Assembly (NCBI GenBank): GCA_015520605.1
Contig: WAPT01000024.1
Span: 12,645-76,644 of the forward strand
Reading direction: 5' to 3'
Length of the DNA: 64,000 bases
Source of the DNA: Nanobdellati archaeon
Lineage (GTDB): Archaea > EX4484-52 > WAPT01
The position numbers were made by a program, and so were the translations under genes. This document shows positions 1-64,000 of this stretch, piece by piece. Below the pieces are notes generated by a model, which saw only the letters and a list, made by a program, of their open reading frames with translations, ran no database searches and had not been told where the DNA came from. Positions within the stretch are counted from its first letter, which is position 1, and each line of letters opens with the position of its first letter.

Positions 1-421
1 GTTCCCCTCCCTGAAACTCAATCCCAATGTATTTTTTGGGAAGTTTTTCAATGAACCTCACACAATCTCTCATGATTTCTCCGTCCATCTCCACGAACCT
101 TTCGGGTGAGGATTCCGCATGGCAATACCTACATGCAAGATTACACCTCAGCGTTAGATTTATCTGAACGGTCACCATCGGCATCGAATGAATATAGCCC
201 AACCTTTTAATTATGTTCTTCAACACCCTGTTGATATTTCCCTCCGTTATGACAATGTTTCTTTCTTCTAACTTTTTCAGAAGGTCATCACTCACCTCTC
301 CCCTCCTGAGCATCCTCAGCTCCTTTTTGTCCAGAATTATCCAGTCTCCGAATCTTGTGGTCAGGAGCACTTTTCCATTGCTTAATTTTTTCTCGAAACA
401 TTCATTGGGTAGGTAGCGCAT
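1..421 (-). CDS. Radical SAM protein (second of a tandem pair), 5'-partial at the window edge. The N-terminus is present; an ~90-aa extension precedes the CxxxCxxC motif and may be RRE/PqqD-like.
   Basis: Hand translation of the minus strand from ATG at 421 gives MRYLPNECFEKKLSNGKVLLTTRFGDWIILDKKELRMLRRGEVSDDLLKKLEERNIVI...LTLRCNLACRYCHAESSPERF. The C-x3-C-x2-C motif (CNLACRYC) is typical of radical SAM enzymes. A GGGTGGTGGG Shine-Dalgarno-like run lies directly upstream, 14 nt after the stop of the preceding radical SAM gene. The ORF runs off the window start. Confidence 0.6.
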   Translation of the reverse strand, partial: MRYLPNECFEKKLSNGKVLLTTRFGDWIILDKKELRMLRRGEVSDDLLKKLEERNIVITEGNINRVLKNIIKRLGYIHSMPMVTVQINLTLRCNLACRYCHAESSPERFVEMDGEIMRDCVRFIEKLPKKYIGIEFQGGE

Positions 422-435
422 CCCACCACCCTATT

Positions 436-1359
436 TTATTGGGTTATGGGCACGATTTCATCAGCGCCGAAGTAATCGATATAAGAGTACCATACCCCCC
501 AGCATTTACTCCTCATCACGCATTTCTCGCAGGGTTCCAGCAGCCCGTAATTGTCCTCGAAACGCCTGTTTATTATCTGTTTCGTGGGTGATTTGTAACC
601 GTAAATGGTCTTCGGCTGCGGTGCGACAAACCTCCACAGGTGTTCCGGAAGGACGCAGTAGGGGAACCCGTAGAACTTAACTCTCAGTCCCGAGCTTTCC
701 ACGATCTCCGCGGCTCTGCTGAGGTTTTCGGTGATATCCGTCATTCTCACCGCAAAGAGCTCGGCATTTCTCAGAGCGTTTCCCGTTATGTCGAGAGCAT
801 GGAAGGAAAAAGCTTTAACATCGTCAAACATGCTCAGCACAAGGCTTGCGATTCTCTCCAGCTCCGTATAGTTTGCTTTCGTGACTATCGTCTTCAGCTC
901 AACGTTCATCCCCGCATCGAGAGCGTTTCTCACACCATGAATTGTTTCTCTGAAGCTCCCTCTCGCTCCCGTGACCCAGTCGTGTTTTTCCTCCTTCCAG
1001 GAGTGAAGCGCCACTATAACATGAATTATAGGATAAGCTGAAAGTCTCTCGGCAAAACAGCGCGAAGATAACCTCCTGCCGTTGGTGAGGAGAACGTAAC
1101 TCAGCCCGGGCCTTCTCGATTTTATCCTCTCAAGTATCTCAAAGAAGTCGTTCCTCACGGTTGGCTCGCCACCGGAAATTTCAAGGATTTGTATGTCTTC
1201 TGGCAGTGAAAGAACAAAATTCACAAGCTCGTTGGTACTTATTTTTTCCTTTTTCGCCCTCTCTCCGGAGCTCACCGCGCATATTTTGCAGTTATTGTTG
1301 CACTGATACCCGAAAACACAGTAGGCCTTTTTTATTTTCATCGTGCTCATATTCTTCAC
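436..1359 (-). CDS. Radical SAM protein with a SPASM/twitch-like Cys-rich C-terminal domain; putative peptide-modifying maturase.
   Basis: The ORF-track protein contains CNNNCKIC (CxxxCxxC) near the N-terminus and a GGEP glycine-rich motif. The C-terminus reads ...GFPYC...EPCEKCVMRSKCWGVW (CX2CX5C), as in SPASM domains. The codon at 1359 is GTG; in-frame ATGs at 1350 and 1341 are alternative starts. Confidence 0.8.
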   Translation of the reverse strand: MKNMSTMKIKKAYCVFGYQCNNNCKICAVSSGERAKKEKISTNELVNFVLSLPEDIQILEISGGEPTVRNDFFEILERIKSRRPGLSYVLLTNGRRLSSRCFAERLSAYPIIHVIVALHSWKEEKHDWVTGARGSFRETIHGVRNALDAGMNVELKTIVTKANYTELERIASLVLSMFDDVKAFSFHALDITGNALRNAELFAVRMTDITENLSRAAEIVESSGLRVKFYGFPYCVLPEHLWRFVAPQPKTIYGYKSPTKQIINRRFEDNYGLLEPCEKCVMRSKCWGVWYSYIDYFGADEIVPITQ

Positions 1360-1413
1360 ACATGAATGAATGCAAACTGAACTGTCCTTCTCAACAAAAC
1401 CATCTGCGATATT

Positions 1414-1707
1414 TTAGTGTCCCCCATTACTCCAGTTACTCCAATCACACCATTCACTCCAATCGTGCCAGTTTATCCAGTTGTTCCAGTGGTTGTTCAA
1501 CCAGTTGTTGTACTCATTTTGGAGATCCTTCCAGCTCTGCTCGTTTGTAACGCAGTTATGGTGAGTGGATTGGGTGTGTGCAAGTTTTGAAAGGAGAGGG
1601 AGGGAACACACCGCAGTAAACAGGAGAAACATGTTCAGCGCCCCTTCACAGTCATCCTTGGATACCAGCATGGATCTCATTTTTCTAAACCGATCTCTCC
1701 AGCTCAT
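1414..1707 (-). CDS. Trp/Asn-rich repeat peptide; candidate RiPP precursor or secreted peptide. It has an N-terminal polar region, a hydrophobic signal-like segment, and a C-terminal (W-x-x)n core.
   Basis: The ORF-track protein ends ...NNWLNNHWNNWINWHDWSEWCDWSNWSNGGH. Trp recurs every third residue seven times in a row, mirrored in the DNA as CCA every 9 nt on the plus strand. Arg codons are AGA/CGG, matching genome usage. An AGGTG Shine-Dalgarno-like motif lies 8 nt upstream of ATG 1707. The gene sits 54 nt upstream of, and co-directional with, two radical SAM genes. The hydrophobic stretch MFLLFTAVCSLPLLSKLAHT resembles a Sec signal or TM segment. Confidence 0.45.
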   Translation of the reverse strand: MSWRDRFRKMRSMLVSKDDCEGALNMFLLFTAVCSLPLLSKLAHTQSTHHNCVTNEQSWKDLQNEYNNWLNNHWNNWINWHDWSEWCDWSNWSNGGH

Positions 1708-2056
1708 TCTCTACACCTTCATAATCTTCAGACTGTTTTGATATGTCCGGTATCACCCCCTTTATCGCCAGCTCCAGCAGGAGTTTTCTTACATCTCCAA
1801 ACCTGCGTAGATTCATCTCTTCCATCTCCGCCTGCAGCAGTTCAGCAAAGAACGCATCAATGAGTTCCTCTGTGTTCTCCCCTTCAGGCGGCTTTAACTC
1901 CACAGTGATCTCCTCGATACCGTCTCCGAGCACACGAACTCTGCATGTCTCAAGCATTCTGTATGCAGCTCTCATAACAGTGCTTTTTGAATAAAGTGTC
2001 GAAGGGAGCTTTATTTTAACAATACCGTCGGCAACTTCAACAGTTTTTTTATCCAT
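1685..2056 (-). CDS. Hypothetical 123-aa acidic protein in the pilin/rSAM array, with unknown function. The track ORF extends to a GTG at 2176.
   Basis: ORF-track frame 1685..2176 (GTG start). The first in-frame ATG is at 2056 and gives MDKKTVEVADGIVKIKLPSTLYSKSTVMRAAYRM... Its stop overlaps the start of the W-rich peptide gene, which is an operon-like arrangement. Confidence 0.45.
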   Translation of the reverse strand: MDKKTVEVADGIVKIKLPSTLYSKSTVMRAAYRMLETCRVRVLGDGIEEITVELKPPEGENTEELIDAFFAELLQAEMEEMNLRRFGDVRKLLLELAIKGVIPDISKQSEDYEGVENELERSV

Positions 2057-2115
2057 ATTCCGATTATGGAATGGGGAATTTTTATTTTTAATTGATGGAA
2101 AGGGATAACCCAGTA

Positions 2116-2316
2116 TCATTTCGGCAACAGACCGGCCACATACTTCCCAATACCCACGATCTTGCCAAGCCACCACCAGTTGGATTGAATGGCACTGATG
2201 ATGGGGGATGCCACAGTTTCAAGCAGGATGTATGCGAGGGCGATACAGAGTATAAACACGACAATATAAATTATCAGCATTATCTGCCCGCCGACCAGAG
2301 CCTTTCTTCTGACCAT
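2116..2316 (-). CDS. Small hydrophobic membrane protein (66 aa, two predicted TM segments).
   Basis: ORF-track protein MVRRKALVGGQIMLIIYIVVFILCIALAYILLETVASPIISAIQSNWWWLGKIVGIGKY. It has an ATG start and lies 12 nt downstream of the preceding small ORF on the same strand. Confidence 0.35.
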   Translation of the reverse strand: MVRRKALVGGQIMLIIYIVVFILCIALAYILLETVASPIISAIQSNWWWLGKIVGIGKYVAGLLPK

Positions 2317-2328
2317 AAAATCGACCTT

Positions 2329-2484
2329 TCAGCCTCCAGCCTTTTCCCAAGGGAGGTCTGCGAGACCGAAGATTTTGTCCACAGAACCTTTACCTAATTT
2401 TATTATTATAAGTACCACGGCAGTCATTAATAATATAATAAAGATGATCTCCACCCAGGAGAGACCTTTATTGCTTCCGCGCAT
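2329..2484 (-). CDS. Small class III signal peptide (archaeal type IV pilin-like) protein of 51 aa. It falls below the ORF-track size cutoff.
   Basis: Hand translation: MRGSNKGLSWVEIIFIILLMTAVVLIIIKLGKGSVDKIFGLADLPWEKAGG. It carries a KG|LSxxE prepilin-peptidase-type motif followed by a hydrophobic helix. Its ATG overlaps the TGA of the upstream pilin-like gene (TGATG). Confidence 0.45.
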   Translation of the reverse strand: MRGSNKGLSWVEIIFIILLMTAVVLIIIKLGKGSVDKIFGLADLPWEKAGG

Positions 2485-2990
2485 CAGCACTCACCTGTTT
2501 TCCCACAAGTAGAATTAATGACTATACATATGCTCTGACAATTATCTTTGGTAATTGTGATATTAGTTTCCTTACCGTCTGCGGGTGCGGTAATTTCTGC
2601 GGTGCAGGTGCCGTCATCGGACACGGTGCACTCAGCTTCCGGCTTATCATTCGATTTTATAGTTACCGTGCCGCTTGTGGTGCCTGTGAGTTTCAGGTTT
2701 ATAACGCACTTTCCATCGTTGTTCTTTGTTATGTCCTTCAGCTCAATTGAACATGATGTGCTGCTGCCACCCCCCACGGTTTCATTGACTTTCTCCCCTA
2801 TGCCCACGGTTGTCTGATTTATCGATTGTTTTGTGGATTTGAACGCAGGAAGCAGAGTACCGCCGTATACCCGTATTATAATCGCAGCCATTATCATGAG
2901 TATAAGAAGAATTATTATTATTTCCAAAAATGAAAGACCTTTTTTATACCAATCCCGTATGTTTTGTGTAAACATTTTGCGTTGGGGCAT
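2484..2990 (-). CDS. Archaeal type IV pilin-like protein with a class III signal peptide and a Thr/Cys-rich C-terminal domain.
   Basis: The ORF-track protein has ...YKKGLSFLEIIIILLILMIMAAII (KG|LSFLE, Glu at +5) followed by a Ser/Thr/Cys-rich secreted domain. Its start codon directly abuts the stop of the upstream gene. Confidence 0.6.
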   Translation of the reverse strand: MPQRKMFTQNIRDWYKKGLSFLEIIIILLILMIMAAIIIRVYGGTLLPAFKSTKQSINQTTVGIGEKVNETVGGGSSTSCSIELKDITKNNDGKCVINLKLTGTTSGTVTIKSNDKPEAECTVSDDGTCTAEITAPADGKETNITITKDNCQSICIVINSTCGKTGEC

Positions 2991-3194
2991 TTACCATTTA
3001 CCTCCTGTTATGTTCTTCATACCTTCCTGTACCGTCTGGTTAGATTTTTCTATACCCGAACTGACGAGTTCTCCGAACTTGTGCAGGTTGGCACCCCCTA
3101 TTTTAATAATAATATATCCCATAACCATGGCGATTATGATAACTATAACTATCCAGAACACCTTCTCAAAACCCTTTCGCACACTTGCCATCAA
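2991..3194 (-). CDS. Small membrane protein, possibly a minor pilin-like protein.
   Basis: ORF-track protein MMASVRKGFEKVFWIVIVIIIAMVMGYIII... It has an N-terminal RKG motif followed by a hydrophobic helix, and a 4-nt ATGA overlap with the upstream gene. Confidence 0.4.
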   Translation of the reverse strand: MMASVRKGFEKVFWIVIVIIIAMVMGYIIIKIGGANLHKFGELVSSGIEKSNQTVQEGMKNITGGKW

Positions 3195-3379
3195 ATCACC
3201 ACTCCGAATTTCGCCCTTGCAACATCCATAATTTTGTCAAAAATACTCTTTATTTTTTCATCAAGTTTAACATTCCAGTGTTTGAAAAGTACAATAAAAA
3301 TAAAGGTCAGAAACACAAGCAACAGTATAATAAACACAACTTCTATATGAGATGTGCCCTTCTTTCCCTGCTTGACCAT
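3191..3379 (-). CDS. Small class III signal peptide (pilin-like) protein.
   Basis: ORF-track protein MVKQGKKGTSHIEVVFIILLLVFLTFIFIVLF... It has a KG|TSHIE motif (Glu at +5) and is the first gene of the minus-strand array. Confidence 0.5.
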   Translation of the reverse strand: MVKQGKKGTSHIEVVFIILLLVFLTFIFIVLFKHWNVKLDEKIKSIFDKIMDVARAKFGVVI

Positions 3380-3557
3380 AACTTATAAATGTGATACTCA
3401 CCTTAAATATATTATGGTATTTCTCAGCACGAATAGTACAACATACAGAAAGGGTCTGCAGCTGTCGATATCTCTTCTCATAACTCTCCTGTTCGGAATC
3501 CTGCTCCTCTACGTGCTCTTTCACACAGCATTGACATATTTTGGAAGGTAGTGGTTC

Positions 3558-3773
3558 ATGCCGGGAGGCACATTTAAAAGAAGGAAAGGTCTTGAATTGG
3601 GCCTAACGGAATTCGGGCTGATAATGCTGGCACTTTTCATAGGTATGATTATTTTTGTTTTTTTGACCAAGGAAGGCGGATTTCTGGATAAAGTCAGAGA
3701 AACGGGATGCGACCTCAGCAGTTTCATAACAGGTTTTCTGAAAATCATCGGTATCAATACGTCCATTTGCTAA
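3558..3773 (+). CDS. Small pilin-like / class III signal peptide protein, divergent from the minus-strand array.
   Basis: The ORF-track protein has ...KRRKGLELGLTEFGLIMLALFIGMIIFVFL, with a KG motif followed by a hydrophobic helix. It is convergent with the IleRS gene. The antisense ORFs 3521..3766 and 3603..3785 were judged less likely. Confidence 0.4.
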   Translation: MPGGTFKRRKGLELGLTEFGLIMLALFIGMIIFVFLTKEGGFLDKVRETGCDLSSFITGFLKIIGINTSIC

Positions 3774-3781
3774 TAAACGAG

Positions 3782-6700
3782 TCACGCCCCAATAATTCTG
3801 AATTTGATCCGGATTCCCTCAGTTTCAAATTCATCTCCGTCCTCCACAGTTTCAAACCTAACGGATATATTGGTGTCCTTTTCAATCATTTCCTTCCATC
3901 TCTCCACGAACTCCTTACTTCCCTCAACAGCAACCACAGCCTTATCCTCAAACCTCAGACCAAGTTCCTTCCTCGCGAGCTGAATTCTCCTTATGAATTC
4001 CCTTGCGATACCCTCCTCCTTAAGCTCGGGTGTTAGTTCAACCTTAAGAAGCACGGCGGTGTTCTTCACCACTCTGCCGTCATAGCCTTCGGGCAGGGAA
4101 ACCAACTTCACTCTAACATCGATCATGTCTCCTGTTAGTTCAAAACCACCAATCTCGATTCTTCCATCTTTTTCAAGAGCTTCGAGCACATCCTTTCCGT
4201 TTAGAGACTTGAGCGCCTCCACAACCTCTCTAGTTCTCTTTCCGAATCTGGGTCCTATAACATCATACCTTGGTCTCACTTCGTAATCTAATTGGATGTC
4301 ATCCCTTATTTTAACTCTCTTCACATTCGCGAGTTTCATGATTATCTCCTTTAGATTACCAAGAGCTTCGGTGAGCTCATTCGCGGAGAGCACAACCTCT
4401 TCGAGAGGCCACCTGAGCCTTATATTGCGGCTCTGCCTCATGGAGTTTACCTCCTCCACCACACCCATGACAAGATCCATTTTGCTTTCCAGAGTTTCGT
4501 CGATTTCCTTTTCGTTCCATGAAGGCCAGGACAGCAGATGTATGGATCCCTCTCTTACAATCTCTCTGAAAACCTTGAGATAGAGGTACTCAGCAACATA
4601 CGGTGTAAACGGCGCAAGCATTTTCAACACTTCGAAGTAAGCTCTGGAGATGACGTAATCCATGGCATCCCTGTCCACACCTTCATCGTACCTCTCCTTT
4701 GCTATTTTCAGGTAGAATCGCGAGAAGTCTTCCATCACGAAGTTCACGATTTCCCTGGCAGCGTAATGGAAGTGGAAGGTGTCTATGTACTCAGTAACTC
4801 TTTTTATGGTTGAGTTCAACCTCGAGAGCAACCATCTGTCTTCGGCCCTGCTTACATACTGTTGGTTATCAAGCCTTATCTTTACACCGTACATGTCGAT
4901 GAAATTGGAAATATTGACAAGAATGTTCATGAAGCGGAAAAGCTCCTTTGCTTCATTCATGCTGAACTTGTGCGTTTCCCATGGAGCTGTGCTGTAGCAT
5001 ACGTAAAGCCTTAGAACATCAGCACCAAGCTGCTCGAAGGCCTCCTCAGCCGAGATCACGTTGCCCAAGCTTTTGCTCATCTTCTCTCCTTTTTCATCAA
5101 GAACCCATCCGTTCATGCACACAACATCGTATGGCCTCTCTTTGAAAGTTGCAGCTGACATGAAAAGCATCGCGTGGAACCATCCTCTTATTTGATCCTG
5201 AGATTCATCAACCAGATCAACGCGCCACAACTTGTTAAACAGACCGCTATCATTGTAAGGGTAGCCGAGTGATGCCCAAGGAGCGACACCGCTCTCCACC
5301 CATATATTTATTATGTCTGGAATCCTTTTCATTTCCCCTCCACACTTCTCGCAGCGCAGCACAACTTTATCAACGACATGCTTGTGAAGATCATCAAGCT
5401 TAACTTCATTTATCATTCTCTCATCCAACTCCTTTTTGCTGCCGATGGCAATCATGTGTCCACAGTTCTTACACTCCCAGATTGGGATCGGAGCTCCCCA
5501 GTAGCGCTGCGTGGATATACACCAATCCTCTTCATTCTCCACCCAATGCTTCATTCTCTCCCTTGCAAAATCAGGGAGCCACATTGTTTCTTCGTTGAAT
5601 TTGAGCATGAGATCCTTTATCGGATCGATGCGGAAGAACCACTGGTCGGTGGTGCGATAAATTAAAGGTGTCTTGCACCTCCAGCAGAGCGGGTAGCTGT
5701 GTACTATTCTCTCAGCATGGAAGAGCAAACCTTTTGCTCTCAGATGTTCTATTATCTCCTTATCGGCATCCTTCGCAAACTTACCTTTAAGCCATCCAGC
5801 CTCGCTGGTAAACCTGCCCTCATCATCAACAGGAGAGAGCACGGGCAGGTCATAATGCTGCCCGAGCTTGTTATCCTCAGGCCCGTGGCCGGGGGCACAG
5901 TGCACTATCCCTGTACCGACATTCATCGTTACCATGTGGCCGAATACTTCCTCTTCACTCTCCTTACTTTCGATCTCTTTCTTGACCATAACCTTAGAAG
6001 CAACTACTTTCTTCAGAATCGGTACAGACAGCACTACCCTATGGGCTCTCCCGCTCTTTGCAGCTTCCTGCTGAACCGGCAGCTCTGACATGAGGGGCTC
6101 ATATTCTATCCCGTCAAGATCCTTACCCTTTAAGACTTCCACAACCTCATAACTTTCAATTCCCGCTCTTTTCATCACATCTTCAAGCCTTTTCTCAGCA
6201 AGAATGAGAATCTCATCATTGACCTTCACTTTAACGTAGTTCTCGTCTGGATGCACAACGAGAGCTACATTGGCTGGCAGAGTCCACGGTGTGGTGGTCC
6301 ACGCAAGGAGGTATTCATTCTCCTTGTCCTTAACCTTGAACTTAACATAAATGGAAGGGTCTGTGACATTCTTGTATGAATCCGTTGCCTCATACCCCGA
6401 AATGGAGGTCTGACACCTCGGGCACCAGTGGATTGGTTTTTTACCCTTGACCATCAACCCTTCATCGAAGAGCTTCTTGACGGTCCACCATGTGCTCTCT
6501 ATATAGTATGGCTCATAAGTCAAGTAGGGCTGTAGCCAACCCTTCCAGGCTGCAAGATCTTTATAGTAGTTCATCCACTCGGTAAGATTCTGAGTGGCAA
6601 ACTCCTTACACATCTTTATAAAGTTCTCAACACCAACTTTTTCTTCAATCTCCTTTTTGGATTGTATGCCAAGTCTCTTTTCCATCATGTTCTCAATTGG

Positions 6701-6973
6701 CAGTCCGTGGCAGTCAAAACCCGGCTGGAACCAGACAGCATAACCATTCATGAACTTAAACTTACCCCAGAGATCCTTGAAGACTATGGTCATGGCATGC
6801 CCGGCGTGGGGTGGCGCATTTGCATACGGAGGACCATCAAGTAGATAGAATTTCTTACCCTTTTTCTTTAGATTCTCCTCGAAGTCCACAATTTTTTCTG
6901 GGACTTTGTTCTTCTCCCAGTACGCCTTAACTTCCTGCTCGATCTTTCTGAAATCGTACTGCATGGTGATCAC
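3782..6973 (-). CDS. ileS: Isoleucyl-tRNA synthetase.
   Basis: 1063-aa class I aminoacyl-tRNA synthetase with a PPYANAPPHAGHA (HIGH-type) motif, a KMSKSLGN motif and Zn-finger cysteines. The codon at 6973 is GTG; an in-frame ATG (MQYDFRKIEQ...) lies at 6964. Confidence 0.93.
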   Translation of the reverse strand: MITMQYDFRKIEQEVKAYWEKNKVPEKIVDFEENLKKKGKKFYLLDGPPYANAPPHAGHAMTIVFKDLWGKFKFMNGYAVWFQPGFDCHGLPIENMMEKRLGIQSKKEIEEKVGVENFIKMCKEFATQNLTEWMNYYKDLAAWKGWLQPYLTYEPYYIESTWWTVKKLFDEGLMVKGKKPIHWCPRCQTSISGYEATDSYKNVTDPSIYVKFKVKDKENEYLLAWTTTPWTLPANVALVVHPDENYVKVKVNDEILILAEKRLEDVMKRAGIESYEVVEVLKGKDLDGIEYEPLMSELPVQQEAAKSGRAHRVVLSVPILKKVVASKVMVKKEIESKESEEEVFGHMVTMNVGTGIVHCAPGHGPEDNKLGQHYDLPVLSPVDDEGRFTSEAGWLKGKFAKDADKEIIEHLRAKGLLFHAERIVHSYPLCWRCKTPLIYRTTDQWFFRIDPIKDLMLKFNEETMWLPDFARERMKHWVENEEDWCISTQRYWGAPIPIWECKNCGHMIAIGSKKELDERMINEVKLDDLHKHVVDKVVLRCEKCGGEMKRIPDIINIWVESGVAPWASLGYPYNDSGLFNKLWRVDLVDESQDQIRGWFHAMLFMSAATFKERPYDVVCMNGWVLDEKGEKMSKSLGNVISAEEAFEQLGADVLRLYVCYSTAPWETHKFSMNEAKELFRFMNILVNISNFIDMYGVKIRLDNQQYVSRAEDRWLLSRLNSTIKRVTEYIDTFHFHYAAREIVNFVMEDFSRFYLKIAKERYDEGVDRDAMDYVISRAYFEVLKMLAPFTPYVAEYLYLKVFREIVREGSIHLLSWPSWNEKEIDETLESKMDLVMGVVEEVNSMRQSRNIRLRWPLEEVVLSANELTEALGNLKEIIMKLANVKRVKIRDDIQLDYEVRPRYDVIGPRFGKRTREVVEALKSLNGKDVLEALEKDGRIEIGGFELTGDMIDVRVKLVSLPEGYDGRVVKNTAVLLKVELTPELKEEGIAREFIRRIQLARKELGLRFEDKAVVAVEGSKEFVERWKEMIEKDTNISVRFETVEDGDEFETEGIRIKFRIIGA

Positions 6974-6997
6974 ACAGCTTAATGTTTAAGGGAGGAA

Positions 6998-7010
6998 AAT
7001 TTTTAAGGGT
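6998..7010 (-). promoter_or_regulatory. TATA-like box (TTAAAAATTTT on the minus strand) about 30 nt upstream of the ileS start, suggesting a leaderless or short-leader transcript.
   Basis: An AT-rich TATA-like motif lies at archaeal promoter spacing from the start codon, and no Shine-Dalgarno sequence sits between them. Confidence 0.3.
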
Positions 7011-7305
7011 AAACGAGACATGAGGAAAAACAAAATCACATTGTTGAATGAAAATTATTTTAATTTTTAAAAGGTTTTAAAAGAAAAATTCCCGTAAACA
7101 GAACTGCGTACTGCATACTGATATTAAGTTAAGGAGCACAAGCTCGAGGTTAGTAATATTCCTTTACTCTCTGAAGTCGGAATTGTATTGACGGTTTAAG
7201 ACTGCCAATGGTTTGAAGGATAAGAAACAAAAAGTGAGAGATTCTACGAGAAAAATTAATCTGGTCAATCGGTGTTAGCAGAAATAATGTTGAGGTGTCT
7301 GAAAT

Positions 7306-8229
7306 ATGAAAAACTACGAAAAAATTATGAAAAACATTGAACGGCTCGGTGAGAGATATTGCAGAAGATATCTTGACCCGTGGAACAAAGAAAGGTTGCA
7401 GACCAATTGGTGGGAAGCGCTAAAATTCCTTCTTAGCCATTCGTTTATGAGAGGAAGACGAGACAAATTGTCTAACGAATATTATTATTTTACCATTGAA
7501 ACTTTGAAAGATTATTTTTCCATCACTGATGGAGATCTGAACACATCTTATGAGAAGCTTAAAGAAAAGAAAAAATATTTTGACAAAGAATGTATTTTGA
7601 AGTTCAAGAAGAATAAAAATATTGGAAGAAAAAATAGCATTAAAGATCCAGATTTCAGGAAGGAAGTAGTAGGAAAAAATCCAATTGTAAAGCTTCTAAT
7701 TACTCCAAAAGAAGTCAAAGTAAAATGGGACAACAAAACTTACAATAAGGTAACTTGCTTAGGTAATGATGAAGATATAATGATGGTTCTTGATGTTTTG
7801 AAGCTCATTTCAGATGATGATAAGAAGAATATTTACAATTATTTAAGAGATGCGATTGTCAATTTCGGGGTTAAAGCAGCGTATGAAGAATTGATAAACA
7901 TAAGAGCTGTTTCAGATAAAATCTCCACTTTCATCATCAGAGATATTGTTTTAATGAATCCACAAATAAAAATGACATATGAGGACGCCAAATGGGCATT
8001 TCCTATGGATACGTGGGTAATTAAAATTGCCCATAAGTTAGGTTGTAATAGTGAAGATATCGAAAAAATCAAAAACCATCTAATTGATAGGTGTAGGGAA
8101 TTGGGGGTAGATCCGTTAAAGTTTGTAGCAGGGCTATGGTTCTTGGGTTACCATTCGCTTGATATATTGCTAGAAAATTGTATAGGAGAGATCAAAATTG
8201 GGGACATTACTTCGGATAGCATCGGATAA
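7306..8229 (+). CDS. Divergent HhH-GPD-superfamily (DNA glycosylase-like) protein, encoded in an AT-rich island.
   Basis: The ORF-track protein contains ...AVSDKISTFIIRDIVL...FPMDTWVIKIAHKLG. This resembles the helix-hairpin-helix plus catalytic-Asp motif (xPVDTHVxRV) of EndoIII/Ogg/AGOG-type glycosylases. The gene and its flanks (about 6974-8416) are markedly more AT-rich than the rest of the window. Confidence 0.45.
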   Translation: MKNYEKIMKNIERLGERYCRRYLDPWNKERLQTNWWEALKFLLSHSFMRGRRDKLSNEYYYFTIETLKDYFSITDGDLNTSYEKLKEKKKYFDKECILKFKKNKNIGRKNSIKDPDFRKEVVGKNPIVKLLITPKEVKVKWDNKTYNKVTCLGNDEDIMMVLDVLKLISDDDKKNIYNYLRDAIVNFGVKAAYEELINIRAVSDKISTFIIRDIVLMNPQIKMTYEDAKWAFPMDTWVIKIAHKLGCNSEDIEKIKNHLIDRCRELGVDPLKFVAGLWFLGYHSLDILLENCIGEIKIGDITSDSIG

Positions 8230-8416
8230 AAAGTTTTTCACCACATCCACCAAATTGTTTTCAGAATCCTTTTGTCCGCAAATCATCAATAGCGTTCGTA
8301 ATTATTAATTTTTATTTCGATTTCTGGGACGTTAATTTCATGCAACGGTAAAACCACCGTTAACGACACCAAAATTCAAAAACCCGAAAACATAACTTGA
8401 ATGTCCGAAGCTTGGA

Positions 8417-9004
8417 CTATTTAAACTTAGGTGTGCCGTCATCATTGAAGTACTCGCTTTCATAGGGCAGGGAGCTTGATTTACCACTTTTCTCCGAGTT
8501 CCCCTCTCTTTCTTCCTCCTCATGGCCTTTCTGCTCTTTCTTTTCCTCACTCCTGAAGATGGGTTTTATTTCTTTGGTTAGTTTCACTTTCTCCGCTATA
8601 TCGTTTAGCATGCTTTTCGCTTTTTCATCGACAGGGAACGCAACTTCAAAACCCATTCCTTGTTTCTCATCCTTGTAGCGCGGAATTATGTGCACATGGA
8701 GATGGGGTACAACCTGCCCTGCCACTCTGCCGTTGTTTATCATAATGTTGTAGCCCGCTGCGCCCAAATTCTCCACAAGATTCTTTGCTATGTGTTTGAC
8801 CACAACAAAAAGATGCGCTATTGCTTCATCACCCAGCTGGTCAAGTGTGGAAACGTGCACTTTAGGCACAACTAAAACATGGCCCTTAAACCTGGGATTT
8901 ATATCTAGGAAAGAGATCACGTAAGGATCTTCATAGATGGTGGCCGAAGGTATTTTCTTTTCAATTATCTTACAGAACACACATTCCGTATCGTAGCTCA
9001 TCAT
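8417..9004 (-). CDS. HIT-family (histidine triad) hydrolase with a charged low-complexity C-terminal tail.
   Basis: HLHVHIIPR histidine-triad motif and an N-terminal CVFCKI segment. Confidence 0.85.
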   Translation of the reverse strand: MMSYDTECVFCKIIEKKIPSATIYEDPYVISFLDINPRFKGHVLVVPKVHVSTLDQLGDEAIAHLFVVVKHIAKNLVENLGAAGYNIMINNGRVAGQVVPHLHVHIIPRYKDEKQGMGFEVAFPVDEKAKSMLNDIAEKVKLTKEIKPIFRSEEKKEQKGHEEEEREGNSEKSGKSSSLPYESEYFNDDGTPKFK

Positions 9005-9023
9005 AGCACCACCCTCTCATTTT

Positions 9024-9233
9024 TTATTTACAGGGGCTCCATCCACACGATGGGCAGAAGGCACAACCTTCTGCAGGGATCAGCTCTGTACCGCACTCCG
9101 GGCAAACCATTTCATCTTCATTTGCAGCTTCTCCAATGTTATCGACTTCCACGCTTCTCAGAAGCCTTTCCTTTATTTTTGATATCTCTTCCACGCCATC
9201 CATAGCACCACCACTTAACCATAGCGCTGCCAA
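9024..9233 (-). CDS. Small zinc-ribbon protein.
   Basis: CPECG...CAFCPSCG double CxxC motif. The probable start is at MDGVEE (9203). Confidence 0.35.
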   Translation of the reverse strand: MAALWLSGGAMDGVEEISKIKERLLRSVEVDNIGEAANEDEMVCPECGTELIPAEGCAFCPSCGWSPCK

Positions 9234-9600
9234 AAAATATTAAGTTATGGTTTTGGTTCAGGAACTGATACTTAGTCACTGAAAAATTCAGGCACTAAAA
9301 GACTTTGAATTCAAAACCTTGGATGGCTTCTGGAAAATTTTTGACCTTTTGCATTGGATTTGAATGTGGTTCGGAGTCTGACACAATGTGTCAAATTTAA
9401 AAAATTTGCATATAATACAGTGATGTTAGCTAATTTTGCATTTTATTGCTTTTATGGTAAAAGGGCACCAGTCAATTGGTGGTTGGGGGCACCTTCACCA
9501 AAATATTTAAATCTTATTATTTTCATGATAACAAATCTCCTCCTGTAGGGATTAGTTGCCCCATTGGTGGAAGCACATTCCATCTTAAAATCCCCAATAT

Positions 9601-10611
9601 GTGGTTGAAATGTCAAGTAGATACCACCCGAGAAGAGGATCTCTCCAGTACTCTCCAAGAGTGAGAGCCAAAAGGATCTACCCGAGGGTAAGGCATGTTC
9701 CTGTGGTTGAAGGCAAGAATGTTGTGGAGTTTGCAGGCTATAAGGTTGGGATGCTCCAAGTGGATTATATTGAGAAGAGAAAAAATAGGTTCACCAATAG
9801 AGAGGTTGTGGAGCCTGCAACGTTAATAGAAGCTCCCCCGCTCAAGGTTCTTGCCGCTAGGTTCTACGAAAAGACTCCTTATGGTTCCAGAACAGTAACG
9901 GAGCTCTGGAGCGATAAAATAGAGAATAATGTGGCGAGGAAGATAACTGGAATAAAGCCCAACAAGGATAAAGATAGCGTTCTGGACAAGATAAAGGAAG
10001 GGTTCGATAAAATAAAGCTGATCGTGGCAACACAGCCGAAGCTGGCAGGAATAGGAAAGAAGGCACCAGAGGTATTTGAGATTCACTATTTCCCCACAAC
10101 CCCTCTCCCTTCTGAGCCTTCTTCTGATAACTCCTCCCAACTCCTCGATGAGATTTCCTCTCTTCTTGGCAACGAAATCTGCGTGGGTGATGTTTTCGCT
10201 CCCGGTGTTTTTGTTGATGTTATAACCGTTACCAAAGGTAAAGGCTTTCAGGGTTCCGTTAAGAGGTTCGGTGTGAAGCTACTCTCCCACAAAGCGAGAA
10301 AGATCAGGAGGAAAGCAGGAACTCTCGGTCCGTGGCACCCTGCAAAGACCAGATGGACCGTGCCGCAGACGGGTCAGATGGGTTTCCACACGAGAACCGA
10401 GTTCAATAAGTGGGTTATAGAAGTTGGAGATGAACCTTCTCGTGTTTCTAAATCTGGTGGGTGGAAGCACTACGGTGTTGTGAAATCCGATTACATCATC
10501 CTTCACGGCTCGGTTCCCGGCCCGTCAAAGAGACTGATAAGGTTAAGATATGCAATAAGGTGCCATGAGCCCCCAACAGAAGCGCCCGAGATAAAGCAGC
10601 TTATATGGTGA
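9601..10611 (+). CDS. rpl3: Ribosomal protein uL3.
   Basis: The N-terminus (HPRRGSLQYSPRVRA) is typical of archaeal L3, and this is the first gene of the conserved L3-L4-L23-L2 operon. Confidence 0.95.
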   Translation: MVEMSSRYHPRRGSLQYSPRVRAKRIYPRVRHVPVVEGKNVVEFAGYKVGMLQVDYIEKRKNRFTNREVVEPATLIEAPPLKVLAARFYEKTPYGSRTVTELWSDKIENNVARKITGIKPNKDKDSVLDKIKEGFDKIKLIVATQPKLAGIGKKAPEVFEIHYFPTTPLPSEPSSDNSSQLLDEISSLLGNEICVGDVFAPGVFVDVITVTKGKGFQGSVKRFGVKLLSHKARKIRRKAGTLGPWHPAKTRWTVPQTGQMGFHTRTEFNKWVIEVGDEPSRVSKSGGWKHYGVVKSDYIILHGSVPGPSKRLIRLRYAIRCHEPPTEAPEIKQLIW

Positions 10612-10618
10612 GAATGTT

Positions 10619-11440
10619 ATGGATGATCTGAAGGTGCCTGTTTACGACCTTGAAGGAAAGAAAAAGAGCGAGATAACCCTGTCGGAGCAGTTCAGATATG
10701 AGTTCAGACCGGATCTCATAATCAGAGCTTTCCTTGCCACCATGAGTCACAAAAGGCAGCCCTACGGAGCTGATCCGATGGCTGGAAAGAGGACGAGCGC
10801 CGATTACAGAGGGAGAAGAGGAGCATATGGATCTTGGATAAACCGCGGCCTCGCAAGGCTGCCGAGGATAAGGGTTAAGTCCGGCCACATGACCGGAGTG
10901 GTGAGATTTGTGCCTCATGCTGTTAAAGGTAGGAAGGCTCACCCGCCAAAAGCCGAGAAGAAGTGGGAACAAAAAATAAATATAAAGGAGAGGAGAAAAG
11001 CCATACTCTCAGCTATATCCGCACTTACTAACAAGATGCTTGCTATTAAGAGGGGACATAAGGTAGAGAAGGTGGAAAAGCTACCGATAGTTGTGGTCAG
11101 TGATCTCGAAAGCGTCAAGAGGACCAGACAGCTGGAAAACTTGCTGAGAAAGCTTGGACTTGATGAAGAGCTTGAGAGAACGAGGGAGAAGAGATACAGA
11201 GCTGGCAAGGGCAAGATGCGCGGCAGGAGGTACAAGAAAAGAAAGGGCCCACTCATAGTGGTTAGTAAGGATGAGGGCATATTCAAGGCAGCCAAGAATA
11301 TTCCCGGTGTGGATATCTGCCTTGTTAAGGATCTCAACGTTGAGCTGCTTGCTCCTGGTGGGCATGCAGGCAGGGTAAGCGTTTGGAGCGAGAGCGCGAT
11401 AAAGGAGCTTGAGGAGAAAAGGCTCTTCATGGTGAGCTAA
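10619..11440 (+). CDS. rpl4: Ribosomal protein uL4.
   Basis: Conserved operon position and L4 sequence features. Confidence 0.93.
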
Positions 11441-11441
11441 C

Positions 11442-11711
11442 ATGGCATCCAAAAAAGCTTTTGAAGTACTGCTTTATCCCCTTATGACAGAGAAGGCCAT
11501 ATCTCTCATAGAGAGGGAGAACACCATAACCTTCATCGTGGACAGGAAGGCAAACAAGCAGGAGATAAAGAAAGCATTTGAGGAAATGTTTAAGGTTAAG
11601 GTCAGGAAGGTTAGAACTCTTGTGGACACAAAAGGAAGGAAGAAAGCATACATAGCCATAAGTAAGGAACACAACGCAGCAGATATAGCTGCAAAGCTTG
11701 GAATGATGTGA
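11442..11711 (+). CDS. rpl23: Ribosomal protein uL23.
   Basis: 89-aa protein at the conserved position between L4 and L2. Confidence 0.93.
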
Positions 11712-11731
11712 TGATGGAGCTGTGATGTCGT

Positions 11732-12445
11732 ATGGGGAGAAGAATACTCGTGCAGAGGAGGGGAAGAGGAGTATCCAAGACTTTTCTAGCGCCGAGCTTT
11801 AACTATGTTGCTGATGTTAAGTACCCCCCAATTCAGCGAGGAAGCTTGAAGGGTAAGGTCATAGACATAGTGGATGATCCCGGAAGGACAGCTCCCCTTG
11901 CACTTGTAAAGTTTGACGGCTCTTCCGAAAAGTGGTATTTCATAGCAAGTGAGGGTGTAAAAACAAACGACACCATAAAGGTTGGAGAAGGTGCATCCAT
12001 CAAGATCGGAAATGTACTCTTCCTGAAGGACATCCCTGAAGGTACGCCGGTATTTAACATCGAGGTTGTTCCTGGGGATGGAGGGAAGCTCGTGAGGGCG
12101 AGTGGAGGTTATGCTATAGTGCTCTCAAAGGATGCCGATAAAGTCACGATTCAGCTCCCATCCAGAAAAATAAAATCCCTAAACCCTAACTGCAGAGCCA
12201 CTATAGGAATAGTTGCTGGAGGTGAAAGGCCCAAGAAACCGTTTGTTAAAGCCGGCAATAAATGGCATGCCATGAAGGCAAGGGGTAAGAAGTATCCCAA
12301 GACCAGAGCAAAGGCGAAGAACGCATGCGATCACAAGTTTGGAGGTAAGAGCTTCGGTGTGCCAAAGACCGTTAGCAGGCATGCACCACCAGGAAGGAAG
12401 GTTGGTAGCATAGCTGCAAGAAGAACCGGCAGGAGGAAGAGGTGA
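11732..12445 (+). CDS. rpl2: Ribosomal protein uL2.
   Basis: N-terminus [13 protein letters not shown] and C-terminal RNA-binding domain. Confidence 0.95.
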
Positions 12446-12843
12446 AACTGAATATGGCTAAAAAGGAGTTCAGGTTTAGAGGATACACACTTGAAGAGCT
12501 CCAAAAAATGAGCCTTGAGGAGTTTGCCGAGCTACTCACAGCCAGAGTAAGAAGACACTTGAGGAGGGGGCTCACCCATGCCGAAAAGAAGCTCCTGGAG
12601 AAAATAAGAAAAACTTCTAAGGACAAGTTCATAAAAACACATGCGAGAGACATGATAATACTGCCTGAAATGGTCGGCAGAACCATTGGTGTTCACAACG
12701 GAAAGGAGTTCGTACCGGTCACCATAACCCCAGAAATGATAGGTCACAGGCTTGGTGAGTTCGCTTTGACAAGAAAGCCTGTACAGCACAGTGGTCCTGG
12801 TATAGGAGCATCCAAGTCCACAAAGCATGTGGGTAGGAAGTGA
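12442..12843 (+). CDS. rps19: Ribosomal protein uS19. The likely start is at 12454 (MAKKEF...).
   Basis: S19 signature ...GKEFVPV...GHRLGEFA. Confidence 0.92.
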
Positions 12844-12855
12844 TGGTGATGGCCT

Positions 12856-13296
12856 ATGTACAATGTTGAGAATTATGATCCCGCAAAGATGTCGAGGGCA
12901 TGCAAGCGCTACGTGAGGATCTCGTGGAAAGCGTGTGTTGAGATAGGTAAAGTGATAAAGGGAATGAAAGTGGATAAAGCAAGAAGGCTGCTCCAAGACG
13001 TAATTGAGATGAAGAGATCTATACCTTTCACCCGCTTCACTGAAGGTGCTGGTCACAAGCCGGGAGCTGGGCCGGGAAGGTATCCCGTAAACGCCGCAAG
13101 GGAAATACTTGACTTGATAAACAGCGCTGTCAAGAATGCTGAATATCAGGGGCTTGATAGTTCAAGGCTTTACATCAAGTCGTTCCTCGTCATGAAAGCG
13201 CCAACGTTTTACAGACCGAGAAGATCCCCACTTAGGGGGCAGAAGAGAAAGAACGTACACATATCCGTGGTGTTGGAAGAGGGTGAAGGAAAATGA
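12856..13296 (+). CDS. rpl22: Ribosomal protein uL22.
   Basis: Operon position and L22 fold motifs. Confidence 0.92.
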   Translation: MYNVENYDPAKMSRACKRYVRISWKACVEIGKVIKGMKVDKARRLLQDVIEMKRSIPFTRFTEGAGHKPGAGPGRYPVNAAREILDLINSAVKNAEYQGLDSSRLYIKSFLVMKAPTFYRPRRSPLRGQKRKNVHISVVLEEGEGK

Positions 13297-14066
13297 TCGA
13301 GAGGAAGTTCGTCCAGGAGGGCATAGTGAACATGAAGATTGCGGAATTCCTTGACAAAGAGCTTGACAGGGCAGAGTATAGCGGGTGCGAGATAAGAAGA
13401 ACACCCCTTGCAACACGCATTGTGATTCGTGCCGGTAGACCGGCGATAATAATAGGTAGAGGAGGTGAAAGAATAGCAAGACTCCAGCAAACCTTGAAGG
13501 AGAAATTCGGATTGGAGAACCCACAGATAGAAGTGAAGGGAGTAGATAATCCCTATCTTGATGCAAAGATAGTTGCCAAGAGGATAAAGTTCGCCCTTGA
13601 GCGGGGGCTGAATTACAGAAGAGTCGTTAACATGTTTCTCTCGAGAGTCATGGAAGCCGGTGCTGTTGGCGTGGAAATAGATGTGAGCGGTAAGCTCACA
13701 GGGGAAAGACACAGGACGGAAAAGTACTTTGCGGGATATGTGATGAAATGTGGCTTTCCCGCTCAAACGTATGTTGATGTTGTTCAGGAACAGGCTGTAC
13801 TAAAACCGGGAGTTATAGGGATAAAAGTGCACATCATGCCCTTTATGCCACCCGAGATGGAAATGGAGAAAAAGGTCGCAAAAGGAGATGTAGAAATAAA
13901 AGAAGAGGTCATAAAGAAGCTTATGCCGAAGAAAGAAGAGGAGGAAAATAAGGAGGGTGAAGGTGTAAAGTCAGAAGAAAAGGAAGCAGAAACTGAAGAA
14001 AAGACTGAAAAGGAAAAGGAAGGTGATGAGAAGAAAAAAGAAGATAAGGTTAGTAAGGGTGAATGA
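13293..14066 (+). CDS. rps3: Ribosomal protein uS3 with a Glu/Lys-rich C-terminal tail.
   Basis: KH-domain motif IIGRGGERI and conserved operon position. Confidence 0.93.
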   Translation: MIERKFVQEGIVNMKIAEFLDKELDRAEYSGCEIRRTPLATRIVIRAGRPAIIIGRGGERIARLQQTLKEKFGLENPQIEVKGVDNPYLDAKIVAKRIKFALERGLNYRRVVNMFLSRVMEAGAVGVEIDVSGKLTGERHRTEKYFAGYVMKCGFPAQTYVDVVQEQAVLKPGVIGIKVHIMPFMPPEMEMEKKVAKGDVEIKEEVIKKLMPKKEEEENKEGEGVKSEEKEAETEEKTEKEKEGDEKKKEDKVSKGE

Positions 14067-14281
14067 TTATGGCTATCCTCAGAGCTAAGCAGATGAGGGA
14101 AATGAGTGATGAAGAGCTTGATAAAAAGCTTGCAGATCTTCGAATGGAGCTCATGAAAGAGAGGGCAAAGGCGAAAGTTGGCGGTGTGCCAGACAATCCC
14201 GGAAGAATGAGGGAAATAAGATTAACAATCGCCAGGATACTCACAATCAAAAAAGAACGAGAGGTGCTTAACAAGAGATGA
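14063..14281 (+). CDS. rpl29: Ribosomal protein uL29.
   Basis: 72-aa helical protein at the position after S3. Confidence 0.9.
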
Positions 14282-14583
14282 CCGAGATCTGTCCGGTCTG
14301 CGGGCTCCCAAAGGAGCTCTGTGTGTGTGAGACGATAGCCAGAGAGCAGCAGAGAATAAAAATTTATGTTGAAAAAAGGAAGTTCGGCAAGACCATGACC
14401 ATAATAGAAGGTCTTGACGGGAAAAGCATCGATATAAAATCTCTCCTGAAGAAGTTCAAGAAAAAACTGGCATGTGGAGGCACATACAAGGATGGCAGGA
14501 TTGAGCTACAGGGCGATCACAGGCTGAAGGTCAAAAAGCTGCTGATCGATGAGGGCTTTCCCCCGAGCTCAATAGTTGAGTGA
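14278..14583 (+). CDS. sui1: Translation initiation factor aSUI1 (eIF1 homolog) with an N-terminal Zn-ribbon.
   Basis: N-terminal [14 protein letters not shown] motif and the SUI1 domain core ...[18 protein letters not shown]..., at the canonical archaeal position between L29 and Rpp29. Confidence 0.85.
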
Positions 14584-14894
14584 GTCGGATGCCAACAACT
14601 CCAAAAAACTTGATAAGACACGAGCTCATAGGCCTCAGGGTTAAGATAGCGAAGAGCAGAGATCCCTCACTGATCAACGTTGAGGGAGTGGTGGTTGATG
14701 AGACCAAAAATACGCTGGTGATAAGAAAGCAGAACGGCAGGGAGATAATGGTGCAGAAAGATATCTGTGTGTTCCATTTCATGCTCGATGATGACAATGC
14801 TGTCGAGGTCAGTGGTGAGGTACTGGTGGCGAGACCCGAGGACAGGATAAAGAAAAGAGTTCCTAAGAAGCTGTGGGGTGGACTGGATGGCTGA
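14580..14894 (+). CDS. rnp1: RNase P protein component Rpp29 (Rnp1).
   Basis: Sm-like Rpp29 core (ELIGLRVKI...[13 protein letters not shown]), at the conserved position before S17. Confidence 0.85.
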
Positions 14895-15309
14895 AAAAAT
14901 TCGCTCCAAAAAATCCTCCAACGCAGAAGTAAAAGTGGAAAAGAAAAAGACTGAAAAAAAGGTGGAAATGGTGAAAATCGGAGATATAGGTATAGATGTT
15001 AAGAACCCGCCAACGGAAGTCTGCAACGATGATAAATGCCCCTATCATGGTCACCTCAAAATAAGAGGTAGGATATTCCAGGGCGTTGTGATTTCAGACA
15101 AGATGAATAAAACCGTTGTTGTGGGCTGGGAATACCTCCGGATGATTAAGAAACTCAATAGGTATATGCGCTGCAGAACCAAAGTGATAGCGCACAATCC
15201 ACCCTGTATAAACGCGAGGGAGGGCGATATCGTCAGGATAGCTGAGTGCAGGCCCCTTAGCAAGACCAAAAGCTTTGTGGTTATAGAGGTCGTTAAGAGA
15301 GCGCAGTAA
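14878..15309 (+). CDS. rps17: Ribosomal protein uS17, possibly with a Lys-rich N-terminal extension. An alternative start lies near 14968 (MVKIGDIG).
   Basis: S17 OB-fold with its conserved Cys cluster, and operon position. Confidence 0.9.
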   Translation: MDWMAEKIRSKKSSNAEVKVEKKKTEKKVEMVKIGDIGIDVKNPPTEVCNDDKCPYHGHLKIRGRIFQGVVISDKMNKTVVVGWEYLRMIKKLNRYMRCRTKVIAHNPPCINAREGDIVRIAECRPLSKTKSFVVIEVVKRAQ

Positions 15310-15323
15310 GCGGTGGTGGTTTT

Positions 15324-15722
15324 ATGAAGGCCATAAGCACAAGGCCAATAAAGGCCGTGCAGATAGGAACCGTGCTTAAATGCATAGACAACACAGGAGC
15401 AAAGTTGCTCAAGGTTATAGGTGTTAAGGGATATAAAAGCACAAGAAGAAGGCTGGCCAAAGCGGGAGTGGGTGATGTTGTCATCTGCACCGTGATAAAG
15501 GGTACCGAAAAACTGAGAAATGAAATCGTTCATGCTGTCGTTGTCAGGCAGAGGAGAAAATACAGGAGGAAGAACGGTATGTTCGTATGTTTTGAGGACA
15601 ACGCAGCTGTGTTGATAAACGAGAGGATGGAGCCGAGAGGAAGAGAGATAAAGGGTGTCGTCGCAAAGGAAGCTGTGGAAAGGTTTCCGGCAGTGGGCAA
15701 GATAGCGAGTATGGTAGTGTGA
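15324..15722 (+). CDS. rpl14: Ribosomal protein uL14.
   Basis: L14 motif ...IDNTGAK... Confidence 0.95.
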
Positions 15723-15723
15723 G

Positions 15724-16149
15724 GTGAGAAAAGTGAAGGTAAAGTTTTCACGTAACTGGGTGAGAAGCAGAAGTCCCAGAAAGCAGAGAAAGTATATAGC
15801 AAATGCTCCACTTCATATTAGAAAAAAGTTCCTATCCGTCAACATTTCAAAGGAGCTCAGGGAAAAGTACAACACACGCAACGTTGTTGTCAGAAAAGGT
15901 GATGTTGTTAGAGTGATGCGCGGCTCCTTTAAGGGTGTTGAAGGAAAAGTGGTCAGAGTTGATATCAAGAAAATCAGGGTCTATGTTGATGCTGTGAAAA
16001 GGAAAAAAACTGACGGAAGCGAGGTGCTTGTTCCAATCCACCCGTCAAATCTGCAAATAATCGAGCTCAACCTCGAGGATGAAAAAAGAATTAAAAAACT
16101 TAGGGAGAAAAGAGCCTCCGCCAAGCCTGGAAAAGAGGTGAGTAGCTGA
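15724..16149 (+). CDS. rpl24: Ribosomal protein uL24 (KOW domain).
   Basis: KOW motif [15 protein letters not shown] and operon position. Confidence 0.92.
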
Positions 16150-16871
16150 TGCCACACTTGAAAAGATATGCAGCCCCTCCATGTTACAGCATACCTGTGA
16201 AGGTTAAGAAGTTCGCACCCGTGATAATGGGGGGAGGACACCCGCACGATAGAGCCATACCTCTCAGGATTATCCTCAGAGATATGCTCGGCTACGCAAG
16301 AAATACGAGGGAAGTAAAGAAGATAGTCTCCGCTGGTAAGGTCATCGTGGATGGTGTGGTGAGGAAGGATGATAGGTTTGGGGTTGGGGTTATGGATGTT
16401 ATATCATTGCCTGATGTTGGTGTGCACTTTAGAGTCTTGCCTAGGAAGGAGAAGCTCGTGCTGGTTGAAATTCCCGAGAAAGAGGCAAACATCAAGTTGT
16501 GCAGAATAATGAACAAGACGGTAGTGAGAGGTGGGCACATCCAGCTCAATCTTCATGATGGAAGGAACATACTCATAAGAGTTAAGGATCCATGCAACCC
16601 TGTTGAGGATGTTTACAAAACGATGGACTCACTCCTCATAAGCCTACCCGACCAGAAGATTCTGAAGCATATAAAGATGGAGGAAGGTAAGATTGCTATG
16701 ATTTACAGAGGTAAACGAGCAGGAGAAATGGGCAAGGTTGAAAAGATCGAAATAATTAGAGGTTTTGACCCCAACAGGATAACACTCCAGACAAAGAAAG
16801 GCTGTGTTACATCTCCAGCGGATTACGTATTCGTTGTTGGTGATACGACTCCGGAGATAACGATAGAGTGA
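16149..16871 (+). CDS. rps4e: Ribosomal protein eS4.
   Basis: N-terminus HLKRYAAP, characteristic of S4e. Confidence 0.93.
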   Translation: MPHLKRYAAPPCYSIPVKVKKFAPVIMGGGHPHDRAIPLRIILRDMLGYARNTREVKKIVSAGKVIVDGVVRKDDRFGVGVMDVISLPDVGVHFRVLPRKEKLVLVEIPEKEANIKLCRIMNKTVVRGGHIQLNLHDGRNILIRVKDPCNPVEDVYKTMDSLLISLPDQKILKHIKMEEGKIAMIYRGKRAGEMGKVEKIEIIRGFDPNRITLQTKKGCVTSPADYVFVVGDTTPEITIE

Positions 16872-17464
16872 TGAGCGTGATGATTATGACCAAGAATCAG
16901 ACCGTGGCGGAGGTAAAGACGAAGGGTGAGGATAAAAAGAGCAAGGATGCTAATCCAATGAGGCAGATAAGGATCGGGAAGGTTGTGATCAACATAGGAG
17001 TGAAGGATCCTATTGCTGAGGTGGAAAAAGCGTACAGGTTGTTAGAAAAAATCACGGGTAAGAAGCCTGTAAAGACCAAGGCCACAAGAAAGGCGAGGAC
17101 CTTTGGTATAAGAAGAGGTCTTCCGATCGGTGTTAAGGTCACCATCCGTGGTGGGGGGGCTGAAGAACTTGCAGAAAAGCTCCTCGAAGCTGTGGATAAA
17201 AAACTTAAGATAACAAGCTTTGATAATGAGGGTAACGTTAATTTTGGGATAAAGGAATACCTTGATATTCCTGGTGTAAAGTATGATCCTACCATCGGTA
17301 TCTTTGGAATGGATGTTGCCATACAGCTTGAAAGACCCGGCTTCAGGGTTAAGAGAAGAAGACTCGGGAGAGCAAGGATTGGTAAGCACCACAGAATAAG
17401 GAGAGAGGAAGCCATCCGCTTCATGAAGGAGAGGTTTGGTATAGAGGTTGTTGAGGAAAGGTGA
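16868..17464 (+). CDS. rpl5: Ribosomal protein uL5.
   Basis: L5 signature and operon position. Confidence 0.93.
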   Translation: MMSVMIMTKNQTVAEVKTKGEDKKSKDANPMRQIRIGKVVINIGVKDPIAEVEKAYRLLEKITGKKPVKTKATRKARTFGIRRGLPIGVKVTIRGGGAEELAEKLLEAVDKKLKITSFDNEGNVNFGIKEYLDIPGVKYDPTIGIFGMDVAIQLERPGFRVKRRRLGRARIGKHHRIRREEAIRFMKERFGIEVVEER

Positions 17465-17470
17465 TGATGT

Positions 17471-17701
17471 ATGGGTGGTCATTACACAAAATGTCTCAAG
17501 ATTTACATGAACAAACCTGGAAAGCTTAAGAAGGTGCTCAGGCACAACTCCAGAAAGGAAAGGACCACCGGTTATGCTACAGCACGCTGCATAAGATGCG
17601 GTAGAATGGGAAGAGGTCTGATAAGAAAGTACGGCCTGAACATCTGCAGACAGTGCTTTAGAGAAGTTGCCAAAGAGATGGGATGGAAAAAGCTTGAGTG
17701 A
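17471..17701 (+). CDS. rps14: Ribosomal protein uS14 (Zn-binding type).
   Basis: CIRCGR...CRQC Zn-ribbon. An alternative start lies at MNKPGKLKK (17507). Confidence 0.9.
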
Positions 17702-18096
17702 GGTGCGCAACCATGAGACATGATTTGCTCTCTGATGTCATGTCAGCAATTAAAAATGCCGAGAAGGTTGGAAAGAAGGAGTGTGTGGTTCCAGCGTCTA
17801 ACCTTGTGAAAAACGTGCTGAAGGTCATGCAGGAACACGGCTATATAGGCAACTTCGAGTATATCGATGATGGAAGGGGTGGAAAGTTCAGGATAGAGTT
17901 AAAGGGAAGAATAAATGAATGTAATGCCATAAGGCCAAGATTTTATGTTAAAAAGGACGAGTTCGACATGTGGGAAAAACAATACCTCCCAGCAGCCGGG
18001 GTGGGAATACTTATAGTCACAACTGACGAGGGCGTTGTTGCCCACACGAAGGTTAAAGGTAGAAAGGGAGGAGCATTACTGGCTTATGTCTATTAG
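17698..18096 (+). CDS. rps8: Ribosomal protein uS8. The likely start is at 17713.
   Basis: S8 signature (N-terminal [12 protein letters not shown]-terminal GGALLAYVY) and operon position. Confidence 0.92.
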
Positions 18097-18173
18097 ATGA
18101 CATCGGGCATCCCTTATCATAACTTTTCATATTCATTCATCTAATCCCCTTCAATGCTGAAGCGTGATCGGTT

Positions 18174-18749
18174 ATGGCGGAGCAAAAGCAGGAAGTTATG
18201 GCAATTCGGAGGGAAATAAAGATCCCTGAAGGTGTAGAGGTAAGGCTGGAGAATGAAGAGCTTGTGGTGAAGGGTCCCAAAGGCGAGCTGAGGAGAGTGT
18301 TCTCTCACCCGAGGGTGAGGGTTGAAGTAGCTGATGGTGTTGTGAGTGTGATTAGTGATTCCACCAGAAGGAAGGACAAAGCGATAGTCGGAACCTGGGT
18401 GTCTCACATTAAAAACATGATGTATGGTGTCGTGAAGGGTTTTCAGGCAAAGCTAAAGATAGTTTACACACACTTCCCCATGAACGTAAAGCAAGAGGGT
18501 GATTACATAATCATAAGTAACTTCATGGGTGAGAAGGGGATAAGAAAGGCCAAGATCTTTGGAAACGTCACGGTCAAGATAGACAAGGAGGAAATAATGG
18601 TGGAGGGAATAAACATAGAGGAGGTGGGACAGACAGCTGCCAATATCGAGCAGGCATGCAAGTACAGAGCTAATAGAGATCCAAGGATCTTCTTTGACGG
18701 AATATACATCTATCAAAAGCCGAAGAGGAGTGATGATCTATGGCAATGA
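18174..18749 (+). CDS. rpl6: Ribosomal protein uL6.
   Basis: L6 two-domain protein at the operon position. Confidence 0.93.
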   Translation: MAEQKQEVMAIRREIKIPEGVEVRLENEELVVKGPKGELRRVFSHPRVRVEVADGVVSVISDSTRRKDKAIVGTWVSHIKNMMYGVVKGFQAKLKIVYTHFPMNVKQEGDYIIISNFMGEKGIRKAKIFGNVTVKIDKEEIMVEGINIEEVGQTAANIEQACKYRANRDPRIFFDGIYIYQKPKRSDDLWQ

Positions 18750-19456
18750 AGGAGCTTGTGAAGCTCAGGGAGGAAGTCAAGAAAAGGAAACCTGAGTTTA
18801 GGAGATATCTGGCTGATAGGATAAAGAAACTCAGTAGAAGCGGCTACAGAAGGCCTAAAGGCATACAGAATAAGATGAGAAAGAGAATCTTTGGAAAGCC
18901 GAAAATGCCATGCGCTGGTTATGGAGGTCCGAGAGAAGCAAGGCACCTTCACCCTTCAGGTTATAGAGAGGTACTTGTATATAATCCTGCTGATCTCGAT
19001 AAAATAGACAAGGAAAATGAGGCTGTGAGAATAGCTTCGTGCGTTGGCACAAAAAAGAGGCTGGAAATTTTGAAGAAAGCTGAAGAGCTTGGAATAAAGG
19101 TGCTCAACCCGAGAATAAAGAGGAGAGCTTATCTCGAGCTTAAGAGAAGGGAAGAAGAAAAGAAGAAGAAAGAGAAGGAAAAAGCTGAGGAAGCAAAGGA
19201 GGAAAAAGCAGAAAAATCTGAGGAAAAGGAAGAGAAGAAGAAAGTCTCGGAGAAAAAGGAGAAAGCAGAGGAATCCATTGCTCAGCAAAAGGAAGGTGTT
19301 GAAAAATCGAAGGATGAAATAGAAGAGGCGAAGAAGGGAAGAAAGAAAAAGAACACCACACCTCAAAAACGCGCTGAAACATCCGCCAAGAAAGGTGGAA
19401 AGAGATCCAGCAGATCTTCTCCAGCTTCCAAAACAAAAAGGGGTGAGAAGTCATGA
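18740..19456 (+). CDS. rpl32e: Ribosomal protein eL32 with a ~100-aa Lys/Glu-rich C-terminal extension.
   Basis: L32e core in the N-terminal half, followed by a KE-rich low-complexity tail. Confidence 0.88.
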   Translation: MAMKELVKLREEVKKRKPEFRRYLADRIKKLSRSGYRRPKGIQNKMRKRIFGKPKMPCAGYGGPREARHLHPSGYREVLVYNPADLDKIDKENEAVRIASCVGTKKRLEILKKAEELGIKVLNPRIKRRAYLELKRREEEKKKKEKEKAEEAKEEKAEKSEEKEEKKKVSEKKEKAEESIAQQKEGVEKSKDEIEEAKKGRKKKNTTPQKRAETSAKKGGKRSSRSSPASKTKRGEKS

Positions 19457-19635
19457 TCATCGAAATACCTTTCGTTCACTTTCATGAAAGAATCTGTCCT
19501 GCATGCGGAGCTCTGACAAGAGAGCTGAAAATTGAAGGTGTCACTATTTATTCATGCAAAAGGTGTGGGATTGCCTATACAAGGGAGGCTATTATCCTTA
19601 CACAACAGAGAGATATAGAACCAGTGAATAATTAA
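19453..19635 (+). CDS. Small Zn-ribbon protein (60 aa) inserted between eL32 and eL19.
   Basis: CPACG...CKRCG double CxxC motif. It is translationally coupled to its neighbours through overlapping start and stop codons. Confidence 0.5.
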   Translation: MIIEIPFVHFHERICPACGALTRELKIEGVTIYSCKRCGIAYTREAIILTQQRDIEPVNN

Positions 19636-20117
19636 TGGTCGTGGTGATCGCAATGAATTTGAGAACACAGAAAAGGATGGCCGCACAGATACTTAAGTGT
19701 GGGATCCACAGAGTGTGGATTGATCCAGAGCATGTGGATGAAGTAGCAGAAGCCATCACTAAGGATGACATAAGAAGACTTATAAGGGAGGGCAAGATAG
19801 GAGTGCTGCCCAAGCAGGGTGTGAGTACAGCACGCGCTAAATACATAAAAATGCAGAAGAAGAAGGGTAGGAGAAGAGGACATGGATCAAGAAAGGGTAA
19901 GAAAACTGCGAGAATGCCAAGAAAGCTCGCATGGATGATCAGAATCCGCGCTTTGAGGAGACTCCTGAGAGAGCTCAGGGCCAGGGGAGAGATAACCCGC
20001 TCTGAATACAGGATGCTATATGCTCATGCTAAGGGTGGTATGTTCAGATCGAAAGCTCACCTTCTTCAGAGGGTTGAGAAGCTGAAGGAGATGAGAAGCA
20101 AGGAAGCAGAGGCGTGA
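19635..20117 (+). CDS. rpl19e: Ribosomal protein eL19. The likely start is at 19653.
   Basis: N-terminus [17 protein letters not shown] and operon position. Confidence 0.92.
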
Positions 20118-20674
20118 TGAGTATGGCGAGAGCAGGCTATGTCATGAAGTTCAGGAGAAGGAGGGAAGGTAAAACAGACTATAGAAAAAGGCTTGCTCTT
20201 GTGAAGAGTGGTAAGCCCATACTTACCGTCAGGAGAACGAACACACAGATAATTACCCACATAAGGGAGTTTAATCCTGCTGGAGACATAACAAGAGTTA
20301 TGATAACCTCAAAGAAGCTTGCTGAATATGGGTGGGAACACTCATCATTCAAGAACACACCCGCAGCCTACCTTACTGGATATCTTATAGGCAAAATGGC
20401 GCTGCAGCAGGGAATAAAGGAGGCCATACTCGACATTGGCAGGCATGCTGCCACAAAAGGAGCGAGGGTCTTTGCAGTGCTCAAAGGGGCTGTTGACGCT
20501 GGCCTTGAAATCCCCCATTCAGATGATAAGGTACCCGATGAGAGCAGGATTAGAGGAGAGCATATAAGCGATGATGTTGTGGAAATGTTCAAAAAGGTTA
20601 AGGAAAATATTGATAAGATGTTTTCCGAAGCAGGAAGTGCACAAAAAAAGAAGAAATCTAGTAAGAAGGAGTGA
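20114..20674 (+). CDS. rpl18: Ribosomal protein uL18.
   Basis: L18 signature with a KK-rich C-terminus. Confidence 0.92.
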
Positions 20675-20680
20675 TGCTCA

Positions 20681-21382
20681 ATGCCAGTGAAAATGTCTCT
20701 TGAGGATTGGGTGCCAAGGACCGAGCTTGGGAGGATGGTGAAGGAGGGAAAGATTAAGTCGATAGAGGAAATTTTCCAGAAAGGATACGTTATAAGAGAG
20801 GCCGAAATCGTTGATTATCTCGTACCTGACCTCAAGGAGGAACTCATAAATATAGGTGGTGTTAGCGGTAAAGGTGGTGGTAAGAGAAGAGTGCCTGTAA
20901 GGTCGACGGTTAGGATGCACAAATCTGGTAGGAGAAGAACCCTTCATGCTGCTGCAGTAGTTGGCAACGAAAACGGCCTTATAGGGTTCGGTGTAGCAAG
21001 GGGAAAGAGTGCGAGAGAGGTTATAGAAAAAGCAATAAGGAATGCAAAGCTCAACATCTTCCCAGTAAGGAGGGGTTGTGGATCGTGGGAATGTGGTTGC
21101 AGAACGCCACACTCCATTCCCTTTAAAGCTGAGGGCAAGATGGGAAGCGTTAGGGTTATCCTTATGCCCGCTCCTAAAGGTGTGGGTCTTGTCATAGGGG
21201 ATGAGTTGAAGAAAGTTATGAGACTCGCTGGGATCAAAGATGTATGGTCAAAATCTTTTGGAGATACGAGAACTAGACTCAACTCTGTAGGAGCGGCTAT
21301 TAAAGCCTTCAAAAACCTTAACAAGATGAAGATCACAGAGGAAGATATCGAAAAGACAGGGATGGTTCAGGGTGCTGTGTGA
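20681..21382 (+). CDS. rps5: Ribosomal protein uS5.
   Basis: dsRBD and S5 C-terminal domain motifs, at the operon position. Confidence 0.93.
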   Translation: MPVKMSLEDWVPRTELGRMVKEGKIKSIEEIFQKGYVIREAEIVDYLVPDLKEELINIGGVSGKGGGKRRVPVRSTVRMHKSGRRRTLHAAAVVGNENGLIGFGVARGKSAREVIEKAIRNAKLNIFPVRRGCGSWECGCRTPHSIPFKAEGKMGSVRVILMPAPKGVGLVIGDELKKVMRLAGIKDVWSKSFGDTRTRLNSVGAAIKAFKNLNKMKITEEDIEKTGMVQGAV

Positions 21383-21813
21383 TGTACGCTGTGGTGAGGG
21401 TTAGAGGTACTGTCGGAGTAAGGGAAGATATAGAGAGAACATTAAAATTTCTCAACCTTAATAAGCCACACCACTGCACAGTTGTGCCCAAGACATCTTC
21501 ATACGAGGGTATGATATTCAAGGTAAAGGACTACGTTACTTGGGGGGAGATTAATGAAGAAACGCTCAGACTACTAGTTGGGAAAAGAGGTGAGCTCGAG
21601 CGCGGAGGCAGAGTACCTCCTGAAAAGGTTGATGAGCTCGTTGAGAGGATAAAGGAATTTGGGCTCAAAAAAGCCGGTCTGAAGCCGGTATTCCGTCTTT
21701 CTCCTCCCAGAAGGGGGTACGAAAGGAATGGAATAAAGAAACCGTTTAAACTGGGTGGAGCTCTTGGTTACAGGGGGGAAAAGATAAACGATCTGATAAA
21801 ACGGATGGTATAA
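21379..21813 (+). CDS. rpl30: Ribosomal protein uL30.
   Basis: N-terminus MYAVVRVRG, as in L30. Confidence 0.92.
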   Translation: MMYAVVRVRGTVGVREDIERTLKFLNLNKPHHCTVVPKTSSYEGMIFKVKDYVTWGEINEETLRLLVGKRGELERGGRVPPEKVDELVERIKEFGLKKAGLKPVFRLSPPRRGYERNGIKKPFKLGGALGYRGEKINDLIKRMV

Positions 21814-21822
21814 GAAAGGTGG

Positions 21823-22335
21823 GTGATGATGGTCGTCCGGAGGAAGAAAAGGAAGACCAACAAGTTCAGAGGATCAAAGACGCACGGTTGGGGGTCAAAG
21901 AAGAAACACAGGGGTAAGGGTTCGAGGGGGGGTAAGGGAAACGCAGGGATGGGTAAGAGAGGACAACAGAAGCTTACAGTGCTGTATGCCGAGGGCAAAC
22001 TCCCGCTTGGCAGAGCTGATAAAGGCTTTACAAGACACAAATCTCTGATCAGGGAGAAGAAATACATAAACGTTGGAGATTTGGAACTCTATCTTGAAAG
22101 GTTTGAGGCTATGGGCGTAGCGGAAAAGAAGGGTGATGTTTACTCTGTTGATCTGGAAAAGGCAGGTTACGATAAGCTATTGGGGGCGGGTAAGATCACC
22201 ATTTCCATAGAGGCAAGGATAGCTGAAGCCACACCTAAAGCCATTCGGAAAGTTGAAGCCGCCGGAGGTAAGGTTGTGATCTCATCTCGGGGTGAGGGTG
22301 AAGAAGCCATCGAGTCTGCACCAACCACCGAGTAG
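21823..22335 (+). CDS. rpl15: Ribosomal protein uL15.
   Basis: Gly/Lys-rich N-terminus and operon position. Confidence 0.9.
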   Translation: MMMVVRRKKRKTNKFRGSKTHGWGSKKKHRGKGSRGGKGNAGMGKRGQQKLTVLYAEGKLPLGRADKGFTRHKSLIREKKYINVGDLELYLERFEAMGVAEKKGDVYSVDLEKAGYDKLLGAGKITISIEARIAEATPKAIRKVEAAGGKVVISSRGEGEEAIESAPTTE

Positions 22336-23753
22336 TGCCTTCAAGGTTGTTCGAAATGGACTGGGAAAGTATTTTTCAACTTCTGCCTGGAGTAGAACAC
22401 CCGAAAAAAAAGCTCACGCTTAATGAGAGGCTCAAATGGACAGGTATAATTCTCATTCTTTACTTTATCCTCATAGAAATAAAGGTATATGGTATAAGTC
22501 CTGAAATTGCGGAGCGCTTTGCTGAGTGGGAGATGCTCCTTGGGGCAAGAACAGGCAGCCTCATGACTCTCGGTATAGGTCCGATAGTAACAGCGTCCAT
22601 CCTCCTGCAGATGCTGGTCGGGGCAAGAATAATTAACTGGGATCTTAACACGACACATGGCAGAATTATGTTCCAAGGTGCACAGAAGCTTCTTGCCATC
22701 ATAATAACAGTAATGGAAGCGACCGCATGGGTACTCTTCGGGCCAATAAAGCCAGCTGAATACACGCTCTGGAACACCCTCATAGTGATCCTCCAGCTCT
22801 GCATAGGCGGGTGGCTGGTTATTTTCATGGATGAGGTTGTGAGCAAGTGGGGGTTCGGTAGCGGAATTTCACTTTTCATTGTCGGAGGGATTTCACGACA
22901 GCTTTTCATAAAGCTGTTCAGTTTTGAAAGCGCCGGCGAATATTACGCAGGAAGGCTTCTCGCTTTCATTCAGATGCTGATCCAGGGTAACCCGCAATGG
23001 GTACTCCTCGTGCCGATAATAACAACATTTCTGATCTTCATAATAGCGGTCGTGGCCCAGGGCATGAGGGTCGAGATACCTCTTGCGTTTGGAACACTCA
23101 GAGGTTTCGGAAGAAAATGGCCGCTGCGATTCATTTACACCAATGTCATACCTGTTATTCTGGTAACAGCACTCCTCATCAACATAGAGATGACGGGCCA
23201 GATGATCGCTCATCCCGTTGAAGGCTCCCTCTCCCTAAGGTGCGGCCCGCTGGGATGCTTTGACGAGCATGGTCGTCCGAAAAGCGGACTGGTATATTAC
23301 ATCACACCTCCATACAACTTTATGATTTCCCTTATTTATGGGAGCATTACCACCCGAGAGTTAATCAGAGCTATTATTTATCTTTTGATAATGATTTTTG
23401 GTACCGCTCTGTTCTCATACTTCTGGGTTATGACCTCAGGTATGGATGCTAAAAGCGTCGCTGAACAGATACAGGCTGCAAGCCTGCAGATACCGGGTTT
23501 CAGAAAAGATCCGAGGGTTATTGAAAAGGTTCTTGACAGGTACATAACACCGCTAGCGATCATGGGCGGAGCTTTTGTCGGATTCCTTGCAGCCATAGCC
23601 GATCTTATGGGGGCGCTTGTCAGAGGCACGGCAATCTTGCTTGCCGTGATGATAGTGTACAACATGTATGAAATGCTGGCCGTTCAGCAGCTTGAGGAGG
23701 CTCATCCGCTTGTGAGAAAGCTCATGAGCTCAGCCAGGGGGAAAGGCGAATGA
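22335..23753 (+). CDS. secY: Preprotein translocase subunit SecY.
   Basis: 472-aa protein with 10 TM segments and SecY motifs, located after L15. Confidence 0.95.
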   Translation: MPSRLFEMDWESIFQLLPGVEHPKKKLTLNERLKWTGIILILYFILIEIKVYGISPEIAERFAEWEMLLGARTGSLMTLGIGPIVTASILLQMLVGARIINWDLNTTHGRIMFQGAQKLLAIIITVMEATAWVLFGPIKPAEYTLWNTLIVILQLCIGGWLVIFMDEVVSKWGFGSGISLFIVGGISRQLFIKLFSFESAGEYYAGRLLAFIQMLIQGNPQWVLLVPIITTFLIFIIAVVAQGMRVEIPLAFGTLRGFGRKWPLRFIYTNVIPVILVTALLINIEMTGQMIAHPVEGSLSLRCGPLGCFDEHGRPKSGLVYYITPPYNFMISLIYGSITTRELIRAIIYLLIMIFGTALFSYFWVMTSGMDAKSVAEQIQAASLQIPGFRKDPRVIEKVLDRYITPLAIMGGAFVGFLAAIADLMGALVRGTAILLAVMIVYNMYEMLAVQQLEEAHPLVRKLMSSARGKGE

Positions 23754-23771
23754 TGATGGGGGTGGTAATGG

Positions 23772-24218
23772 ATGCAGATTCTTGAATACTTATCCTCCGT
23801 TGATCCGCTCATTGGTGTGACAGCTTTCTCCATCTTCATGGCTTTTCTGTTCCCTCTGATCTATCTCTTCATCATCGACGTTGAGAGGGCGAAAGAACTC
23901 AAAAGGAAAGCAAAGGATTACCAGAAGAGGATGAGGGAAGCGAGAAAACGTGGGGATGAAAAAGAATTAAAAGATTTGCTTGAAAAAAATATGAGTCTCC
24001 TAGGCGAGCAGATGAGTCTAACCCAGAAACAGCTTATATGTACCCTCGCGATAATTATAGTTGTTTTCCCAATCCTAAAGCGGCTGTACGGTAATGCGAC
24101 ATTTAAACTTCCATTCCCACTACCCTTCGTGGGAAGCGATGTGGGGATAATAGGGCTCTACATAATCATATCAATTCCTGCATCAATGTTTTTCAGAAAG
24201 CTGCTTCGTGTGGATTGA
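23772..24218 (+). CDS. DUF106 membrane protein, the archaeal Oxa1/EMC3-like insertase homolog.
   Basis: 148-aa membrane protein with a KE-rich cytosolic coiled segment, at the conserved position after SecY. No adk or cmk lies in between. Confidence 0.7.
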   Translation: MQILEYLSSVDPLIGVTAFSIFMAFLFPLIYLFIIDVERAKELKRKAKDYQKRMREARKRGDEKELKDLLEKNMSLLGEQMSLTQKQLICTLAIIIVVFPILKRLYGNATFKLPFPLPFVGSDVGIIGLYIIISIPASMFFRKLLRVD

Positions 24219-24229
24219 GGTGAGATGAA

Positions 24230-24496
24230 ATGAGGCCATCACTCAGAGGCGGTAAATGGAAGAGAGTAAGGACCCCGGGAGGAAGACTTGTAATTCGTAG
24301 GGTTGAGAGAAAGGTTAACTTTGTAAGATGCGGACTGTGTGGCACAATTCTTAGTGGTGTGCCCAGAGAGAGGACCCACACCTTCAAGGGTCTCGCAAAA
24401 ACAAAGAAAAGACCCGAAAGGATGTACGGAGGTGTACTTTGCCCATCCTGTCTTAAGAAAAAAATAGTTGAGGCGGTCATAAAACTTAATGAATAA
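24230..24496 (+). CDS. rpl34e: Ribosomal protein eL34.
   Basis: C4 Zn-ribbon motifs CGLCG...CPSC. Confidence 0.9.
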   Translation: MRPSLRGGKWKRVRTPGGRLVIRRVERKVNFVRCGLCGTILSGVPRERTHTFKGLAKTKKRPERMYGGVLCPSCLKKKIVEAVIKLNE

Positions 24497-24508
24497 AATG
24501 GCGGGTGA

Positions 24509-24790
24509 GTGTGGATGCTTGAGGTGGGTAGAGTCTGTGTTAAGAATGCAGGAAGAGATGCGGGAAGCTTTTGTGTTGTGATAGATGTTATAGATGATAA
24601 CTTCGTCATGATCACGGGGCCAAAAAGCCTTACCGGCGCGAGAAGAAAAAGGTGCAACATAAGACATCTTGAGCCGACACCTTACAAGGTGAAAATAAAT
24701 AAAAATGCGAGCGATGAGGAAGTGCTGAATGCGATAAAGGAAGCTGGCATTGAGGATCTTATGAGTAAGAGAATTAAAATAGAGGTCTAA
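24509..24790 (+). CDS. rpl14e: Ribosomal protein eL14 (KOW).
   Basis: KOW-like motif and operon position. Confidence 0.88.
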   Translation: MWMLEVGRVCVKNAGRDAGSFCVVIDVIDDNFVMITGPKSLTGARRKRCNIRHLEPTPYKVKINKNASDEEVLNAIKEAGIEDLMSKRIKIEV

Positions 24791-24811
24791 CTTTCAAAAA
24801 TTTATTAAAAG

Positions 24812-25807
24812 ATGCTCTCTACTTCTATCTGCATGCTGCTTGTGAGAGAAAAAGTAGAAACATCGGAAAAGTATGGATATTATCCTCATGAAAGGCCCGT
24901 AGAACAGCTTTTGAACTATGGCGCTGTCATAATCGACAAGCCACGCGGACCCACAAGCCACCAGGTTGTTGCGTGGGTTAAAGAAATTCTTGGCATAGCA
25001 AAAGCGGGTCAGACAGGCACTCTTGATCCAAACGCTACAGGAGTTCTTGTCATTCTTCTCAACCACAGTGTAAAGATCACACAGATACTTGCAAGAAGTG
25101 ATAAGGAATACGTTGCTCTGATGAAACTACACGCTGATGTCGAGCCCGAGAGGGTGATGGATGCTGTGAAGCGATTTGAGGGTACAATAACGCAGATACC
25201 TCCAGTCAGAAGTGCTGTCGCCAGAAAACCAAGGAAAAGGAGAATATACTATATAAACGTTCTTGAAATGGAGGGAAGGTACGTCCTCTTGCATGTGAAG
25301 TGTGAAGCAGGCACTTACATAAGAAAGTTATGCGTTGATATAGGCAAGACCTTGGGTGTGAATGCAAACCTCCAGGAGCTGAGGAGAATTGCGGTGGGAC
25401 ACATAAGCGAGGATAAATCCCACTATCTTCAGGATTTGGTTGATGCTTACGTGCTTTGGAAGGAAAAAGGTGATGACTCGCTCTTACGAGAGGTTGTGCT
25501 GCCTGTGGAATATCTCCTGAAGGATGTTAAGAAGGTTCTAATTAAGGATAGTGCCATTTCACCCATATGTTATGGGGCTCAGCTCCATGTGGGTGGGATC
25601 TCAATGGTGGACTCTACCATAAGGAAAGGAGACACGGTTGCGATAATGAGTCTGAAGGGCGAGCTTGTTGCGATTGGTAAAGCTGAAATGAGCGCCGAGG
25701 AGATGGTCAATAGAAAGAAAGGCGTGGCTTGCACCATAAAAAGAGTCATAATGGAGAAGGACACCTATCCAAAACTGTGGAAGACTCAGAAAAGCGAAAT
25801 AAAATAA
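24812..25807 (+). CDS. cbf5: H/ACA RNP pseudouridine synthase Cbf5 (TruB family, PUA domain). An alternative start lies at 24833.
   Basis: TruB catalytic motif GTLDPNATGVL and a C-terminal PUA domain. Confidence 0.93.
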   Translation: MLSTSICMLLVREKVETSEKYGYYPHERPVEQLLNYGAVIIDKPRGPTSHQVVAWVKEILGIAKAGQTGTLDPNATGVLVILLNHSVKITQILARSDKEYVALMKLHADVEPERVMDAVKRFEGTITQIPPVRSAVARKPRKRRIYYINVLEMEGRYVLLHVKCEAGTYIRKLCVDIGKTLGVNANLQELRRIAVGHISEDKSHYLQDLVDAYVLWKEKGDDSLLREVVLPVEYLLKDVKKVLIKDSAISPICYGAQLHVGGISMVDSTIRKGDTVAIMSLKGELVAIGKAEMSAEEMVNRKKGVACTIKRVIMEKDTYPKLWKTQKSEIK

Positions 25808-25846
25808 TAAAAATGATCAGAACTTAATGGTTTGGAGGTGTTGTAT

Positions 25847-26053
25847 ATGGGTGTTGATAAGAGACTGCTTGAGATTCTTGCTTGTCCGAAGTGTAAGGGA
25901 AATGTGGTTGAGAAGGGCATGTTTCTGGTGTGTGAGAAATGCAAGCTTGCTTTTCCAGTGCTTGATGGAGACGTGCCGGATATGTTACTTGAGGACGCAT
26001 GGGAACTGGAGAAAGCTGAAGAAGCGGGGTTCAAGCACAATCTCAAACTTTAA
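25847..26053 (+). CDS. Trm112-like small Zn-ribbon protein.
   Basis: LLEILACPKCKG...L.CEKC...FPVLDGDVPDML matches the Trm112/UPF0434 fold. Confidence 0.6.
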   Translation: MGVDKRLLEILACPKCKGNVVEKGMFLVCEKCKLAFPVLDGDVPDMLLEDAWELEKAEEAGFKHNLKL

Positions 26054-26084
26054 AGATTTTCCAATACCAACAATTACCTTAAGT

Positions 26085-26327
26085 ATGACAGATTATATGT
26101 TTGCCTACAAAGAACTAATAAAGGCAGGATATCAAGACCCTCCTGTCGACTTCTGCCCTGCGTGTCCGTTTTTTGAAGATGACTATCTGCCGCTGTGCAA
26201 CCACCCTGGGTATGGAGAAGTAAAAGAAGTAAAATGGAACGGAACTGCGATTCTTGTGAGTTGTCCACTTCAACTTGAGTACCTCGATAAGTTGGAAAAA
26301 GAAAATTTAAAAATACAGCTTCAATAA
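26085..26327 (+). CDS. Hypothetical small Cys-containing protein (80 aa).
   Basis: In-frame ATG within the track ORF 25827..26327, containing a CPACP...C...C pattern. Coding status is uncertain. Confidence 0.3.
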   Translation: MTDYMFAYKELIKAGYQDPPVDFCPACPFFEDDYLPLCNHPGYGEVKEVKWNGTAILVSCPLQLEYLDKLEKENLKIQLQ

Positions 26328-26351
26328 AGGAACTAATTAGGCTTCTTTTGT

Positions 26352-26438
26352 GCCGCGGTCGCATAGCCTGGTAGTGCGCCGGCCTTGAGAGCCGGTGCCC
26401 GCAAGGGCGCGCAGGTTCAAATCCTGCCCGCGGCGCCA
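26352..26438 (+). tRNA. tRNA-Ser (anticodon TGA).
   Basis: Hand-folded cloverleaf with acceptor GCCGCGG/CCGCGGC, anticodon loop CTTGAGA, a long variable arm (GCCC/GGGC stem), T-arm GCAGG-TTCAAAT-CCTGC, and an encoded CCA. Confidence 0.85.
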
Positions 26439-26613
26439 TTGATAACTTTTTAAATTTTACGTGAGTATAAATTGTCACGTTTTTAATACTGAAAATAGTC
26501 ACCTGGACTGTGGTCCGGTGGCCTCCAGAAAGGATCACTGGGAGCATAAATCCGGGCCGGTTCTTAGGGGGAGCAGTGCTGTTAATGATATTAAAACCGT
26601 TTGGTGTGGAGTC

Positions 26614-27072
26614 ATGGCAGCGAGAGAGGTTAAGGCTGAAGAGGTAGTACGTATAGCCGGTACGGATCTCAACGGCGACTATTACGTTTATATGGCACTC
26701 CAGGGTATAAAGGGTGTTGGTTACAATTTTGCGAGAGCTCTCGTTAGGCTTCTTGGGATAGACGAAAGCAAGAAGTTGAAAGAACTCGGTGAGGAGGAGA
26801 TTAAGAAGATAGAAGACGCTCTTAAAAACCCTATGAAATACGGGATGCCTGCGTGGATGCTCAACAGGAGAAAAGATAGAGAAACTGGAAAGGACATGCA
26901 CCTGATCGGTACGGATCTTGAGCTTCAGGTTAAGGAGGACATAAATAGGCTTATTCGTATAAGGTGTTATAGAGGAATAAGACACCAGATGGGTCTGCCG
27001 GTTAGGGGACAGCGTACAAGGACAGGGTTCAGGAAGGGTATGACTGTTGGTGTGCAAAGAAAGAAGAAGTGA
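26614..27072 (+). CDS. rps13: Ribosomal protein uS13. The track ORF is over-extended upstream to 26461.
   Basis: N-terminus [19 protein letters not shown], typical of S13. Confidence 0.92.
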
Positions 27073-27082
27073 CGTGGTCGAT

Positions 27083-27628
27083 ATGGGAGATCCTCGAAGG
27101 ATAAGAAGGAAATGGAAACCACCACGCAAGAGGTGGGATGCTGAGAGGATTAGAGAAGAGAGAAAGTTGATGAGACAATACGGCTTAAGGAGAAAGAAGG
27201 AGATAAGGAGAGCAGAGGAAATTGTGAGGAGGCTTAGAAGGAGGGCAAGGAGCCTCATAGCAAATCCAAACGAGGAGGAGGAAAAATCTCTCATAAAGAA
27301 AGCCTATGAGATGGGCCTTGTTGATGAAAACGCGACTCTTGATGACATCCTCAGCATAACAGTTAAGGATCTCCTTGAAAGGCGACTTCAGACGATGGTT
27401 TACAGACTGGGATTAGCAAGAACCATAAAACAGGCGAGACAGTTTATAGTTCACGGACACATCATGGTGGATGGACAAAGGGTGGTGACTCCCAGCTATA
27501 TAGTTCATAGAGATGAGGAAAACACCATAGATTTCCATCCAAACTCTCCAATAAAGGAAATGTACGAAAAGGGCTTTGGTATTTTTGCTGATTTCAAGAA
27601 TAAGGGAGCAGAGGTTCAAAACCAATAA
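27083..27628 (+). CDS. rps4: Ribosomal protein uS4.
   Basis: S4 domain (…[15 protein letters not shown]…). An alternative start lies at 27047. Confidence 0.92.
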
Positions 27629-27647
27629 ATCCAAGTGGTGATATTTC

Positions 27648-28052
27648 ATGGCCACAGAAAAACAGAAGCAGGAAAGGTGGGGGATAGCACACATTTACAG
27701 CAGCTTTAACAACACCATAGTACATATAACGGATATAACCGGGGCTTATACGATCTCTAGGGTTTCCGGAGGATTCGTTACGGACAAGGGCAGACTTAAG
27801 GGTGCCCCCTATCAAGCTATGCTCGCTGCTAAAAGAGCAGCCGAGGAGGCTCTTGAAAAGGGCATTACAGCTGTACATGTTCGTGTTAGAGCGCCGGGCG
27901 GACACCTTTCGAGGATCCCAGGTCCTGGAGCGCAACCGGCCATCAGGGCGCTTATACAGGCGGGGTTGAAGATTGGAAAGATTGAGGATGTAACGCCAAT
28001 TCCTCACGACCGCACGAGAAAACCCGGAGGAAGGAGAGGTAGGAGAGTGTGA
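27648..28052 (+). CDS. rps11: Ribosomal protein uS11.
   Basis: S11 signature [16 protein letters not shown]. Confidence 0.93.
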
Positions 28053-28057
28053 TGTGA

Positions 28058-28876
28058 ATGGCTGGGGCAAGAACATCTTCTTCATCTTTTGACATCAAGA
28101 TTCTTGAAAGTGATAATGGGAGGATAAGATTTGAGGTTAGCGGGATAAATCCGGCGATAGCTAACGCTATAAGGAGGGCAACGTATTCGGAAGTGTACGT
28201 TATGGCTATAGAGTATGTCGATATTGTCAAGAACACATCAGCCCTTTACAACGAGTTGCTTGCCCATAGAATAGGGCTCATACCTCTGACTTTTGACCCG
28301 CTTCGCTATACCCCCAGGGAGAAGTGTGACTGCAAAGGAGAAGGATGTATGAAGTGTCAGGTCAAACTCGTGTTGAAGAAGAAGGGCCCGTGTGTTGTTT
28401 ACGCTAGAGATCTTGAATCCACAAATCCGGATGTTAGGCCTGTCTATGGTGGTGAGATAATCGTCAAGCTGCTTGACGGTCAGGAAATAGAGCTGGAAGC
28501 GGTTGCAATACTCGATAAGGCTGATAGACACGCAAGATGGCAGAGTGCGGTTGTGGGTTATCAGTATTACCCTGTCATTGAGAGCGAGGAGCTTGATGGC
28601 AATGCTAATGCATCAAAGCTCTGCCCAAAGGGGGCTCTGGAGATAAAGGATGGCAAAGCTGTAGTGAAAGATCCTTACCTCTGCGACCTCTGCGGACTAT
28701 GTGAGGAGAGATCTAATGGTAAAATAAAGGTTGTAGGTGACCCCTCAAGAATCATATTCAACATAGAAAGTGTTTGTGGTCTCACCCCTGCACAGATAGT
28801 GTTGAGTGCTATCAACGGGATAAGGGAAAGACTGCAGGAGTTTGAAAATCAATTTAAAGCTCAGCTTAAAAAGTAA
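28058..28876 (+). CDS. rpoD: DNA-directed RNA polymerase subunit D (Rpo3) with a 4Fe-4S cluster domain.
   Basis: Conserved position after S11 and the cysteine cluster CDLCGLCEE. Confidence 0.9.
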   Translation: MAGARTSSSSFDIKILESDNGRIRFEVSGINPAIANAIRRATYSEVYVMAIEYVDIVKNTSALYNELLAHRIGLIPLTFDPLRYTPREKCDCKGEGCMKCQVKLVLKKKGPCVVYARDLESTNPDVRPVYGGEIIVKLLDGQEIELEAVAILDKADRHARWQSAVVGYQYYPVIESEELDGNANASKLCPKGALEIKDGKAVVKDPYLCDLCGLCEERSNGKIKVVGDPSRIIFNIESVCGLTPAQIVLSAINGIRERLQEFENQFKAQLKK

Positions 28877-28889
28877 GGCTGTGCTCTGT

Positions 28890-29030
28890 GCAGGGGTGGC
28901 CGAGAGGTCAAAGGCGCCGGACTTAAGAGGCCTGTCATCCTGCTAAGAAATCCGGTGGGCGCAGGCCCGTCGTGGGTTCGAAGCACTCCTGCACGAGGCA
29001 GGAGTGTCGAGATTCCCACCCCCTGCACCA
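28890..29030 (+). tRNA. tRNA-Leu (anticodon TAA) with two putative introns: ~22 nt in the anticodon loop and ~31 nt in the T-loop.
   Basis: Acceptor GCAGGGG/CCCCTGC, discriminator A, encoded CCA. Anticodon stem CCGGA...TCCGG has loop CTTAAG interrupted by AGGCCTGTCATCCTGCTAAGAA. The long variable arm marks it as type II. The T-stem GTGGG/CCCAC encloses the loop TTCGA plus an inserted hairpin (CACTCCTGC-ACGAG-GCAGGAGTG) plus TT. Confidence 0.7.
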
Positions 29031-29061
29031 ATCGAAATAATTCACCGAAGGTGAAAACACC

Positions 29062-29427
29062 ATGAAGCCAACAGGTCCGACAAATCCTGTACTCAGAAGC
29101 CTGATAAGAACGCTAATAAAGGCCAGCCGTGAGAATAAAGCACCCATTTGGAGGGCGGTTGCTGAGGAGCTGGAAAGACCGAGGAGAGTCAAGAAGCCCG
29201 TTAATGTGGGCAAGCTTGAGAGATACTGCCGGGAGGGAGAGGTTGTTGTTGTACCTGGTAAGCTCTTGGGAGGGGGTGTACTTACAAAAAAAATCACAGT
29301 AGCATCTTTCCAGGTATCTCCCCTTGCCATAAAGAAGCTGGAGAAAGCGGGAGGGAGGTGGATGAGTATTGAGGGGCTTATAAAGGAAAATCCCACCGGC
29401 AGCAACGTGAGGGTAATGAAAGGGTGA
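29062..29427 (+). CDS. rpl18e: Ribosomal protein eL18.
   Basis: L18e N-terminal signature (PTNPVLRSLIR) and its position before L13. Confidence 0.9.
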   Translation: MKPTGPTNPVLRSLIRTLIKASRENKAPIWRAVAEELERPRRVKKPVNVGKLERYCREGEVVVVPGKLLGGGVLTKKITVASFQVSPLAIKKLEKAGGRWMSIEGLIKENPTGSNVRVMKG

Positions 29428-29849
29428 GTCTAATGATAGTTATAGATGCTACCGATACAATCCTTGGGAGGATGGCGTCATTTGCTGCTAAGAAGGCTCT
29501 GGAAGGAGAGACTATAGTCATAGTTAACGCTGAGAAGGCGGTTATTAGCGGTAATAAAAACAACATAAAGAGGAAATACAAAACGAGGAGGGAAGTTGGC
29601 GACAGGTACAAGGGTCCGTTCTTTCCCAGGATGCCTGATAGAATAGTCAGGAGAGCCATAAGGGGTATGCTTCCTCACAAGACAAGGAGAGGTAGAGAAG
29701 CTTACAGGAGGGTTAAGGTTTTCATCGGCGTGCCCAAAGAGTTTGAGAACGCTGAGAAACTCAGACTCGAGTGGACTGTTGATAAACTGAAGCACAGAAA
29801 ATATATAACAGTCGAGGAGCTCACAAGATGGCTGGGTGCAAGGTGGTGA
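29424..29849 (+). CDS. rpl13: Ribosomal protein uL13.
   Basis: L13 signature. Confidence 0.92.
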   Translation: MSLMIVIDATDTILGRMASFAAKKALEGETIVIVNAEKAVISGNKNNIKRKYKTRREVGDRYKGPFFPRMPDRIVRRAIRGMLPHKTRRGREAYRRVKVFIGVPKEFENAEKLRLEWTVDKLKHRKYITVEELTRWLGARW

Positions 29850-29853
29850 TCTC

Positions 29854-30261
29854 ATGAAGCCGTTCGTCACAGTCGGTAAGAGAAAAACCGCGGTAGCAAG
29901 AGTATATGTTAAGGGAGGTAATGGTATAATCAGGATAAACAAGGTGCTGCTCAATATTTACAAACCGGAGCTGCTGAAGCTTAGAATAATGGAGCCTATC
30001 ATATTGGCTGGAGAGGATAAAATAAAGAACGTTGACATAGATGTCGTGGTGCAGGGAGGTGGAATAAACGCTCAGGCAGAAGCGGCAAGACAGGCTATAG
30101 CAAGAGCCATAGTCAGGTTAACGAAAAGCGAGACAATAAAGAGAAAGTTCCTCGAGTATGACAGGAGCATGTTGGTTTATGATCCAAGAAGGACAGAACC
30201 CCACAAGCCGTCAAGATCCAAGAAGGGTGCAAGGAGAATCAGACAGACGAGCTACAGGTGA
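29854..30261 (+). CDS. rps9: Ribosomal protein uS9. The track start at 29836 is possible.
   Basis: S9 C-terminal RR.QTSYR motif. Confidence 0.92.
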   Translation: MKPFVTVGKRKTAVARVYVKGGNGIIRINKVLLNIYKPELLKLRIMEPIILAGEDKIKNVDIDVVVQGGGINAQAEAARQAIARAIVRLTKSETIKRKFLEYDRSMLVYDPRRTEPHKPSRSKKGARRIRQTSYR

Positions 30262-30305
30262 TGAATACACCCTCTTCATTCCATTTCCTTGTGAGGTGTT
30301 TCGAG

Positions 30306-30542
30306 ATGATCATTCCCATAAGGTGCTTTTCATGCGGTAAGGTGCTTGCCGATAAGTGGGAGAAGTTTCAGGAAGAGATTAAAAAGGGTAAGGAACCAGC
30401 GGAGGTTCTTGATGAACTGGGGATAACAAGATACTGCTGCAGGACAGTGATGATTACCCATAAGGATTTCATAGATGAGATAGCAAAATACAGAAGATTT
30501 CTTTTACCTGCAGAAGAAAGGGAGGGTGCGGGGAAGAAATAA
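30306..30542 (+). CDS. rpoN: RNA polymerase subunit N (Rpo10) with a short C-terminal extension.
   Basis: N-terminus MIIPIRCFSCGKV...RYCCR, the Rpb10 Zn-bundle. Confidence 0.85.
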   Translation: MIIPIRCFSCGKVLADKWEKFQEEIKKGKEPAEVLDELGITRYCCRTVMITHKDFIDEIAKYRRFLLPAEEREGAGKK

Positions 30543-30593
30543 AGGTGAAGTCTTTAAATAATTTCTATTTATTTATTTTCTTAACATTCTCTC

Positions 30594-30667
30594 GCCCCCG
30601 TAGTCTAGTCAGGCAAGGATATCGGCCTCTCGAGCCGATGGCCCGGGTTCAAATCCCGGCGGGGGCA
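30594..30667 (+). tRNA. tRNA-Glu (anticodon CTC).
   Basis: Acceptor GCCCCCG/CGGGGGC, anticodon arm TCGGC-CTCTCGA-GCCGA, T-arm CCGGG-TTCAAAT-CCCGG. CCA is not encoded. Confidence 0.8.
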
Positions 30668-30717
30668 TACATTTTTAGATTTAGAAAATAAAAATATACA
30701 AAAAATAAAAAAATCCA

Positions 30718-31302
30718 TTAGAACTCTTCACACCTGAATTGGAAATAGTTATATGGATGCTCACAGGAAGGGCATTTGGCTGGGGGCTCTGCGCCCACAT
30801 GAACGTAACCGCACTTTCTGCAGACCCATACGACTTCTTTACCTCTCTTGAAGAATTTACCTTCCCTCACGAGCTCCAGCAACTTTCTGTATCTTTCTTC
30901 ATGATGTTCTTCAGCCTTGGCTATGGCTCTGAGTCTCTCTGCAATGTCCTTCAGGCCTTCTTCTTCTGCAACTCTGGCAAATTCGGGATACATTTCAGCA
31001 TTCTCGTAATGTTCACCTTCTATGGCTGCCTGTAAATTCTGGATAGTGTCTCCGATAACAAGCGGGGCTTCAACCTCAACCCTCATACTGCTTACGCTCT
31101 TGTCGGATTTCTTCAACAATTCCTGGATCATGGTCATGAGCCACTTTGCATGCTCCCTCTCGTTTTCAGCCGTTATCTCAAAAATTTCTGCAATCTGTTC
31201 GTATCCCTCTCTCTTAGCGATTTTGGCATACATACTGTAACGGTTTCTTGCCTGACTCTCTCCTATGAATGCCTTAACGAGGTTCTCCAGAGTTCTTTCC
31301 AT
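30718..31302 (-). CDS. rbr: Rubrerythrin (ferritin-like diiron domain plus a C-terminal rubredoxin-like CxxC...CxxC domain).
   Basis: EGE.YENA / E..H motifs and C-terminal CRKCG...CPSCEHP. Confidence 0.9.
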   Translation of the reverse strand: MERTLENLVKAFIGESQARNRYSMYAKIAKREGYEQIAEIFEITAENEREHAKWLMTMIQELLKKSDKSVSSMRVEVEAPLVIGDTIQNLQAAIEGEHYENAEMYPEFARVAEEEGLKDIAERLRAIAKAEEHHEERYRKLLELVREGKFFKRGKEVVWVCRKCGYVHVGAEPPAKCPSCEHPYNYFQFRCEEF

Positions 31303-31387
31303 TTCACATCACCTTTTCGAAAATTTTGGTTTTTATTATAAACATAAAATGCAAAGATTTAAAAAATTTAAGTTCGATATACGAACT

Positions 31388-31819
31388 ATGCGAAAAATAA
31401 ACGACAAGCTGCTGGTAAGGGTATTGATAAGGAATCCGCGTCTTCCCAACACTGCGATAGCAAAGCTATTTGGTGTTAGTGAAGCGGCGGTACGAAAAAA
31501 AATCGAAAAACTTGAGAACGATGGTACTGTCATAGGATACACAACGATCGTTGATCCAACGAAGGCGGGGCTTGCAATTTCTTATACGGGCATAGACGTC
31601 AGGCCAGAAAAGATGATGGAAATTTACGAAAAACTTCAAGAACTCAGGGAGGCCGAGGTGATATTTTTAACTTCAGGAGATCACAACATTCTGGTTAAAC
31701 TAGTGTGTAACAGTATGAATGAGCTTATGGAAGTGCACAAAAGGATAGAGAAGATGAACGGTGTGACGAGAGTATGCCCCGCTGTCATCACAAGTGTCTG
31801 GAAGAGAGGCCGGAAGTGA
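31388..31819 (+). CDS. Lrp/AsnC-family transcriptional regulator.
   Basis: N-terminal HTH (DKLLVRVLIRNPRLPNTAIAKLFGVSEAAVRKKIEKLENDG) and a C-terminal RAM domain. Confidence 0.85.
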   Translation: MRKINDKLLVRVLIRNPRLPNTAIAKLFGVSEAAVRKKIEKLENDGTVIGYTTIVDPTKAGLAISYTGIDVRPEKMMEIYEKLQELREAEVIFLTSGDHNILVKLVCNSMNELMEVHKRIEKMNGVTRVCPAVITSVWKRGRK

Positions 31820-32451
31820 TAAGAGCGATCCGCGAAAGAATCTTGAGGTTTCTGGAACTCGGAAAAAAAGGTAAAACGTGGTTCGATTTCAAACCTTACT
31901 GTGAAATCGAGTTCGAGTCATCCACAGCATCGGAGCTTGTATTCTGTATTTCAGCTGCAAATTCGTCAGCAATTTCGGCGCTCAAACTTCAGCAAAAGAT
32001 ATACGAGAAAGGTATTGATATGAAAGATGAGAAATGGATTATGGAGTTGATGAAGGAGTGTGGTGTGAGGTTTTACAGAAGAAAAACAAAGTATGTAATA
32101 AGTGCCTTGGAAAGGCTGGAGGAAATTGAGGGGATAATCGGGACTTATGATCCCGTTTTGGCCAGAGAGTGGCTGGTGTTGAACGTAAAAGGGTTGGGTT
32201 ATAAAGAGGCCAGCCACTTTTTAAGAAATACTGGTAAGTTTGATGTTGCTATAATCGACAGACACACACTTAGATGGATGGAGAAAGAGAATTACATACC
32301 TTCTTTCATAAAGCCCGTTAACCCTTCCAGACGCAGAGACTACTTTTTGCTGGAAAAATTGCTCGCGGGTATCGCACACTATCAGAACATGTCTGTGGGG
32401 GAACTTGATCTCCTTATCTGGTGGCACGCTACAAAGAAAGTGTTGAAATAA
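31774..32451 (+). CDS. Archaeal Ogg2-type N-glycosylase/DNA lyase (HhH-GPD).
   Basis: KGLGYKEASHFLRNTG...DVAIIDRHTLRWM matches the HhH-GPD motif of Ogg2. The start is uncertain because the gene overlaps the end of the Lrp gene. Confidence 0.75.
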   Translation: MPRCHHKCLEERPEVIRAIRERILRFLELGKKGKTWFDFKPYCEIEFESSTASELVFCISAANSSAISALKLQQKIYEKGIDMKDEKWIMELMKECGVRFYRRKTKYVISALERLEEIEGIIGTYDPVLAREWLVLNVKGLGYKEASHFLRNTGKFDVAIIDRHTLRWMEKENYIPSFIKPVNPSRRRDYFLLEKLLAGIAHYQNMSVGELDLLIWWHATKKVLK

Positions 32452-32455
32452 TTCT

Positions 32456-32531
32456 GGTGGACCGGCCGGGATTTGAACCCGGGGTCTCCGCCTTGCGAAG
32501 GCGGCGTCCTTCCAGGCTAGACTACCGGCCC
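32456..32531 (-). tRNA. tRNA-Ala (anticodon CGC).
   Basis: Minus-strand cloverleaf with acceptor GGGCCGG/CCGGTCC and the G3:U70 identity pair. Anticodon arm CCGCC-TTCGCAA-GGCGG, and an encoded CCA. Confidence 0.85.
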
Positions 32532-32658
32532 ATTGCGACAGGATTATGTGGTAGACTTTATTTAAATTTTTATTTTTAGAAAATAATCAGGAGAAATTTC
32601 CCATAAACAAAAAGAAAAATAAAAATGGAAAAATCATAGAAATTATTTTTATACTAGA

Positions 32659-32964
32659 TCAATCTTCGATGTAGTATGCGTAATAAAGAGTCTCCGCTTC
32701 ATCTGGCCTTAGTGGTGCGTTCCAGTCTTTGCTATCTATGATGTGCTTAAGAACAGCCCCTATAATTTCTTCAAGGTCGATAATATCCATACACGCTTTC
32801 CCTGAGTTTATCACTCCTGCTCTTTTCCCGTACTCCAACAGTTCTTGTATTTGTTCCCTAGACAATTCTACTAGAATCCCTATCCAGTCGAACCCCGGAA
32901 TTTTCTTTCTCCTACTTATCTCACCTTTTTCCATTTCCAGATCTCTTCCGCTCCCGACCATCAC
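32659..32964 (-). CDS. Hypothetical protein (101 aa).
   Basis: ORF-track protein only; it lies in an AT-rich, ORF-poor stretch. Confidence 0.35.
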   Translation of the reverse strand: MMVGSGRDLEMEKGEISRRKKIPGFDWIGILVELSREQIQELLEYGKRAGVINSGKACMDIIDLEEIIGAVLKHIIDSKDWNAPLRPDEAETLYYAYYIED

Positions 32965-33113
32965 CTCACCTCCCCAAACTCAACAATGACTTCTCCTTCG
33001 GGTTATGGTATATTCTACACACCACATATTCGTCTGTCTCACACAACTTCATTCCGGCTTTCGGACAACAACATCTAAACGGACACATTTCTTCACCTCC
33101 TTTCACAAAACCC

Positions 33114-33155
33114 GCGGCCGCCCGGACTCGAACCGGGAAAACACCTTTCGGCCGC
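33114..33155 (-). other. tRNA-like minihelix: a 7-bp acceptor-like stem directly joined through an 11-nt linker to a canonical T-arm, with no D or anticodon arms. Possibly a tRNA remnant, a split/half-tRNA-related element, or an integration-site relic.
   Basis: The minus strand reads GCGGCCG-AAAGGTGTTTT-CCCGG-TTCGAGT-CCGGG-CGGCCGC. The stems are perfectly complementary and the T-loop is of TTCRAnT type. Confidence 0.4.
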
Positions 33156-33305
33156 ATTTGGGACAAGCAGAAAGAGAAATACCGCTACCGATTTATCCCA
33201 TAAAATCCCCACAGACATTCGCATTATCTATCCTTATTCATTCTCATATCTGTTTTACAACAGAGAAGTAGGTAACTATGGAGAAGTAGGTAACTATGAA
33301 AAACT

Positions 33306-33773
33306 TTAAAGCTTTTTGATCCGCCTGGCTTTCGGTATGAGGTTTTTGATAAACCTTCCCTGCTTGAGCCCTATACCGAGAATGTGTTCCTTGTATTTTA
33401 AAATCACGTAACCATCTTCAGCATCGCACTCAATATCGTAGAGATTGAGGCCACAGAGAACATCGTGCACTTTACCCTCACTTACTTCTACAACATTTTT
33501 TGTTGCATGCATGCCGAACATCTGTGCACCGTTCGTTGTTAGCTTTATTCGTTCCTTCTTCTTCTCCCATCTTAGGAACAACATTCCCACAGCTTCTACA
33601 TTCAGACCGGAGAAGTTCTTATCCACAACATCCCTGTTTGTTATCCAGATTTTCCTTCCACTCTTGACAAAAACGTAGTCCTCGAAGAGTTCTTTCTTCA
33701 AACCAAATCTCTCCTCCAGATACTTCAACATTTCTCCCTTTTCCTCCTCACTCATTATTTTAAGCTTGCTCAT
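33306..33773 (-). CDS. PUA/pre-PUA-like small protein, encoded downstream of a NOL1/NOP2/Sun methyltransferase. It may be a split C-terminal domain.
   Basis: 155-aa protein. Its stop lies 6 nt before the start of the methyltransferase gene, and similar domains are fused to archaeal Trm4/NOL1 proteins. Confidence 0.5.
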   Translation of the reverse strand: MSKLKIMSEEEKGEMLKYLEERFGLKKELFEDYVFVKSGRKIWITNRDVVDKNFSGLNVEAVGMLFLRWEKKKERIKLTTNGAQMFGMHATKNVVEVSEGKVHDVLCGLNLYDIECDAEDGYVILKYKEHILGIGLKQGRFIKNLIPKARRIKKL

Positions 33774-33779
33774 CTCCCA

Positions 33780-34715
33780 TCACTCTTTTCTCAGCCTCGC
33801 AACAAAAAACCCCTCACTGTTATTGTCCTGAGGCCAAATACGCAAGCAGTTCTTCACACTCTTATCGAATTCCTGCCCCTCCCATTCCAGTATTCCGTGC
33901 CGTGCTTTAAGACCCCTGACCTTAACTTTTTCAACCACCAGTCCATGCTTCCTTACAGCATAATCCACTACAGCTTCATTTTCCTCTGGCGCCATCGTAC
34001 AGGTTGAGTATACAAGCACATCTCCTCTCTTTAAAGTTACGGCAGCAGCATCTATCAACCTCTTTTGAAGTCGTGCCATCTCCTTTATAAAACGAATGTT
34101 CCACCTCGAAAATGCCTTCCAATCTTTCCTCATTATGCCCTCTGATGAGCACGGAGCATCAAGCAATACCTTATCAAAACGCTCCCTGAACTTTATGAAC
34201 CTCCTGCCATCCATTCTCGTCACAACCGCGTTTATTACGCCAAGCTTCTCGAGGTTGAAGCGCAGAATCTTAATTCTCTGAATCTGAATGTCGTTGGCAA
34301 CTATGCACCCTTTGTTCCTCATCATCTCTGCCATCTGTGTTGTTTTTGAGCCCGGTGCAGCCGCTAAATCAAGCACGAAGTCCCCTTCCTCTGGTTGTAG
34401 TACAACAGGTGGAATCATCGATGAGGCTTCCTGAACGTAAAAGTATCCCATGAAATGCTCGAGTGTGTTGCCGAGCTGCTCCTCGTTTCTGTTCTCCACC
34501 CAGAAACCATTCTCATACCAAGGCACGGGTTTGAGCTCCCAGCCTTTTGCCTCTAACATCCTGAGACACTTCTCCCTCTCGATCTTCAGAGTGTTTATCC
34601 TGATACTTTTCCTCAGTGGCTTTAAACAATACTCTACCAGGGTTTTTACCTCATCCCCTAAAATTCGTCTGTACCTTTCCCTGAAAAGCCGCGGGACATT
34701 TATTTTGTGGGTCAT
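33780..34715 (-). CDS. NOL1/NOP2/Sun-family RNA (cytosine-C5)-methyltransferase.
   Basis: SAM-binding motif DLAAAPGSKT and catalytic motifs DAPCS / TCT (TCTMAPEENE). Confidence 0.88.
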   Translation of the reverse strand: MTHKINVPRLFRERYRRILGDEVKTLVEYCLKPLRKSIRINTLKIEREKCLRMLEAKGWELKPVPWYENGFWVENRNEEQLGNTLEHFMGYFYVQEASSMIPPVVLQPEEGDFVLDLAAAPGSKTTQMAEMMRNKGCIVANDIQIQRIKILRFNLEKLGVINAVVTRMDGRRFIKFRERFDKVLLDAPCSSEGIMRKDWKAFSRWNIRFIKEMARLQKRLIDAAAVTLKRGDVLVYSTCTMAPEENEAVVDYAVRKHGLVVEKVKVRGLKARHGILEWEGQEFDKSVKNCLRIWPQDNNSEGFFVARLRKE

Positions 34716-35314
34716 AATCTGACTTCCCTCACCTCTCCTTTCTCAAGCTCCACAAGGTATATTTTTCTGGATGGTGTTGCGGCACAGTTAACAAAGATCG
34801 TATTATTCTTTATGATATATCCGTTATCCTCATGTATGTGCCCGAAAGCATGCAAAATTGGCTTTGCTCTCTGATCAAACTCAAGATAACCTTCATAACC
34901 CACATGCTCGTTTGACCATATCCTGTCCAATATGCTTTTGGGAGGATAATGTGTAACGAAAACAAGCCTACTGCTATCTATTCCCTTCACATCACTTAGA
35001 GCCTCATCAAGTGAGAATGGATAGGTCGCGCTAACAAGCAGAAAGCGATACCCCCCTATCCTTCTCAGCCCGTAGATGACAATCTCAGCCTTCTTTCCTT
35101 CATACACGAAGCCCATATCAAGATTACCACAGACTGCAAGAGCATAAACACCGGTCTCATTTTCAACTCTGCTGAGCAGTTCTTCTGCATAGCTCTGAAA
35201 CACGAAATCTCCGCAGTAAAGGAAGACATCAACATCATGCTTCTGGATGGCATCGATCGTACTGTCTATAAAGTGGTGGTTACCGTGATAATCCGAAGCG
35301 CACAGCACTCTCAT
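34712..35314 (-). CDS. Metallophosphoesterase (calcineurin-like).
   Basis: Motifs DYHGN...GDFV...GNLD...GHIHE. The start is assigned at MRVLCASD. Confidence 0.8.
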   Translation of the reverse strand: MRVLCASDYHGNHHFIDSTIDAIQKHDVDVFLYCGDFVFQSYAEELLSRVENETGVYALAVCGNLDMGFVYEGKKAEIVIYGLRRIGGYRFLLVSATYPFSLDEALSDVKGIDSSRLVFVTHYPPKSILDRIWSNEHVGYEGYLEFDQRAKPILHAFGHIHEDNGYIIKNNTIFVNCAATPSRKIYLVELEKGEVREVRL

Positions 35315-35364
35315 CTCACTCACCGTAATATTTTCTTGAAAAATCAATAGCATAGATAGATGGT

Positions 35365-35952
35365 TCAGAAAGCGCCGATATTCTCGAGTTTTTTCCTGAG
35401 CTTCTGCACGGCCCTCTTCACTTCATCAAGCGATCTTGCGCCTGTGCACACAAGTCTGCCGGAGTTGAAAATCAGGAAAACCACGCGTGGTTCTTCCATC
35501 CTGTGCACAAGCCCGGGAAACTGCTCCGGCTCGTACTCACAATCTTCGAGTTCATAAACTATTTTGTTGAGGTCAAACCTGGACTTGAGGTTTGCTGATG
35601 CTACCAGATTCTCAACCTTGAGCTCTGGCTCTCCTTTTATTTCGATTCCTATTTTCTTGAGATCTTCTATCACTTTCTTTATAGCCTCCATCGCTATGTC
35701 CTTGGACCTTGTTCCCGCACAGATTATCTTACCGGTGGTGAATATGAGCAGAGAGGCTTTAGGCTCTTTTATTCTGTAAACAAGTCCCGGAAAGCTTTCA
35801 GGCTCGTATTCTGCCCCCTCAAACTCCATCGCTATCTTTTCCAGTGGGAGCTTGGTTTTGAGATCGGCAGACACAACAACGTTCTCTATCTTTATCTCAT
35901 CTTCTCCTATAACTTCCCCTGCCTTGAAATCCTCGCTTTCTTTTTTTGTCAT
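35365..35952 (-). CDS. tbp: TATA-box binding protein.
   Basis: Two direct TBP repeats (NVVVSADL... / NLVASANL...) preceded by a short acidic N-terminal extension. Confidence 0.92.
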   Translation of the reverse strand: MTKKESEDFKAGEVIGEDEIKIENVVVSADLKTKLPLEKIAMEFEGAEYEPESFPGLVYRIKEPKASLLIFTTGKIICAGTRSKDIAMEAIKKVIEDLKKIGIEIKGEPELKVENLVASANLKSRFDLNKIVYELEDCEYEPEQFPGLVHRMEEPRVVFLIFNSGRLVCTGARSLDEVKRAVQKLRKKLENIGAF

Positions 35953-36096
35953 GTGAGCATCACCCAGTATCTTTAAATTTCATGTGTATCTTTAAATGTT
36001 TATTTGTTTTAAATTGTGATCATCAAAAAGTAACAAAAAATTTAAATAGTTTAGCCGACCATTATAATAACAACAAGACTTGGGGGTGATCGTAAA

Positions 36097-36402
36097 ATGA
36101 GTTCTTTGGAGAGACCTAATGAAGTGATTAGGAAGGAAAGAAATAAAGCATATCAAGAGCTTAAGGAAATTTACACTCTCCTTAAAATTCTTTCAAGGTC
36201 GGGAGGAGAGGACGTAGGAGATGGAGAGTCCATTATGGACCATGTGAACAAGAGACTGAGGTATGTTAGTTCAGTGTACGGATTTCCGACTCCTCAGCCA
36301 AAAACCCCACAGCAGGCTTTGGAAGTAGCAGAACTCTACATAGACATGATAAGAAAGAAGCAGGAACAGCTGTGCGCAAAATACGGCATTGACAGAATTT
36401 AA
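36097..36402 (+). CDS. Hypothetical protein (101 aa).
   Basis: ORF track only; the gene is divergent from tbp. Confidence 0.4.
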   Translation: MSSLERPNEVIRKERNKAYQELKEIYTLLKILSRSGGEDVGDGESIMDHVNKRLRYVSSVYGFPTPQPKTPQQALEVAELYIDMIRKKQEQLCAKYGIDRI

Positions 36403-36452
36403 TATAGTGTGGTTGAAATTTCTTGTTTTATTATTTTCTTCGAGAAATCTAA

Positions 36453-36614
36453 TCAACCTTGCAATAACTTCAAAATCTCCCCTTTGGCAAGTTTAACGTC
36501 CCTTATGGTGAGCTCCTCCCCGCAGATGTCGCACACACCTTTCTGACGGCCCCATTTCCATTCGAACGTACCTCCACATTTAGAACATATTACCTTAACG
36601 TATATGACCAAGGA
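36453..36614 (-). CDS. Possible small Zn-ribbon protein downstream of hypD. It would need a non-ATG (GTG) start.
   Basis: The C-terminal segment VICSKCGGTF...CDICGEEL of track ORF 36453..36782. The N-terminal part of that ORF overlaps the hypD coding region and contains no internal Met. Confidence 0.2.
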   Translation of the reverse strand, partial: SLVIYVKVICSKCGGTFEWKWGRQKGVCDICGEELTIRDVKLAKGEILKLLQG

Positions 36615-36699
36615 TCTCACCTCTCGACTATCCGGGACGGAGCACTTTATGATATGTTGACATATTGTGAGTCTAAAAACCTTTATATAAGTTACAGTT

Positions 36700-37806
36700 T
36701 TACCACTCTCGTTCTCGTTCAGAATGTTCTCGAAGATGCCCGCCGTCCAAAGAGTCGCACCATATTCTGCACGCGCCTTCAATACTTACCATGCACGGAC
36801 CCACGGGGTTGGACGGACTGCAAACCCTGCCGAAGAGAGGGCAGTCCTCCGGCGTTATGTTTGCTAGTAGAACGTCCCCACACCTGCAGAGTTTTTTAGC
36901 AGGATCCTCACGAAATTCGAACTTTTGAAAAATTTTCTCAAAAACCTTTTCAGCATCTCTATCCTCCCATTTCTTTTTGATCGTAGGTTTGCTGTTTTTT
37001 ATTTTTCCGAGTCCTCTCCACTCACAATCACAGCTTCCGAACACCATTCTTATGAGTTTCTTTGCCTCCACATTACCGTTTTCCCTCACAACACGTCCGT
37101 ACTGGTTGATCACATCCGTTTCTCCCTCTACCAAAAGATCAAGGACTATTTTTACCGACTCCAGCACATCGAGCGCTTCAAACCCGGAGACAACCATCGG
37201 GAGGGGAAAGCGACGGAGAATGCTTCTGTAAGGTCTGATGCCAGTTATGGCTGAAACGTGTCCCGGGCATATGAGAGCATCGACTTTCCTTTTTGTTGAA
37301 GATAGAAGCGCAGGTATCGCAGGTATGAAAAATCGATGAGCATTGAAAACATAAAAGTTGGAGGGCGCTTCCAGGATTGCTATTGCGGTTGAAGGCAGGG
37401 TGGTTTCAAACCCAACGGCTATGTGAACGATATCCTTGCTCTTATTTTTTTCGGCAATTTTCACCGCATCGAAAATGCTGTAGACGATTTTTATTTTTGA
37501 GCCTCCTGCCGTTGCAAGAGATATGCCGTGGTATTTCAGCTGCGAGACATCCCCAAAACAGGTTACTATCCCATCAAAATTCTCAATAAAATACAGAAAT
37601 CTTGCGATCTCTTCATCATTTATCACACATACAGGGCAGCCCGGACCCGGCACAAGCTTGATGCATGAAGGGACAATTTGCCTTATTCCGTATTTGGATA
37701 TTGTATTTTCGTGTGTTCCGCAAAGGGAAAGGATCGTGATGTTTTTCCCAACTGTGGATGCAAGGTTCCTGATCTCTTCGAGCAGTTTTTTTGCATCATT
37801 CCTCAT
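36700..37806 (-). CDS. hypD: Hydrogenase maturation factor HypD.
   Basis: GPGCPVCV and CPVC-type motifs, and a C-terminal CxxH... cluster. Confidence 0.93.
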   Translation of the reverse strand: MRNDAKKLLEEIRNLASTVGKNITILSLCGTHENTISKYGIRQIVPSCIKLVPGPGCPVCVINDEEIARFLYFIENFDGIVTCFGDVSQLKYHGISLATAGGSKIKIVYSIFDAVKIAEKNKSKDIVHIAVGFETTLPSTAIAILEAPSNFYVFNAHRFFIPAIPALLSSTKRKVDALICPGHVSAITGIRPYRSILRRFPLPMVVSGFEALDVLESVKIVLDLLVEGETDVINQYGRVVRENGNVEAKKLIRMVFGSCDCEWRGLGKIKNSKPTIKKKWEDRDAEKVFEKIFQKFEFREDPAKKLCRCGDVLLANITPEDCPLFGRVCSPSNPVGPCMVSIEGACRIWCDSLDGGHLREHSEREREW

Positions 37807-37975
37807 GAACGTCCCTCACCTTTTCTATGGCAAAACCGGCATGCACCACCACTTTGTCCCCCACCTTGACGTCTGGTACGAGATCTACACGCACAAATCT
37901 TCTTGCCCCTCCAAAATTCACGAGAGCTTCCTTTTCCTTGATTTTTTCAACAATTCCCACGACACCAATACACAT
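37796..37975 (-). CDS. hypC: Hydrogenase maturation factor HypC (59 aa, absent from the ORF track).
   Basis: Hand translation: MCIGVVGIVEKIKEKEALVNFGGARRFVRVDLVPDVKVGDKVVVHAGFAIEKVRDVHEE. This is the canonical MC-start HypC. It overlaps the hypD start by 11 nt. Confidence 0.85.
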   Translation of the reverse strand: MCIGVVGIVEKIKEKEALVNFGGARRFVRVDLVPDVKVGDKVVVHAGFAIEKVRDVHEE

Positions 37976-38029
37976 AATCAGATATTTTTTCAGAAAATAC
38001 TAATTAACTTTTTGCAAATAATCTGTTAG

Positions 38030-40381
38030 ATGGATGCATGGAGAATTATCATAAAAGGAACAGTTCAGGGTGTTGGCTTTAGACCGACTGTTGCCAGAGT
38101 GGCACGAAAACTGAAAGCGAGAGGGTATGTCAGAAACCTTGGAGGAGGGGAGGTTGAAATAGTGACCGATTTTCACCCTGAGAAATTTATCGAGAAACTA
38201 TACAATAACCTTCCGAGACTTGCGAGGATTGAGGAAGTAAGGGCGGAAAAGATCAGCACATATTCCTTGCCGGATCCTTTCGCAATTCTTAAGAGCACAT
38301 CTTTTTCCTCAGAGGTCGAAGAAACGATAAGACTGCCTCCTCCCGATGCGGCGATATGTGAGATTTGCCTTGCGGAGGTATTTTCGGAGGACAACAGAAG
38401 ATACCTGTATGCTTTCACTTCCTGTACTGCCTGCGGACCGAGGTTTACAGCGTTTCTTGGACTTCCCTTCGACAGGGAGAATACAACTTTTGGCTCTTTC
38501 CCGCTCTGTGCAGATTGCACCAGAGAATACGAGGATGAAATTAACAGAAGGTACCATGCACAGACCACGTGCTGTCCTGTGTGTGGGCCAACATATTCCT
38601 TGGTATCATCCGGTGGCAAAACTATCGCAGAAGGTCTTGAAGCCATAAGGATGGCCGCCAGAATGGTGGATGATGGCGAGATTCTAGCTGTGAAGGGATG
38701 GGGAGGTTATCACCTTGTCTGCGACGCGGAAAAAGATGGTAGTGTCAGCAGATTGAGGGAGAAGTTGAAGAGGCTCCAACAACCATTCGCAATAATGGCG
38801 AGGGATATGAATGCGGTTAAGAGGATCTGCATCCTTAATGAGCGGGAAGCGGAGGAACTTTCCAGTCCAGCAAGGCCGATCGTGATCCTGAGAAAGAAGG
38901 AACCATCCATTATGAAGGAGGTGGCTCCCATGCTTCACACTCTTGGTATGATGCTCCCTTATTCGGCGCTACATCACATTTTGTTTTCACATCTCAATAC
39001 AGACTTCATTGTGGTTACATCTGCAAACCTTCCCGGAGAACCAATGATGATCGACGAAAAGATAATCAAAAAAATCAAAGTGGATGCCTATCTCATCCAC
39101 AATTTGAGGATAGCGAACAGGTGCGATGACTCCGTTCTCAGGGTGGTTGATGAAAGAAGGGTTTTTGTGAGGAGATCTAGAGGTTTCGTACCATTTTCCC
39201 TCGAGCTTGGAAAAAAGACTAACGCTCTCTGCCTTGGGGCGGAACTTTTCAATTCAGTATGTTTCGTCAAAAACGGCAGAGCGTATCTCAGTCAGTATCT
39301 CGGAGACACTTCAAATTACCTCACCTACAAAGAGCATTTCATCCCCACCATCCAGAAATGGAGAAAATGGCTCTCCCTCGATAAGTGTGATGCAATTGTG
39401 TGTGACCTCCATCCCTCTTACACCACAACCTTCTTTGCGGAAAACGTTGCGGAGAGTCTTGATATCCCTCTCTACAGACTTCAGCATCACTTTGCACATG
39501 CGATGGGAGTGATGTTCGAGCATAACCTTGAGAGAGCTGTTGCTATATGCTGTGATGGCACTGGATACGGTTTGGATGGCGGTGTGTGGGGTGGGGAAGT
39601 CCTTTATATTGATTTTGAAAAACATGAGTTTGCGCGTGTCGGCCGCCTTGAAAATTTCCATCTTGTCGGAGGAGATAGTGCAACTCTAAATCCGAGAAGG
39701 ATAGGAGCATCCCTGCTTTTCTTAGCAGGGATGGAAAAAGAGGCGGCAGCACTTCTTGAGGAAAAGGAAAGGGAACTCGTCATGGCAGCCATCCAGAACA
39801 AAATAAATGTGGTGGAGTGTTCCTCAGCAGGCAGAGTTTTTGATGGTGTGGCATCAATCCTTAACATTTACAATAAGAGAACTTATGAGGGCGAGGGGGC
39901 AATGAAACTTGAGACCATGGCATCTCTGGCGGAGGGGAAATGCAAGGAAGTTGAGAGCTTAAAACCAAAAATCGCAACCACACAGGAAGCTACAAGATAC
40001 AGGAACCCTTACTTAATGGAAGGATGTGAAGGAAATCCGCGAGCAACACAATTTCCGATAAAGGTACTTAAAATTTCGAAATTAATAAAAGAAGCTTTTG
40101 AAAAATTGAAAGAAGGATGGGAGATGGAAAGGATAGCCTTCGAAACGTTTTCTTATGTAGGGCGGGGACTTGCCACAATAGCCGTTGAGACAGCAAAGAG
40201 ACGTAACTGTAAAATAATTCTCGCTGGAGGATGTATGGTAAATCCCATCTTTGTGGAAAGCATTATGAATGTTACGAGAACTGGTGGGGTTGAAACAGCA
40301 CTCCCTCAAGAAGTGCCCATTGGAGATAACGGGATAAGTATGGGACAGGCGTATTTGCTCAAATTCGTTGAGACGAGGTGA
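38030..40381 (+). CDS. hypF: Carbamoyltransferase HypF.
   Basis: Acylphosphatase domain (VQGVGFRP), two Zn-finger CxxC pairs, and YrdC and Kae1-like domains. Confidence 0.93.
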   Translation: MDAWRIIIKGTVQGVGFRPTVARVARKLKARGYVRNLGGGEVEIVTDFHPEKFIEKLYNNLPRLARIEEVRAEKISTYSLPDPFAILKSTSFSSEVEETIRLPPPDAAICEICLAEVFSEDNRRYLYAFTSCTACGPRFTAFLGLPFDRENTTFGSFPLCADCTREYEDEINRRYHAQTTCCPVCGPTYSLVSSGGKTIAEGLEAIRMAARMVDDGEILAVKGWGGYHLVCDAEKDGSVSRLREKLKRLQQPFAIMARDMNAVKRICILNEREAEELSSPARPIVILRKKEPSIMKEVAPMLHTLGMMLPYSALHHILFSHLNTDFIVVTSANLPGEPMMIDEKIIKKIKVDAYLIHNLRIANRCDDSVLRVVDERRVFVRRSRGFVPFSLELGKKTNALCLGAELFNSVCFVKNGRAYLSQYLGDTSNYLTYKEHFIPTIQKWRKWLSLDKCDAIVCDLHPSYTTTFFAENVAESLDIPLYRLQHHFAHAMGVMFEHNLERAVAICCDGTGYGLDGGVWGGEVLYIDFEKHEFARVGRLENFHLVGGDSATLNPRRIGASLLFLAGMEKEAAALLEEKERELVMAAIQNKINVVECSSAGRVFDGVASILNIYNKRTYEGEGAMKLETMASLAEGKCKEVESLKPKIATTQEATRYRNPYLMEGCEGNPRATQFPIKVLKISKLIKEAFEKLKEGWEMERIAFETFSYVGRGLATIAVETAKRRNCKIILAGGCMVNPIFVESIMNVTRTGGVETALPQEVPIGDNGISMGQAYLLKFVETR

Positions 40382-41415
40382 GCGTGATGAGCTGGCAGGA
40401 GAGGGTAGGTGACGTGGGAGATGGTGGGAGAAGAATGATGGAATTTCTTGAAAAGTACATTTTTCCGAAAATTAATGTAGAGAGCAGAGAGGATGCGGGA
40501 ATAGTGAACGAAGATTTCATCATAACAACCGATAGTTACACTATTAAGCCCATAATTTTTCCCGGCGGCAGTATAGGGAAGCTTGCCATCTGCGGGTCAG
40601 CAAATGATGTAGCCGTGATGGGCGCAAAACCTACATACTTTCTTCTATCTTTAATAGCAGACGAGAACCTTGAGATGAACAAGTTTTTGCATGTTGTTGA
40701 AGATATCTCGAAATATCTGAGAGAGATTGATGGCAGGATGCTTGGCGGAGATCTCAAAACACTTAAGGGAGATGGAGAGGAAATTTATGTAAATACCACA
40801 TGCATAGGAACGCGAAACAGATGGCTTGAATTAAATCTCGAAGTGGTGAGAAATTATCGCAACTATCCACACTCATGGATAAGGAATTGTGGCGCTGGAG
40901 AGGACGAGGTGGTGATAATAACTGGAAACATCGCGGAGCACGCCACAGCAATTTTGCTTGCAAGGGAGGAGCTTGGTTTCCAGCTGGATGTATCCTCGGA
41001 TTGCAAACATCTATGGTTTCCAATAAGAAAAGCGATGGAGGAGGGTGGCATAACGGCAATGAAAGATGCTACTCGCGGTGGTATTGCGTCTGCGCTCAAC
41101 GAGATAGCGGAGCAAAGCGGTGTGGGTATGGTAATTGAGGAAAACAAAATACCAATAAGGGAAGAGGTAAGGAGTTTCTGCGAGGTGCTTGGACTTGATC
41201 CCTATGCAATGGCAAACGAGGGTGTGAGTGTGATGACCGTTGTGCGGGAAATGGCTGAGGATGTGCTTGAAGCTCTTCACAAAGCGGGAGAGAAAAATGC
41301 GAGGATTGTGGGCTACACAACCGCAGAACATAGAGAGGTTATTCTGAGAACCGAGCTTGGAAGCGAGAGAATTCTTCATATGCCTTACGGAAGCACAGTG
41401 CCCAGAATATGTTGA
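40378..41415 (+). CDS. hypE: Hydrogenase maturation factor HypE.
   Basis: PurM-like fold with the conserved C-terminal ...PRIC. Confidence 0.9.
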   Translation: MSVMSWQERVGDVGDGGRRMMEFLEKYIFPKINVESREDAGIVNEDFIITTDSYTIKPIIFPGGSIGKLAICGSANDVAVMGAKPTYFLLSLIADENLEMNKFLHVVEDISKYLREIDGRMLGGDLKTLKGDGEEIYVNTTCIGTRNRWLELNLEVVRNYRNYPHSWIRNCGAGEDEVVIITGNIAEHATAILLAREELGFQLDVSSDCKHLWFPIRKAMEEGGITAMKDATRGGIASALNEIAEQSGVGMVIEENKIPIREEVRSFCEVLGLDPYAMANEGVSVMTVVREMAEDVLEALHKAGEKNARIVGYTTAEHREVILRTELGSERILHMPYGSTVPRIC

Positions 41416-41466
41416 TCAAAACTCATTAATGAAACAAATTTCCCGAAAATACAAAAAACAAAACAA

Positions 41467-41694
41467 TTAAAAATAAAAAATAATATAAAACTTATAGCCA
41501 TTTTCAAGCTTAACTTTTTCAAAACCAACTACATATCGTTTCCGTTTTTTTGAGAATATGCAGATTTCTGTCACATCCTCAAAGGCTATTGGTGTATGTT
41601 TCAGAATTTCCCTTATTCTTTTAGGTTCTTCATTCAGAGCCTTGCACGCATCCTCAAAACTCCACATCACAACCGGCTCTATCCCGTTCAACAC
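41467..41694 (-). CDS. Hypothetical small protein (75 aa).
   Basis: ORF track only. Confidence 0.35.
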   Translation of the reverse strand: MLNGIEPVVMWSFEDACKALNEEPKRIREILKHTPIAFEDVTEICIFSKKRKRYVVGFEKVKLENGYKFYIIFYF

Positions 41695-42021
41695 CCCACC
41701 CCCTCTTAGAACTAATTAGGATCCCGCGTCCCAACATTTTCAAGAAAACGGGTTTTTTACACCATAAATCAAGAAAGTAAACTTTAAGAGTGCTACTTGT
41801 AGTTCTCGATTTCCACCCACGACAAATGTCGAATGTTTTACTACCAAACTTGTATAACATTTTTAAGTGTGTGTTGGATTTTAACTATTATCAATCAAAA
41901 TAATGAAAAGTTCGAAAAATGGAATTCAGAAAATTAAAGGATGTCTGACGCATTCTTAGCGATGTTCATCCTTTCTTTCTGTCCCAACTCTCCTAGTAAT
42001 TCCGCGGCCCTTGGATTTTTA

Positions 42022-42096
42022 TGGGGCCGCCCGGATTTGAACCGGGGTCACCGGCGCCCGAGGCCGGGATGATGGACCAAGCTACACCACGGCCCC
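42022..42096 (-). tRNA. tRNA-Pro (anticodon CGG).
   Basis: Minus-strand cloverleaf with acceptor GGGGCCG/CGGCCCC, anticodon arm CCGGC-CTCGGGC-GCCGG, and T-arm CCCGG-TTCAAAT-CCGGG. Confidence 0.8.
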
Positions 42097-42172
42097 GAGA
42101 TTACCTCGTGGCGTTAATGCAATAGACTCTATCGGATGAAATTTTTTAAATGCGTGGTTTGGGGGTGAGAGT

Positions 42173-42958
42173 TTGGAGGTCCGGAAGGTATTGTGTGTTG
42201 TGGCCGTGTTTCTGCTGGTGTGTGGTGTTGTGCTCCCACCTGCTGTTGCCGGCGGTCTGTGGGAGCATGTAAAGGAAAAATGGAGCGAAGTCAAGGAGAA
42301 AGTTTCCGAGAAGTATCGTAGAACCAAGGAAAGGGTCTCGCACGGGTGGAACAGGATCAAGGAGGGAACACGGGAGAGATATGAAGAGACAAAAGAAAAG
42401 ATCAAGCAGAAAGTTTCGGAGGGAAAGGAGAGACTCGAGCATAGACTCGAGCATGAGTGGAACGAAATAAAGTCCAGAGCAAAGTTCAAATCACAGAGGG
42501 TTGCAACAAGAGCCTGGGAAACATGGAAAAACATGCCGGAGGAGGACAGGAAAAAAGTGAAAATGGCTCTGATAGGTGGAGCCGTTCTTGTGGGAGTGAC
42601 ATATATGGCGGTGCATCACCCCGGTGCTGTGGCTACAGCTGCGAAATATGCAACAGCGATAATGATCAAAGACGGCAAGCTTGCCGTTTATGATCCAGAA
42701 ACAAAGGAAATCATTGAGTCGGCAGCAATGCAGGAAATCTCAAATAAGACGCACGGGCTTGTCAAATCGAACAATTTTGAGGTTGAGAGTGTTGAAAAGA
42801 TGCCCGATGGCAAGTACAGAATCAAGGTAAGCGCTGATGTCAATCTCTTCTGGTTGATTCCATGGAAACTCGAGAAGGACATCATCATCGATCCCGCAAC
42901 CGGAAAAGCCCAGGTGGATATGGCGTGGTGGGAGACCCCGCCTTTCTATACCGCTTGA
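42173..42958 (+). CDS. Secreted or lipid-anchored protein. After the signal peptide come amphipathic E/K/W-rich helical repeats.
   Basis: The signal peptide MEVRKVLCVVAVFLLVCGVVLPPAVAG is followed by repeated ~11-residue units (WEHVKEKWSEV / KEKVSEKYRRT / KERVSHGWNRI / KEGTRERYEET...). Confidence 0.6.
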   Translation: MEVRKVLCVVAVFLLVCGVVLPPAVAGGLWEHVKEKWSEVKEKVSEKYRRTKERVSHGWNRIKEGTRERYEETKEKIKQKVSEGKERLEHRLEHEWNEIKSRAKFKSQRVATRAWETWKNMPEEDRKKVKMALIGGAVLVGVTYMAVHHPGAVATAAKYATAIMIKDGKLAVYDPETKEIIESAAMQEISNKTHGLVKSNNFEVESVEKMPDGKYRIKVSADVNLFWLIPWKLEKDIIIDPATGKAQVDMAWWETPPFYTA

Positions 42959-42979
42959 TTTTCTAAAATTTTTTAGGAG

Positions 42980-43990
42980 GTGTGGGAAATGGAGGATGTA
43001 GAGGATGTAGGGGAGATTAAGGATGAGGATGTTAAGTACCTGGAAAAAAAGTACCTGGAAAAAATGATAAAGAACAACAGTATGTTCTTCACAAAGAAAG
43101 CTTCCATCTATCCCATCGTGGGCGGGATTCAGGGAGCGCTGTTCCTAATCGTCGGAGCTGTGCCGACCTTCGTTGCTTTTCTGACGTTCCTTATCCTACG
43201 ATCCGGTGCGGGGATATTTCTAAGTTTCGCCGGAGAAAGGGTGATATGGAGCGTAATGCTGCGGATAATCCTAACTTTCATGTTCGGTCTGTGGATGCTC
43301 GCGTTCCTACATTCCGCTGTACTTAGAGAGTTTATGCGTTCGTCTATCGGAGCTCTTATCGGCGGGCTTATCAGCGTTTTCATGACACCCCAAGCTTTTC
43401 CAGAAGTGAAAACTGCAGGACTTCTTCTTATCTTCTCAAGCTTTGTGACCATGGCCTGCATCGTGATATGTAATGAAGAGGCCAAGAGGATAGCAAAGAG
43501 GAAAGTGAGGATAAAACAGGTGGATGAGGAGACTCTGAAGCTCATCAGGATCATGGAGAACATAAAGTCGTCCGCGGATTTCTATGCGAGGATCGTGAAC
43601 GCACTCTACTACATCTGCACAGGACTCGGGGTGCTTTTCGTGGGCAGCATGACTGTATTTTCCCATATTCCAGTTTATTCATACGTCCATGTAACATCAC
43701 ACCATCCCAATTTCTGGAGCATACTGTTATTTTCACTGGCATTCACCATGCCGCTGGCATTGGTGTTCTCATTCCGAAAATACCTTTACTGGACAGGCGT
43801 CGCATTCTTCAGTATCCTGGCCGTCGTTTTGGTAGCTAAGGCCGTATCCAGCAGACTGTACATAAACGTCTTGGGACTGATAGCTCTGGTAGCTGCTGTA
43901 GCAATGCCTGTCCTGGCACTGATGTTATCACCTATCCTGAAGCATCAGAGGCTAAGGGAGAAGGTGATGGAGATAGGAGAACTGCTTTAG
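42980..43990 (+). CDS. Polytopic membrane protein of unknown function.
   Basis: 336 aa with multiple hydrophobic segments and an acidic N-terminus. Confidence 0.55.
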   Translation: MWEMEDVEDVGEIKDEDVKYLEKKYLEKMIKNNSMFFTKKASIYPIVGGIQGALFLIVGAVPTFVAFLTFLILRSGAGIFLSFAGERVIWSVMLRIILTFMFGLWMLAFLHSAVLREFMRSSIGALIGGLISVFMTPQAFPEVKTAGLLLIFSSFVTMACIVICNEEAKRIAKRKVRIKQVDEETLKLIRIMENIKSSADFYARIVNALYYICTGLGVLFVGSMTVFSHIPVYSYVHVTSHHPNFWSILLFSLAFTMPLALVFSFRKYLYWTGVAFFSILAVVLVAKAVSSRLYINVLGLIALVAAVAMPVLALMLSPILKHQRLREKVMEIGELL

Positions 43991-44104
43991 CATTCTCATA
44001 TTTTTATTTTATTATTTTTTCTTATGTTTTGTTGGAAAATATTCCCATAAATTCAGATTATAACATTAAAAAATTCCGGCCACTTAATTTCCTCCACGAT
44101 TCTC

Positions 44105-45868
44105 ATGCTGGTGGGTGAAGTTTTCGGCAAGACCGGTACCAAAACCTTCCAGTTTCGAGCTTACAAGGAGGTCAACAGAATGGATTTTGTTACTGTGAAG
44201 AGTGTTGATGACCACTGGCTTCTCTGCCGGATTGAGGATGTGGAGATGTATCCTGACGGTAAGATAATCGGCAAAGCAAGGATAATCGGTTACAGAGAAG
44301 ATGGGATACTGAAGATCCCAAAGGTCCCCATTAAGCCCAACAGCCTTGTTTACAAAGCAGACAAGGGAATCATAACTGAAGTTCTCAATTTGAAAATGGA
44401 CGGCCTTTACATAGGCGTGCTTGAGGCTAATGAGGATGTGAAGGTATACCTTGATCCGCAGGAGCTCATATCAAAGCATGTTGCCGTGCTTGCCGCCACC
44501 GGATCGGGTAAGTCTTACACGGTCGGTGTGCTCATAGAGGAGATAGCGGAGAGGAGGATTCCGATCGTGGTGATCGATCCCCATGGCGAGTACACATCCA
44601 TGAGGTTTCCGAATGATCAGAAGGATGTTAAGGCTTTCAAGAAATTTGGAGTGAATCCGAAGGGTTATGATGTGCAACACTACAGCCCCGATCCCCGCGT
44701 TAACCCCGGTGCTATGCAGCTCAGCTTTGGTTACGATGAGATAGATCCGAGAGAGATAGGCATGCTGTTTCCCTCAAAGCCCACAGCTTCTCAGCTCGCC
44801 TTGCTTTATGCGGCTTTTAAGAGAATAAAATCCACAAAAAAGAACTTCACACTCGATGATATTATAGCGGATGTGGAACAGAGTCAGAGCCAGAGCAAGT
44901 GGAACGTAATAAACATGCTCGAGATGCTGAAGGATATGAGAATTTTCAGCGGGAATCCCACCCCCGTCACAAAACTGGTGGTGCCGGGAAAGATAACCGT
45001 TATTAACCTGAGAGGGGTAACGCAAGAAGTTCAGGCCTACGTCGTGTACAAGATGGTTGAAAGGTTGTTCGAAGCAAGAAAAATAGGGATGATAAATCCA
45101 TGTTTCCTTGTGATTGAGGAAGCGCACAACTTCGTGCCGCAGAGCGAGGCAAAGATAAGCTCAAAGATAATAAAAAACGTTGCTTCCGAAGGAAGGAAGT
45201 TCGGTTTGGGGCTTTGTGTAATAAGCCAGAGACCGGCAAGGATAGACAAGAACGTGCTGAGCCAGTGCAACACACAGATAATCCTAAGGATGATGAATCC
45301 AAACGATTTGAAAGCTGTGAGCTATGCTGAAGGGCTTAGCGCTGAGCTGGAGAAGGAGATAAAGAACCTCAACACAGGCACCGCTCTTATGATAGGGCAG
45401 GAATTTCCCATCATAGTTAAGATAAGGGTCAGGAGGAGCAAGCACGGCGGAACAACTCAAGACGTTACGGAGCAGAGAGAAAATACGATCCCAATATTCC
45501 TACCTCTCAAACCAGTTCAGCACGTGCCGTCTGGAAGCAAGGTTTACTATCCCTGCTGGGTTTTCAATTCTGAGGGGAAGCGCTATGTTATGGACGCGGT
45601 ACAGGGTAAGTTCCTCTTCTTTGATGGAAACGTCGTCAGAGAGCAAAACGGAAGTGGGAGTATATTAGAAATGAATATAGAGCACGGCACAGAAGAGATT
45701 GTCGGTAGAGTTATAAGGGCTGAAATAGGTCACAAACGGGCATTGAGCATCGGGAAGAAATTCTTTGGCAGAATTGATAGTGTACAACTTGTTTACTATC
45801 CTTACATTGTAACGGAGGATGAGCTCATCGATCTTGTAACCGGAGCGATGAAAAAGTTGGGAAGATAA
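44105..45868 (+). CDS. HerA-like / DUF87 P-loop ATPase (FtsK-HerA superfamily).
   Basis: N-terminal barrel-like segment, Walker A (AVLAATGSGKSY) and Walker B (...LVIEEAHNF). No NurA-like partner is present in the window. Confidence 0.75.
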   Translation: MLVGEVFGKTGTKTFQFRAYKEVNRMDFVTVKSVDDHWLLCRIEDVEMYPDGKIIGKARIIGYREDGILKIPKVPIKPNSLVYKADKGIITEVLNLKMDGLYIGVLEANEDVKVYLDPQELISKHVAVLAATGSGKSYTVGVLIEEIAERRIPIVVIDPHGEYTSMRFPNDQKDVKAFKKFGVNPKGYDVQHYSPDPRVNPGAMQLSFGYDEIDPREIGMLFPSKPTASQLALLYAAFKRIKSTKKNFTLDDIIADVEQSQSQSKWNVINMLEMLKDMRIFSGNPTPVTKLVVPGKITVINLRGVTQEVQAYVVYKMVERLFEARKIGMINPCFLVIEEAHNFVPQSEAKISSKIIKNVASEGRKFGLGLCVISQRPARIDKNVLSQCNTQIILRMMNPNDLKAVSYAEGLSAELEKEIKNLNTGTALMIGQEFPIIVKIRVRRSKHGGTTQDVTEQRENTIPIFLPLKPVQHVPSGSKVYYPCWVFNSEGKRYVMDAVQGKFLFFDGNVVREQNGSGSILEMNIEHGTEEIVGRVIRAEIGHKRALSIGKKFFGRIDSVQLVYYPYIVTEDELIDLVTGAMKKLGR

Positions 45869-45991
45869 TGCTCACAGGCAGACCAAAACACACACATCTA
45901 ATGGAAATGTTTCGGATCAAAATTTTTAAACCTTCATGTTTTATTACCATTTAGAGATATCAAAGCGCATTTCTTTGCTGGGACAATAAAT

Positions 45992-46084
45992 GTAGTGTCA
46001 TTTATGCACTCTGTCTCGCCTGACCCGCGGCAGAAAGGCAGAGATATACTTCATTAAACGTCCGTTAAACGTCCGCGGGGATGA
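45992..46084. repeat. Copy A of a ~93-bp intergenic element with a GC-palindrome-flanked core (GACCCGCGG-N31-CCGCGGGG). It contains an internal 11-bp tandem duplication (TTAAACGTCCG x2).
   Basis: The 43-bp core gacccgcggcagaaaggcagagatatacttcattaaacgtccg...cggggatga is identical to copy B at 48886-48936. It lies 45 bp upstream of the start of gene 46129. Confidence 0.8.
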
Positions 46085-46128
46085 TGGTTGTTGGTGTGGA
46101 AGAGAATTTTTAGAGGAGGTGGTGTGGT

Positions 46129-46719
46129 TTGAAGTCCAAGACCAAGATAGTTAGGGTATTTCAGCTTCTAGTTCTCGTCTTTTTTGTAGTTCAGGGAATG
46201 TACATAGCGCACTCGATAATCCAACATCACCACTATCTTCAGTCACTCCCAGATACCACACAGGAAATGTATTTAAATCAGGAAATTCTGAAGTGGGCTC
46301 GTCAGCAGAACATATCGGTCATTTTCGATGAGAACTACAAACCATTTATGAAAGTGAAGAACAGCAAAGAACTGATAACGAATTTTGAAGAAATTAAAGA
46401 AATAAAGACAGCGCTGATAATCTCAGTAATACCTAGAGAGCGGATTAATGATGCTTTCAAACCAGATCTCTTGATCAAATACTATCTAATATCTCCCGCC
46501 GGTATACGTTACTATGAGGACTATTACATAGCGCCGACAGGATACACGATAGTCAAGTACAACCAAAACGGTGTCGTTATTCTGAAAAAGGACGTCACAC
46601 TAGGGTGGCTCAGGACAATCACTCATGGAAGAAATGTTCTTGTGGGGATAGTGATGCTATTCATCGATGTGACCCTTCTGAGAGTAGCATTTCCGAAGGG
46701 AGAGAACACAGATGTCTAG
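46129..46719 (+). CDS. Membrane-anchored hypothetical protein (196 aa).
   Basis: N-terminal TM segment, with a GGAGG-type Shine-Dalgarno upstream. Confidence 0.55.
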   Translation: MKSKTKIVRVFQLLVLVFFVVQGMYIAHSIIQHHHYLQSLPDTTQEMYLNQEILKWARQQNISVIFDENYKPFMKVKNSKELITNFEEIKEIKTALIISVIPRERINDAFKPDLLIKYYLISPAGIRYYEDYYIAPTGYTIVKYNQNGVVILKKDVTLGWLRTITHGRNVLVGIVMLFIDVTLLRVAFPKGENTDV

Positions 46720-46775
46720 AGAGAACACCGAAGTGAGAGTTATTTTCCTTATTTTTTCTTTTATTTTTAGGAAAC

Positions 46776-47669
46776 TTATCCAACTTTCAAATCCACCGCA
46801 ACCCGATAATGATACGGTGCAACGGCCCCGCATTTCCTGAAGAAAACGACTCTTGCATCTTTTCCCGCATTTCTGCAACGTTCTTCAACCCTTCTTATCA
46901 CATCCCTGCTCTCAATTTCCTCCTCGCTTGCAAATGTGTAAAGATGTGTCATACCTCCTTTTTTCACCTTTTCAAGCGCAAGCTCAAGGTAGTCTGGAGC
47001 GTCCTTCGGAGCGGGCATAACGATGCGGTCAAATTTTCCTTCAAGCCTCGGTACCACTTCAGCAACATCCCCTTCAATAACCCTCACCCTGTCCTCAACT
47101 TTGTTCAACACGACATTCTTTCTAAAGTATTCAACAGCATGTGGATTAAGCTCAACTCCGATTACTTCTCTTGGTTTGGCATTCTTGGATATCACTATGG
47201 CAAACGGCCCAACTCCGGCAAACATAACGAGAACCCTCTCACCATCCTTAACCATTTCCGCGATCCTTTTCCTCTCAAACCCCAGCCTTGAGGAAAAGTA
47301 GACTTTAGCCACATCGAGCAGAAACCTGCATCCGTGCTCCGTGTGCACAGTCTCGGTTATTTTTTTTGGCCGGAATTCCTTTTTTATGGTGGGAAAGTCT
47401 CTCTCTTCCGGCTTTGCCAAGATAACCTCAAATTCAGGTACCCTAAACTTGCCTGCAACATCCCCTGTTTTGTTGAGCACCACTTTAACATTCCTGTTGA
47501 GTTGCATTATTGCTTTTGCTATCAACTCGGCATGCTTTCTCGCGACTTCATCCAATTCTACTATTGCAATATCCCCGATTATCTCGAAGGCCCGTGGGAT
47601 GTGTTCAAGTTCATCCCTCCTTACATCCCCTTCCAGCAGTTTACGGATGTTCAGCTTATCTCCGCTCAT
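46776..47669 (-). CDS. trm5: tRNA (guanine37-N1)-methyltransferase Trm5 / Taw22 family.
   Basis: Class I SAM-methyltransferase motifs (VLVMFAGVGPF; ...DRIVM) and the Met-10+ like architecture. Confidence 0.8.
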   Translation of the reverse strand: MSGDKLNIRKLLEGDVRRDELEHIPRAFEIIGDIAIVELDEVARKHAELIAKAIMQLNRNVKVVLNKTGDVAGKFRVPEFEVILAKPEERDFPTIKKEFRPKKITETVHTEHGCRFLLDVAKVYFSSRLGFERKRIAEMVKDGERVLVMFAGVGPFAIVISKNAKPREVIGVELNPHAVEYFRKNVVLNKVEDRVRVIEGDVAEVVPRLEGKFDRIVMPAPKDAPDYLELALEKVKKGGMTHLYTFASEEEIESRDVIRRVEERCRNAGKDARVVFFRKCGAVAPYHYRVAVDLKVG

Positions 47670-47729
47670 ATTCCACCAGCTACTTCCTGTTTTCCCAACT
47701 TTTTAAATATCCTCCTTCAAAGCTTCTTT

Positions 47730-48482
47730 ATGCTCTGGCTTATTGGGTTGGGGGTTGGAGATGAAAGGGATATGAGTATAAAGGGGCTTGAAGCATGCAA
47801 AAGAGCGGATGTGATTTTTCTGGAGAGGTACACCTCTCCGGTAAAGATAAACGTCGGGAACCTAAGAAAGCTTGTGGGAAAGGACGTTATTGAGCTCAGC
47901 AGGGAGGATGTGGAGGAAAAAAACCTCGTGGTTAGGGAGGCGGAAAAGAGGAATGTGGCTTTTCTCGTTCCCGGAGACCCGCTCTTCGCAACAACCCACA
48001 AGGAAATCGTGAGAGAATGCATGCTAAGAAAAATAAGAGTAGAGGTAATCCATGCCTCTTCCATTCTAACAGCTGTCGGGGAGAGTGGTCTTTCTCTCTA
48101 CAAGTTCGGAAGGGTGGTAAGCCTCCCTTTCCCGCAGGAAAACTACTTTCCTCTGAGTCCTTATGACCACATCCTGACAAATTTAAAAGCGGGTCTGCAC
48201 ACACTTATCCTCCTCGATATTGGGATGGATGTACACACAGCCATTGATGTGCTGCTGAGAATGGAAGAGAAAAAGAAAGGAAGAATATTTACGCAGGATA
48301 CGAAGCTCGTGGTTCTGTCAAGACTCGGCAGCCCTAACAAATCCATACTTTATAGTTCGATTTCGAAACTAAAAAGTATTGATTTCGGAGAATCACCTCA
48401 CTCTCTTGTCATACCGGCTGAGCTAGAACATCATGAGAAAGAATTCCTTGAGCTCTTTGAGGTGGAAAATGAGCAGCGATAA
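47730..48482 (+). CDS. dph5: Diphthine synthase (Dph5). The track ORF is over-extended upstream to 47334.
   Basis: Tetrapyrrole-methylase fold MLWLIGLGVGDERD... Confidence 0.88.
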   Translation: MLWLIGLGVGDERDMSIKGLEACKRADVIFLERYTSPVKINVGNLRKLVGKDVIELSREDVEEKNLVVREAEKRNVAFLVPGDPLFATTHKEIVRECMLRKIRVEVIHASSILTAVGESGLSLYKFGRVVSLPFPQENYFPLSPYDHILTNLKAGLHTLILLDIGMDVHTAIDVLLRMEEKKKGRIFTQDTKLVVLSRLGSPNKSILYSSISKLKSIDFGESPHSLVIPAELEHHEKEFLELFEVENEQR

Positions 48483-48720
48483 CCTTAAAGACGAGCTGAT
48501 AAGAGAAACGGAAAAGTGGCTGGAAAGGCTGGAAAGCATAGAAATAGAACTCCTTAACAGCTCTCATAAGGACTTTGTTGAAAATATAAAAGCATACATT
48601 GAGGATGCACGTTATTTTCTGGAAAAGCGGGACTATATAAGGGCATTCGAAGCTGTTGTGTGGGCTTGGGCTTGGCTTGAGATCGGCGAGAGGGTTGGGT
48701 TGCTGAGAAGAAAGGTTTAA
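48469..48720 (+). CDS. Hypothetical small helical protein.
   Basis: In-frame ATG overlapping the dph5 stop; unknown function. Confidence 0.4.
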   Translation: MSSDNLKDELIRETEKWLERLESIEIELLNSSHKDFVENIKAYIEDARYFLEKRDYIRAFEAVVWAWAWLEIGERVGLLRRKV

Positions 48721-48843
48721 ACAATAATTCATGAAATCGTAAAAACACGAGTAGAAAACTTTTTAAATTTTCTTGTTTAATCACAAATTCGTACTAAAAC
48801 CAGAAATTCTCTGACTCATCGGGATCGGATACTTCCATACAGA

Positions 48844-48936
48844 TAGTGTGGCTTCTGACTTTTTCTTGTCCCCGCTATCCCGGCGACCCGCGGCAGAAAG
48901 GCAGAGATATACTTCATTAAACGTCCGCGGGGATGA
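48844..48936. repeat. Copy B of the ~93-bp GC-palindrome-flanked intergenic element.
   Basis: Core identical to copy A, with partial similarity in the upstream arm (tagtgt...tgtc.cgc). It lies 46 bp upstream of the start of gene 48982. Confidence 0.8.
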
Positions 48937-48981
48937 GGTCGTGCGGTTTTTGATGGGTGGTGTAAAGGAAAAACTGGGGAG

Positions 48982-49425
48982 GTGAGAAAATTGGAGAAGA
49001 AAAAGGAAGCCCCACTAGGAATAAAGATACTGGCAGCACTATACTTTATTTCCCTTGCATTCTATCTTTTCGGTTTAGCGGTTCTGATACCCAGGCTCGG
49101 CTTCCTCTTCAGCTACAACCCAATGGTGGCTCTGCTGATAGTGATAACCACCATCATAATGATTGCACTGGCGGGTATGTGGTACGGGCTCTTGAAGCTA
49201 AATCCAACAGCATGGAGAGTTGCGATGGTTTTGTATGGCGTTGGATTGATCATCAATCTCCTCTCTCTGAATGTAATTGCTGTGATAGTGGGGATCATAA
49301 TACTATGGTACCTTTATTCCAAGAAGGAACTCTATCTGGGTCCTTCTGAGGTGGCTGGTGGAACCCCGGCAGCTCTTCAGACCCAAGAAGAACAGGGTTC
49401 ACAGACTCCAGAAGAACAGGGGTAA
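48982..49425 (+). CDS. Small polytopic membrane protein with a Gln/Glu-rich C-terminal tail.
   Basis: 4 predicted TM helices, and a C-terminus reading ...TPAALQTQEEQGSQTPEEQG. Confidence 0.55.
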   Translation: MRKLEKKKEAPLGIKILAALYFISLAFYLFGLAVLIPRLGFLFSYNPMVALLIVITTIIMIALAGMWYGLLKLNPTAWRVAMVLYGVGLIINLLSLNVIAVIVGIIILWYLYSKKELYLGPSEVAGGTPAALQTQEEQGSQTPEEQG

Positions 49426-49546
49426 ACCACAAAGAACAACCCTTGACCCAACTTCAATTTTTTAATTTTTTTATTTTCAAAAATGGGAAAAATTTCCTAT
49501 ATTACTATTCCGGTGGAGTGTTGTCCCTCAAGAACAACCCACATTT

Positions 49547-50248
49547 TTATCTCCCGAACCTTCTCTCCCTCCCGAAAAAATCTTTCAGCGCTTTTCCAAA
49601 CTCATCCCTGCTGAACTCGGGCCAGAGAGCATCGCTGAAGTAAAGCTCGGAATATGCGGCCTGCCACAAAAGAAAGCCAGACAACCTTTTCTCACCGCCG
49701 GTCCTTATTATGAGGTCGGGATCCGGCATACCATTCGTATAGAGATATTTTTGGAAAAGTCCTTCATCTATGCTTCGTCTATCGATCTTCCCACCCTTCA
49801 AGTCATTCAGCAGTTTTTTGACACCATCAACTATTTCGGCTCGCCCTCCATAGGCTATCGCAAAATTGACAACATAATCATCGTAATCTTTCGTTGATTC
49901 CACAGCCCTTTTTATGGCATCTTTAACATTAGATGGAAGCAGGTGAATCCTGCCTATCACGTTTATTCTAACACGGTTTTCATGAATTTCCTTATCCCTT
50001 GGAATTGCGTCGAATTCCTTTTTGAATATCCTCATCAGCATTTCAAGCTCTCTTTTTGGCCTCTTTGTGAAATTTTCAAGCGATAAAGAATAGAGAGTCA
50101 CATATTTGACATCAAGATCTCTGCACCACCTAAGCACTTCCCTGACCTTTTTGGCACCCCACTCGTGTCCCTTCCACGGCTTCTGCATTAAACGTCTGGC
50201 AAATCTCCTGTTCCCGTCCATGACGAAGGCTATGTGCTGAATCTCCAT
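49547..50248 (-). CDS. uppS: Undecaprenyl/cis-prenyl diphosphate synthase (UppS family).
   Basis: Motifs HIAFVMDGNRRFA...; RTGGEKRLSGFLLWQ. Confidence 0.92.
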   Translation of the reverse strand: MEIQHIAFVMDGNRRFARRLMQKPWKGHEWGAKKVREVLRWCRDLDVKYVTLYSLSLENFTKRPKRELEMLMRIFKKEFDAIPRDKEIHENRVRINVIGRIHLLPSNVKDAIKRAVESTKDYDDYVVNFAIAYGGRAEIVDGVKKLLNDLKGGKIDRRSIDEGLFQKYLYTNGMPDPDLIIRTGGEKRLSGFLLWQAAYSELYFSDALWPEFSRDEFGKALKDFFGRERRFGR

Positions 50249-50286
50249 ACTTCCCTTTTAAAGAAGGAAAAATTTATATGTGGCGT

Positions 50287-51507
50287 TTATCTCAAGATGG
50301 TGGCGAGCTTTATCAGCTTCGGTCTCCTCAGAAGGATTTTGGCAAGCTTTCTCAGGTTCTTGCCTCCGGCAAAATCAATTATATCCTGAACTGTCAGCTC
50401 ATCAGCCAGGAAATTGAGGTCGTCATCGCTCATCCTTTCTATTACCTGCCTGAGTTTCTCAATCCTCCTGAGCTTTTCTCCCCTTTCCTTCCACCACAGC
50501 TCGTTAAACTTCGCTAAAGCATCATGACTGACATCCTCCCTATTCAGACACTCACAAATTACTTCAGCGGCTATCTCTCCGGCTCTCGTACCCTCATCCA
50601 TGCCTCCGCCGTGTATGGGATTTACTGTATGGGCAGCATCACCAATAACAACAAATCCGTCCCTCACCATGTCCTTGAGCAACCCTCCAACAGGTATGCC
50701 GCCGGCGTTCTCCTCTATTACGCTTGCATCAGCAAAAATCTCTGGATGGTTCTCTATCCATGAGTCAAGGTACTCCTTTGCTTTTCTCTTGACTCCAGCC
50801 CCTCCCCCTATTCCTATGCCCACGTTCGCAACATGGTCTCCCTTGGGGAATATCCAGATGTAGCCTCTTGGAGCAATCTCGTTGCCGAGATAGAAGTAAA
50901 GCTTGTTTGCGTCTTTCAGCTTTAAGTTAGCCATCTCGTACTGGTAGCCGCTATCCACATTGATAAGCTTATTTGTGTTGTCTATGCCGGCTTTTCTTGC
51001 CATTTTCCCCTCTATACCCTCGGCTGAAACGACCACCCTGGCCTTTACCTCAAAGACATCTTCCCCGTACTTGATAACAACACCGCTTATTGCTCCATTA
51101 TCCTTAAGCAGATCTACTACCTCTATCTTGGTGAATACCTTTGCTCCGGCTTTGGCGGCATCATAAGCTAAGAATTTATCGAAAACCTTCCTCTCAACCA
51201 CACAACCTTGGGGTGAACCGTAATCCATCACGAATTCCTTGCCGTTTGGAGCGTAAAGGTAAAAGCCATCAATGTACTGTGCAACAAACCTTTCATTACC
51301 GTTATAACCCATTCTCTGCAGAGCCTTGACACCTATGCCCTCCGCACATCTCTTGGGTGAGCCTATCTCAGCCCTCTTCTCAAACACCGCAACGCTGAGA
51401 CCTCTATCAGCTATCAGCTTAGCACACCTGCTCCCAGCTGGACCTGCACCTATGACAACAACATCGTAAGCGTTTTTTAAACCAACAGGCCTAGGGATTT
51501 CGATCAC
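50287..51507 (-). CDS. Geranylgeranyl reductase (digeranylgeranylglycerophospholipid reductase).
   Basis: FAD-binding motif VVVIGAGPAGS and GGR family features. Confidence 0.88.
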   Translation of the reverse strand: MIEIPRPVGLKNAYDVVVIGAGPAGSRCAKLIADRGLSVAVFEKRAEIGSPKRCAEGIGVKALQRMGYNGNERFVAQYIDGFYLYAPNGKEFVMDYGSPQGCVVERKVFDKFLAYDAAKAGAKVFTKIEVVDLLKDNGAISGVVIKYGEDVFEVKARVVVSAEGIEGKMARKAGIDNTNKLINVDSGYQYEMANLKLKDANKLYFYLGNEIAPRGYIWIFPKGDHVANVGIGIGGGAGVKRKAKEYLDSWIENHPEIFADASVIEENAGGIPVGGLLKDMVRDGFVVIGDAAHTVNPIHGGGMDEGTRAGEIAAEVICECLNREDVSHDALAKFNELWWKERGEKLRRIEKLRQVIERMSDDDLNFLADELTVQDIIDFAGGKNLRKLAKILLRRPKLIKLATILR

Positions 51508-51704
51508 CTCTCGACCTCGTTAGTGGGTTTATCCTCCAGCGTCATCGCCCCTACCGGACAGAAAATAACGCATGTTCCGCAACCATTACATTTGCTTTCA
51601 TTAATGATTATCTTCATATCCTCGAGAGATATGGCATCATGGGGACAAACTCCAACGCAGCCTCCACAACTTAAACAGATGGACGGGATATTTTTCACTA
51701 CCAT
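51504..51704 (-). CDS. 2x[4Fe-4S] ferredoxin, the likely electron donor for the adjacent GGR.
   Basis: Two CxxCxxCxxxCP motifs, with the stop overlapping the GGR start. Confidence 0.85.
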   Translation of the reverse strand: MVVKNIPSICLSCGGCVGVCPHDAISLEDMKIIINESKCNGCGTCVIFCPVGAMTLEDKPTNEVER

Positions 51705-52501
51705 TAGTGCTCCACCCTTTTGATCGATGGAGGGACGTCGATAAATACTAATTCCAAACCTTTAAATGTGTTTTTCAGCTTCCCTCCTAAGAACTGCAGT
51801 CCGTATATTTCTGTTTTGTAATGCGTCGCATAAAAAACGTTGACTCCCAGCTCCTCATGGTGAAAAGCATAACCGTGCTTGAACTCTCCACAAAGGAAGG
51901 AGTCAATATCAACAGCTCTTATCACATCTTCCAGCATGGACATGCTTGAGCCGGTGATTATGGCAAGCCTCTTTACATTCCTGCCCGCTTGCTGGAATTC
52001 AACACTCACCTTGAGCCTTTCCGCCAGAAGCCTTGCAAACTCTCCAGCATTCATCTCGCTTTCCAACTCAGTTATGAGCACATTTCCATAAGGCCTACCA
52101 TGCCTTTTTAACTCAACGAGCTCGAAGTTTTCAAAGCCCAGCGTTTTTGCAAGCGCCACATGATTTCCAACCTCCCTATGAAAATCAAGCGGGAGATGGG
52201 CAACGTAGAGAGAGATGTGATTTTCCATCAGCATCCTTACGAGCTTTCCTTTTACCCCAACAAGCCTTGCTTCATCATGCCTTGTGAAGATGCCGTGGTG
52301 GGTGATGAGCAGGCTTGCATTTCTTTCTGCTGCGCTTTCAACAACTTTCTTGTTGACATCACATGCGAGGCACACTGTCCTCACTTCATCTTTAGCTTCA
52401 CAAGCATCCACCACAAGCCCGTTCAGAACAACATCTCCGTAGTCATCATAGATGTTAAGATAGCGATCCAGAAAGTCCACCACTTCATAAAGCTTAGGCA
52501 T
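51704..52501 (-). CDS. Nif3-family dinuclear metal centre protein.
   Basis: NIF3/YbgI family motifs (HH...H...E). Confidence 0.75.
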   Translation of the reverse strand: MPKLYEVVDFLDRYLNIYDDYGDVVLNGLVVDACEAKDEVRTVCLACDVNKKVVESAAERNASLLITHHGIFTRHDEARLVGVKGKLVRMLMENHISLYVAHLPLDFHREVGNHVALAKTLGFENFELVELKRHGRPYGNVLITELESEMNAGEFARLLAERLKVSVEFQQAGRNVKRLAIITGSSMSMLEDVIRAVDIDSFLCGEFKHGYAFHHEELGVNVFYATHYKTEIYGLQFLGGKLKNTFKGLELVFIDVPPSIKRVEH

Positions 52502-52633
52502 AAGGAAAATTGAGACCTTAGACTTAAATATCATTTACCGGGATCTAAACGCTGCCCCATATAGCATGATCTGGTTTCACAAACAGACCCGAGGCTTCTA
52601 ATGTACCTCTGATTCGGGATCAACACATGCTGT

Positions 52634-53650
52634 TTAACTCATCAGCTCTTCAACCACAGCGGGCTTATTTTCCTTGAATTCCCTCGCGGTCATCACATCT
52701 TTGCCAAGCTTTTTTGCAAGCTTCCACATTTCGGCTGTATTCTCTCTGAATCTTGGCTCTCTTGGTAGATGGTGGTCCCAGATAAAAAGTTCAAAATCAA
52801 TCTTCTGAATCATCCTGCAAGCATTGTTTATCGCCCTCCTTAAATTCTCACTGCTGAGCAGGTAGCCAAGCATGTATGTGTTAGGGCCGTCCACCACAAG
52901 ATAGTTCGGTTTTTCCCTTATCATAACTTCGGCATATTTTTCGATTATAGGCCCGCAGAGATCTGAGCTGTAAAGGAGCTTTTTACTTCCCTCCTCCACC
53001 ACGACCATGAACACCCATCCAACGCGAGAGCACTCAACGCAATGAAAAATAGGTCCGATGGTTTTCAGTTTTGTCCTGCCGAATGAAAGCTCGAGATTGT
53101 CCGCAAACCTTATTTTAAGGTTATCAAAATCCGCTTCCTCGATCTTTCTGTAACTCTTCCACTTTTTCACCCTTGCCTGAAACCACTTCACATGCTCCTC
53201 ATCCATCTCGCTGAGCTTAACAACGTCCAGCACATCAGCTCGGTCAAACTCCTCACGTTTTTGATGGTTTCCGGACTTAATCTCTTGGTCTCCAAACCAT
53301 CTCCAGAGGTTTTCGAAAAATCTCAGGGCTCTGCCTCTCTGCGAGTCATTTATGTATTTGTTCGGGTCTTTGGTAAGGAGGAGCTTACCCTCATAGATGT
53401 GTATTCTGTCAGGGCTGTGATGATCGTAATGGTAATGTGTGACTACAACAACGTCAGCTCTCCTCGCGGCTTTTTCCACCTCGTGCCAGCCTTTCTCCAA
53501 CCAGAACAGCTTTTTGGGCAGGCTTGCCGGAAAGCTCCTGTGCATAGTTGCCACGCCCGGATCGATGAGTATAGATACATCTTTCGTTTCTACAAGAACA
53601 CACGAAGATTTTGCCCCGAAGGAATCGAACCAGACAAGTTCAAAGTCCAT
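52634..53650 (-). CDS. MBL-fold metallo-hydrolase.
   Basis: HYHYDH metallo-beta-lactamase motif. Confidence 0.75.
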   Translation of the reverse strand: MDFELVWFDSFGAKSSCVLVETKDVSILIDPGVATMHRSFPASLPKKLFWLEKGWHEVEKAARRADVVVVTHYHYDHHSPDRIHIYEGKLLLTKDPNKYINDSQRGRALRFFENLWRWFGDQEIKSGNHQKREEFDRADVLDVVKLSEMDEEHVKWFQARVKKWKSYRKIEEADFDNLKIRFADNLELSFGRTKLKTIGPIFHCVECSRVGWVFMVVVEEGSKKLLYSSDLCGPIIEKYAEVMIREKPNYLVVDGPNTYMLGYLLSSENLRRAINNACRMIQKIDFELFIWDHHLPREPRFRENTAEMWKLAKKLGKDVMTAREFKENKPAVVEELMS

Positions 53651-53794
53651 AAGTAGAAGTATCATAATGAAATTTTATATACATCTTTTCTTTGGGCAAA
53701 AATCATTGCAGCATTTTCCTTACAGTAGGTGTTGCTTTACTTGAGGGGGCTCTTGGTTGGTGATACGGGTGGTGAAAAGTGGTATATTGCGAGC

Positions 53795-54907
53795 TCAAGC
53801 ACAGAATTGGAAATTGATGCACAAAAAATAAAGCACACAACAGCAGATAATCGGAATTGTAAGGTTATCGTCAAGTAGCATATTAAGCTTGCTGTGCTCT
53901 CTGTGCGGGAGAGACTCCACCAAGCTTGCTATGATTCCGTTCAGGAAAGCCAGCATCCCCGGCAAAAATGGAAGTGAGCCGACAAATGAAAAGAAAAGGC
54001 ACGAGAGCATTCCCTCAAAACTCTTAGCTCTATTGTACGGAAGCCTCATTCTCCCCCATTTTCTACCCACAACAGTAGCCATCCCGTCTCCGAGAGATAA
54101 AGCGGCTATACCACTTGCAGCTATACTGCTCGGAAATAAATACGTAACGATGGTGGCACTCAAAAAGAAGAACACGACACCCCTTAGCGGGAAGCTCTTA
54201 ATGTCCTCACCTCTCTCAGCATTCTCGATGAGCTTCATAATATCCTTGGGTAGTGTTTGCCTTTTAATGAGCACCGAAGCAATCATAGAAGCTGCTGTGA
54301 TCACCGTCAGATACACCACCGCTTTGCTGGAGTATTTCCACACAACCAGCCCTATTATGTATCCCACCACTATGTGTATTCCCTTCCTCGCCTTCTCGCT
54401 CTCGATCCTCTCATTCCATATACTCCAGCAAATAAGAACAAGAGTTAAGGAGATGATCCATCCGGCGACTATATCAACAAGGTAGTGAAGGAGCAGCACC
54501 CATCTTGACATACTCACAAGCATAGCCCACAGAAAAAGCAAAATTTTCATGTTCCTTTTCATGGCTTTCCCCGCAAACATAACTAAAGTTAAAAAGATGA
54601 AAAGAGAGAGCGATGCGTGCGTTGAAGGGAATGATGAGCCTATGTGATAAGTTACGGCTTCCACCCCATACACCTCATACGGTCTTGGAACGGATGTAAG
54701 GTGCTTCACACCATAAACACACACAAGAAGGATAGCGAGCATACACAACATAAGAGAAAAAATTTCCCTTCTTTTCATGTAGAAGAAAACAATCCAGAAG
54801 ATGAACACAGGATATAATGAGTAGGAAAGGATGAGCGAGAGCTTTAGTAGAATGCCATTACTATGAAGAACAAGGGCAGCTTCCTTCTCGAAGGCAAAGT
54901 GAATCAT
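53795..54907 (-). CDS. Fusion of a PAP2 phosphatase domain with a dolichol-kinase/CTP-transferase-like domain.
   Basis: N-terminal half carries the PAP2 motifs VPRPY, SFPSTHAS and SRWVLLLHYLVDIVAG. The C-terminal half is a polytopic domain with GDGMATVVGRKWG, as in the DolK/CarS family. Confidence 0.7.
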   Translation of the reverse strand: MIHFAFEKEAALVLHSNGILLKLSLILSYSLYPVFIFWIVFFYMKRREIFSLMLCMLAILLVCVYGVKHLTSVPRPYEVYGVEAVTYHIGSSFPSTHASLSLFIFLTLVMFAGKAMKRNMKILLFLWAMLVSMSRWVLLLHYLVDIVAGWIISLTLVLICWSIWNERIESEKARKGIHIVVGYIIGLVVWKYSSKAVVYLTVITAASMIASVLIKRQTLPKDIMKLIENAERGEDIKSFPLRGVVFFFLSATIVTYLFPSSIAASGIAALSLGDGMATVVGRKWGRMRLPYNRAKSFEGMLSCLFFSFVGSLPFLPGMLAFLNGIIASLVESLPHREHSKLNMLLDDNLTIPIICCCVLYFLCINFQFCA

Positions 54908-54961
54908 GGTAAAAAGAAGTATAGCTAACCTTTATATTTTTGAAAAAGCAAATCTTGCATT

Positions 54962-55735
54962 ATGACAAAAATAATAGCCGTTATTTCCGGAAAGGGTGGC
55001 GTGGGTAAGACAACTTTAGTTTCAAATATGGCTGCTGCACTTTCCAAAGCGGGAAAGCATGTACTGATCATAGACGGAAACGTGAGCGGCCCGAACCTTA
55101 CAGCACACCTCGGTATTCCTGAAACACACCCCATAACTCTAAACGAGGTTATAAAGAATGAGGCTTACATACTCCATGCTATCTACCAGCATCCTCTTGG
55201 TTTCAAGGTCATTCCTGCCTCCATGGCGGAATTGCAGGCTGAGCTGGGTGGGCTTGAGAAGCACCTTGCAAGGCTTATAGGAGTGTATGATGTCATTCTT
55301 ATAGACTCAGCTCCGGGTGTAAACGATGAGGTCAGGGCAGCTATTGAAGCGAGTGATGAAGTCGTTGTCGTCACAACTCCTGAAGTGCCGGCTGTACAGA
55401 ATGCAAAGATGGCCGTAGACTTCGCGAGGACTCTGGGGAAAAGTATAGCCGGAGTCATAATCAACATGCAAAGGAATGAAAGACACGAACTTAAGCCGGA
55501 GGAAATAGAAAGAATGCTCGAAACGAGGGTGCTCGGCGTTGTAAAGGAACACAGTAAAGTGAGGGAAGCGATATCAAAAGCTATTCCTGTCTATGCTTTA
55601 GATCCCTACATAAGGCCATCAAGAGAAATAAGGCGAATAGCACATCTTCTGCTGGAGGAGTCTCCGCCCAAAGAAAGCCTGAGAGAAAGAATAATTTCAT
55701 TGCTTAAAGCTGAGATCCACATCAACATCAGGTAA
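54962..55735 (+). CDS. minD: MinD/ParA-family P-loop ATPase.
   Basis: Deviant Walker A motif SGKGGVGKTT. Confidence 0.85.
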   Translation: MTKIIAVISGKGGVGKTTLVSNMAAALSKAGKHVLIIDGNVSGPNLTAHLGIPETHPITLNEVIKNEAYILHAIYQHPLGFKVIPASMAELQAELGGLEKHLARLIGVYDVILIDSAPGVNDEVRAAIEASDEVVVVTTPEVPAVQNAKMAVDFARTLGKSIAGVIINMQRNERHELKPEEIERMLETRVLGVVKEHSKVREAISKAIPVYALDPYIRPSREIRRIAHLLLEESPPKESLRERIISLLKAEIHINIR

Positions 55736-55766
55736 CTTTGCTTAAGAGAGAAACTTTGAGCCGCGC

Positions 55767-56162
55767 TTAAATGAACTTTTTCTCAAGCTCGAGCAGTTTC
55801 TTCTTGAGTTCAACACCGTAGGAGTAACCACCAATGCCTCTAACGCCCACCACTCTATGACACGGTACAACTATCGGCAGCGGGTTTCTTGCACAGAGCA
55901 TACCGACTTTTCTTGGATGCATACCAAGCATTTTTCCGAGCTGCCCGTAGGTTATTGTGGAGCCATACTCTACCTTAAGAAGGGATTCAAGAAACAGTGC
56001 TAGTTCATCATCAATCTTTGAGTAGTCTAGCGTGACGTCAAATTCCTTCCTTTTACCCTGCAGGTACTCTTCAAGCTGTTTTTTCAGTTCTTCCTCGCTC
56101 TTAGGGCTAAGAAGAAAGGAGGTGTCAATAAAAACCTCATGTTCAAAGATTTTTACCTTCAT
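55767..56162 (-). CDS. ogt: Methylated-DNA-protein-cysteine methyltransferase-like (Ogt C-terminal domain).
   Basis: PCHRVV active-site motif. Confidence 0.8.
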
Positions 56163-56563
56163 GCACCCGCCTGAGCAGGGGCCTTGATCAGAACAGCGTT
56201 CACAACTCCGTCCTGCCCTGGTCTGCTAGTAACTTTTGCAAGCGAGCCATTCTCGAGCTTTATTATCGCACCCTTCGTTATTATTTTCTCCCTCACAAAG
56301 TGTGGATTCGCTTTGTTCTCAACAACATCAACTATCTTCATTTTCGTTGCCTTACCACTTTCGGGGTCAACAACATTAGCATACTCTGCCTTCTTTAACC
56401 TGAACTTGTAGTTTCCACCCCTAACTCTTATGATCTCAAGCCTCGTACTTCCCACCTTTGTCAGAGCAGGAAGCCTACCAAGTTCGTACTTCTTGTGCTT
56501 TCTGTGGGGTTTGTACCTCCCTCCAGTGGGTTTTCTTTTTGAACGGCTGTGCCATATCGCCAT
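56159..56563 (-). CDS. rps8e: Ribosomal protein eS8. The track ORF is over-extended to 56614.
   Basis: N-terminus [29 protein letters not shown]. Confidence 0.9.
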
Positions 56564-56651
56564 AGGCACCACGCGAAAAAGAATGATAATGGTAATCTTT
56601 AAATAAGTTATCATGTATTTTATTGTGTAACCCTACGGAGTGGTGCTGAAT

Positions 56652-56885
56652 ATGGATAAGAGACCCATAGATGTGCTGGACAAGTCAAAGGGAAAGCGGG
56701 TTTTCGTACAGCTTAAAAATGGCTCAAAGCTCAACGGGATTCTTGAAGCTCTGGATATGCACCTTAATCTGTGGCTCTCAGATGCTGAACTTATAGATAA
56801 CGAAAGCGTTAAAAAACTTGGGGATGTTCTTATAAGAGGCGATACTGTGGTTTTTGCATCTCCGGAGGAGGAAGTGAAAAAGTAA
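56652..56885 (+). CDS. Sm-like archaeal protein (LSm/SmAP).
   Basis: Sm1/Sm2 motifs (GILEALDMHLNLWLSDAE...RGDTVVF). Confidence 0.85.
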   Translation: MDKRPIDVLDKSKGKRVFVQLKNGSKLNGILEALDMHLNLWLSDAELIDNESVKKLGDVLIRGDTVVFASPEEEVKK

Positions 56886-56901
56886 TGCGGTGTGATGTTT
56901 T

Positions 56902-57117
56902 ATGGCTGCCGTGAGACGTTACACTGCAGGCAGACCTTCCTTTGGAAAGAAGCAGAAGCGCACCCACAAGGTGTGCAGGAGGTGTGGTAGACACGCGTTC
57001 CACATAACCAAGAAGTACTGCGCAGCTTGCGGTTTTGGGAGGAGCAAGAGGCTCAGAAGCTACAGCTGGCAGACGAAGAAGAAGGTTGCTGTTTCTGTGG
57101 TTAGCAGGAGGAAGTGA
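56902..57117 (+). CDS. rpl37e: Ribosomal protein eL37.
   Basis: C4 Zn-ribbon CRRCG...CAACG, and its position after LSm. Confidence 0.88.
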
Positions 57118-57235
57118 AAAAGACCGGCGCTTTTCTAACCCCATAATCTCGTTAGGTAATGTGTCCTTGTCTTACTCCGATCAACATTTTTAAAAATTAT
57201 CCCGCCAATTATAGTCTCATCCATTCCTGGGTTTT

Positions 57236-57309
57236 GCGCCGGTAGTCTAGTGGTATGATACCGCCCTGCCACGGCGGGGGCCCGGGTTCAATTCCCGGCC
57301 GGCGCACCA
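57236..57309 (+). tRNA. tRNA-Gly (anticodon GCC).
   Basis: Acceptor GCGCCGG/CCGGCGC, anticodon arm CCGCC-CTGCCAC-GGCGG, T-arm CCGGG-TTCAATT-CCCGG, and an encoded CCA. Confidence 0.85.
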
Positions 57310-57345
57310 AATTCTTATTTAATATTTACAAGCAGAATTCTACCT

Positions 57346-57717
57346 ATGTCCGCAACAAGAACAAGAAAACCTTCCAGAAAGCCAAAGTGGCAGAGAGAGA
57401 TAGCAAAGGAAAGAATAGAGATCTTGTTCAGGCTGGCTGAGAAGGAATTCTCCTCTGGCAGGAAGGATCTGGCCAACCGTTACGTTAATCTTGCCAGAAA
57501 GATAGCAATGAGGTACAACGTTAGGATACCAGCACATCTTAAAAGGAGGTTCTGCAAGAAATGTCACGCTTATCTTGTGCCGGGAGTTAATGCCAGAGTG
57601 CGCATCAGATCAAAACAAAAGTATGTACTCATAACATGTCTTGAGTGTGGATACAAAATGCGCTTTCCGTATGTAAGGGAAAAGAAGGAAAGAAAAGGAG
57701 GAGAACTTCAAGCTTAG
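57346..57717 (+). CDS. rnp4: RNase P protein component Rpp21 (Rnp4).
   Basis: Rpr2 family Zn-ribbon motifs: FCKKCHAYLVPG...CLECGY. Confidence 0.8.
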   Translation: MSATRTRKPSRKPKWQREIAKERIEILFRLAEKEFSSGRKDLANRYVNLARKIAMRYNVRIPAHLKRRFCKKCHAYLVPGVNARVRIRSKQKYVLITCLECGYKMRFPYVREKKERKGGELQA

Positions 57718-57868
57718 TTAAGGGGGTGCTCATTTACCCCGGAATAGATCATCCGCGTGTCAGCGCTCAGTCTCTGACGGTAAAATCATCGTACCCCGAA
57801 GATAATTTTAAAACGGAACGTTAAAAGGTTTTCCTCGAACAACAACTTAATTAATCATATTATTCATT

Positions 57869-58666
57869 TTAAAGGGGTTCATATACAACCATCGTGGATT
57901 TTCCGTCAGGCTCTCCTCTAAGCTCAACTATCCATCCGAACCCATTCCCATCGCTATTCCGCTTCTTCAGAGGACTTCCATTCTGCATAACAGCGCAGTA
58001 ACTGCACCATGTCATTTTTTTCTGGTGGTAGTGTCCAAAATCAGAAAGATGAGGCGCTTCATAACCATTCCTTATACTCTTGAAGATATAGTAATCGGCA
58101 TACTTCTCTATACATCCTCCGTTGTTTCCCTGCGGGTGTAGAAGGTCGATGATGTATTCGCCGTTCAGCTCAACTCTCGCAAAACCCACACCGATAACCT
58201 CGATGTCAGCTCTATCTTCCAGAACTTCCCTGAACACCTCCTCGGCATCCTTCCATCCAATCTTTCCTGATTCCTTTCCGAGCAGGATACCAGTAGCATG
58301 AGTGTCGTGGTTGCCCAGCAAGAGGTAGTACTTATTGTCCTCAACCTCTGGTAGGCATTTCTTGAACTTTTCCACCTGCTCCCTCACTATGGCTCCCCCA
58401 AGCTCTTCAGAAACTCTGAGGTTGTAAGCACTCTCAACCACATCCCCAACAAGAAAATGGGTTCTTACACCCGTGCTGATCGCTTCCGAAAAATATTTTC
58501 TTATCCGAAGCTCATCACAGTCCGCATGCCCAATATGGTGGTCGGAGCTGAGAGAAACAAGAACCTTATCCTTAAGCTCGAGGGTGAAGGGTGAGCGGAG
58601 CTGCCTCTCAATCTGGTTGTAATGGACATCTAACCATTTTATCGTCCCGTTGTGCTTGGAGGACAT
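57869..58666 (-). CDS. Metallophosphoesterase.
   Basis: Motifs DHHIGH, GDVVE and GNHD. The start is assigned at MSSKHNG. Confidence 0.7.
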   Translation of the reverse strand: MSSKHNGTIKWLDVHYNQIERQLRSPFTLELKDKVLVSLSSDHHIGHADCDELRIRKYFSEAISTGVRTHFLVGDVVESAYNLRVSEELGGAIVREQVEKFKKCLPEVEDNKYYLLLGNHDTHATGILLGKESGKIGWKDAEEVFREVLEDRADIEVIGVGFARVELNGEYIIDLLHPQGNNGGCIEKYADYYIFKSIRNGYEAPHLSDFGHYHQKKMTWCSYCAVMQNGSPLKKRNSDGNGFGWIVELRGEPDGKSTMVVYEPL

Positions 58667-58789
58667 CGAGCAGGCCTCCCGCGATATCCAAACATATTGG
58701 ATCTCTATAATGACCTCCACGTTTCAATTATATAAATTTTTGGGCAGCTTTCCGAGCTCTTTTTAAAGCTATCCTGTTTAATACAACCT

Positions 58790-60559
58790 ATGCCTATAAG
58801 ACAGCCAATAATCAGCGTTCTGGCCCATGTGGATCACGGGAAGACAACTCTACTCGATTATATCAGAGGCACGGCTGTAACTGCAAAGGAAGCGGGGGGG
58901 ATAACTCAGCACATTGGAGCAAGTGAGGTGCCAGCCGAGGTGATAAACCAAAAGTGTGCATCTCTCCTCAAAAGGTGGAATATAAAAATAAGAATTCCGG
59001 GGCTTCTTTTCATCGACACGCCCGGACATGAAGCGTTTACATTTTTGAGAAAGAGGGGTGGAGCTCTTGCAGACATAGCTATACTTCTCATTGACGTAAC
59101 TGAAGGTGTGAAACCGCAAACAGTTGAGTCGATAAACATCCTGAAGCAGTACAGAACACCTTTTGTGGTTGCCGCTAACAAGATAGACAAGATTCCGGGA
59201 TGGGTTCCCGTTAAGGATGCGTGCTTCCTTGATAGCATTGAGAGACAGTCTGAGAGAGTGAAAGCACTACTTGAAACAAAGATCTACGAGCTTATAGGAC
59301 AGCTCGCGGAGCATGGGGTTTATGCTGAGAGGTTTGACAGGATAACTGACTTTACAAAGACAGTGGCCTTGATTCCCATCTCCGCCAAGACGGGAGAGGG
59401 CACGCCAGAGTTGCTCGCGATAATAACAGGACTTGTACAGAGGTATCTGGAAAAAAGGCTTGAGATTAATCCCGCTGGTATGGGCAAGGGTGTCATTCTG
59501 GAGATGAAGGAAGTCCCTGGTCTCGGTAAGGTAGCTGATGTGATACTTTATGACGGGATGATGAGAAAAGATGATGTACTTGTGATCGGCGGGCTTGAGG
59601 AAGTGGTTGTCACACACATTAAGGGACTTTTCAAGCCCGCGCCTTTGAAGGAGATGAGGGTTGAAAAGCAATTTGTGCAGGTTGAGGAAGTTTCTGCAGC
59701 GTGCGGTGTTAGGGTAGCCGCGCCGGACATAGAGAAGGCTGTTGCTGGCGCGCCGATCTTTGCCATAAGAAACGAGGAGGAGCTTGCGAAGGCCAAGCGC
59801 GAGATAAGACTCGAGATAGACAGCTTGGATATACGCGAGGAAAGTGAGGGTGTGGTGATAAAGGCAGATACACTTGGTAGTCTGGAAGCTCTGGCAAAGA
59901 TGCTAAAAGAAAAGGAAATACCCATAAGAAAGTTCGGCATAGGAACGCTAAGCAAGAAGGATCTTGTGTGGCTTGAGGAGATGAAGGAGGAATACCGTGT
60001 TGTTTTCGCGTTTAACGTTAAGGTCAGCGAAGAAGCGGAGGAATATGCGAAGCAAGCTAAAATAAGGGTAATGCGGGGTAGAGTCATCTACAAGCTGATG
60101 GAAGAGTATGAAGCATATCTGAAAGAGTTGGAGGAGAAAAGAAAGGTAGAGGTGTTCTCAAGGGTAAAACTACCCGCTAAAATAAGGTTCCTGCCAGAGT
60201 TCGTTTTCAGGCAGAGCAAGCCGGCCATCATTGGAGTGGAGGTCTTGGCGGGTACCTTACAGCAGAAAGTTGATCTGATGGACGAGGAGGGTAAAATTGT
60301 TGGGACGGTTCATGCCATCCAGAAGATGGGTGAGAACGTTGGCAAGGCCGAAATTGGGGAGAGAGTTGCAATTTCCGTTGATGGTGGGGTGGTAGATAGG
60401 AACTTGAAGAGAGGAGCTATATACTACACAGCTCTTTCAAAGGACGATCACAGACTTCTGAGGGAGAATGAGGATTTGCTGGCCGATCATCATAAGGTCG
60501 CGCTGGAGGAAATAGCGGAAATAATGAGGAAGAAGGACAGGTTCTGGGATGTGTTCTAA
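58790..60559 (+). CDS. infB: Translation initiation factor aIF5B (IF2 homolog).
   Basis: GTPase G1 motif VLAHVDHGKTTLLD and a four-domain, 589-aa, intein-free architecture. Confidence 0.93.
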   Translation: MPIRQPIISVLAHVDHGKTTLLDYIRGTAVTAKEAGGITQHIGASEVPAEVINQKCASLLKRWNIKIRIPGLLFIDTPGHEAFTFLRKRGGALADIAILLIDVTEGVKPQTVESINILKQYRTPFVVAANKIDKIPGWVPVKDACFLDSIERQSERVKALLETKIYELIGQLAEHGVYAERFDRITDFTKTVALIPISAKTGEGTPELLAIITGLVQRYLEKRLEINPAGMGKGVILEMKEVPGLGKVADVILYDGMMRKDDVLVIGGLEEVVVTHIKGLFKPAPLKEMRVEKQFVQVEEVSAACGVRVAAPDIEKAVAGAPIFAIRNEEELAKAKREIRLEIDSLDIREESEGVVIKADTLGSLEALAKMLKEKEIPIRKFGIGTLSKKDLVWLEEMKEEYRVVFAFNVKVSEEAEEYAKQAKIRVMRGRVIYKLMEEYEAYLKELEEKRKVEVFSRVKLPAKIRFLPEFVFRQSKPAIIGVEVLAGTLQQKVDLMDEEGKIVGTVHAIQKMGENVGKAEIGERVAISVDGGVVDRNLKRGAIYYTALSKDDHRLLRENEDLLADHHKVALEEIAEIMRKKDRFWDVF

Positions 60560-60579
60560 GTCAAAAAATTGGGAGGGAT

Positions 60580-61506
60580 TTACCTTTTCTCGAACCTTCT
60601 GAACACACCGGCAATATATGATGTGTAGAACAGAAATGAAAGTGTCGCTCCGACAAGGAATATACAACCTCCAACAAAAACCGTAGCTTTGTTCTGGAGA
60701 ATAGCTTTTATAATGGACATCACCAGTTCATAGGCTTTTGCCTGCGATGCGGACATTGATGCACTTTTTCCCAGTGGGACAAGAGCGGGATATATAACTT
60801 TGAGGATTATGAAACCCGCGGGTATGAGGAACGCGAAAATTATAACGAGGTTGACGATCGCTCCACATAAATATATAACAAGCAACTCCAGAGGGTTATC
60901 GAGAAACACCCTCCATGATTTCTTTATTGATTCGATGACACTCGTCCTCTTGAGCACAGCGTAAGGGATTGATAACAAGAATCCCAGTGAGAGTATTATG
61001 GAATAAGCGTCAAGAAGTAACTCCGTGGCGGAGCTTTTCCCAATACTTTTGAGCGCATCTATACCGACAACCGATAAAAGAAGGACGAAAGCTATTATTG
61101 CGATAACCACTGGAACCCTCCTTAATCCATAGGATAAAGAACTACTGAGAGTATTCACTTTCTTTTTGCGTCTCATTTCATCAAACCTCACGAGAAAAGC
61201 ATTGTACAGACAAAGCTTCGCGAAATAATACAGTGTGAATGCAGCAAATATCATCCACATTCTCACTACGATGCTGGTAGTCCTTTCAGATGGTAGAGTC
61301 GCCAAATTTCCGGTTTTACTTATTGTGCTCAGGGCGGATATAATACTCGGTCCCATTTGTATCAACGCATAAAAAAGACAGGATAAGAACATAATATCCA
61401 AAAGATATGTAAGAATAAACTCCCTGTAACTCACGCTGTGCTTTAGGGATATAGATATGTTTTCAGTTATGAAATTTACTAGCGATGACCTCCTTTTTCT
61501 TGCCAT
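60580..61506 (-). CDS. Polytopic membrane protein of unknown function.
   Basis: 308 aa with multiple TM segments. Confidence 0.5.
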   Translation of the reverse strand: MARKRRSSLVNFITENISISLKHSVSYREFILTYLLDIMFLSCLFYALIQMGPSIISALSTISKTGNLATLPSERTTSIVVRMWMIFAAFTLYYFAKLCLYNAFLVRFDEMRRKKKVNTLSSSLSYGLRRVPVVIAIIAFVLLLSVVGIDALKSIGKSSATELLLDAYSIILSLGFLLSIPYAVLKRTSVIESIKKSWRVFLDNPLELLVIYLCGAIVNLVIIFAFLIPAGFIILKVIYPALVPLGKSASMSASQAKAYELVMSIIKAILQNKATVFVGGCIFLVGATLSFLFYTSYIAGVFRRFEKR

Positions 61507-61561
61507 TAAAGTTTAAGGATAAAAACTAATATATAAAAGTTTTGATTGCTTTTGCTTCCCT

Positions 61562-62050
61562 ATGCCCCCTCAATATTTAGCTCGCACTTTTCACAAGAAA
61601 ATAATGGTCGCGGTGCTGATACTTTCCATTTTTGTTTTTGTCGTTGCTGCCTCGTCCATTTATGTACAAGAACACATCTTCACCGGTAACGTGTGTGGAT
61701 GCGCCATCCCCATCTACCTTTTCATACCGTTCATGGCATCGCTGGGGCTGCTTATAGGAACCCTCACTTATTATTTGCTTTCTCCATCTATCGGGAATGA
61801 TCTAAAACAGAGAAAGCTTGTTCTTGCTTTGCTGAGAGATGACGAAGCGAGAATCATGCGAGTTCTGATGGACAGTAACGGTGAAAGTACCCAAGCACGG
61901 ATAGCAAAGCAGGCAAATCTGGACAAGCTGCGAGTTCACCGCGCAGTGAGGCGTCTGGAGAAAAGAGGAATCGTGGTCAGAGAAAGGGAAGGAAGGGTTG
62001 TGGTGGTAAGGATAAACGATCCCTACAGGAAGCTATTTTTCTCAGAGTAG
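61562..62050 (+). CDS. Membrane-anchored winged-helix (MarR/ArsR-like) transcriptional regulator.
   Basis: Two N-terminal TM helices, then an HTH region (ARIMRVLMDSNGESTQARIAKQANLDKLRVHRAVRRLEKRGIV). Confidence 0.6.
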   Translation: MPPQYLARTFHKKIMVAVLILSIFVFVVAASSIYVQEHIFTGNVCGCAIPIYLFIPFMASLGLLIGTLTYYLLSPSIGNDLKQRKLVLALLRDDEARIMRVLMDSNGESTQARIAKQANLDKLRVHRAVRRLEKRGIVVREREGRVVVVRINDPYRKLFFSE

Positions 62051-62929
62051 AACACACAAAAGATCTTCAAACAGATTCCTGTAATGTTCGTCATATTTCG
62101 GTAAAGGTGTAAGATGGTTTACCGCTTCTATGACTTTTCGATCATGCGGAATTTTTGCGATTACATCCGATCCGTACTCTCTTGCAAGCTTCTCGATTTT
62201 ATTACACCAGGTATTGTTCAGATTGTACTTGTTTATGATAATGCTTTTCTCTATCCCAAAATGATCGGCAAGCTCAAGCATCCTGATGAGGTCGCTTACT
62301 CCTGTTGGGGTGGGTTCCCCAACCAGCAGGGCATGATCCATAAATGCAAGAGATGCTATAACCGGACAGCCTATTCCGGCTGAGGCATCTACCACCATTA
62401 CATCCGCACGCACTTTTCTTGCGATTTCCACAGCCTTTTTCTTCACATCAATCACGATTTTTCCGCTTGCAGATTCTCCCACATAAAGCTCGCCACAGAC
62501 AAGGAACAGGTTACGATTTACCCTGCACCACCCTATCCTGCCGTTTTTCACAGCCTTTATTTTTATCGCTTCTGTTGGACACACCAGCGTGCACGCACCG
62601 CAACCCTCACAGTAAATATATTTAATCTGAGGTGCACCGCCATCACGATTCCATTTTATGGCCTTAAACACACATACGTCCATGCATTTTCCACAACCGA
62701 TGCATTTCTTCTCGTTTATGAAAGCTTTTTCTGAGGTGCTCACCTCTATCCAAGCAAACTCATCATCTTTATCCTTTCCGAGGACGAGACGGAGGTTGGG
62801 CGCATCAACATCGCAATCAGCAGCCACTACATTATGCTCAATGGACGCAATCCAGGATAGGGATGATGCTACTACTGTTTTGCCTGCTCCACCCTTTCCG
62901 GAAGCAACGACGATTTTTTTCATTGGCAC
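62042..62929 (-). CDS. MinD/ParA-superfamily ATPase with an inserted 2x[4Fe-4S] ferredoxin domain.
   Basis: Walker A motif SGKGGAGKT and two CxxCxxCxxxC motifs. Confidence 0.8.
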   Translation of the reverse strand: MPMKKIVVASGKGGAGKTVVASSLSWIASIEHNVVAADCDVDAPNLRLVLGKDKDDEFAWIEVSTSEKAFINEKKCIGCGKCMDVCVFKAIKWNRDGGAPQIKYIYCEGCGACTLVCPTEAIKIKAVKNGRIGWCRVNRNLFLVCGELYVGESASGKIVIDVKKKAVEIARKVRADVMVVDASAGIGCPVIASLAFMDHALLVGEPTPTGVSDLIRMLELADHFGIEKSIIINKYNLNNTWCNKIEKLAREYGSDVIAKIPHDRKVIEAVNHLTPLPKYDEHYRNLFEDLLCVLL

Positions 62930-62936
62930 ACACCAT

Positions 62937-63791
62937 CTACCTTTTCAGGAGCTCATCCAGTTTTGCAACAATGCTGTTTATTCCTTCAATCTCATTGACT
63001 CTTCCTTTTGTGTAGAGCATAACCACGTTTTCAGAATAGGGGACAACACCAATGACGGGAAACGGAAAGATTTTCCTGATTTTTTCAAGATCCTCTTTGG
63101 GACCAAGAGCACGATTGACCACAATAAAAGCGCGTTTATTCATCAACCTTATCAGCTCTGCAACCCTTCTCGCATCCTCAATTCCCAACGGTGTGGGTTC
63201 CATAACAAGAAGAGCAGCGTCACACGTCTCGAGAGGGGCCACAACATTGCACTTCACGCCGGGAGGAGCATCCACCACCACGAAATCAAAATCATTCTCA
63301 TGTTCCTCAACAACGTTCATGAGCTCTCTGACCACCGGTGTTGGCTCCTCATTCCCGACTTTCATCTCACCCGAGATAATGTGGAGACTCTCCTTAATCT
63401 CCCCTGTTTTAATCTCCCCCACACAGACCTTCCTTCTTCTTATAGCTCCCGCAGGACATGCAATGATGCAGGATCCGCACCCGTTGCACTGCTCCTCAAT
63501 TAGAATCGGTGCTTTCCCCTCCACCCTGAAGAGGGCGTTTCTTCTACAGGCATCAACACACCTGTAGCATTTTACGCAACTGCCTTCGTTTATCTCCGGT
63601 AAGAAGGAGAAAACCTCCCTTTCCTTCGCAAGCTTTCCCGCTCCCAAAACTATGTGAAGGTTGGGGCACTCGACATCAGCATCGACAGCCATGACTTTCA
63701 ATTTTTCCGCGAGGTGCACGGAAATAGCGGCGGCCACCGTTGTCTTGCCAACCCCACCCTTCCCGGAAAGTACACATAGCTTGAATGTCAT
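62937..63791 (-). CDS. Second MinD/ParA-superfamily ATPase with a 4Fe-4S ferredoxin domain. The track ORF is over-extended to 63986.
   Basis: The start at MTFKLCVLSGKGGVGKTT is supported by the upstream gene's coding frame occupying 63832-64000. Two Cys clusters are present. Confidence 0.75.
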   Translation of the reverse strand: MTFKLCVLSGKGGVGKTTVAAAISVHLAEKLKVMAVDADVECPNLHIVLGAGKLAKEREVFSFLPEINEGSCVKCYRCVDACRRNALFRVEGKAPILIEEQCNGCGSCIIACPAGAIRRRKVCVGEIKTGEIKESLHIISGEMKVGNEEPTPVVRELMNVVEEHENDFDFVVVDAPPGVKCNVVAPLETCDAALLVMEPTPLGIEDARRVAELIRLMNKRAFIVVNRALGPKEDLEKIRKIFPFPVIGVVPYSENVVMLYTKGRVNEIEGINSIVAKLDELLKR

Positions 63792-63831
63792 ACGGCACCG
63801 CTCATTTGCAGGAATCCTAACACCGTAAACT

Positions 63832-64000
63832 TCAGTGATGTGAACATCCACCCTCGAATCTCTCCAGCCTGTCGAGGTTTTCCACAACATCTTTAGCTCT
63901 TCTGTACGGTCCGGTGAGAACCACAACTCCGGCTTCCTCCAGCATACACCTTGCCCTGTACCCCATACCAAGAACGTACACAGCATCCACGCCCAGCTCC
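63832..64000 (-). CDS. NifB/NifX-like dinitrogenase FeMo-cofactor-biosynthesis-domain protein. Only the C-terminal part lies in the window; the N-terminus is beyond the window end.
   Basis: Hand translation of the minus strand gives ...ELGVDAVYVLGMGYRARCMLEEAGVVVLTGPYRRAKDVVENLDRLERFEGGCSHH*, typical of the Nitro_FeMo-Co domain. Confidence 0.55.
   Translation of the reverse strand, partial: ELGVDAVYVLGMGYRARCMLEEAGVVVLTGPYRRAKDVVENLDRLERFEGGCSHH

Follow-up and report, generated by a model that had tools for sequence, protein, structure and literature searches.

A tightly packed block in the genome of an uncultured DPANN archaeon combines genes for small pilin-like proteins, radical-SAM enzymes predicted to modify peptides, and a Trp-rich peptide. 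We found seven pilin-like genes in the 64-kb stretch of DNA that was analysed (the window), between positions 2116 and 3773, and three more just outside it, beyond the radical-SAM cassette, which brings the set to ten. Judged from their sequences, these appear to be new, lineage-restricted pilin-like proteins that are unusually coupled to a radical-SAM cassette. The best overall explanation, which we hold with moderate confidence, is that the ten proteins would be cut by a peptidase and belong to a type IV pilus-like filament or a pseudopilus.

Layout and conservation of the pilin-like genes

The block consists, in order, of IleRS, pilin-like genes, an Hxs-like cassette, a membrane protein gene, and a second pilin-like cluster (Table 1). 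It is kept whole in three lineages with long contigs, with a variable outer flank, and is partly visible in a fourth lineage on a short contig (L026), where five genes are followed by HxsD. An initial annotation had pointed to this adjacency of pilin-like genes and radical-SAM cassette, which is thus a conserved one. It had also described five ORFs, all of which lie where it placed them; it missed p66 and p45, and its count of five becomes seven in the window and ten overall.

Table 1. Features at the start of the window (positions in the window; ↓ marks the predicted cleavage site).
Feature	Coordinates	Strand	Description
HxsB-like radical SAM/SPASM gene (461 aa), 5' part	1..421	-	Start at 421; runs past window start; TIGR03978, 3.6e-74
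HxsC-like radical SAM enzyme, 304 aa	436..1350	-	TIGR03977, E = 6e-54; Pfam Radical_SAM, 4.8e-20
pre97, 97-aa precursor-like	1414..1707	-	Hydrophobic N-terminal segment; C-terminus of seven consecutive W-x-x triplets
HxsD-like protein, 123 aa	1685..2056	-	TIGR03976, E = 1e-7; precomputed Pfam HxsD
p66, 66 aa	2116..2316	-	Class III-like, RRKA↓LVGGQIMLIIYIVVF...; RRKA↓LVGGQIML
p51, 51 aa from ATG	2329..2484	-	Class III-like, SNKG↓LSWVEIIFIILL...; SNKG↓LSWVEIIF; predicted mature part 44 aa
p168, 168 aa	2484..2990	-	Class III-like, YKKG↓LSFLEIII...; 8 Cys, 4 N-x-S/T sequons
p67, 66 aa from ATG	2991..3191	-	Class III-like, VRKG↓FEKVFWIVIV...
p62, 62 aa	3191..3379	-	Class III-like, GKKG↓TSHIEVVFIILLL...; GKKG↓TSHIEVVF; first gene of minus-strand row
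Divergent intergenic region, 34 nt	3380..3413	.	TATA-like boxes TTATAAAT (p45) and ATATATTTAA (p62)
p45, 45 aa	3414..3551	+	Class III-like mini-protein, MVFLSTNSTTYRKG↓LQLSISLLITLLFGILLLYVLFHTALTYFGR; ATG at 3414; YRKG↓LQLSISLL
p71, 71 aa	3558..3773	+	Class III-like, RRKG↓LELGLTEFGLIML...; RRKG↓LELGLTEF; two conserved Cys

Two members, p45 and p71, lie on the plus strand, and the other five form a minus-strand row (p62-p67-p168-p51-p66) with gaps of -1, 0, -1, and 12 nt. The TGATG overlap of the p168 stop with the p51 start, noted in the initial annotation, is real, and the same overlap joins the p62 stop to the start of p67. Shine-Dalgarno-like elements precede internal genes. On the other strand, p71 is the second gene of a divergent two-gene unit, starting 6 nt after p45 and downstream of a GAAGGT Shine-Dalgarno-like element. 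We took the ATG at 3191 as the start of p67, for which the ORF list has a TTG at 3194 (67 aa). The p45 gene sits inside a listed ORF (3354-3551) and has orthologues in L005 (13423-13560; MKKA↓GLSV..) and L028 (17132-17248; MKKA↓SLQL..), and the 51-aa gene was also called by gene callers on three independent assemblies. GC content around the cluster is slightly low, at 0.41.

The second cluster is convergent and lies past the HxsB-like gene and a 272-aa membrane protein; the region beyond the window start was seen in the same locus of another assembly (L001). Its genes overlap, and the sizes of their products climb from 145 through 164 and 228 to 748 aa (q145, q164, q228, and q748). The class III-like members are q164, q228, and q748; the K-[GA] motif is wholly absent from q145, the first gene. 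The Cys-rich q748 has three relatives only, and its AF2 model was unusable (pLDDT, 46).

All the pilin-like genes are under purifying selection, with a pN of 0.24 to 0.43 against a pS of 0.64 to 0.89 in comparison with the L005 orthologues, from a relative whose IleRS is 76% identical to that of the window. The values are 0.36 versus 0.79 for p45, 0.32 versus 0.76 for p62, and 0.24 versus 0.89 for p71, which is conserved best among the small members (identity, 65% with L005 and 53% with L028); dN/dS is ~0.31 for p67, ~0.16 for p51, and ~0.17 for p66. The pilin-like ORFs are real genes that are conserved and co-directional and, for the most part, coupled in translation. Chance ORFs in AT-rich DNA, or a coincidental cluster of motifs, would be in keeping with the shortness of the small ORFs (45 to 71 aa) and the low local GC. 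Against this, the order, length, and motif of the ORFs are kept in four lineages, pN is far below pS, gene callers found them independently, and the motif is strongly enriched (see below). We give this reading practically no chance, and in our assessment it is already refuted by the comparative data.

The TATA-like boxes of p45 and p62, read by eye, are each centred ~28 nt upstream of their own ATG. This spacing points to divergent transcripts of the two genes that would be leaderless. A/T boxes have a similar layout in L028 (17060-17110). A sigma-70 promoter scan was set aside as irrelevant, since the host is an archaeon.

Class III-like signal peptides and their predicted processing

We found that the residue at -2 of the predicted cleavage site is Lys, never Arg, in all 35 orthologues (ten families, three to four lineages), and that the residue at -1 is only Gly (25/35) or Ala (10/35). 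Ten Gly/Ala swaps, spread over eight of the ten families, occur among leaders that differ in length (4 to 18 aa) and sequence, in families that are otherwise unalignable with one another; p66, for example, has Ala at -1 in the window and Gly in L005 and L026. The K-[GA] pair directly precedes a strongly hydrophobic helix, which places the site before the H-domain near the N-terminus, and an uncharged 16-residue window (mean hydropathy, 2.5 to 3.7) begins 0 to 8 residues after the predicted site. This pattern fits the published criteria for archaeal class III signal peptides, in which a charged residue at -2 is critical (PMC4371748, PMC3387779) and -1 is Gly, Ala, or Ser.

To the ORFs we applied a FlaFind-like rule of our own, which calls for [KR][GA] in the first 35 residues and, starting within 8 residues, an uncharged 16-residue window with a mean Kyte-Doolittle hydropathy (H) of ≥2.0. 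Seven ORFs between 2116 and 3773 were positive at their first start codon (H, 2.9 to 3.7), and the four other positives in the window all required internal starts and had an H of just 2.0 to 2.2. A control of 289 kb of unrelated loci gave 26 positives, true bacterial and Epd-like pilins among them, and the rule recovered its positive controls, bacterial pilins (L021) and an Epd-like MKG↓QAAVEYL protein (L010). The density is ~4.2 positives per kb in the cluster versus 0.09 per kb in the control, a ~47-fold enrichment. Under what we take to be the +1/+2 residue sets of FlaFind itself, p67, p71, p45, and q228 would fail.

Downstream of the site, the +1 residue is L, T, F, A, Y, V, G, S, or D and is never Gln in any family. 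An acidic residue at +5 is invariant in two families across four lineages each, p62 (E, E, E, D) and p51 (E, E, E, E); the p168 family has Glu at +5 in the window lineage only, and the other families lack Glu/Asp there. The absence of Glu at +5 is usual for some minor pilins. K-G↓x-S-x-x-E had been called the canonical archaeal motif, which is imprecise: Glu at +5 is typical of bacterial pilins and EppA substrates and of just a subset of archaeal pilins (PMC4371748). Here, Glu/Asp at +5 is conserved in just the 62-aa and 51-aa families. Among other conserved residues are an acidic +2/Lys +3 pair in p67, N-x-S/T sequons at the C-termini of p67 (N-I-T) and q164, and Cys residues in p71 (two), p168 (eight in two lineages and four in L028), q145 (six), and q748 (13 to 23).

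The initial annotation's claim of a class III motif followed by a hydrophobic helix thus holds for K-[GA] and falls short at the level of families: no pilin model is reached. Searches of Pfam, NCBIfam, and PADLOC with all members gave no family above threshold. N_methyl (PF07963) scored 13 bits for p168 against a cut-off of 21.2, and no other pilin or class III signal-peptide model of Pfam and NCBIfam matched any of 26 sequences; Flp1_like gave a best E value of 0.004 in 2 of the 26, and TadF was likewise marginal. Profile searches of solved structures with p62, q164, q228, q145, and the 272-aa membrane protein gave nothing above noise and no solved pilin. Homologues of the pilin-like proteins were found in this lineage only, and a JGI metagenome scan with p71 had no match. 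IMG/VR scans with p62 and HxsC were also empty, so that nothing here points to viruses or mobile elements as the source.

The p168 model has a helix (residues 4 to 46), a disordered, low-confidence Ser/Thr/Gly linker of 29 residues (47 to 75), and an eight-stranded Ig-like beta-sandwich of the adhesin type (81 to 167); the tiny members lack a globular domain entirely. Foldseek matched the model to generic Ig-like domains, none at an E value of ≤1e-3, with archaeal filament subunits among the matches: an archaellin (5tfy) at rank 3, the Sulfolobus islandicus pilus (8tib) at rank 16, and the P. arsenaticum pilus (6w8u) at rank 36. A word-indexed homologue search returned only p168 itself, HMMER against 1.84 billion representatives found one lineage relative and Ig-like repeats of large adhesins, and a profile search gave nothing beyond the HMMER matches. 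Because p168 is the fastest-evolving member (31 to 39% identity) and carries a linker and an adhesin-type Ig-like domain, it seems better taken as an adhesin, or as a pilin of a minor or modular kind, than as a major pilin. The initial annotation had proposed a "major pilin or adhesin".

We strongly infer that the products insert in the membrane with the short Lys-rich leader in the cytoplasm and that a PibD/FlaK-type peptidase encoded elsewhere would cut after the invariant Lys-Gly/Ala, leaving a hydrophobic N-terminal helix. By analogy, these helices would then pack together at the centre of a filament resembling a type IV pilus, or of a short pseudopilus. Glu/Asp at +5 marks the tiny p62 and p51 (54 and 44 aa when mature) as candidate core subunits; the members counted as lacking it, namely p67, p66, p71, p45, and the Ig-domain protein p168, would be minor or tip subunits, with the Cys-rich q748 as a possible tip adhesin. 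The predicted mature part of p45, at 31 aa, is practically a single hydrophobic helix, and we know of no precedent for a mature pilin of that size. The layout suggests that the pilin-like set may be co-expressed, and perhaps cooperates, with the Hxs-like cassette between its two clusters.

We found no T2SSE-type ATPase, FlaJ/TadC/PilC-type platform, or A24 peptidase within ~82 kb, a span made up of the window with ~7.5 kb of preceding and 10 kb of following sequence, and none in the flanks of the related loci (L005/L029 and L028). The sole machinery-type match in those flanks was an L029 protein with a PIN domain and faint T2SSE similarity; no EppA-like peptidase was seen. Archaeal pilin-only loci away from the ATPase, with at least five minor pilins and Cys-rich components, have precedent (PMC4858521), and type IV filament systems have been reported in DPANN archaea (bioRxiv 10.64898/2026.04.22.720090).

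The Hxs-like cassette and alternative roles

The best matches of the cassette score 183 bits for HxsC (cut-off, 268), 250 for HxsB (cut-off, 370), and 32 for HxsD (cut-off, 50). Because all three scores are under the NCBIfam cut-offs, we regard the cassette as a distant HXS relative rather than an equivalog. A JGI metagenome scan with HxsC found one distant bacterial locus. The HxsD-like gene follows p66 on the same strand after 59 nt, and in L028 it begins directly where the p66 orthologue ends (0-nt gap). The W-x-x triplets of pre97 take the place of H-x-S repeats, of which it has none; searches of Pfam and NCBIfam assigned it to no family, nor was a peptidoglycan-binding domain detected in it. 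Its N-terminus is ambiguously class III-like, with [DE]G↓ALN in three lineages. We left its assignment as a class III protein weak, since L028 has VG↓ALN.

The 272-aa membrane protein follows the HxsB-like gene outside the window. A bacterial Hxs-like locus (L027) contains an A24-like protein, which was the source of the idea that the 272-aa protein might be a divergent A24 prepilin peptidase. We rejected this candidate (BLASTP E value, 0.41; hhalign probability, 0.8%; transmembrane region without a conserved Asp).

An alternative that we consider unlikely is that the pilin-like products are uncleaved, N-terminally anchored small membrane proteins serving the Hxs-like system, where they might, for instance, export the Trp-rich peptide, act as its scaffold, or confer immunity to it, with K-G/A as no more than a positive-inside flank. 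Their genes run in the same direction as the cassette and almost adjoin it (gap of 59 nt in the window, 0 nt in L028), the block persists in the three long-contig lineages and HxsD still follows five genes in L026, the pilin family models are unmatched, and pilus machinery was not found nearby. In bacteria, moreover, export and processing of HxsA need other Hxs proteins and take a non-canonical route (PMC13128918). A mere positive-inside flank, however, would not hold Lys and then Gly or Ala in 35 of 35 sequences, and the same motif heads the large exported p168 and q748, which do not resemble immunity or export subunits. Glu/Asp at +5 within the hydrophobic helix is a pilin hallmark (PMC4371748), and bacterial HXS systems are nearly always just four genes, without pilin-like proteins (PMC13128918).

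Class III processing could also yield, instead of an adhesive pilus, a short membrane-proximal pseudopilus or a platform of the bindosome type for the export or display of other proteins, possibly the matured Trp-rich peptide; this we judge quite unlikely. The many, mostly tiny members have diverse +1 to +7 residues and include no obvious abundant major pilin, and the rising sizes and overlaps of the second cluster resemble minor-pseudopilin sets with a large tip protein. The bacterial relative of the adjoining cassette makes an exported effector (PMC13128918), and bindosome-type use of class III proteins is known in archaea (PMC4371748; bioRxiv 10.64898/2026.04.22.720090). Such a platform is computationally indistinguishable from a true pilus; counting against it, no secretion ATPase is linked to the locus, and pre97 is not clearly class III.

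Lower still do we place the probability that both pilin-like clusters and the cassette form one surface module, in which a small-subunit pilus or pseudopilus carries, anchors, or exports a Trp-rich peptide cross-linked by the radical-SAM enzymes. Type IV pili are the receptors of many archaeal viruses. Because of this, and because bacterial HXS blocks phage DNA entry at the envelope, such a module could act in archaea as an antiviral gatekeeper associated with the pilus; alternatively, an episymbiotic DPANN cell could use it to attach to its host.

Comparison with known systems

The prevailing view is that DPANN archaea live attached to other cells, yet few of their surface appendages have been characterised. 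Under our favored explanation of peptidase-cut filament subunits, the locus supplies ten candidates for one DPANN lineage that current family models cannot annotate, some of which would rank among the smallest pilin-like proteins proposed (31 to 60 aa when mature). The conserved coupling to a distant archaeal HXS relative would connect type IV filament proteins with radical-SAM-modified peptides in a way that can be tested, and we found no paper in the literature linking the two. If the link is merely syntenic, these would still be lineage-specific class III proteins, and an example of how Gly/Ala swaps at -1 between orthologues can validate such predictions.

Like archaeal class III proteins, the members have a short charged leader, Lys at -2, Gly or Ala at -1, and a site before the helix (PMC4858521, PMC4371748), with an Ig-like globular domain in a larger member. 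As in archaeal stand-alone minor-pilin clusters, paralogues share one operon away from the ATPase and platform, and the exported parts are rich in Cys and in N-glycosylation sequons. Unlike them, the proteins described here match no arCOG-type or Pfam pilin family, most are far smaller (31 to 60 aa when mature) than typical archaeal pilins, and the cluster is embedded with a radical-SAM cassette.

EpdE, the major pilin of Epd pili, is itself very short, at ~74 aa as a precursor. The locus shares Glu at +5, many minor pilins, and partly unlinked pilin genes with the Epd pili of Methanococcus maripaludis (PMC4371748, PMC3875500), and an Epd-type system 1 has been reported in some DPANN archaea (bioRxiv 10.64898/2026.04.22.720090). 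EppA substrates, however, require Gln at +1 (PMC4371748), which never occurs here, and the Pfam class III signal-peptide model is unmatched.

The sequences G↓LSFLE, G↓TSHIE, and G↓LSWVE, each with ~20 hydrophobic residues, resemble the G↓[FLIVMY][ST]x[LIV]E of bacterial IVa/Flp/Tad pilins, and p51 and p62, when mature, are about as long as Flp pilins. In contrast to bacterial pilins (G↓FTLIE), the locus belongs to an archaeon, Lys always occupies -2, as archaea require, and Ala is accepted at -1. FimU-PilVWXE with PilY1 and GspH-K are minor pilin and pseudopilin sets with a large tip protein. The clusters are like these in having four or five unequal co-transcribed genes, some without Glu at +5, beside the large, Cys-rich, exported q748; this is an analogy, with no homology detected.

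Finally, the cassette shares HxsD-, HxsC-, and HxsB-like proteins with bacterial HXS antiphage systems (TIGR03976-03978), together with a precursor that has a hydrophobic N-terminus and a repetitive C-terminus. It differs from them in its W-x-x rather than H-x-S repeats, in its gene order (D-precursor-C-B plus a membrane protein), in its archaeal host, and in the pilin-like genes that flank it.

Gene content and conservation of the cluster

The initial annotation described five pilin-like genes. We found all five where it had placed them, with N-termini identical to those quoted, and read the TGATG stop/start overlap that joins the genes for p168 and p51 (p-names give predicted pilin-like proteins by length in amino acids). 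The p62 and p67 genes are joined by the same overlap. Two further genes, p66 and p45, had been overlooked, so the count of five was too low. The intergenic gaps in the minus-strand row are -1, 0, -1, and 12 nt, and a GGAGGT element lies 9 nt upstream of the p168 ATG. Between the divergent start codons of p62 and p45 is a 34-nt spacer with two TATA-like boxes, each centered about 28 nt upstream of its own ATG, which suggests that these transcripts may be leaderless and divergent.

Features of the window and of related loci (window positions unless a locus is named)
Feature	Position	Strand	Remarks
HxsB-like radical-SAM/SPASM gene	runs past window start	-	after HxsC-like gene
HxsC-like radical-SAM gene	436-1350	-	after pre97
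pre97, 97-aa precursor	1414-1707	-	C terminus of seven consecutive W-x-x triplets
HxsD-like gene	1685-2056	-	first downstream of pilin-like row
p66	2116-2316	-	MVRRKA then LVGGQIML
p45	3414-3551	+	YRKG then LQLSISLL; 6 nt before p71
IleRS	3782-6973	-	
307-aa protein	7306-8229	+	adjoins IleRS
Possible ATPase module	42173-45868	+	ORFs 42173-42958 and 42980-43990; ATPase 44105-45868
Closing membrane protein, 272 aa	L001 13952-14770	+	after HxsB-like gene; ends Hxs-like operon
Its orthologues	L005 17861-18655; L028 11776-12615		
Cluster 2, four overlapping genes (145, 164, 228, 748 aa)	L001 14721-18572	convergent	~1.7-5.6 kb beyond window start
154-aa protein	L028 6381-6845	-	
608-aa protein	L029 2797-4623	+	
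Bacterial Hxs-like cassette	L027 8113-10456		contig Ga0082212_10007839

We found orthologues of all members, in the same order, in L004 (same species-level lineage) and in the related L005, L026, and L028. The small genes, the 51-aa one included, were also called by gene callers on three other assemblies. Between the window and L005, pN was 0.24 to 0.43 and pS 0.64 to 0.89 for each small ORF, as expected under purifying selection on the predicted protein. That the small ORFs arose by chance, a reading to which we give almost no credence, is excluded by these comparative data. We concluded that the pilin-like ORFs are real, conserved genes in an operon-like arrangement.

The window DNA is archaeal and carries TBP, aIF5B, a ribosomal-protein operon, geranylgeranyl reductase, and HypD/E/F. 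Its IleRS shares 94% identity with the enzyme of a MAG titled "Nanobdellati archaeon" (the NCBI kingdom name for the DPANN group) and 75% with that of an unclassified "archaeon" MAG, followed by Aenigmatarchaeota at 42 to 43%. Pairwise IleRS identities of 70 to 76% place the window, L005, and L028 lineages at about equal distances from one another. The 307-aa protein beside IleRS has no family match; L029 has a 283-aa gene in the same position. Farther along, two ORFs without convincing family matches lie 5' of a HerA/DUF87-type ATPase gene, and together they could represent a HerA-NurA-like pair or some other ATPase module.

Class III signal-peptide signature

We aligned ten families (p45, p71, p62, p67, p168, p51, p66, and q164, q228, and q748 of cluster 2) at the predicted cleavage site. 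We found that the -2 residue was Lys in 35/35 sequences and that the -1 residue was Gly in 25/35 and Ala in 10/35, with Gly/Ala swaps within 8 of the 10 families. Across these families, leaders of 4 to 18 aa vary freely in length and sequence, and a strongly hydrophobic stretch directly follows the site. From the alignment we strongly infer a class III signature for the pilin-like proteins. The alternative, that they are uncleaved small membrane proteins in service of the radical-SAM system, seems unlikely to us; a plain membrane anchor is disfavored because a positive-inside flank alone would not keep Lys-[Gly/Ala] so fixed.

K-G followed by x-S-x-x-E had been taken as the canonical archaeal motif. 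Lys-Gly/Ala is indeed fixed, but Glu at +5 occurs in just some of the pilins of archaea (PMC4371748, PMC3387779). Here, Glu/Asp at +5 is invariant in the p62 and p51 families and is found in the p168 family in the window lineage only, and most p66 sequences have Gln there. Conserved polar residues lie elsewhere in p67 (E/D at +2, K at +3) and q228 (E at +4). None of the ten aligned families has Gln at +1, the residue that EppA requires.

We also wrote a FlaFind-like rule: [KR][GA] within the first 35 residues, then, at most 8 residues later, a 16-residue uncharged window with a mean hydropathy of at least 2.0. Within 2116-3773 the rule picked out seven genes, each read from its first start codon (scores, 2.9 to 3.7). 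Four further positives in the 64-kb window each needed an internal start (scores, 2.0 to 2.2). In 289 kb of unrelated loci we found 26 positives, which include as positive controls genuine bacterial pilins at L021 and an Epd-like protein (MKG then QAAVEYL) from a Micrarchaeota locus. Thus, the local density is about 47 times background.

Against the pilin models in Pfam and NCBIfam, every member stayed below threshold. N_methyl scored 13 bits for p168 versus a cutoff of 21.2, Flp1_like and TadF were marginal, and the remaining pilin and class III signal-peptide models gave no match. Comparison with solved pilin sequences gave no match for any member. Our searches, which reached from about 7.5 kb ahead of the window to 10 kb beyond it, turned up neither a T2SSE-type ATPase nor a FlaJ/TadC platform protein nor an A24 peptidase; the flanks of related loci likewise yielded none. 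The sole machinery-type match, the 608-aa L029 protein (PIN domain and faint T2SSE), lies 5.7 kb from cluster 2 in the L005 genome and is probably a widespread archaeal PIN/PilT-like ATPase rather than a pilus assembly ATPase. Archaeal pilin genes are commonly unlinked from their machinery (PMC4858521, PMC4371748), and type IV filament systems have been reported in DPANN archaea (bioRxiv 10.64898/2026.04.22.720090).

In L028, the 154-aa protein has LVRKG followed by VSPFLSIILVVVFTIGVAIIV and by eye looks like a PilA-type archaeal pilin. Its Pilin_N match is only E = 0.58, and it has no counterpart at the equivalent window place (between 49547-50248 and 50287-51507). If real, this pilin would imply class III processing in that lineage.

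The C termini of p67 (N-I-T in each of the four lineages) and q164 keep N-x-S/T sequons. Conserved Cys counts are 2 for p71, 6 for q145, and 13 to 23 for q748; p168 carries 4 Cys in L028 and 8 in two other lineages. The conserved sequons and Cys counts point to predicted export. In the AlphaFold2 model of p168 (two-sequence alignment; mean pLDDT, 71.8), a helix spans residues 4-46, residues 47-75 form a Ser/Thr/Gly linker of low confidence, and residues 81-167 fold into a beta-sandwich of eight strands (pLDDT, ~88). In Foldseek, an archaellin ranked 3 and archaeal pili 16 and 36 among generic Ig-like matches, with no match at E ≤ 1e-3, archaeal filament subunits included. Its orthologues match Big_1 (3.7e-5), MG4, and Invasin_D3, and p168 is the fastest-evolving member (31 to 39% identity). 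Given this architecture, the Ig-like/adhesin-domain matches, and the fast evolution, we take p168 to be an adhesin, as suggested earlier, or a minor pilin of modular build, and not the major pilin that had also been suggested.

Linkage to the Hxs-like cassette

Hxs models were the best matches for the cassette proteins, every score being under the curated cutoff. The pre97 triplets (WNN WIN WHD WSE WCD WSN WSN) keep their W-x-x periodicity in L005 and L028, and pre97 looks like a predicted three-residue-motif substrate of the HxsB/HxsC-like pair, not a His-Xaa-Ser protein. The closing membrane protein (264 to 279 aa, multi-pass) is conserved, including a soluble segment (VGEFPAE ... IRIQRK), and has no family match. 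In cluster 2, K-[GA] plus an H-domain motif occurs in q164, q228, and q748; q145 has an acidic "MAEE" N terminus and no K-[GA]. q748, with 23 Cys, has only three relatives in databases.

Three lineages (window, L005/L029, and L028) have the block from IleRS through q145 intact; on the L026 contig, which is short, only the five minus-strand genes and then HxsD are present. What borders cluster 2 on its outer flank differs: DJ-1 and phosphodiesterase-like genes for the window lineage, Alba for L005, and TIM, prenyltransferase, GGR, and NIF3 for L028, the last four located at 49.5 to 53.6 kb in the window. That the block is kept while its outer flank changes, and that the p66 orthologue and HxsD have zero gap in L028, argues for linkage beyond mere synteny; shared function is not proven, and co-function is suggested only. 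Our literature search found no paper tying radical-SAM peptides to type IV pilins.

A bacterial metagenome contig (L027) holds a distant Hxs-like cassette with HxsD, an HxsD-like protein, an HxsC-like gene, and a membrane protein of 344 aa that matches Peptidase_A24 below threshold (E = 3e-4) and, by eye, has putative catalytic Asp motifs (SDL...; AAGDCKL). We see in this a hint of a prepilin-peptidase-type enzyme at work in some Hxs-like systems. Between our closing membrane protein and the 344-aa protein, likeness extends over only the last 28 residues and falls short of significance.

Proposed model and known systems

We hold the following model, as a whole, to be reasonably probable. The products would be class III signal-peptide proteins, cleaved after Lys-Gly/Ala by a PibD/FlaK-type peptidase encoded elsewhere, and their hydrophobic helices would join to build a pseudopilus or a filament like a type IV pilus. 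Candidate core subunits are p62 and p51, with Glu/Asp at +5; the other members, such as Ig-like-domain p168 and Cys-rich q748, may be minor or tip components. Filament assembly and subunit roles are proposed by analogy only. A non-filament pseudopilus or bindosome-like platform, really a variant of this model, appears rather improbable.

The bacterial HXS antiphage system has four genes, and its radical-SAM-matured exported effector stops phage DNA entry (PMC13128918). The bacterial order is HxsD-B-C-A, whereas here we found HxsD-precursor-HxsC-HxsB-membrane protein. A single surface module of pilus and modified peptide, possibly antiviral, is a long shot. Pilin-like class III proteins are an already known kind, also in clusters away from machinery. 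What is new is the pilin-like families themselves, for which sequence searches found no homologues outside this lineage, their very small predicted mature sizes (31 to 60 aa), and their conserved placement around an Hxs-like cassette that is a distant archaeal one.

Follow-up and report, generated by a model that had tools for sequence, protein, structure and literature searches.

The DNA that lies between the genes for RNA polymerase subunit D and ribosomal protein L18e in the window (the whole 64,000-nucleotide stretch that was analysed) raises the question of whether the two segments interrupting a tRNA-Leu(UAA) sequence there are introns of a working gene, or the marks of a gene in decay, of an enlarged T-loop that stays in the RNA, or of a faulty assembly. 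Positions 28890-29030 of the forward strand are confirmed as a tRNA-Leu(UAA) gene with two introns. Comparison of its sequence with related genes makes it highly probable that this is a functional gene of a DPANN archaeon from a hydrothermal vent, and that both introns are spliced by EndA and RtcB.

In regard to the detection of the gene, ARAGORN called five uninterrupted tRNAs (Ser, Glu, Ala, Pro and Gly) in the native window. The native tRNA-Leu(UAA) was not called in a search of the whole window, nor when introns in the anticodon loop were allowed, the latter search failing because the T-loop insert is present. The Rfam tRNA model, applied at a permissive threshold, gave a mis-registered match at 28890-28993, scoring 25.3 bits where the gathering score is 29. 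Once the 31 nt in the T-loop were deleted, ARAGORN reported a tRNA-Leu(taa) interrupted at position 37 by an intron of 22 nt, and deletion of both segments gave an 88-nt tRNA-Leu, including CCA, with a long variable arm and A73. Deletion of the anticodon insert alone gave no ARAGORN tRNA. The tRNA-Leu(UAA) therefore requires two excisions, as an initial annotation made from the letters of the sequence had claimed, and the blind scan and six orthologues described below bear the claim out as well. A better fold with a single intron, which the same annotation had named as a finding that would speak against it, was not found, as no single excision restores an uninterrupted tRNA.

The search for non-canonical introns that had been recommended there was carried out as a blind scan of both strands of the whole window, in which each bulge-helix-bulge (BHB) candidate (a 4-bp helix with an outer helix of at least 2 bp, an inner helix of at least 3 bp and an offset of at most 1 nt) was excised, and the product passed to ARAGORN with anticodon introns allowed. 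The 4477 candidates led to one new tRNA, the tRNA-Leu(taa) at 28890-29030 with both of its introns, given as i(37,22) and the excision 28983-29013, and the boundaries are therefore fixed independently of manual reading. The scan revealed no further hidden tRNA of the bulge-helix-bulge type on either strand of the window, and when other hidden structured RNAs were sought through the GC-rich islands of the window, these corresponded to known tRNAs and coding regions only. The native precursor folds with -72.6 kcal/mol (z = -3.9), and 0 of 200 shuffles were equally stable.

Table 1. Features of the tRNA-Leu(UAA) locus, in positions of the window
Feature	Position	Strand	Details
rpoD (RNA polymerase subunit D)	28058-28876	+	Upstream neighbour and synteny anchor; Pfam RNA_pol_L, RNA_pol_A_bac; stop 13 nt before the tRNA
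TTTAAA, TATA-box-like	28853-28858	+	Within the final rpoD codons; 32-37 nt before the tRNA 5' end
tRNA-Leu(UAA) gene with 2 introns	28890-29030	+	141 nt including encoded CCA (29028-29030); ARAGORN after excision, and blind scan
Exon 1, tRNA positions 1-37	28890-28927	+	Acceptor 5' strand GCAGGGG, D arm, anticodon stem 5' strand CCGGA, CUUAAG (anticodon UAA)
Bulge-helix-bulge, intron 1	28922-28950	+	Motif scan: central helix 4/4, outer helix 7 bp, inner helix 1 bp in strict register
Intron 1, canonical 37/38 site	28928-28949	+	22 nt, AGGCCUGUCAUCCUGCUAAGAA; ARAGORN i(37,22); L008 and L024 lack exactly this segment
Exon 2, positions 38-59	28950-28982	+	A38, anticodon stem 3' strand, variable arm GGGC/GCCC, T stem 5' strand GUGGG, U54-A59
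Bulge-helix-bulge, intron 2	28977-29014	+	Motif scan: central helix 4/4, outer helix 5 bp; same geometry in the centroid fold
Intron 2, T-loop site 59/60	28983-29013	+	31 nt, GCACUCCUGCACGAGGCAGGAGUGUCGAGAU; boundaries from the blind scan; same site in 6/6 orthologues
Exon 3	29014-29030	+	U60, T stem 3' strand CCCAC, acceptor 3' strand CCCCUGC, A73, CCA
Discriminator A73	29027	+	From the mature cloverleaf
rpl18e (ribosomal protein L18e)	29062-29427	+	Downstream neighbour; starts 31 nt past CCA

With both introns excised, the mature tRNA-Leu measures 85 nt plus CCA, and has the anticodon loop CUUAAGA and the T-loop UUCGAAU. It shows the features of a class II tRNA-Leu, namely the anticodon UAA, a long variable arm whose stem (GGGC/GCCC) has 4 bp, and A73, and its gene belongs to the multi-intron tRNA genes, with interruptions at 37/38 and at 59/60, the second site being non-canonical. 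The ARAGORN cloverleaf agrees with the initial annotation in that the acceptor, D, anticodon, variable and T stems are intact and CCA is encoded. The insert of about 22 nt that had been placed at or next to 37/38 sits exactly at 37/38. The insert of about 31 nt in the T-loop does hold 31 nt, but its borders had to be moved: the proposed split TTCGA|ATT was corrected because it would leave an 8-nt loop, while UUCGAA|31 nt|U (59/60) yields the standard 7-nt UUCGAAU.

At the first site, C32-A35 (CUUA, 28922-28925) pairs with UAAG (28944-28947) in a central helix flanked by a 5' bulge A36-G37-A (28926-28928) and a 3' bulge A-A-A38 (28948-28950), the latter adjoining the anticodon stem, which serves as the outer helix. 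Both this central helix and the AAA bulge appear in the minimum-energy fold. In that fold the inner helix is weak: AGG pairs with CCU and a 2x2 internal loop remains, which makes the 5' splice site relaxed. Across the orthologues, 90% of the cells of the central helix pair. The position of the first two anticodon bases within the 4-bp central helix is the textbook arrangement (PMC4090602). Intron 1 resembles the canonical 37/38 intron of the hBHBh' type (Marck and Grosjean 2003, via PMC4090602) in its site, in the two anticodon nucleotides held in the central helix and in the 3-nt bulge at the 3' splice site, and differs from it in having an inner helix that is nearly absent in register and a 5' site that lies in a small internal loop.

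At the second site, the central helix joins U54-G57 (UUCG, 28977-28980) and CGAG (29008-29011), one of the pairs being G-U, and pairs in 92.9% of the cells across seven sequences. The 5' bulge is A58-A59-G (28981-28983), the 3' bulge A-U-U60 (29012-29014) adjoins the T stem, and the T stem itself (28972-28976 with 29015-29019) forms the outer helix. A 9-bp GC-rich hairpin (28984-28992 with 28998-29006, loop 28993-28997) makes up the inner helix, and an extra U at 29007, replaced by C in the closest relative, stands between the hairpin and the central helix, opposite the 5' bulge; by pairing with G28983, this U may shrink the 5' bulge to 2 nt. The hairpin had been noticed in the initial annotation and taken for the BHB substrate. 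It is present, but the splice motif consists of the 4-bp UUCG/CGAG helix with its bulges, to which the hairpin contributes only the inner helix, offset by one U. Both introns share a 4-bp central helix and a strict 3-nt 3' bulge (AAA and AUU) beside the exon stem; measured by the strict 3-4-3 hBHBh' geometry, the 3' bulges conform, while both 5' bulges in the window are slightly relaxed.

The region downstream of rpoD was compared between the window and six further lineages, that is, in seven genes (Table 2). A metagenome scan with the RpoD alignment found no match, and a scan with a DNA pattern of the 5' exon yielded one contig, L018. All six orthologues are syntenic, with the order rpoD-tRNA-rpl18e, and in all seven genes excision of the 37/38 and 59/60 introns restores the cloverleaf, as is required of an archaeal BHB intron, ARAGORN reporting tRNA-Leu(taa) with the T-loop UUCGAAU in each.

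Table 2. The seven tRNA-Leu(UAA) genes compared
Gene	RpoD identity	37/38 intron	59/60 intron	Exon differences
Window	reference	22 nt	31 nt	reference
L007	96%	22 nt	31 nt	0/85
L008	80%	none	32 nt	0/85
L018 (tRNA 5' region same as in L023)	56%	39 nt	31 nt	4/85
L019	55%	20 nt	25 nt	2/85
L021	54%	20 nt	22 nt	2/85
L024	48%	none	106 nt	more diverged, 86-nt mature tRNA

In 7/7 genes the T-loop is interrupted at 59/60 by an intron of 22-106 nt, its sequences being unrelated and its pairing kept. Apart from the 4 nt that pair with UUCG, which read CGAG, CGGG, UGGA, AGGA, CGAA, CGAG and AGGA in the seven genes, the T-loop introns have no alignable sequence. Between the window and L007, intron 2 shows an A-U pair turned into G-U within the hairpin, a basal G-U turned into G-C, and CGAG turned into CGGG, and the pairing with UUCG is kept. 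An inner helix in strict register is found at the T-loop site in L008, L018, L019 and L021, with 3/4 pairs in the central helix of L018. When 20000 shuffles were examined for each gene, the geometry of the T-loop intron was matched by 3 in the window, 2 in L007, 0 in L008, 3 in L018, 85 in L019 and 15 in L021; the 106-nt intron of L024 gave no informative result under this simple geometry criterion. Over the seven sequences, 97.7% of the cells pair and four pairs show compensatory changes, while at most 58% of the cells pair if the 3' partner is slid by 1-3 columns. Two other readings of the T-loop site were rejected on comparison. The register UCGA/UCGA is perfect in the window, but it breaks in L007 (CCGG) and puts a U-U mismatch beside the T stem, and splicing at 58/59 would produce mature loops that differ among the orthologues, while 59/60 gives UUCGAAU in 7/7.

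These comparisons bear on the idea that the T-loop insert is retained in the mature RNA, either as an enlarged T-loop hairpin or as a signal for protein binding or processing in the ribosomal-protein operon. Such a role could be suggested by the stable 9-bp GC-rich hairpin and by the position of the gene between protein-coding genes without a terminator-like T-run. However, the hairpin is not conserved in length or sequence (the inner helix has 3-10 bp in five of the six orthologues, and 1 bp in the branched 106-nt intron of L024), and the part that is conserved, the U54-G57 pairing with the 3-nt bulge at the exon border, is the geometry of a splice site. In addition, a helix that locks U54-G57 would block the universal T-loop fold established for tRNA structure, and an archaeal endonuclease removes a comparable 59/60 insert in vitro (PMC3239211). 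We consider retention of the insert very unlikely, and removal of the 59/60 segment as an intron remains the preferred reading.

The 37/38 intron occurs in 5/7 genes (4/6 orthologues) and is cleanly absent from L008 and L024, both of which read CTTAAGATCC at the place it would interrupt. In L008, the reading is CTTAAGATCCGG, with exons identical to those of the window and exactly the 22 nt of intron 1 missing, so this gene can be regarded as a natural "spliced" control for intron 1. The sequence of exon 1 is likewise identical in the alignment of the window, L007 and L008. This distribution implies two or more losses of the 37/38 intron, or repeated gains.

A tRNA pseudogene in decay, which acquired two insertions and gives no functional tRNA, could also escape the standard tRNA finders, as this locus does, and could have 5' splice sites that are not strict motifs; another copy of tRNA-Leu(UAA) could sit outside the window examined. 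Nevertheless, the exons have remained invariant or nearly so while RpoD diverged to 54% identity, and the stems show compensatory changes. The inserts were wholly replaced in sequence and yet kept their splice-site pairing, and the conserved operon slot is held in every relative examined. Decay is thus very unlikely, and the locus is best understood as a functional gene whose two introns would be spliced out.

The 3' end of the gene varies among the orthologues. CCA is encoded after A73 in 4/7 genes (the window, L007, L008 and L018) and is absent from L019, from L021 (TGA) and from L024 (TCA). An encoded CCA is accordingly restricted to a single sub-clade, and a CCA-adding enzyme is presumably still required in the lineage. 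In L024 (2331-2775; contig JBUDSH010000013.1), the 106-nt T-loop intron folds into a branched structure with -34 kcal/mol, its length being sufficient for a small RNA, and about 240 nt more of non-coding DNA lie between the tRNA and rpl18e. The introns of the window were also considered as hosts of a box C/D guide RNA, and this was rejected, 22 and 31 nt being too short and box motifs being absent.

Comparison with more distant relatives suggests that interruption of this tRNA extends beyond the clade of the window. In L009 and L010, which are Aenigmatarchaeota-like (RpoD identity 42-44%), a tRNA-Leu gene is also found just downstream of rpoD, with an uninterrupted T-loop. Both have an intron in the D-loop with a strict bulge-helix-bulge, at the same site (CAAG|UCA...CUUG|AxU) and with a length of 17 and 22 nt; a further intron interrupts L009 at 37/38 (54 nt) and L010 within the anticodon stem (37 nt). 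For L011, which holds an insert of about 90 nt near the anticodon, the motif scanner gave no clean introns. The disruptions in L009 and L010 therefore place interruptions of the same syntenic tRNA at different sites in different DPANN lineages. From these genes we conclude that disruption of the syntenic tRNA-Leu(UAA) is habitual in this part of DPANN, and that the 59/60 intron is the mark of one clade.

Some of the longer anticodon inserts carry motifs of their own. The 39-nt anticodon intron of L018 (1040-1085, minus strand; JGI contig Ga0256834_1017853) contains GUGAUGA, which is box C-like, and also a repeat of CCUUAAG resembling the anticodon loop. The inserts of L009 and L011 likewise repeat GACTTAAG/CCTTAAG. 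Nested or duplicated introns may have left the repeated CCUUAAG and the GUGAUGA behind, or these may form a kink-turn element.

In regard to the origin of the window, the closest differing genome record by RpoD (96% identical) is labelled Nanobdellati archaeon, and Nanobdellati is a DPANN kingdom. The closest named phylum by RpoD is Aenigmatarchaeota, at about 42-45% identity. The G+C content is 44-46% in the window and 66-73% in its tRNAs, a contrast that would be consistent with a thermophilic host. Deep-sea vent metagenomes assembled separately (ENA, NCBI, Logan) provide six contigs in which RpoD is identical. On these grounds, the host appears to be an uncultured hydrothermal-vent archaeon of DPANN (Nanobdellati), and not a euryarchaeon. 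The euryarchaeal frame in which the initial annotation had weighed the two introns is accordingly abandoned, and the feature fits a lineage with documented non-canonical and multiple tRNA introns (PMC3239211, PMC5829648), in which it is no anomaly.

The same contigs bear on the possibility of an assembly or binning artefact, such as a chimeric join inside the tRNA gene, which has to be considered for a window taken from a metagenome-assembled genome. The tRNA region, like RpoD, is identical in all six contigs, obtained in separate assemblies and sequencing runs, and the relative with 96% RpoD identity, from another assembly, has the same structure with few substitutions. Identity in six separate assemblies therefore speaks against an artefact, the probability of which we regard as negligible, and a genuine two-intron gene remains the reading to be explained.

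The gene lies in a cluster with the order tRNA-Ser, S13-S4-S11-RpoD-[tRNA-Leu]-L18e-L13-S9-RpoN. On inspection of the sequence, no T-run was seen between tRNA-Leu and rpl18e. The TTTAAA element is found at -31 to -40 in 6/7 genes (the window, L007, L008, L018, L019 and L021), though the ends of rpoD differ, and the conserved motif there, (G)AAAATTTAAA(A), resembles an archaeal BRE/TATA promoter. TTTAAA may be a candidate promoter of the tRNA, and possibly also of the downstream rpl18e-rpl13-rps9-rpoN. A transcript starting from it with a short leader may run on into rpl18e, because no T-run follows the tRNA.

According to the mechanism that we propose, the gene would be transcribed as a precursor of 141 nt or more, either from the TATA-like element at the end of rpoD or within an operon transcript. 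In this precursor, the 3' part of intron 1 would provide the partner of CUUA (32-35), and that of intron 2 the partner of UUCG (54-57), and each pairing would create a 4-bp helix flanked by bulges, the motif recognized by EndA. EndA would then cut after the second nucleotide of each bulge and release introns of 22 and 31 nt. The archaeal RNA ligase that joins tRNA exons is RtcB, which would ligate the three exons into the 85-nt tRNA plus CCA with the loops CUUAAGA and UUCGAAU. What the sequences themselves show is the structure of the gene and of its motifs, which are non-random and conserved in the orthologues; cleavage and ligation, the enzymes involved and which excision comes first are what we infer from established archaeal tRNA splicing (PMC4090602, PMC3239211). 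The relaxed 5' splice sites are predicted to need an endonuclease of broadened specificity. No EndA-like ORF was found in the window, either by tblastn with an approximate M. jannaschii EndA query, which returned noise only, or by Pfam scans of 30 ORFs.

Introns at 59/60, a site listed among the archaeal tRNA intron positions (PMC4090602), and genes with two or three introns were described in Thermoproteales and Korarchaeum and, within DPANN, in ARMAN-2 and Nanoarchaeota (PMC4090602, PMC4033280, PMC3239211, PMC5829648). The closest known case is that of ARMAN-2 (Candidatus Micrarchaeum acidiphilum), a DPANN archaeon in which the pre-tRNA-Cys(GCA) has a 13-nt intron at 59/60 and the pre-tRNA-Pro(GGG) has two T-loop introns, at 53/54 and 59/60, and whose EndA was shown in vitro to cut a relaxed intron at 59/60 (PMC3239211). 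The gene of the window shares with it the superphylum-level group, the 59/60 site, a splice motif that is possibly relaxed and more than one intron per gene. It differs in being a tRNA-Leu(UAA) interrupted at 37/38 and 59/60 in a thermophilic vent lineage, and its 59/60 intron is longer, with a long inner hairpin. The EndA of ARMAN-2 is a three-unit epsilon2 enzyme. Kaneta et al. reported that several DPANN lineages have EndA variants bearing an extra loop (L3), with markedly more disrupted tRNA genes (PMC5829648).

Similarities also exist with Thermoproteales and Korarchaeum (Sugahara et al. 2007/2008, via PMC4090602, PMC4033280), where multiple BHB introns at canonical and non-canonical sites, including 59/60, reach up to three per tRNA gene (PMC4090602, PMC4033280). 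There too, the genes are missed by standard tRNA finders, and they were recovered by SPLITS-type searches. Unlike the DPANN archaeon of the window, these organisms belong to TACK and have (alpha-beta)2 or related endonucleases. Furthermore, many introns of Thermoproteales are recent and similar across different tRNAs, which points to transposition, whereas the T-loop intron studied here appears orthologous, old and diverged in sequence. In a test for repeats and mobile elements, no second copy of either intron was found within the window at up to 3 mismatches.

Disrupted tRNA genes in DPANN, including those with 59/60 introns, are already known from ARMAN-2, and the present gene would not surprise a specialist. 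The current understanding of archaeal tRNA splicing is left unchanged by a two-intron tRNA-Leu(UAA). What is mildly new is the thermophilic vent DPANN clade as the host lineage and, as far as can be judged from the orthologues, a T-loop intron that would be old and orthologous, with one site kept while the sequence was entirely replaced. On the practical side, standard pipelines miss the gene, so genomes of the clade seem to be without tRNA-Leu(UAA), which distorts completeness estimates and inferences on codon usage. For studies of intron evolution, seven comparable genes are now available in which a non-canonical T-loop intron is old and fixed in position, in contrast to the transposition-like introns of Thermoproteales. 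The vent DPANN clade is also predicted to carry a splicing endonuclease that tolerates relaxed BHB sites.

A more far-reaching proposal, which we put forward as a speculation that is rather unlikely to hold, is that the 59/60 intron is ancient and orthologous in a thermophilic DPANN clade, and that its position stayed fixed although RpoD identity fell to 48% and the intron sequence was wholly replaced, in which case the interruption as such would seem to be under selection. If true, selection could act to break up the T-arm and 3' end that are targeted by integrating elements; alternatively, the benefit could lie in an intron-dependent modification or a quality-control step. On this reading, should the EndA of the clade turn out to be a simple alpha4-type enzyme, such enzymes would handle relaxed T-loop sites in vivo.

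The two introns of the window both contain TCCTGC (28939-28944 and 28988-28993), with CA before each copy (CATCCTGC and CACTCCTGC), and pairing is conceivable between the copy in intron 1 and the 3' arm of the hairpin in intron 2. The shared motif is probably a coincidence, as the chance expectation of a shared 6-mer is about 1 in 10.

Elsewhere in the window, the regions 36700-41415 and 49547-51507 encode HypD, a HypE-like protein and, between these two, an ORF of 783 aa, and also a geranylgeranyl reductase and a prenyltransferase of the undecaprenyl-diphosphate-synthase family. Genes for hydrogenase maturation and lipid-related functions exceed what is usually expected of a reduced DPANN genome. 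Three ORFs have no Pfam match at E <= 0.001, namely 1688-2176 (minus strand, 163 aa), 7306-8226 (plus strand, 307 aa) and 46129-46716 (plus strand, 196 aa). All three have a protein-like composition, and the 163-aa ORF shows a faint match to FKBP26_C (E = 0.045).

Follow-up and report, generated by a model that had tools for sequence, protein, structure and literature searches.

A tRNA-like minihelix upstream of small orphan genes in archaea of the EX4484-52 lineage, a candidate t-element

How a structure resembling only the top half of a tRNA came to lie between a tRNA gene and a protein gene, and what it might do there, is the question raised by a short interval within the 64-kb stretch of archaeal DNA analysed here (the window). 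The window sequence matched the vent-deposit MAG contigs L006 and L007. The sister MAG M10_metabat1_scaf2bin.076, which carries the NCBI label "Nanobdellati archaeon", belongs to the GTDB phylum EX4484-52 (tree of PMC9793634). Between the end of tRNA-Ala at 32531 and the end of the next gene at 33306 we measured 774 bp, in agreement with the approximately 770 bp given by a first-pass annotation made from the letters of the sequence. That annotation had pointed to a tRNA-like minihelix in the interval and had offered three explanations for it, namely a tRNA gene relic left by integration, a piece of a split or permuted tRNA, and a minihelix-type RNA. The features discussed below are compiled in Table 1.

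Table 1. Features of the interval and their positions in the window
Feature	Position	Strand	Remarks
tRNA-Ala(CGC)	32455..32531	minus	downstream boundary of the variable slot
Module 3' end, presumed terminator region	32590..32630	minus	T-rich run, then near-palindrome GGGAAATTTCTCC
100-aa orphan protein gene	32659..32961	minus	own SD; start 4 nt after stop of 40-aa ORF
40-aa Cys-rich ORF MCPFRCCCPKAGMKLCETDEYVVCRIYHNPKEKSLLSLGR	32966..33088	minus	candidate coding; ATG 33088 after strong SD GGAGGTGA
Spacer from minihelix to start codon, 25 nt	33089..33113	minus	predicted 5' UTR of processed mRNA
tRNA-like minihelix (candidate t-element)	33155→33114	minus	sequence, fold and homologous copies
Pyrimidine-rich 5' leader ATTTCTCTTTCTGCTTGTCCCAAAT	33156..33180	minus	directly upstream of minihelix; conserved in L001 copies
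Promoter-like upstream region	33191..33262	minus	conserved in window, L001 copy 1 and L001 copy 2
Perfect 18-bp tandem duplication, GAGAAGTAGGTAACTATG x2	33263..33298		7 nt downstream of PUA-domain gene stop

The minus-strand sequence of the minihelix is GCGGCCG-AAAGGTGTTTT-CCCGG-TTCGAGT-CCGGG-CGGCCGC. It consists of a 7-bp acceptor stem (GCGGCCG/CGGCCGC), an 11-nt linker (AAAGGTGTTTT), a 5-bp T-stem (CCCGG/CCGGG) and a 7-nt T-loop (TTCGAGT); the discriminator position is a G and CCA is not encoded. RNAfold returned exactly the 7-bp plus 5-bp coaxial structure, and the position, stems and T-arm given by the first-pass annotation were thus confirmed. The T-arm motif CCSGGTKCRAKTCCSGG (≤1 mismatch) occurred five times in the 64-kb window, in four real tRNAs and in the minihelix, compared to 0.00 occurrences expected from shuffles. 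The generic 7+5-bp architecture with G:U pairs allowed was found 18 times in the window and 10-22 times per shuffle. Since this architecture is common by chance, the meaning of the minihelix rests on its GC-rich, T-loop-bearing version and on the conservation of that version.

A conventional tRNA that only a relaxed fold or a long intron would reveal, a case for which the first-pass annotation had left room, was not found at the minihelix by ARAGORN, either with or without introns allowed. The covariance-model scan that it had proposed recovered the real tRNAs, but in searches of both the region and the whole window Rfam gave no match on 33114-33155 at gathering or at permissive thresholds (E≤10). 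The sole extra Rfam match in the window was a sub-threshold intron-bearing tRNA at 28890-28993. Measured against the tRNA family (RF00005), the minihelix lacks the cloverleaf, i.e., D arm, anticodon arm, anticodon and a score of at least the 29-bit gathering threshold, but it has the tRNA geometry, with an acceptor stem continuous with the T-stem and with T54, C56 and A58 in the T-loop. The mascRNA-menRNA model (RF01684), which weakly matches real tRNAs of the window, did not match the minihelix at E≤10.

Six copies of the minihelix were present in three related genomes of uncultivated vent archaea (GTDB candidate phylum EX4484-52). When the six minihelices were aligned and their pairs counted, standard pairs were kept in 98.6% of the pair cells, compared to 32-54% in shifted-register controls, a result that refers to only three species and includes some closely related copies. 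Four pairs had changed on both sides: the T-stem pair 51:63 (C:G→G:C) and three acceptor-stem pairs swapped in the copy L015_b. In addition, G:U pairs were present at G4:U69 (L001_1 and L005) and at G1:U72 (L015_b). They are possible only on the ORF-sense strand, and the opposite strand would carry A·C mismatches at these positions, which indicates that the structure is constrained as RNA in the ORF-sense orientation. The T-loop retained T54, C56 and A58 while shifting from TTCGAGT to TGCAATT. Linker and flanks diverged freely, the linker varying in sequence and in length (11-15 nt). The discriminator base was G, C, A or T depending on the copy, and none of the copies encodes CCA. Five of the six copies have an acceptor stem of the tRNA-Gly type, and that of L015_b is completely different in sequence. 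By this pattern of substitutions, the structure is shown to be under selection at the RNA level and in the same reading direction as the ORFs. Judged from its fold and its conservation, the minihelix is a real structure, neither a product of chance nor a decaying relic.

A covariance model built from the six copies (R1) scored the window minihelix with 65.3 bits. Over 176 kb of sequence it detected only the six copies that had been used to build it; its other matches were T-arms of real tRNAs. A pattern scan of IMG/VR for the minihelix gave 0 matches, and a corresponding scan of JGI metagenomes gave two unrelated ones, in a tRNA cluster of a high-GC bacterial prophage and in a CRISPR array with a spacer matching a tRNA end. 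In these sequence collections, the minihelix has so far been found only in the small EX4484-52 lineage.

Comparison with relatives, which the first-pass annotation had recommended as a search for an intact tRNA at this site, suggested where the minihelix comes from. The gene order comprises a NOL1/NOP2-type methyltransferase gene, a gene for a PUA-domain protein, a variable slot, tRNA-Ala(CGC) and, on the opposite strand, Ogg. The slot is empty in L011 and L023, where tRNA-Ala directly follows the PUA gene. The window, L001, L009 and L015 carry between one and three different modules at this place. In L001 it contains a minihelix with the G4:U69 pair and a longer linker, followed by a structured leader of about 110 nt and a gene for a 99-aa homolog of the window protein. 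The slot of L009 begins with an intron-bearing tRNA-like gene and a full-length 77-nt tRNA-Gly(UCC)-like gene (Rfam, 41 bits), whose acceptor stem is identical to that of the minihelix; behind it lie a leader and a different ORF. In L015, a full tRNA-Gly(UCC) (55.5 bits) precedes a 59-aa zinc-ribbon ORF at a distance of about 31 nt, and a 100-aa membrane ORF is preceded by a minihelix whose acceptor sequence differs. The slot of L015 also contains an intron-bearing tRNA-like gene and, before a gene for a 92-aa homolog of the window protein, a GCGGCCG minihelix. Since the L009 leader aligns with the L001 leader, the full-length gene of L009 and the minihelix of L001 are positional homologs. The first-pass annotation was therefore right that the minihelix derived from a tRNA gene, the source apparently being a tRNA-Gly(UCC)-like gene. 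The relatives present a stepwise reduction series leading from a full tRNA-like gene to the minihelix and further to a minihelix with a different acceptor sequence. The lineage has many non-canonical tRNA introns, including a T-loop intron in the tRNA-Ala of L009, L011, L015 and L023.

The first-pass annotation had described the interval as ORF-poor and AT-rich, which holds for the base composition of its two edges. Between 32700 and 33300 the GC content was 0.44-0.49, and over 32700-33100 both GC content and GC skew were like those of the flanking minus-strand genes. The interval moreover contains a gene for a helical 100-aa protein of no known family. Homologs were found in P0002 (L001 lineage, 76% identity) and P0015/L015 (37-43%) and nowhere else; word-index and profile searches and a HMMER scan of 1.84 billion representatives returned the same lineage only. 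The dN/dS ratio of the gene against L001 was 0.23, and by this conservation the ORF at 32659-32961 on the minus strand is a conserved gene. A conserved protein gene in the interval had been named in advance as evidence against the minihelix interpretation; the one found does not extend across the minihelix. The AF2 model of the protein (pLDDT 73) had no Foldseek match in the PDB, a search of viral contigs (IMG/VR) with the protein found none, and the module ORFs gave nothing significant against Pfam, NCBIfam, PHROGs and PADLOC.

The 66-aa ORF that overlaps the minihelix had been regarded as an artefact. This view applies to its 26 N-terminal codons, which run through the minihelix and are probably spurious. 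The last 40 codons follow a strong Shine-Dalgarno (SD) sequence and stop 4 nt ahead of the start codon of the 100-aa gene. The resulting 40-aa Cys-rich ORF, a candidate coding sequence, is restricted to the window lineage, and L001 has the structured leader of about 110 nt instead. Diverged direct repeats of the leader/SD, GTTTTGTGAAAGGAGGTGA and GTTTGGGGAGGTGAGGTGA (repeat D2), lie on either side of the ORF.

The minihelix is part of a module in which a promoter-like region, a pyrimidine-rich leader, the minihelix, an SD-containing spacer of about 25 nt, one or two small ORFs and a T-rich terminator region follow one another. The promoter-like region contains the conserved blocks TGTTGTAAAACAG (33250-33262) and GGGGATTTTATGGGATAAAT (33191-33210); a canonical TATA box is absent, and we assign promoter function to this region only weakly. 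The SD sequence GGAGGTGA lies at 33093-33100 within the spacer, which at 25 nt has no room for a TATA box between minihelix and start codon. Spacers of 25-36 nt including an SD sequence were found in four of five loci (window, L001 copy 2, L015_b and L015_c), and because the SD sequence fills them, we infer that transcription of the ORFs starts upstream of the minihelix. A fixed short UTR is not universal, since element and start codon are 110-150 nt apart, with extra hairpins in between, in L001 copy 1 and L009. The ORFs behind the four minihelices with short spacers are mutually unrelated. The second L001 copy, located at another, unrelated locus, is identical to the window minihelix in 41 of 42 nt; 27 nt downstream of it begins a 102-aa membrane ORF different from the window ORFs. 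Module copies share the promoter-like upstream region, the pyrimidine-rich leader and the 3' T-rich/GGGAAATTTnTCC motif; the last of these follows the module ORFs also in L001, L009 and L015 and is missing from the empty slots of L011 and L023. A search for the 3' palindrome and the promoter-like motif elsewhere in the window revealed no further convincing modules. A role of the minihelix itself as terminator (GC hairpin followed by TTTT) was rejected, as the T-run is not conserved in the other copies.

Next to the PUA-domain gene, the first-pass annotation had reported a 16-bp tandem repeat at 33268-33300 and had taken it for the footprint of an insertion or excision event. The repeat unit is in fact a perfect 18-mer, and its two copies enclose nothing, flank nothing and gave no sign of a transposition footprint. 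The 18-mer is single-copy in the sister species (L001 lineage), so that the duplication is specific to the window lineage. The two copies are adjacent in the NCBI contig L007 and in L008, a read assembly made independently by Logan; L006, the ENA scaffold, has a 100-N scaffold gap between them. The sequence is most simply read as the result of slippage, which may be polymorphic.

As to function, we favour the reading that the minihelix is a t-element, i.e., a tRNA-like signal for processing by RNase P and tRNase Z within an mRNA leader, and give it an even chance. According to this model, a tRNA-Gly(UCC)-like gene would have been reduced to its top half, with D and anticodon arms replaced by the 11-15-nt linker, and the part surviving this reduction would be exactly what the tRNA end-processing enzymes need. 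The whole module would be transcribed as one unit and the minihelix recognised by these enzymes. RNase P would trim away the 5' leader, and a cut by tRNase Z behind the discriminator base would set free a minihelix of about 42 nt and leave an mRNA with a defined, SD-bearing 5' UTR of about 24 nt. The fold required of a t-element, at least an acceptor stem and a T-arm, is present in the minihelix, as indicated by the covariation and by the minimal substrate known from the literature. Minihelices composed of acceptor stem and T-arm serve RNase P and tRNase Z, and likewise the CCA-adding enzyme, as the minimal substrate (PMC3714273). [quoted passage not shown] The lack of an encoded CCA and the variable discriminator argue against a role in aminoacylation and are compatible with one in processing. 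The 64-kb window showed no genes for RNase P RNA or tRNase Z.

Several other explanations have to be weighed against processing. The minihelix might be a DNA-level attachment site of mobile small-gene cassettes, with an integrase or recombinase acting at the hairpin and the RNA structure being incidental or secondary. tRNA genes are classic integration targets, and a cassette would account for a slot that is empty in two relatives and variously filled in others, for a nearly identical minihelix with a different ORF at a second L001 locus, for the orphan small ORFs in modules adjoining tRNA genes and for the diverged leader/SD repeats bounding the 40-aa ORF. We nevertheless consider it unlikely: the gene tables list no integrase or transposase within ±10 kb, those of L001, L006, L009 and L011 list no integrase, IMG/VR had matches neither to the minihelix nor to the 100-aa protein, the strand-specific G:U pairs point to RNA, the minihelix does not repeat the 3' part of an adjacent intact tRNA, and target-site duplications were not identified. 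A combined version, in which the minihelix is the hallmark of a new kind of mobile small-gene cassette in EX4484-52 archaea whose self-contained modules spread to tRNA-adjacent hot spots, the hairpin serves both as recombination site and as RNA-processing signal, and the excised, possibly CCA-tagged top half may itself be functional, appears improbable to us. Only marginally easier to believe is an uncleaved 5' structural element, a GC-rich helix that at high temperature shields the mRNA against 5'→3' degradation or that modulates translation, for instance by pairing between leader and SD sequence. It would fit the constant place of the minihelix in the 5' leader near the SD sequence, and in three of four copies the MFE structure has the SD/AUG region base-paired to the pyrimidine-rich leader. 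This pairing, however, did not exceed that obtained after composition-preserving shuffling of the leaders (fractions 0.16-0.83), and sequestration of the SD sequence by the leader was rejected for this reason. A plain hairpin moreover needs neither a T-loop-type loop with T54, C56 and A58 nor the 7+5-bp tRNA geometry, nor descent from a full tRNA.

A neutral relic, i.e., a tRNA-Gly pseudogene whose middle part was deleted and which is functionless today, would explain why tRNA finders miss the minihelix, why relatives carry a full-length version and why the surrounding region is variable. We give it little credit, since compensatory changes preserve both helices although the PUA-domain proteins are 75-95% and the 100-aa proteins 43-76% identical, since the helices stay while linker and flanks diverge, and since the minihelix has several paralogous copies, all of them located upstream of an ORF. 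Equally doubtful is a stand-alone minihelix RNA, an excised top half to which CCA and perhaps also an amino acid are attached, or which binds a protein by tRNA mimicry, with the ORFs merely sharing its promoter. Minihelices are substrates of some aminoacyl-tRNA synthetases and also of CCA-adding enzymes (PMC3714273), and the prevalence of tRNA-Gly-type acceptor stems is in line with such a role; however, the changing discriminator and the wholly different acceptor of L015_b mean that identity elements are not conserved and only the shape is kept. A fragment of a split, tri-split or permuted tRNA, trans-spliced to a separate piece carrying the D and anticodon arms, is in our view scarcely credible. 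A tri-split tRNA-Gly is known in Caldivirga, and the lineage studied here is rich in non-canonical tRNA introns, such as that in the T-loop of tRNA-Ala. Against this, the two strands of the acceptor stem lie together within a single 42-nt unit, the variable 11-15-nt linker cannot form a motif of the bulge-helix-bulge (BHB) type, the discriminator is variable, no complement of the linker or partner beyond chance was detected in the window, and the window has no partial tRNA matches that could supply the middle. Among the three options offered by the first-pass annotation, the splitting of a tRNA is not supported by these observations and a minihelix-type RNA fits best.

If the processing model is true, the minihelix represents a natural top-half tRNA that selection has kept purely as an mRNA handle for the tRNA end-processing enzymes. 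Archaeal t-elements would then be extended from one haloarchaeal rRNA case to protein-coding genes of a deep uncultivated lineage, and the reduction series would identify the part of a tRNA that is sufficient in vivo. Minihelices of this kind escape tRNA finders and Rfam and cause spurious ORF calls, as exemplified by the 66-aa ORF. The repeated promoter-minihelix-ORF modules are markers of gene-content hot spots in genomes of the EX4484-52 lineage.

Partial tRNA copies at attachment sites resemble the minihelix in that they are tRNA-like fragments in variable regions beside tRNA genes. Such an att relic directly repeats the target tRNA's 3' part and has no 5' acceptor strand. The minihelix has both acceptor strands, kept paired by compensatory changes, differs in T-arm and acceptor from all five window tRNAs including its neighbours, and no integrase is listed in the gene tables. 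The compensatory changes, the missing repeat of a window tRNA 3' part and the lack of an integrase within ±10 kb speak against a tRNA relic of integration, the remaining option of the first-pass annotation. The hyperthermophilic archaea Nanoarchaeum equitans and Caldivirga maquilingensis possess split or tri-split tRNA genes and share with the window lineage fragmentary tRNA-like genes and unusual tRNA gene structures; unlike split tRNAs, the minihelix has no separate halves, GC-rich complementary flanks, BHB motif or partner fragment. With tRNA-Gly(UCC) it has in common the acceptor stem GCGGCCG/CGGCCGC, the T-arm geometry and the position of the full-length genes of L009 and L015, but it differs from the canonical molecule by the absence of D arm, anticodon arm and anticodon.

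In mascRNA and MEN-beta, a tRNA-like fold serves as a cleavage signal for RNase P and RNase Z on a non-tRNA transcript. These elements (RF01684) are located at the 3' ends of eukaryotic lncRNAs, whereas the minihelix lies in a 5' leader. Plant mitochondrial t-elements were found via the T-arm motif GGTTCRANYCC and are, like the minihelix, tRNA-like structures upstream of mRNAs (Forner et al., 2007; PMC1920247). The mRNA 5' ends at these t-elements are made by RNase Z, as demonstrated experimentally for cox1 (PMC1920247). They are organellar, form non-canonical cloverleafs and are not modular repeats, whereas the window element is a two-arm minihelix. The archaeal counterpart is the t-element of Haloferax volcanii, a tRNA-like structure located 5' of the 5S rRNA (Hölzle et al., 2008, 2012; cited after PMC4326828). 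By that account, it too is an archaeal tRNA-like structure within a longer precursor whose processing by tRNase Z and RNase P sets the 5' end of the downstream RNA (PMC4326828). In contrast to it, the minihelix precedes protein-coding ORFs rather than rRNA, consists of acceptor stem and T-arm only, is predicted to be cleaved, occurs in multiple copies per genome and travels with variable orphan genes. The minihelix thus appears to be t-element-like but distinct, a bare two-arm structure upstream of protein genes that is present in multiple copies as part of a repeated module.

Both L009 and L015, contigs from related genomes, carry a full-length tRNA-Gly(UCC)-like gene in which position 33 is A instead of the near-universal U (anticodon loops CAUCCAG and UAUCCAG, respectively) and CCA is not encoded. 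These genes may themselves be tRNA-like leaders and not decoding tRNAs. In L009 and in the sister-species contig L001, the tRNA-like element is separated from the SD by a homologous structured leader, with a hairpin (GCGCCAG...CTGGCGC) conserved directly 5′ of the SD. The window lacks a leader of this type and has a 40-aa ORF in its place.

Further tRNA and tRNA-like genes were found. In L009 and L015, a second tRNA-like gene combines a tRNA-Glu-type acceptor stem and T-arm (GCCCCCG.../CGGGGGC) with an insert of 30-57 nt; ARAGORN with introns allowed gave conflicting identities (Arg-TCT versus Gly-GCC). The tRNA-Glu orthologs of the window and L001 differ in their anticodon, CTC versus TTC. 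In four related-genome contigs, the T-loop of tRNA-Ala(CGC) contains a non-canonical intron, whose length varies among genomes (~22-94 nt) and which is absent from the orthologs in the window and L001. One Rfam tRNA match in the window stayed below threshold (25.3 bits). Its variable arm is long and its anticodon loop is enlarged by ~25 nt, so it probably represents a type-II (Leu-like) tRNA with an intron, which ARAGORN did not detect.

Coordinates of the features
Feature	Sequence	Position (strand)
tRNA-Gly(UCC)-like gene, full-length	L009	6806-6882
	L015	5682-5752
tRNA-Glu-type tRNA-like gene	L009	6686-6794
	L015	6610-6738
tRNA-Ala(CGC) with T-loop intron	L009	7793-7960
	L011	6511-6622
	L015	7236-7350
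	L023	1514-1620
Structured leader	L001	9885-9990
	L009	6883-7025
tRNA-Glu	window	30594-30667 (+)
	L001	12284-12357
Rfam tRNA match	window	28890-28993 (+)
75-aa orphan ORF region	window	41467-41860 (-)
100-N gap	L006	9582-9681 (window ~33280)
Minihelix look-alike	L020	4616-4659 (-)

Downstream of tRNA-Pro(CGG) in the window, a 75-aa orphan ORF is preceded by GATTTATGGTGTAAAAAA, a sequence similar to the promoter-like motif found in the minihelix modules. This region contains no minihelix; the corresponding L001 region, downstream of HypE, has minihelix copy 2 instead.

In the ENA scaffold L006, the gap falls exactly between both copies of the 18-bp tandem duplication, whereas independent assemblies join the copies directly, which suggests copy-number polymorphism or assembly trouble at this site.

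A similar acceptor-plus-T-arm minihelix, GCGGCCG-CTGGATGCCTACG-GCGGG-TTCGATT-CCCGC-CGGCCGC, is present on L020, an unrelated high-GC, prophage-like bacterial contig. It scored 30 bits with model R1, the covariance model of six minihelix copies, and a normal tRNA-Gly(UCC) follows ~100 nt downstream.
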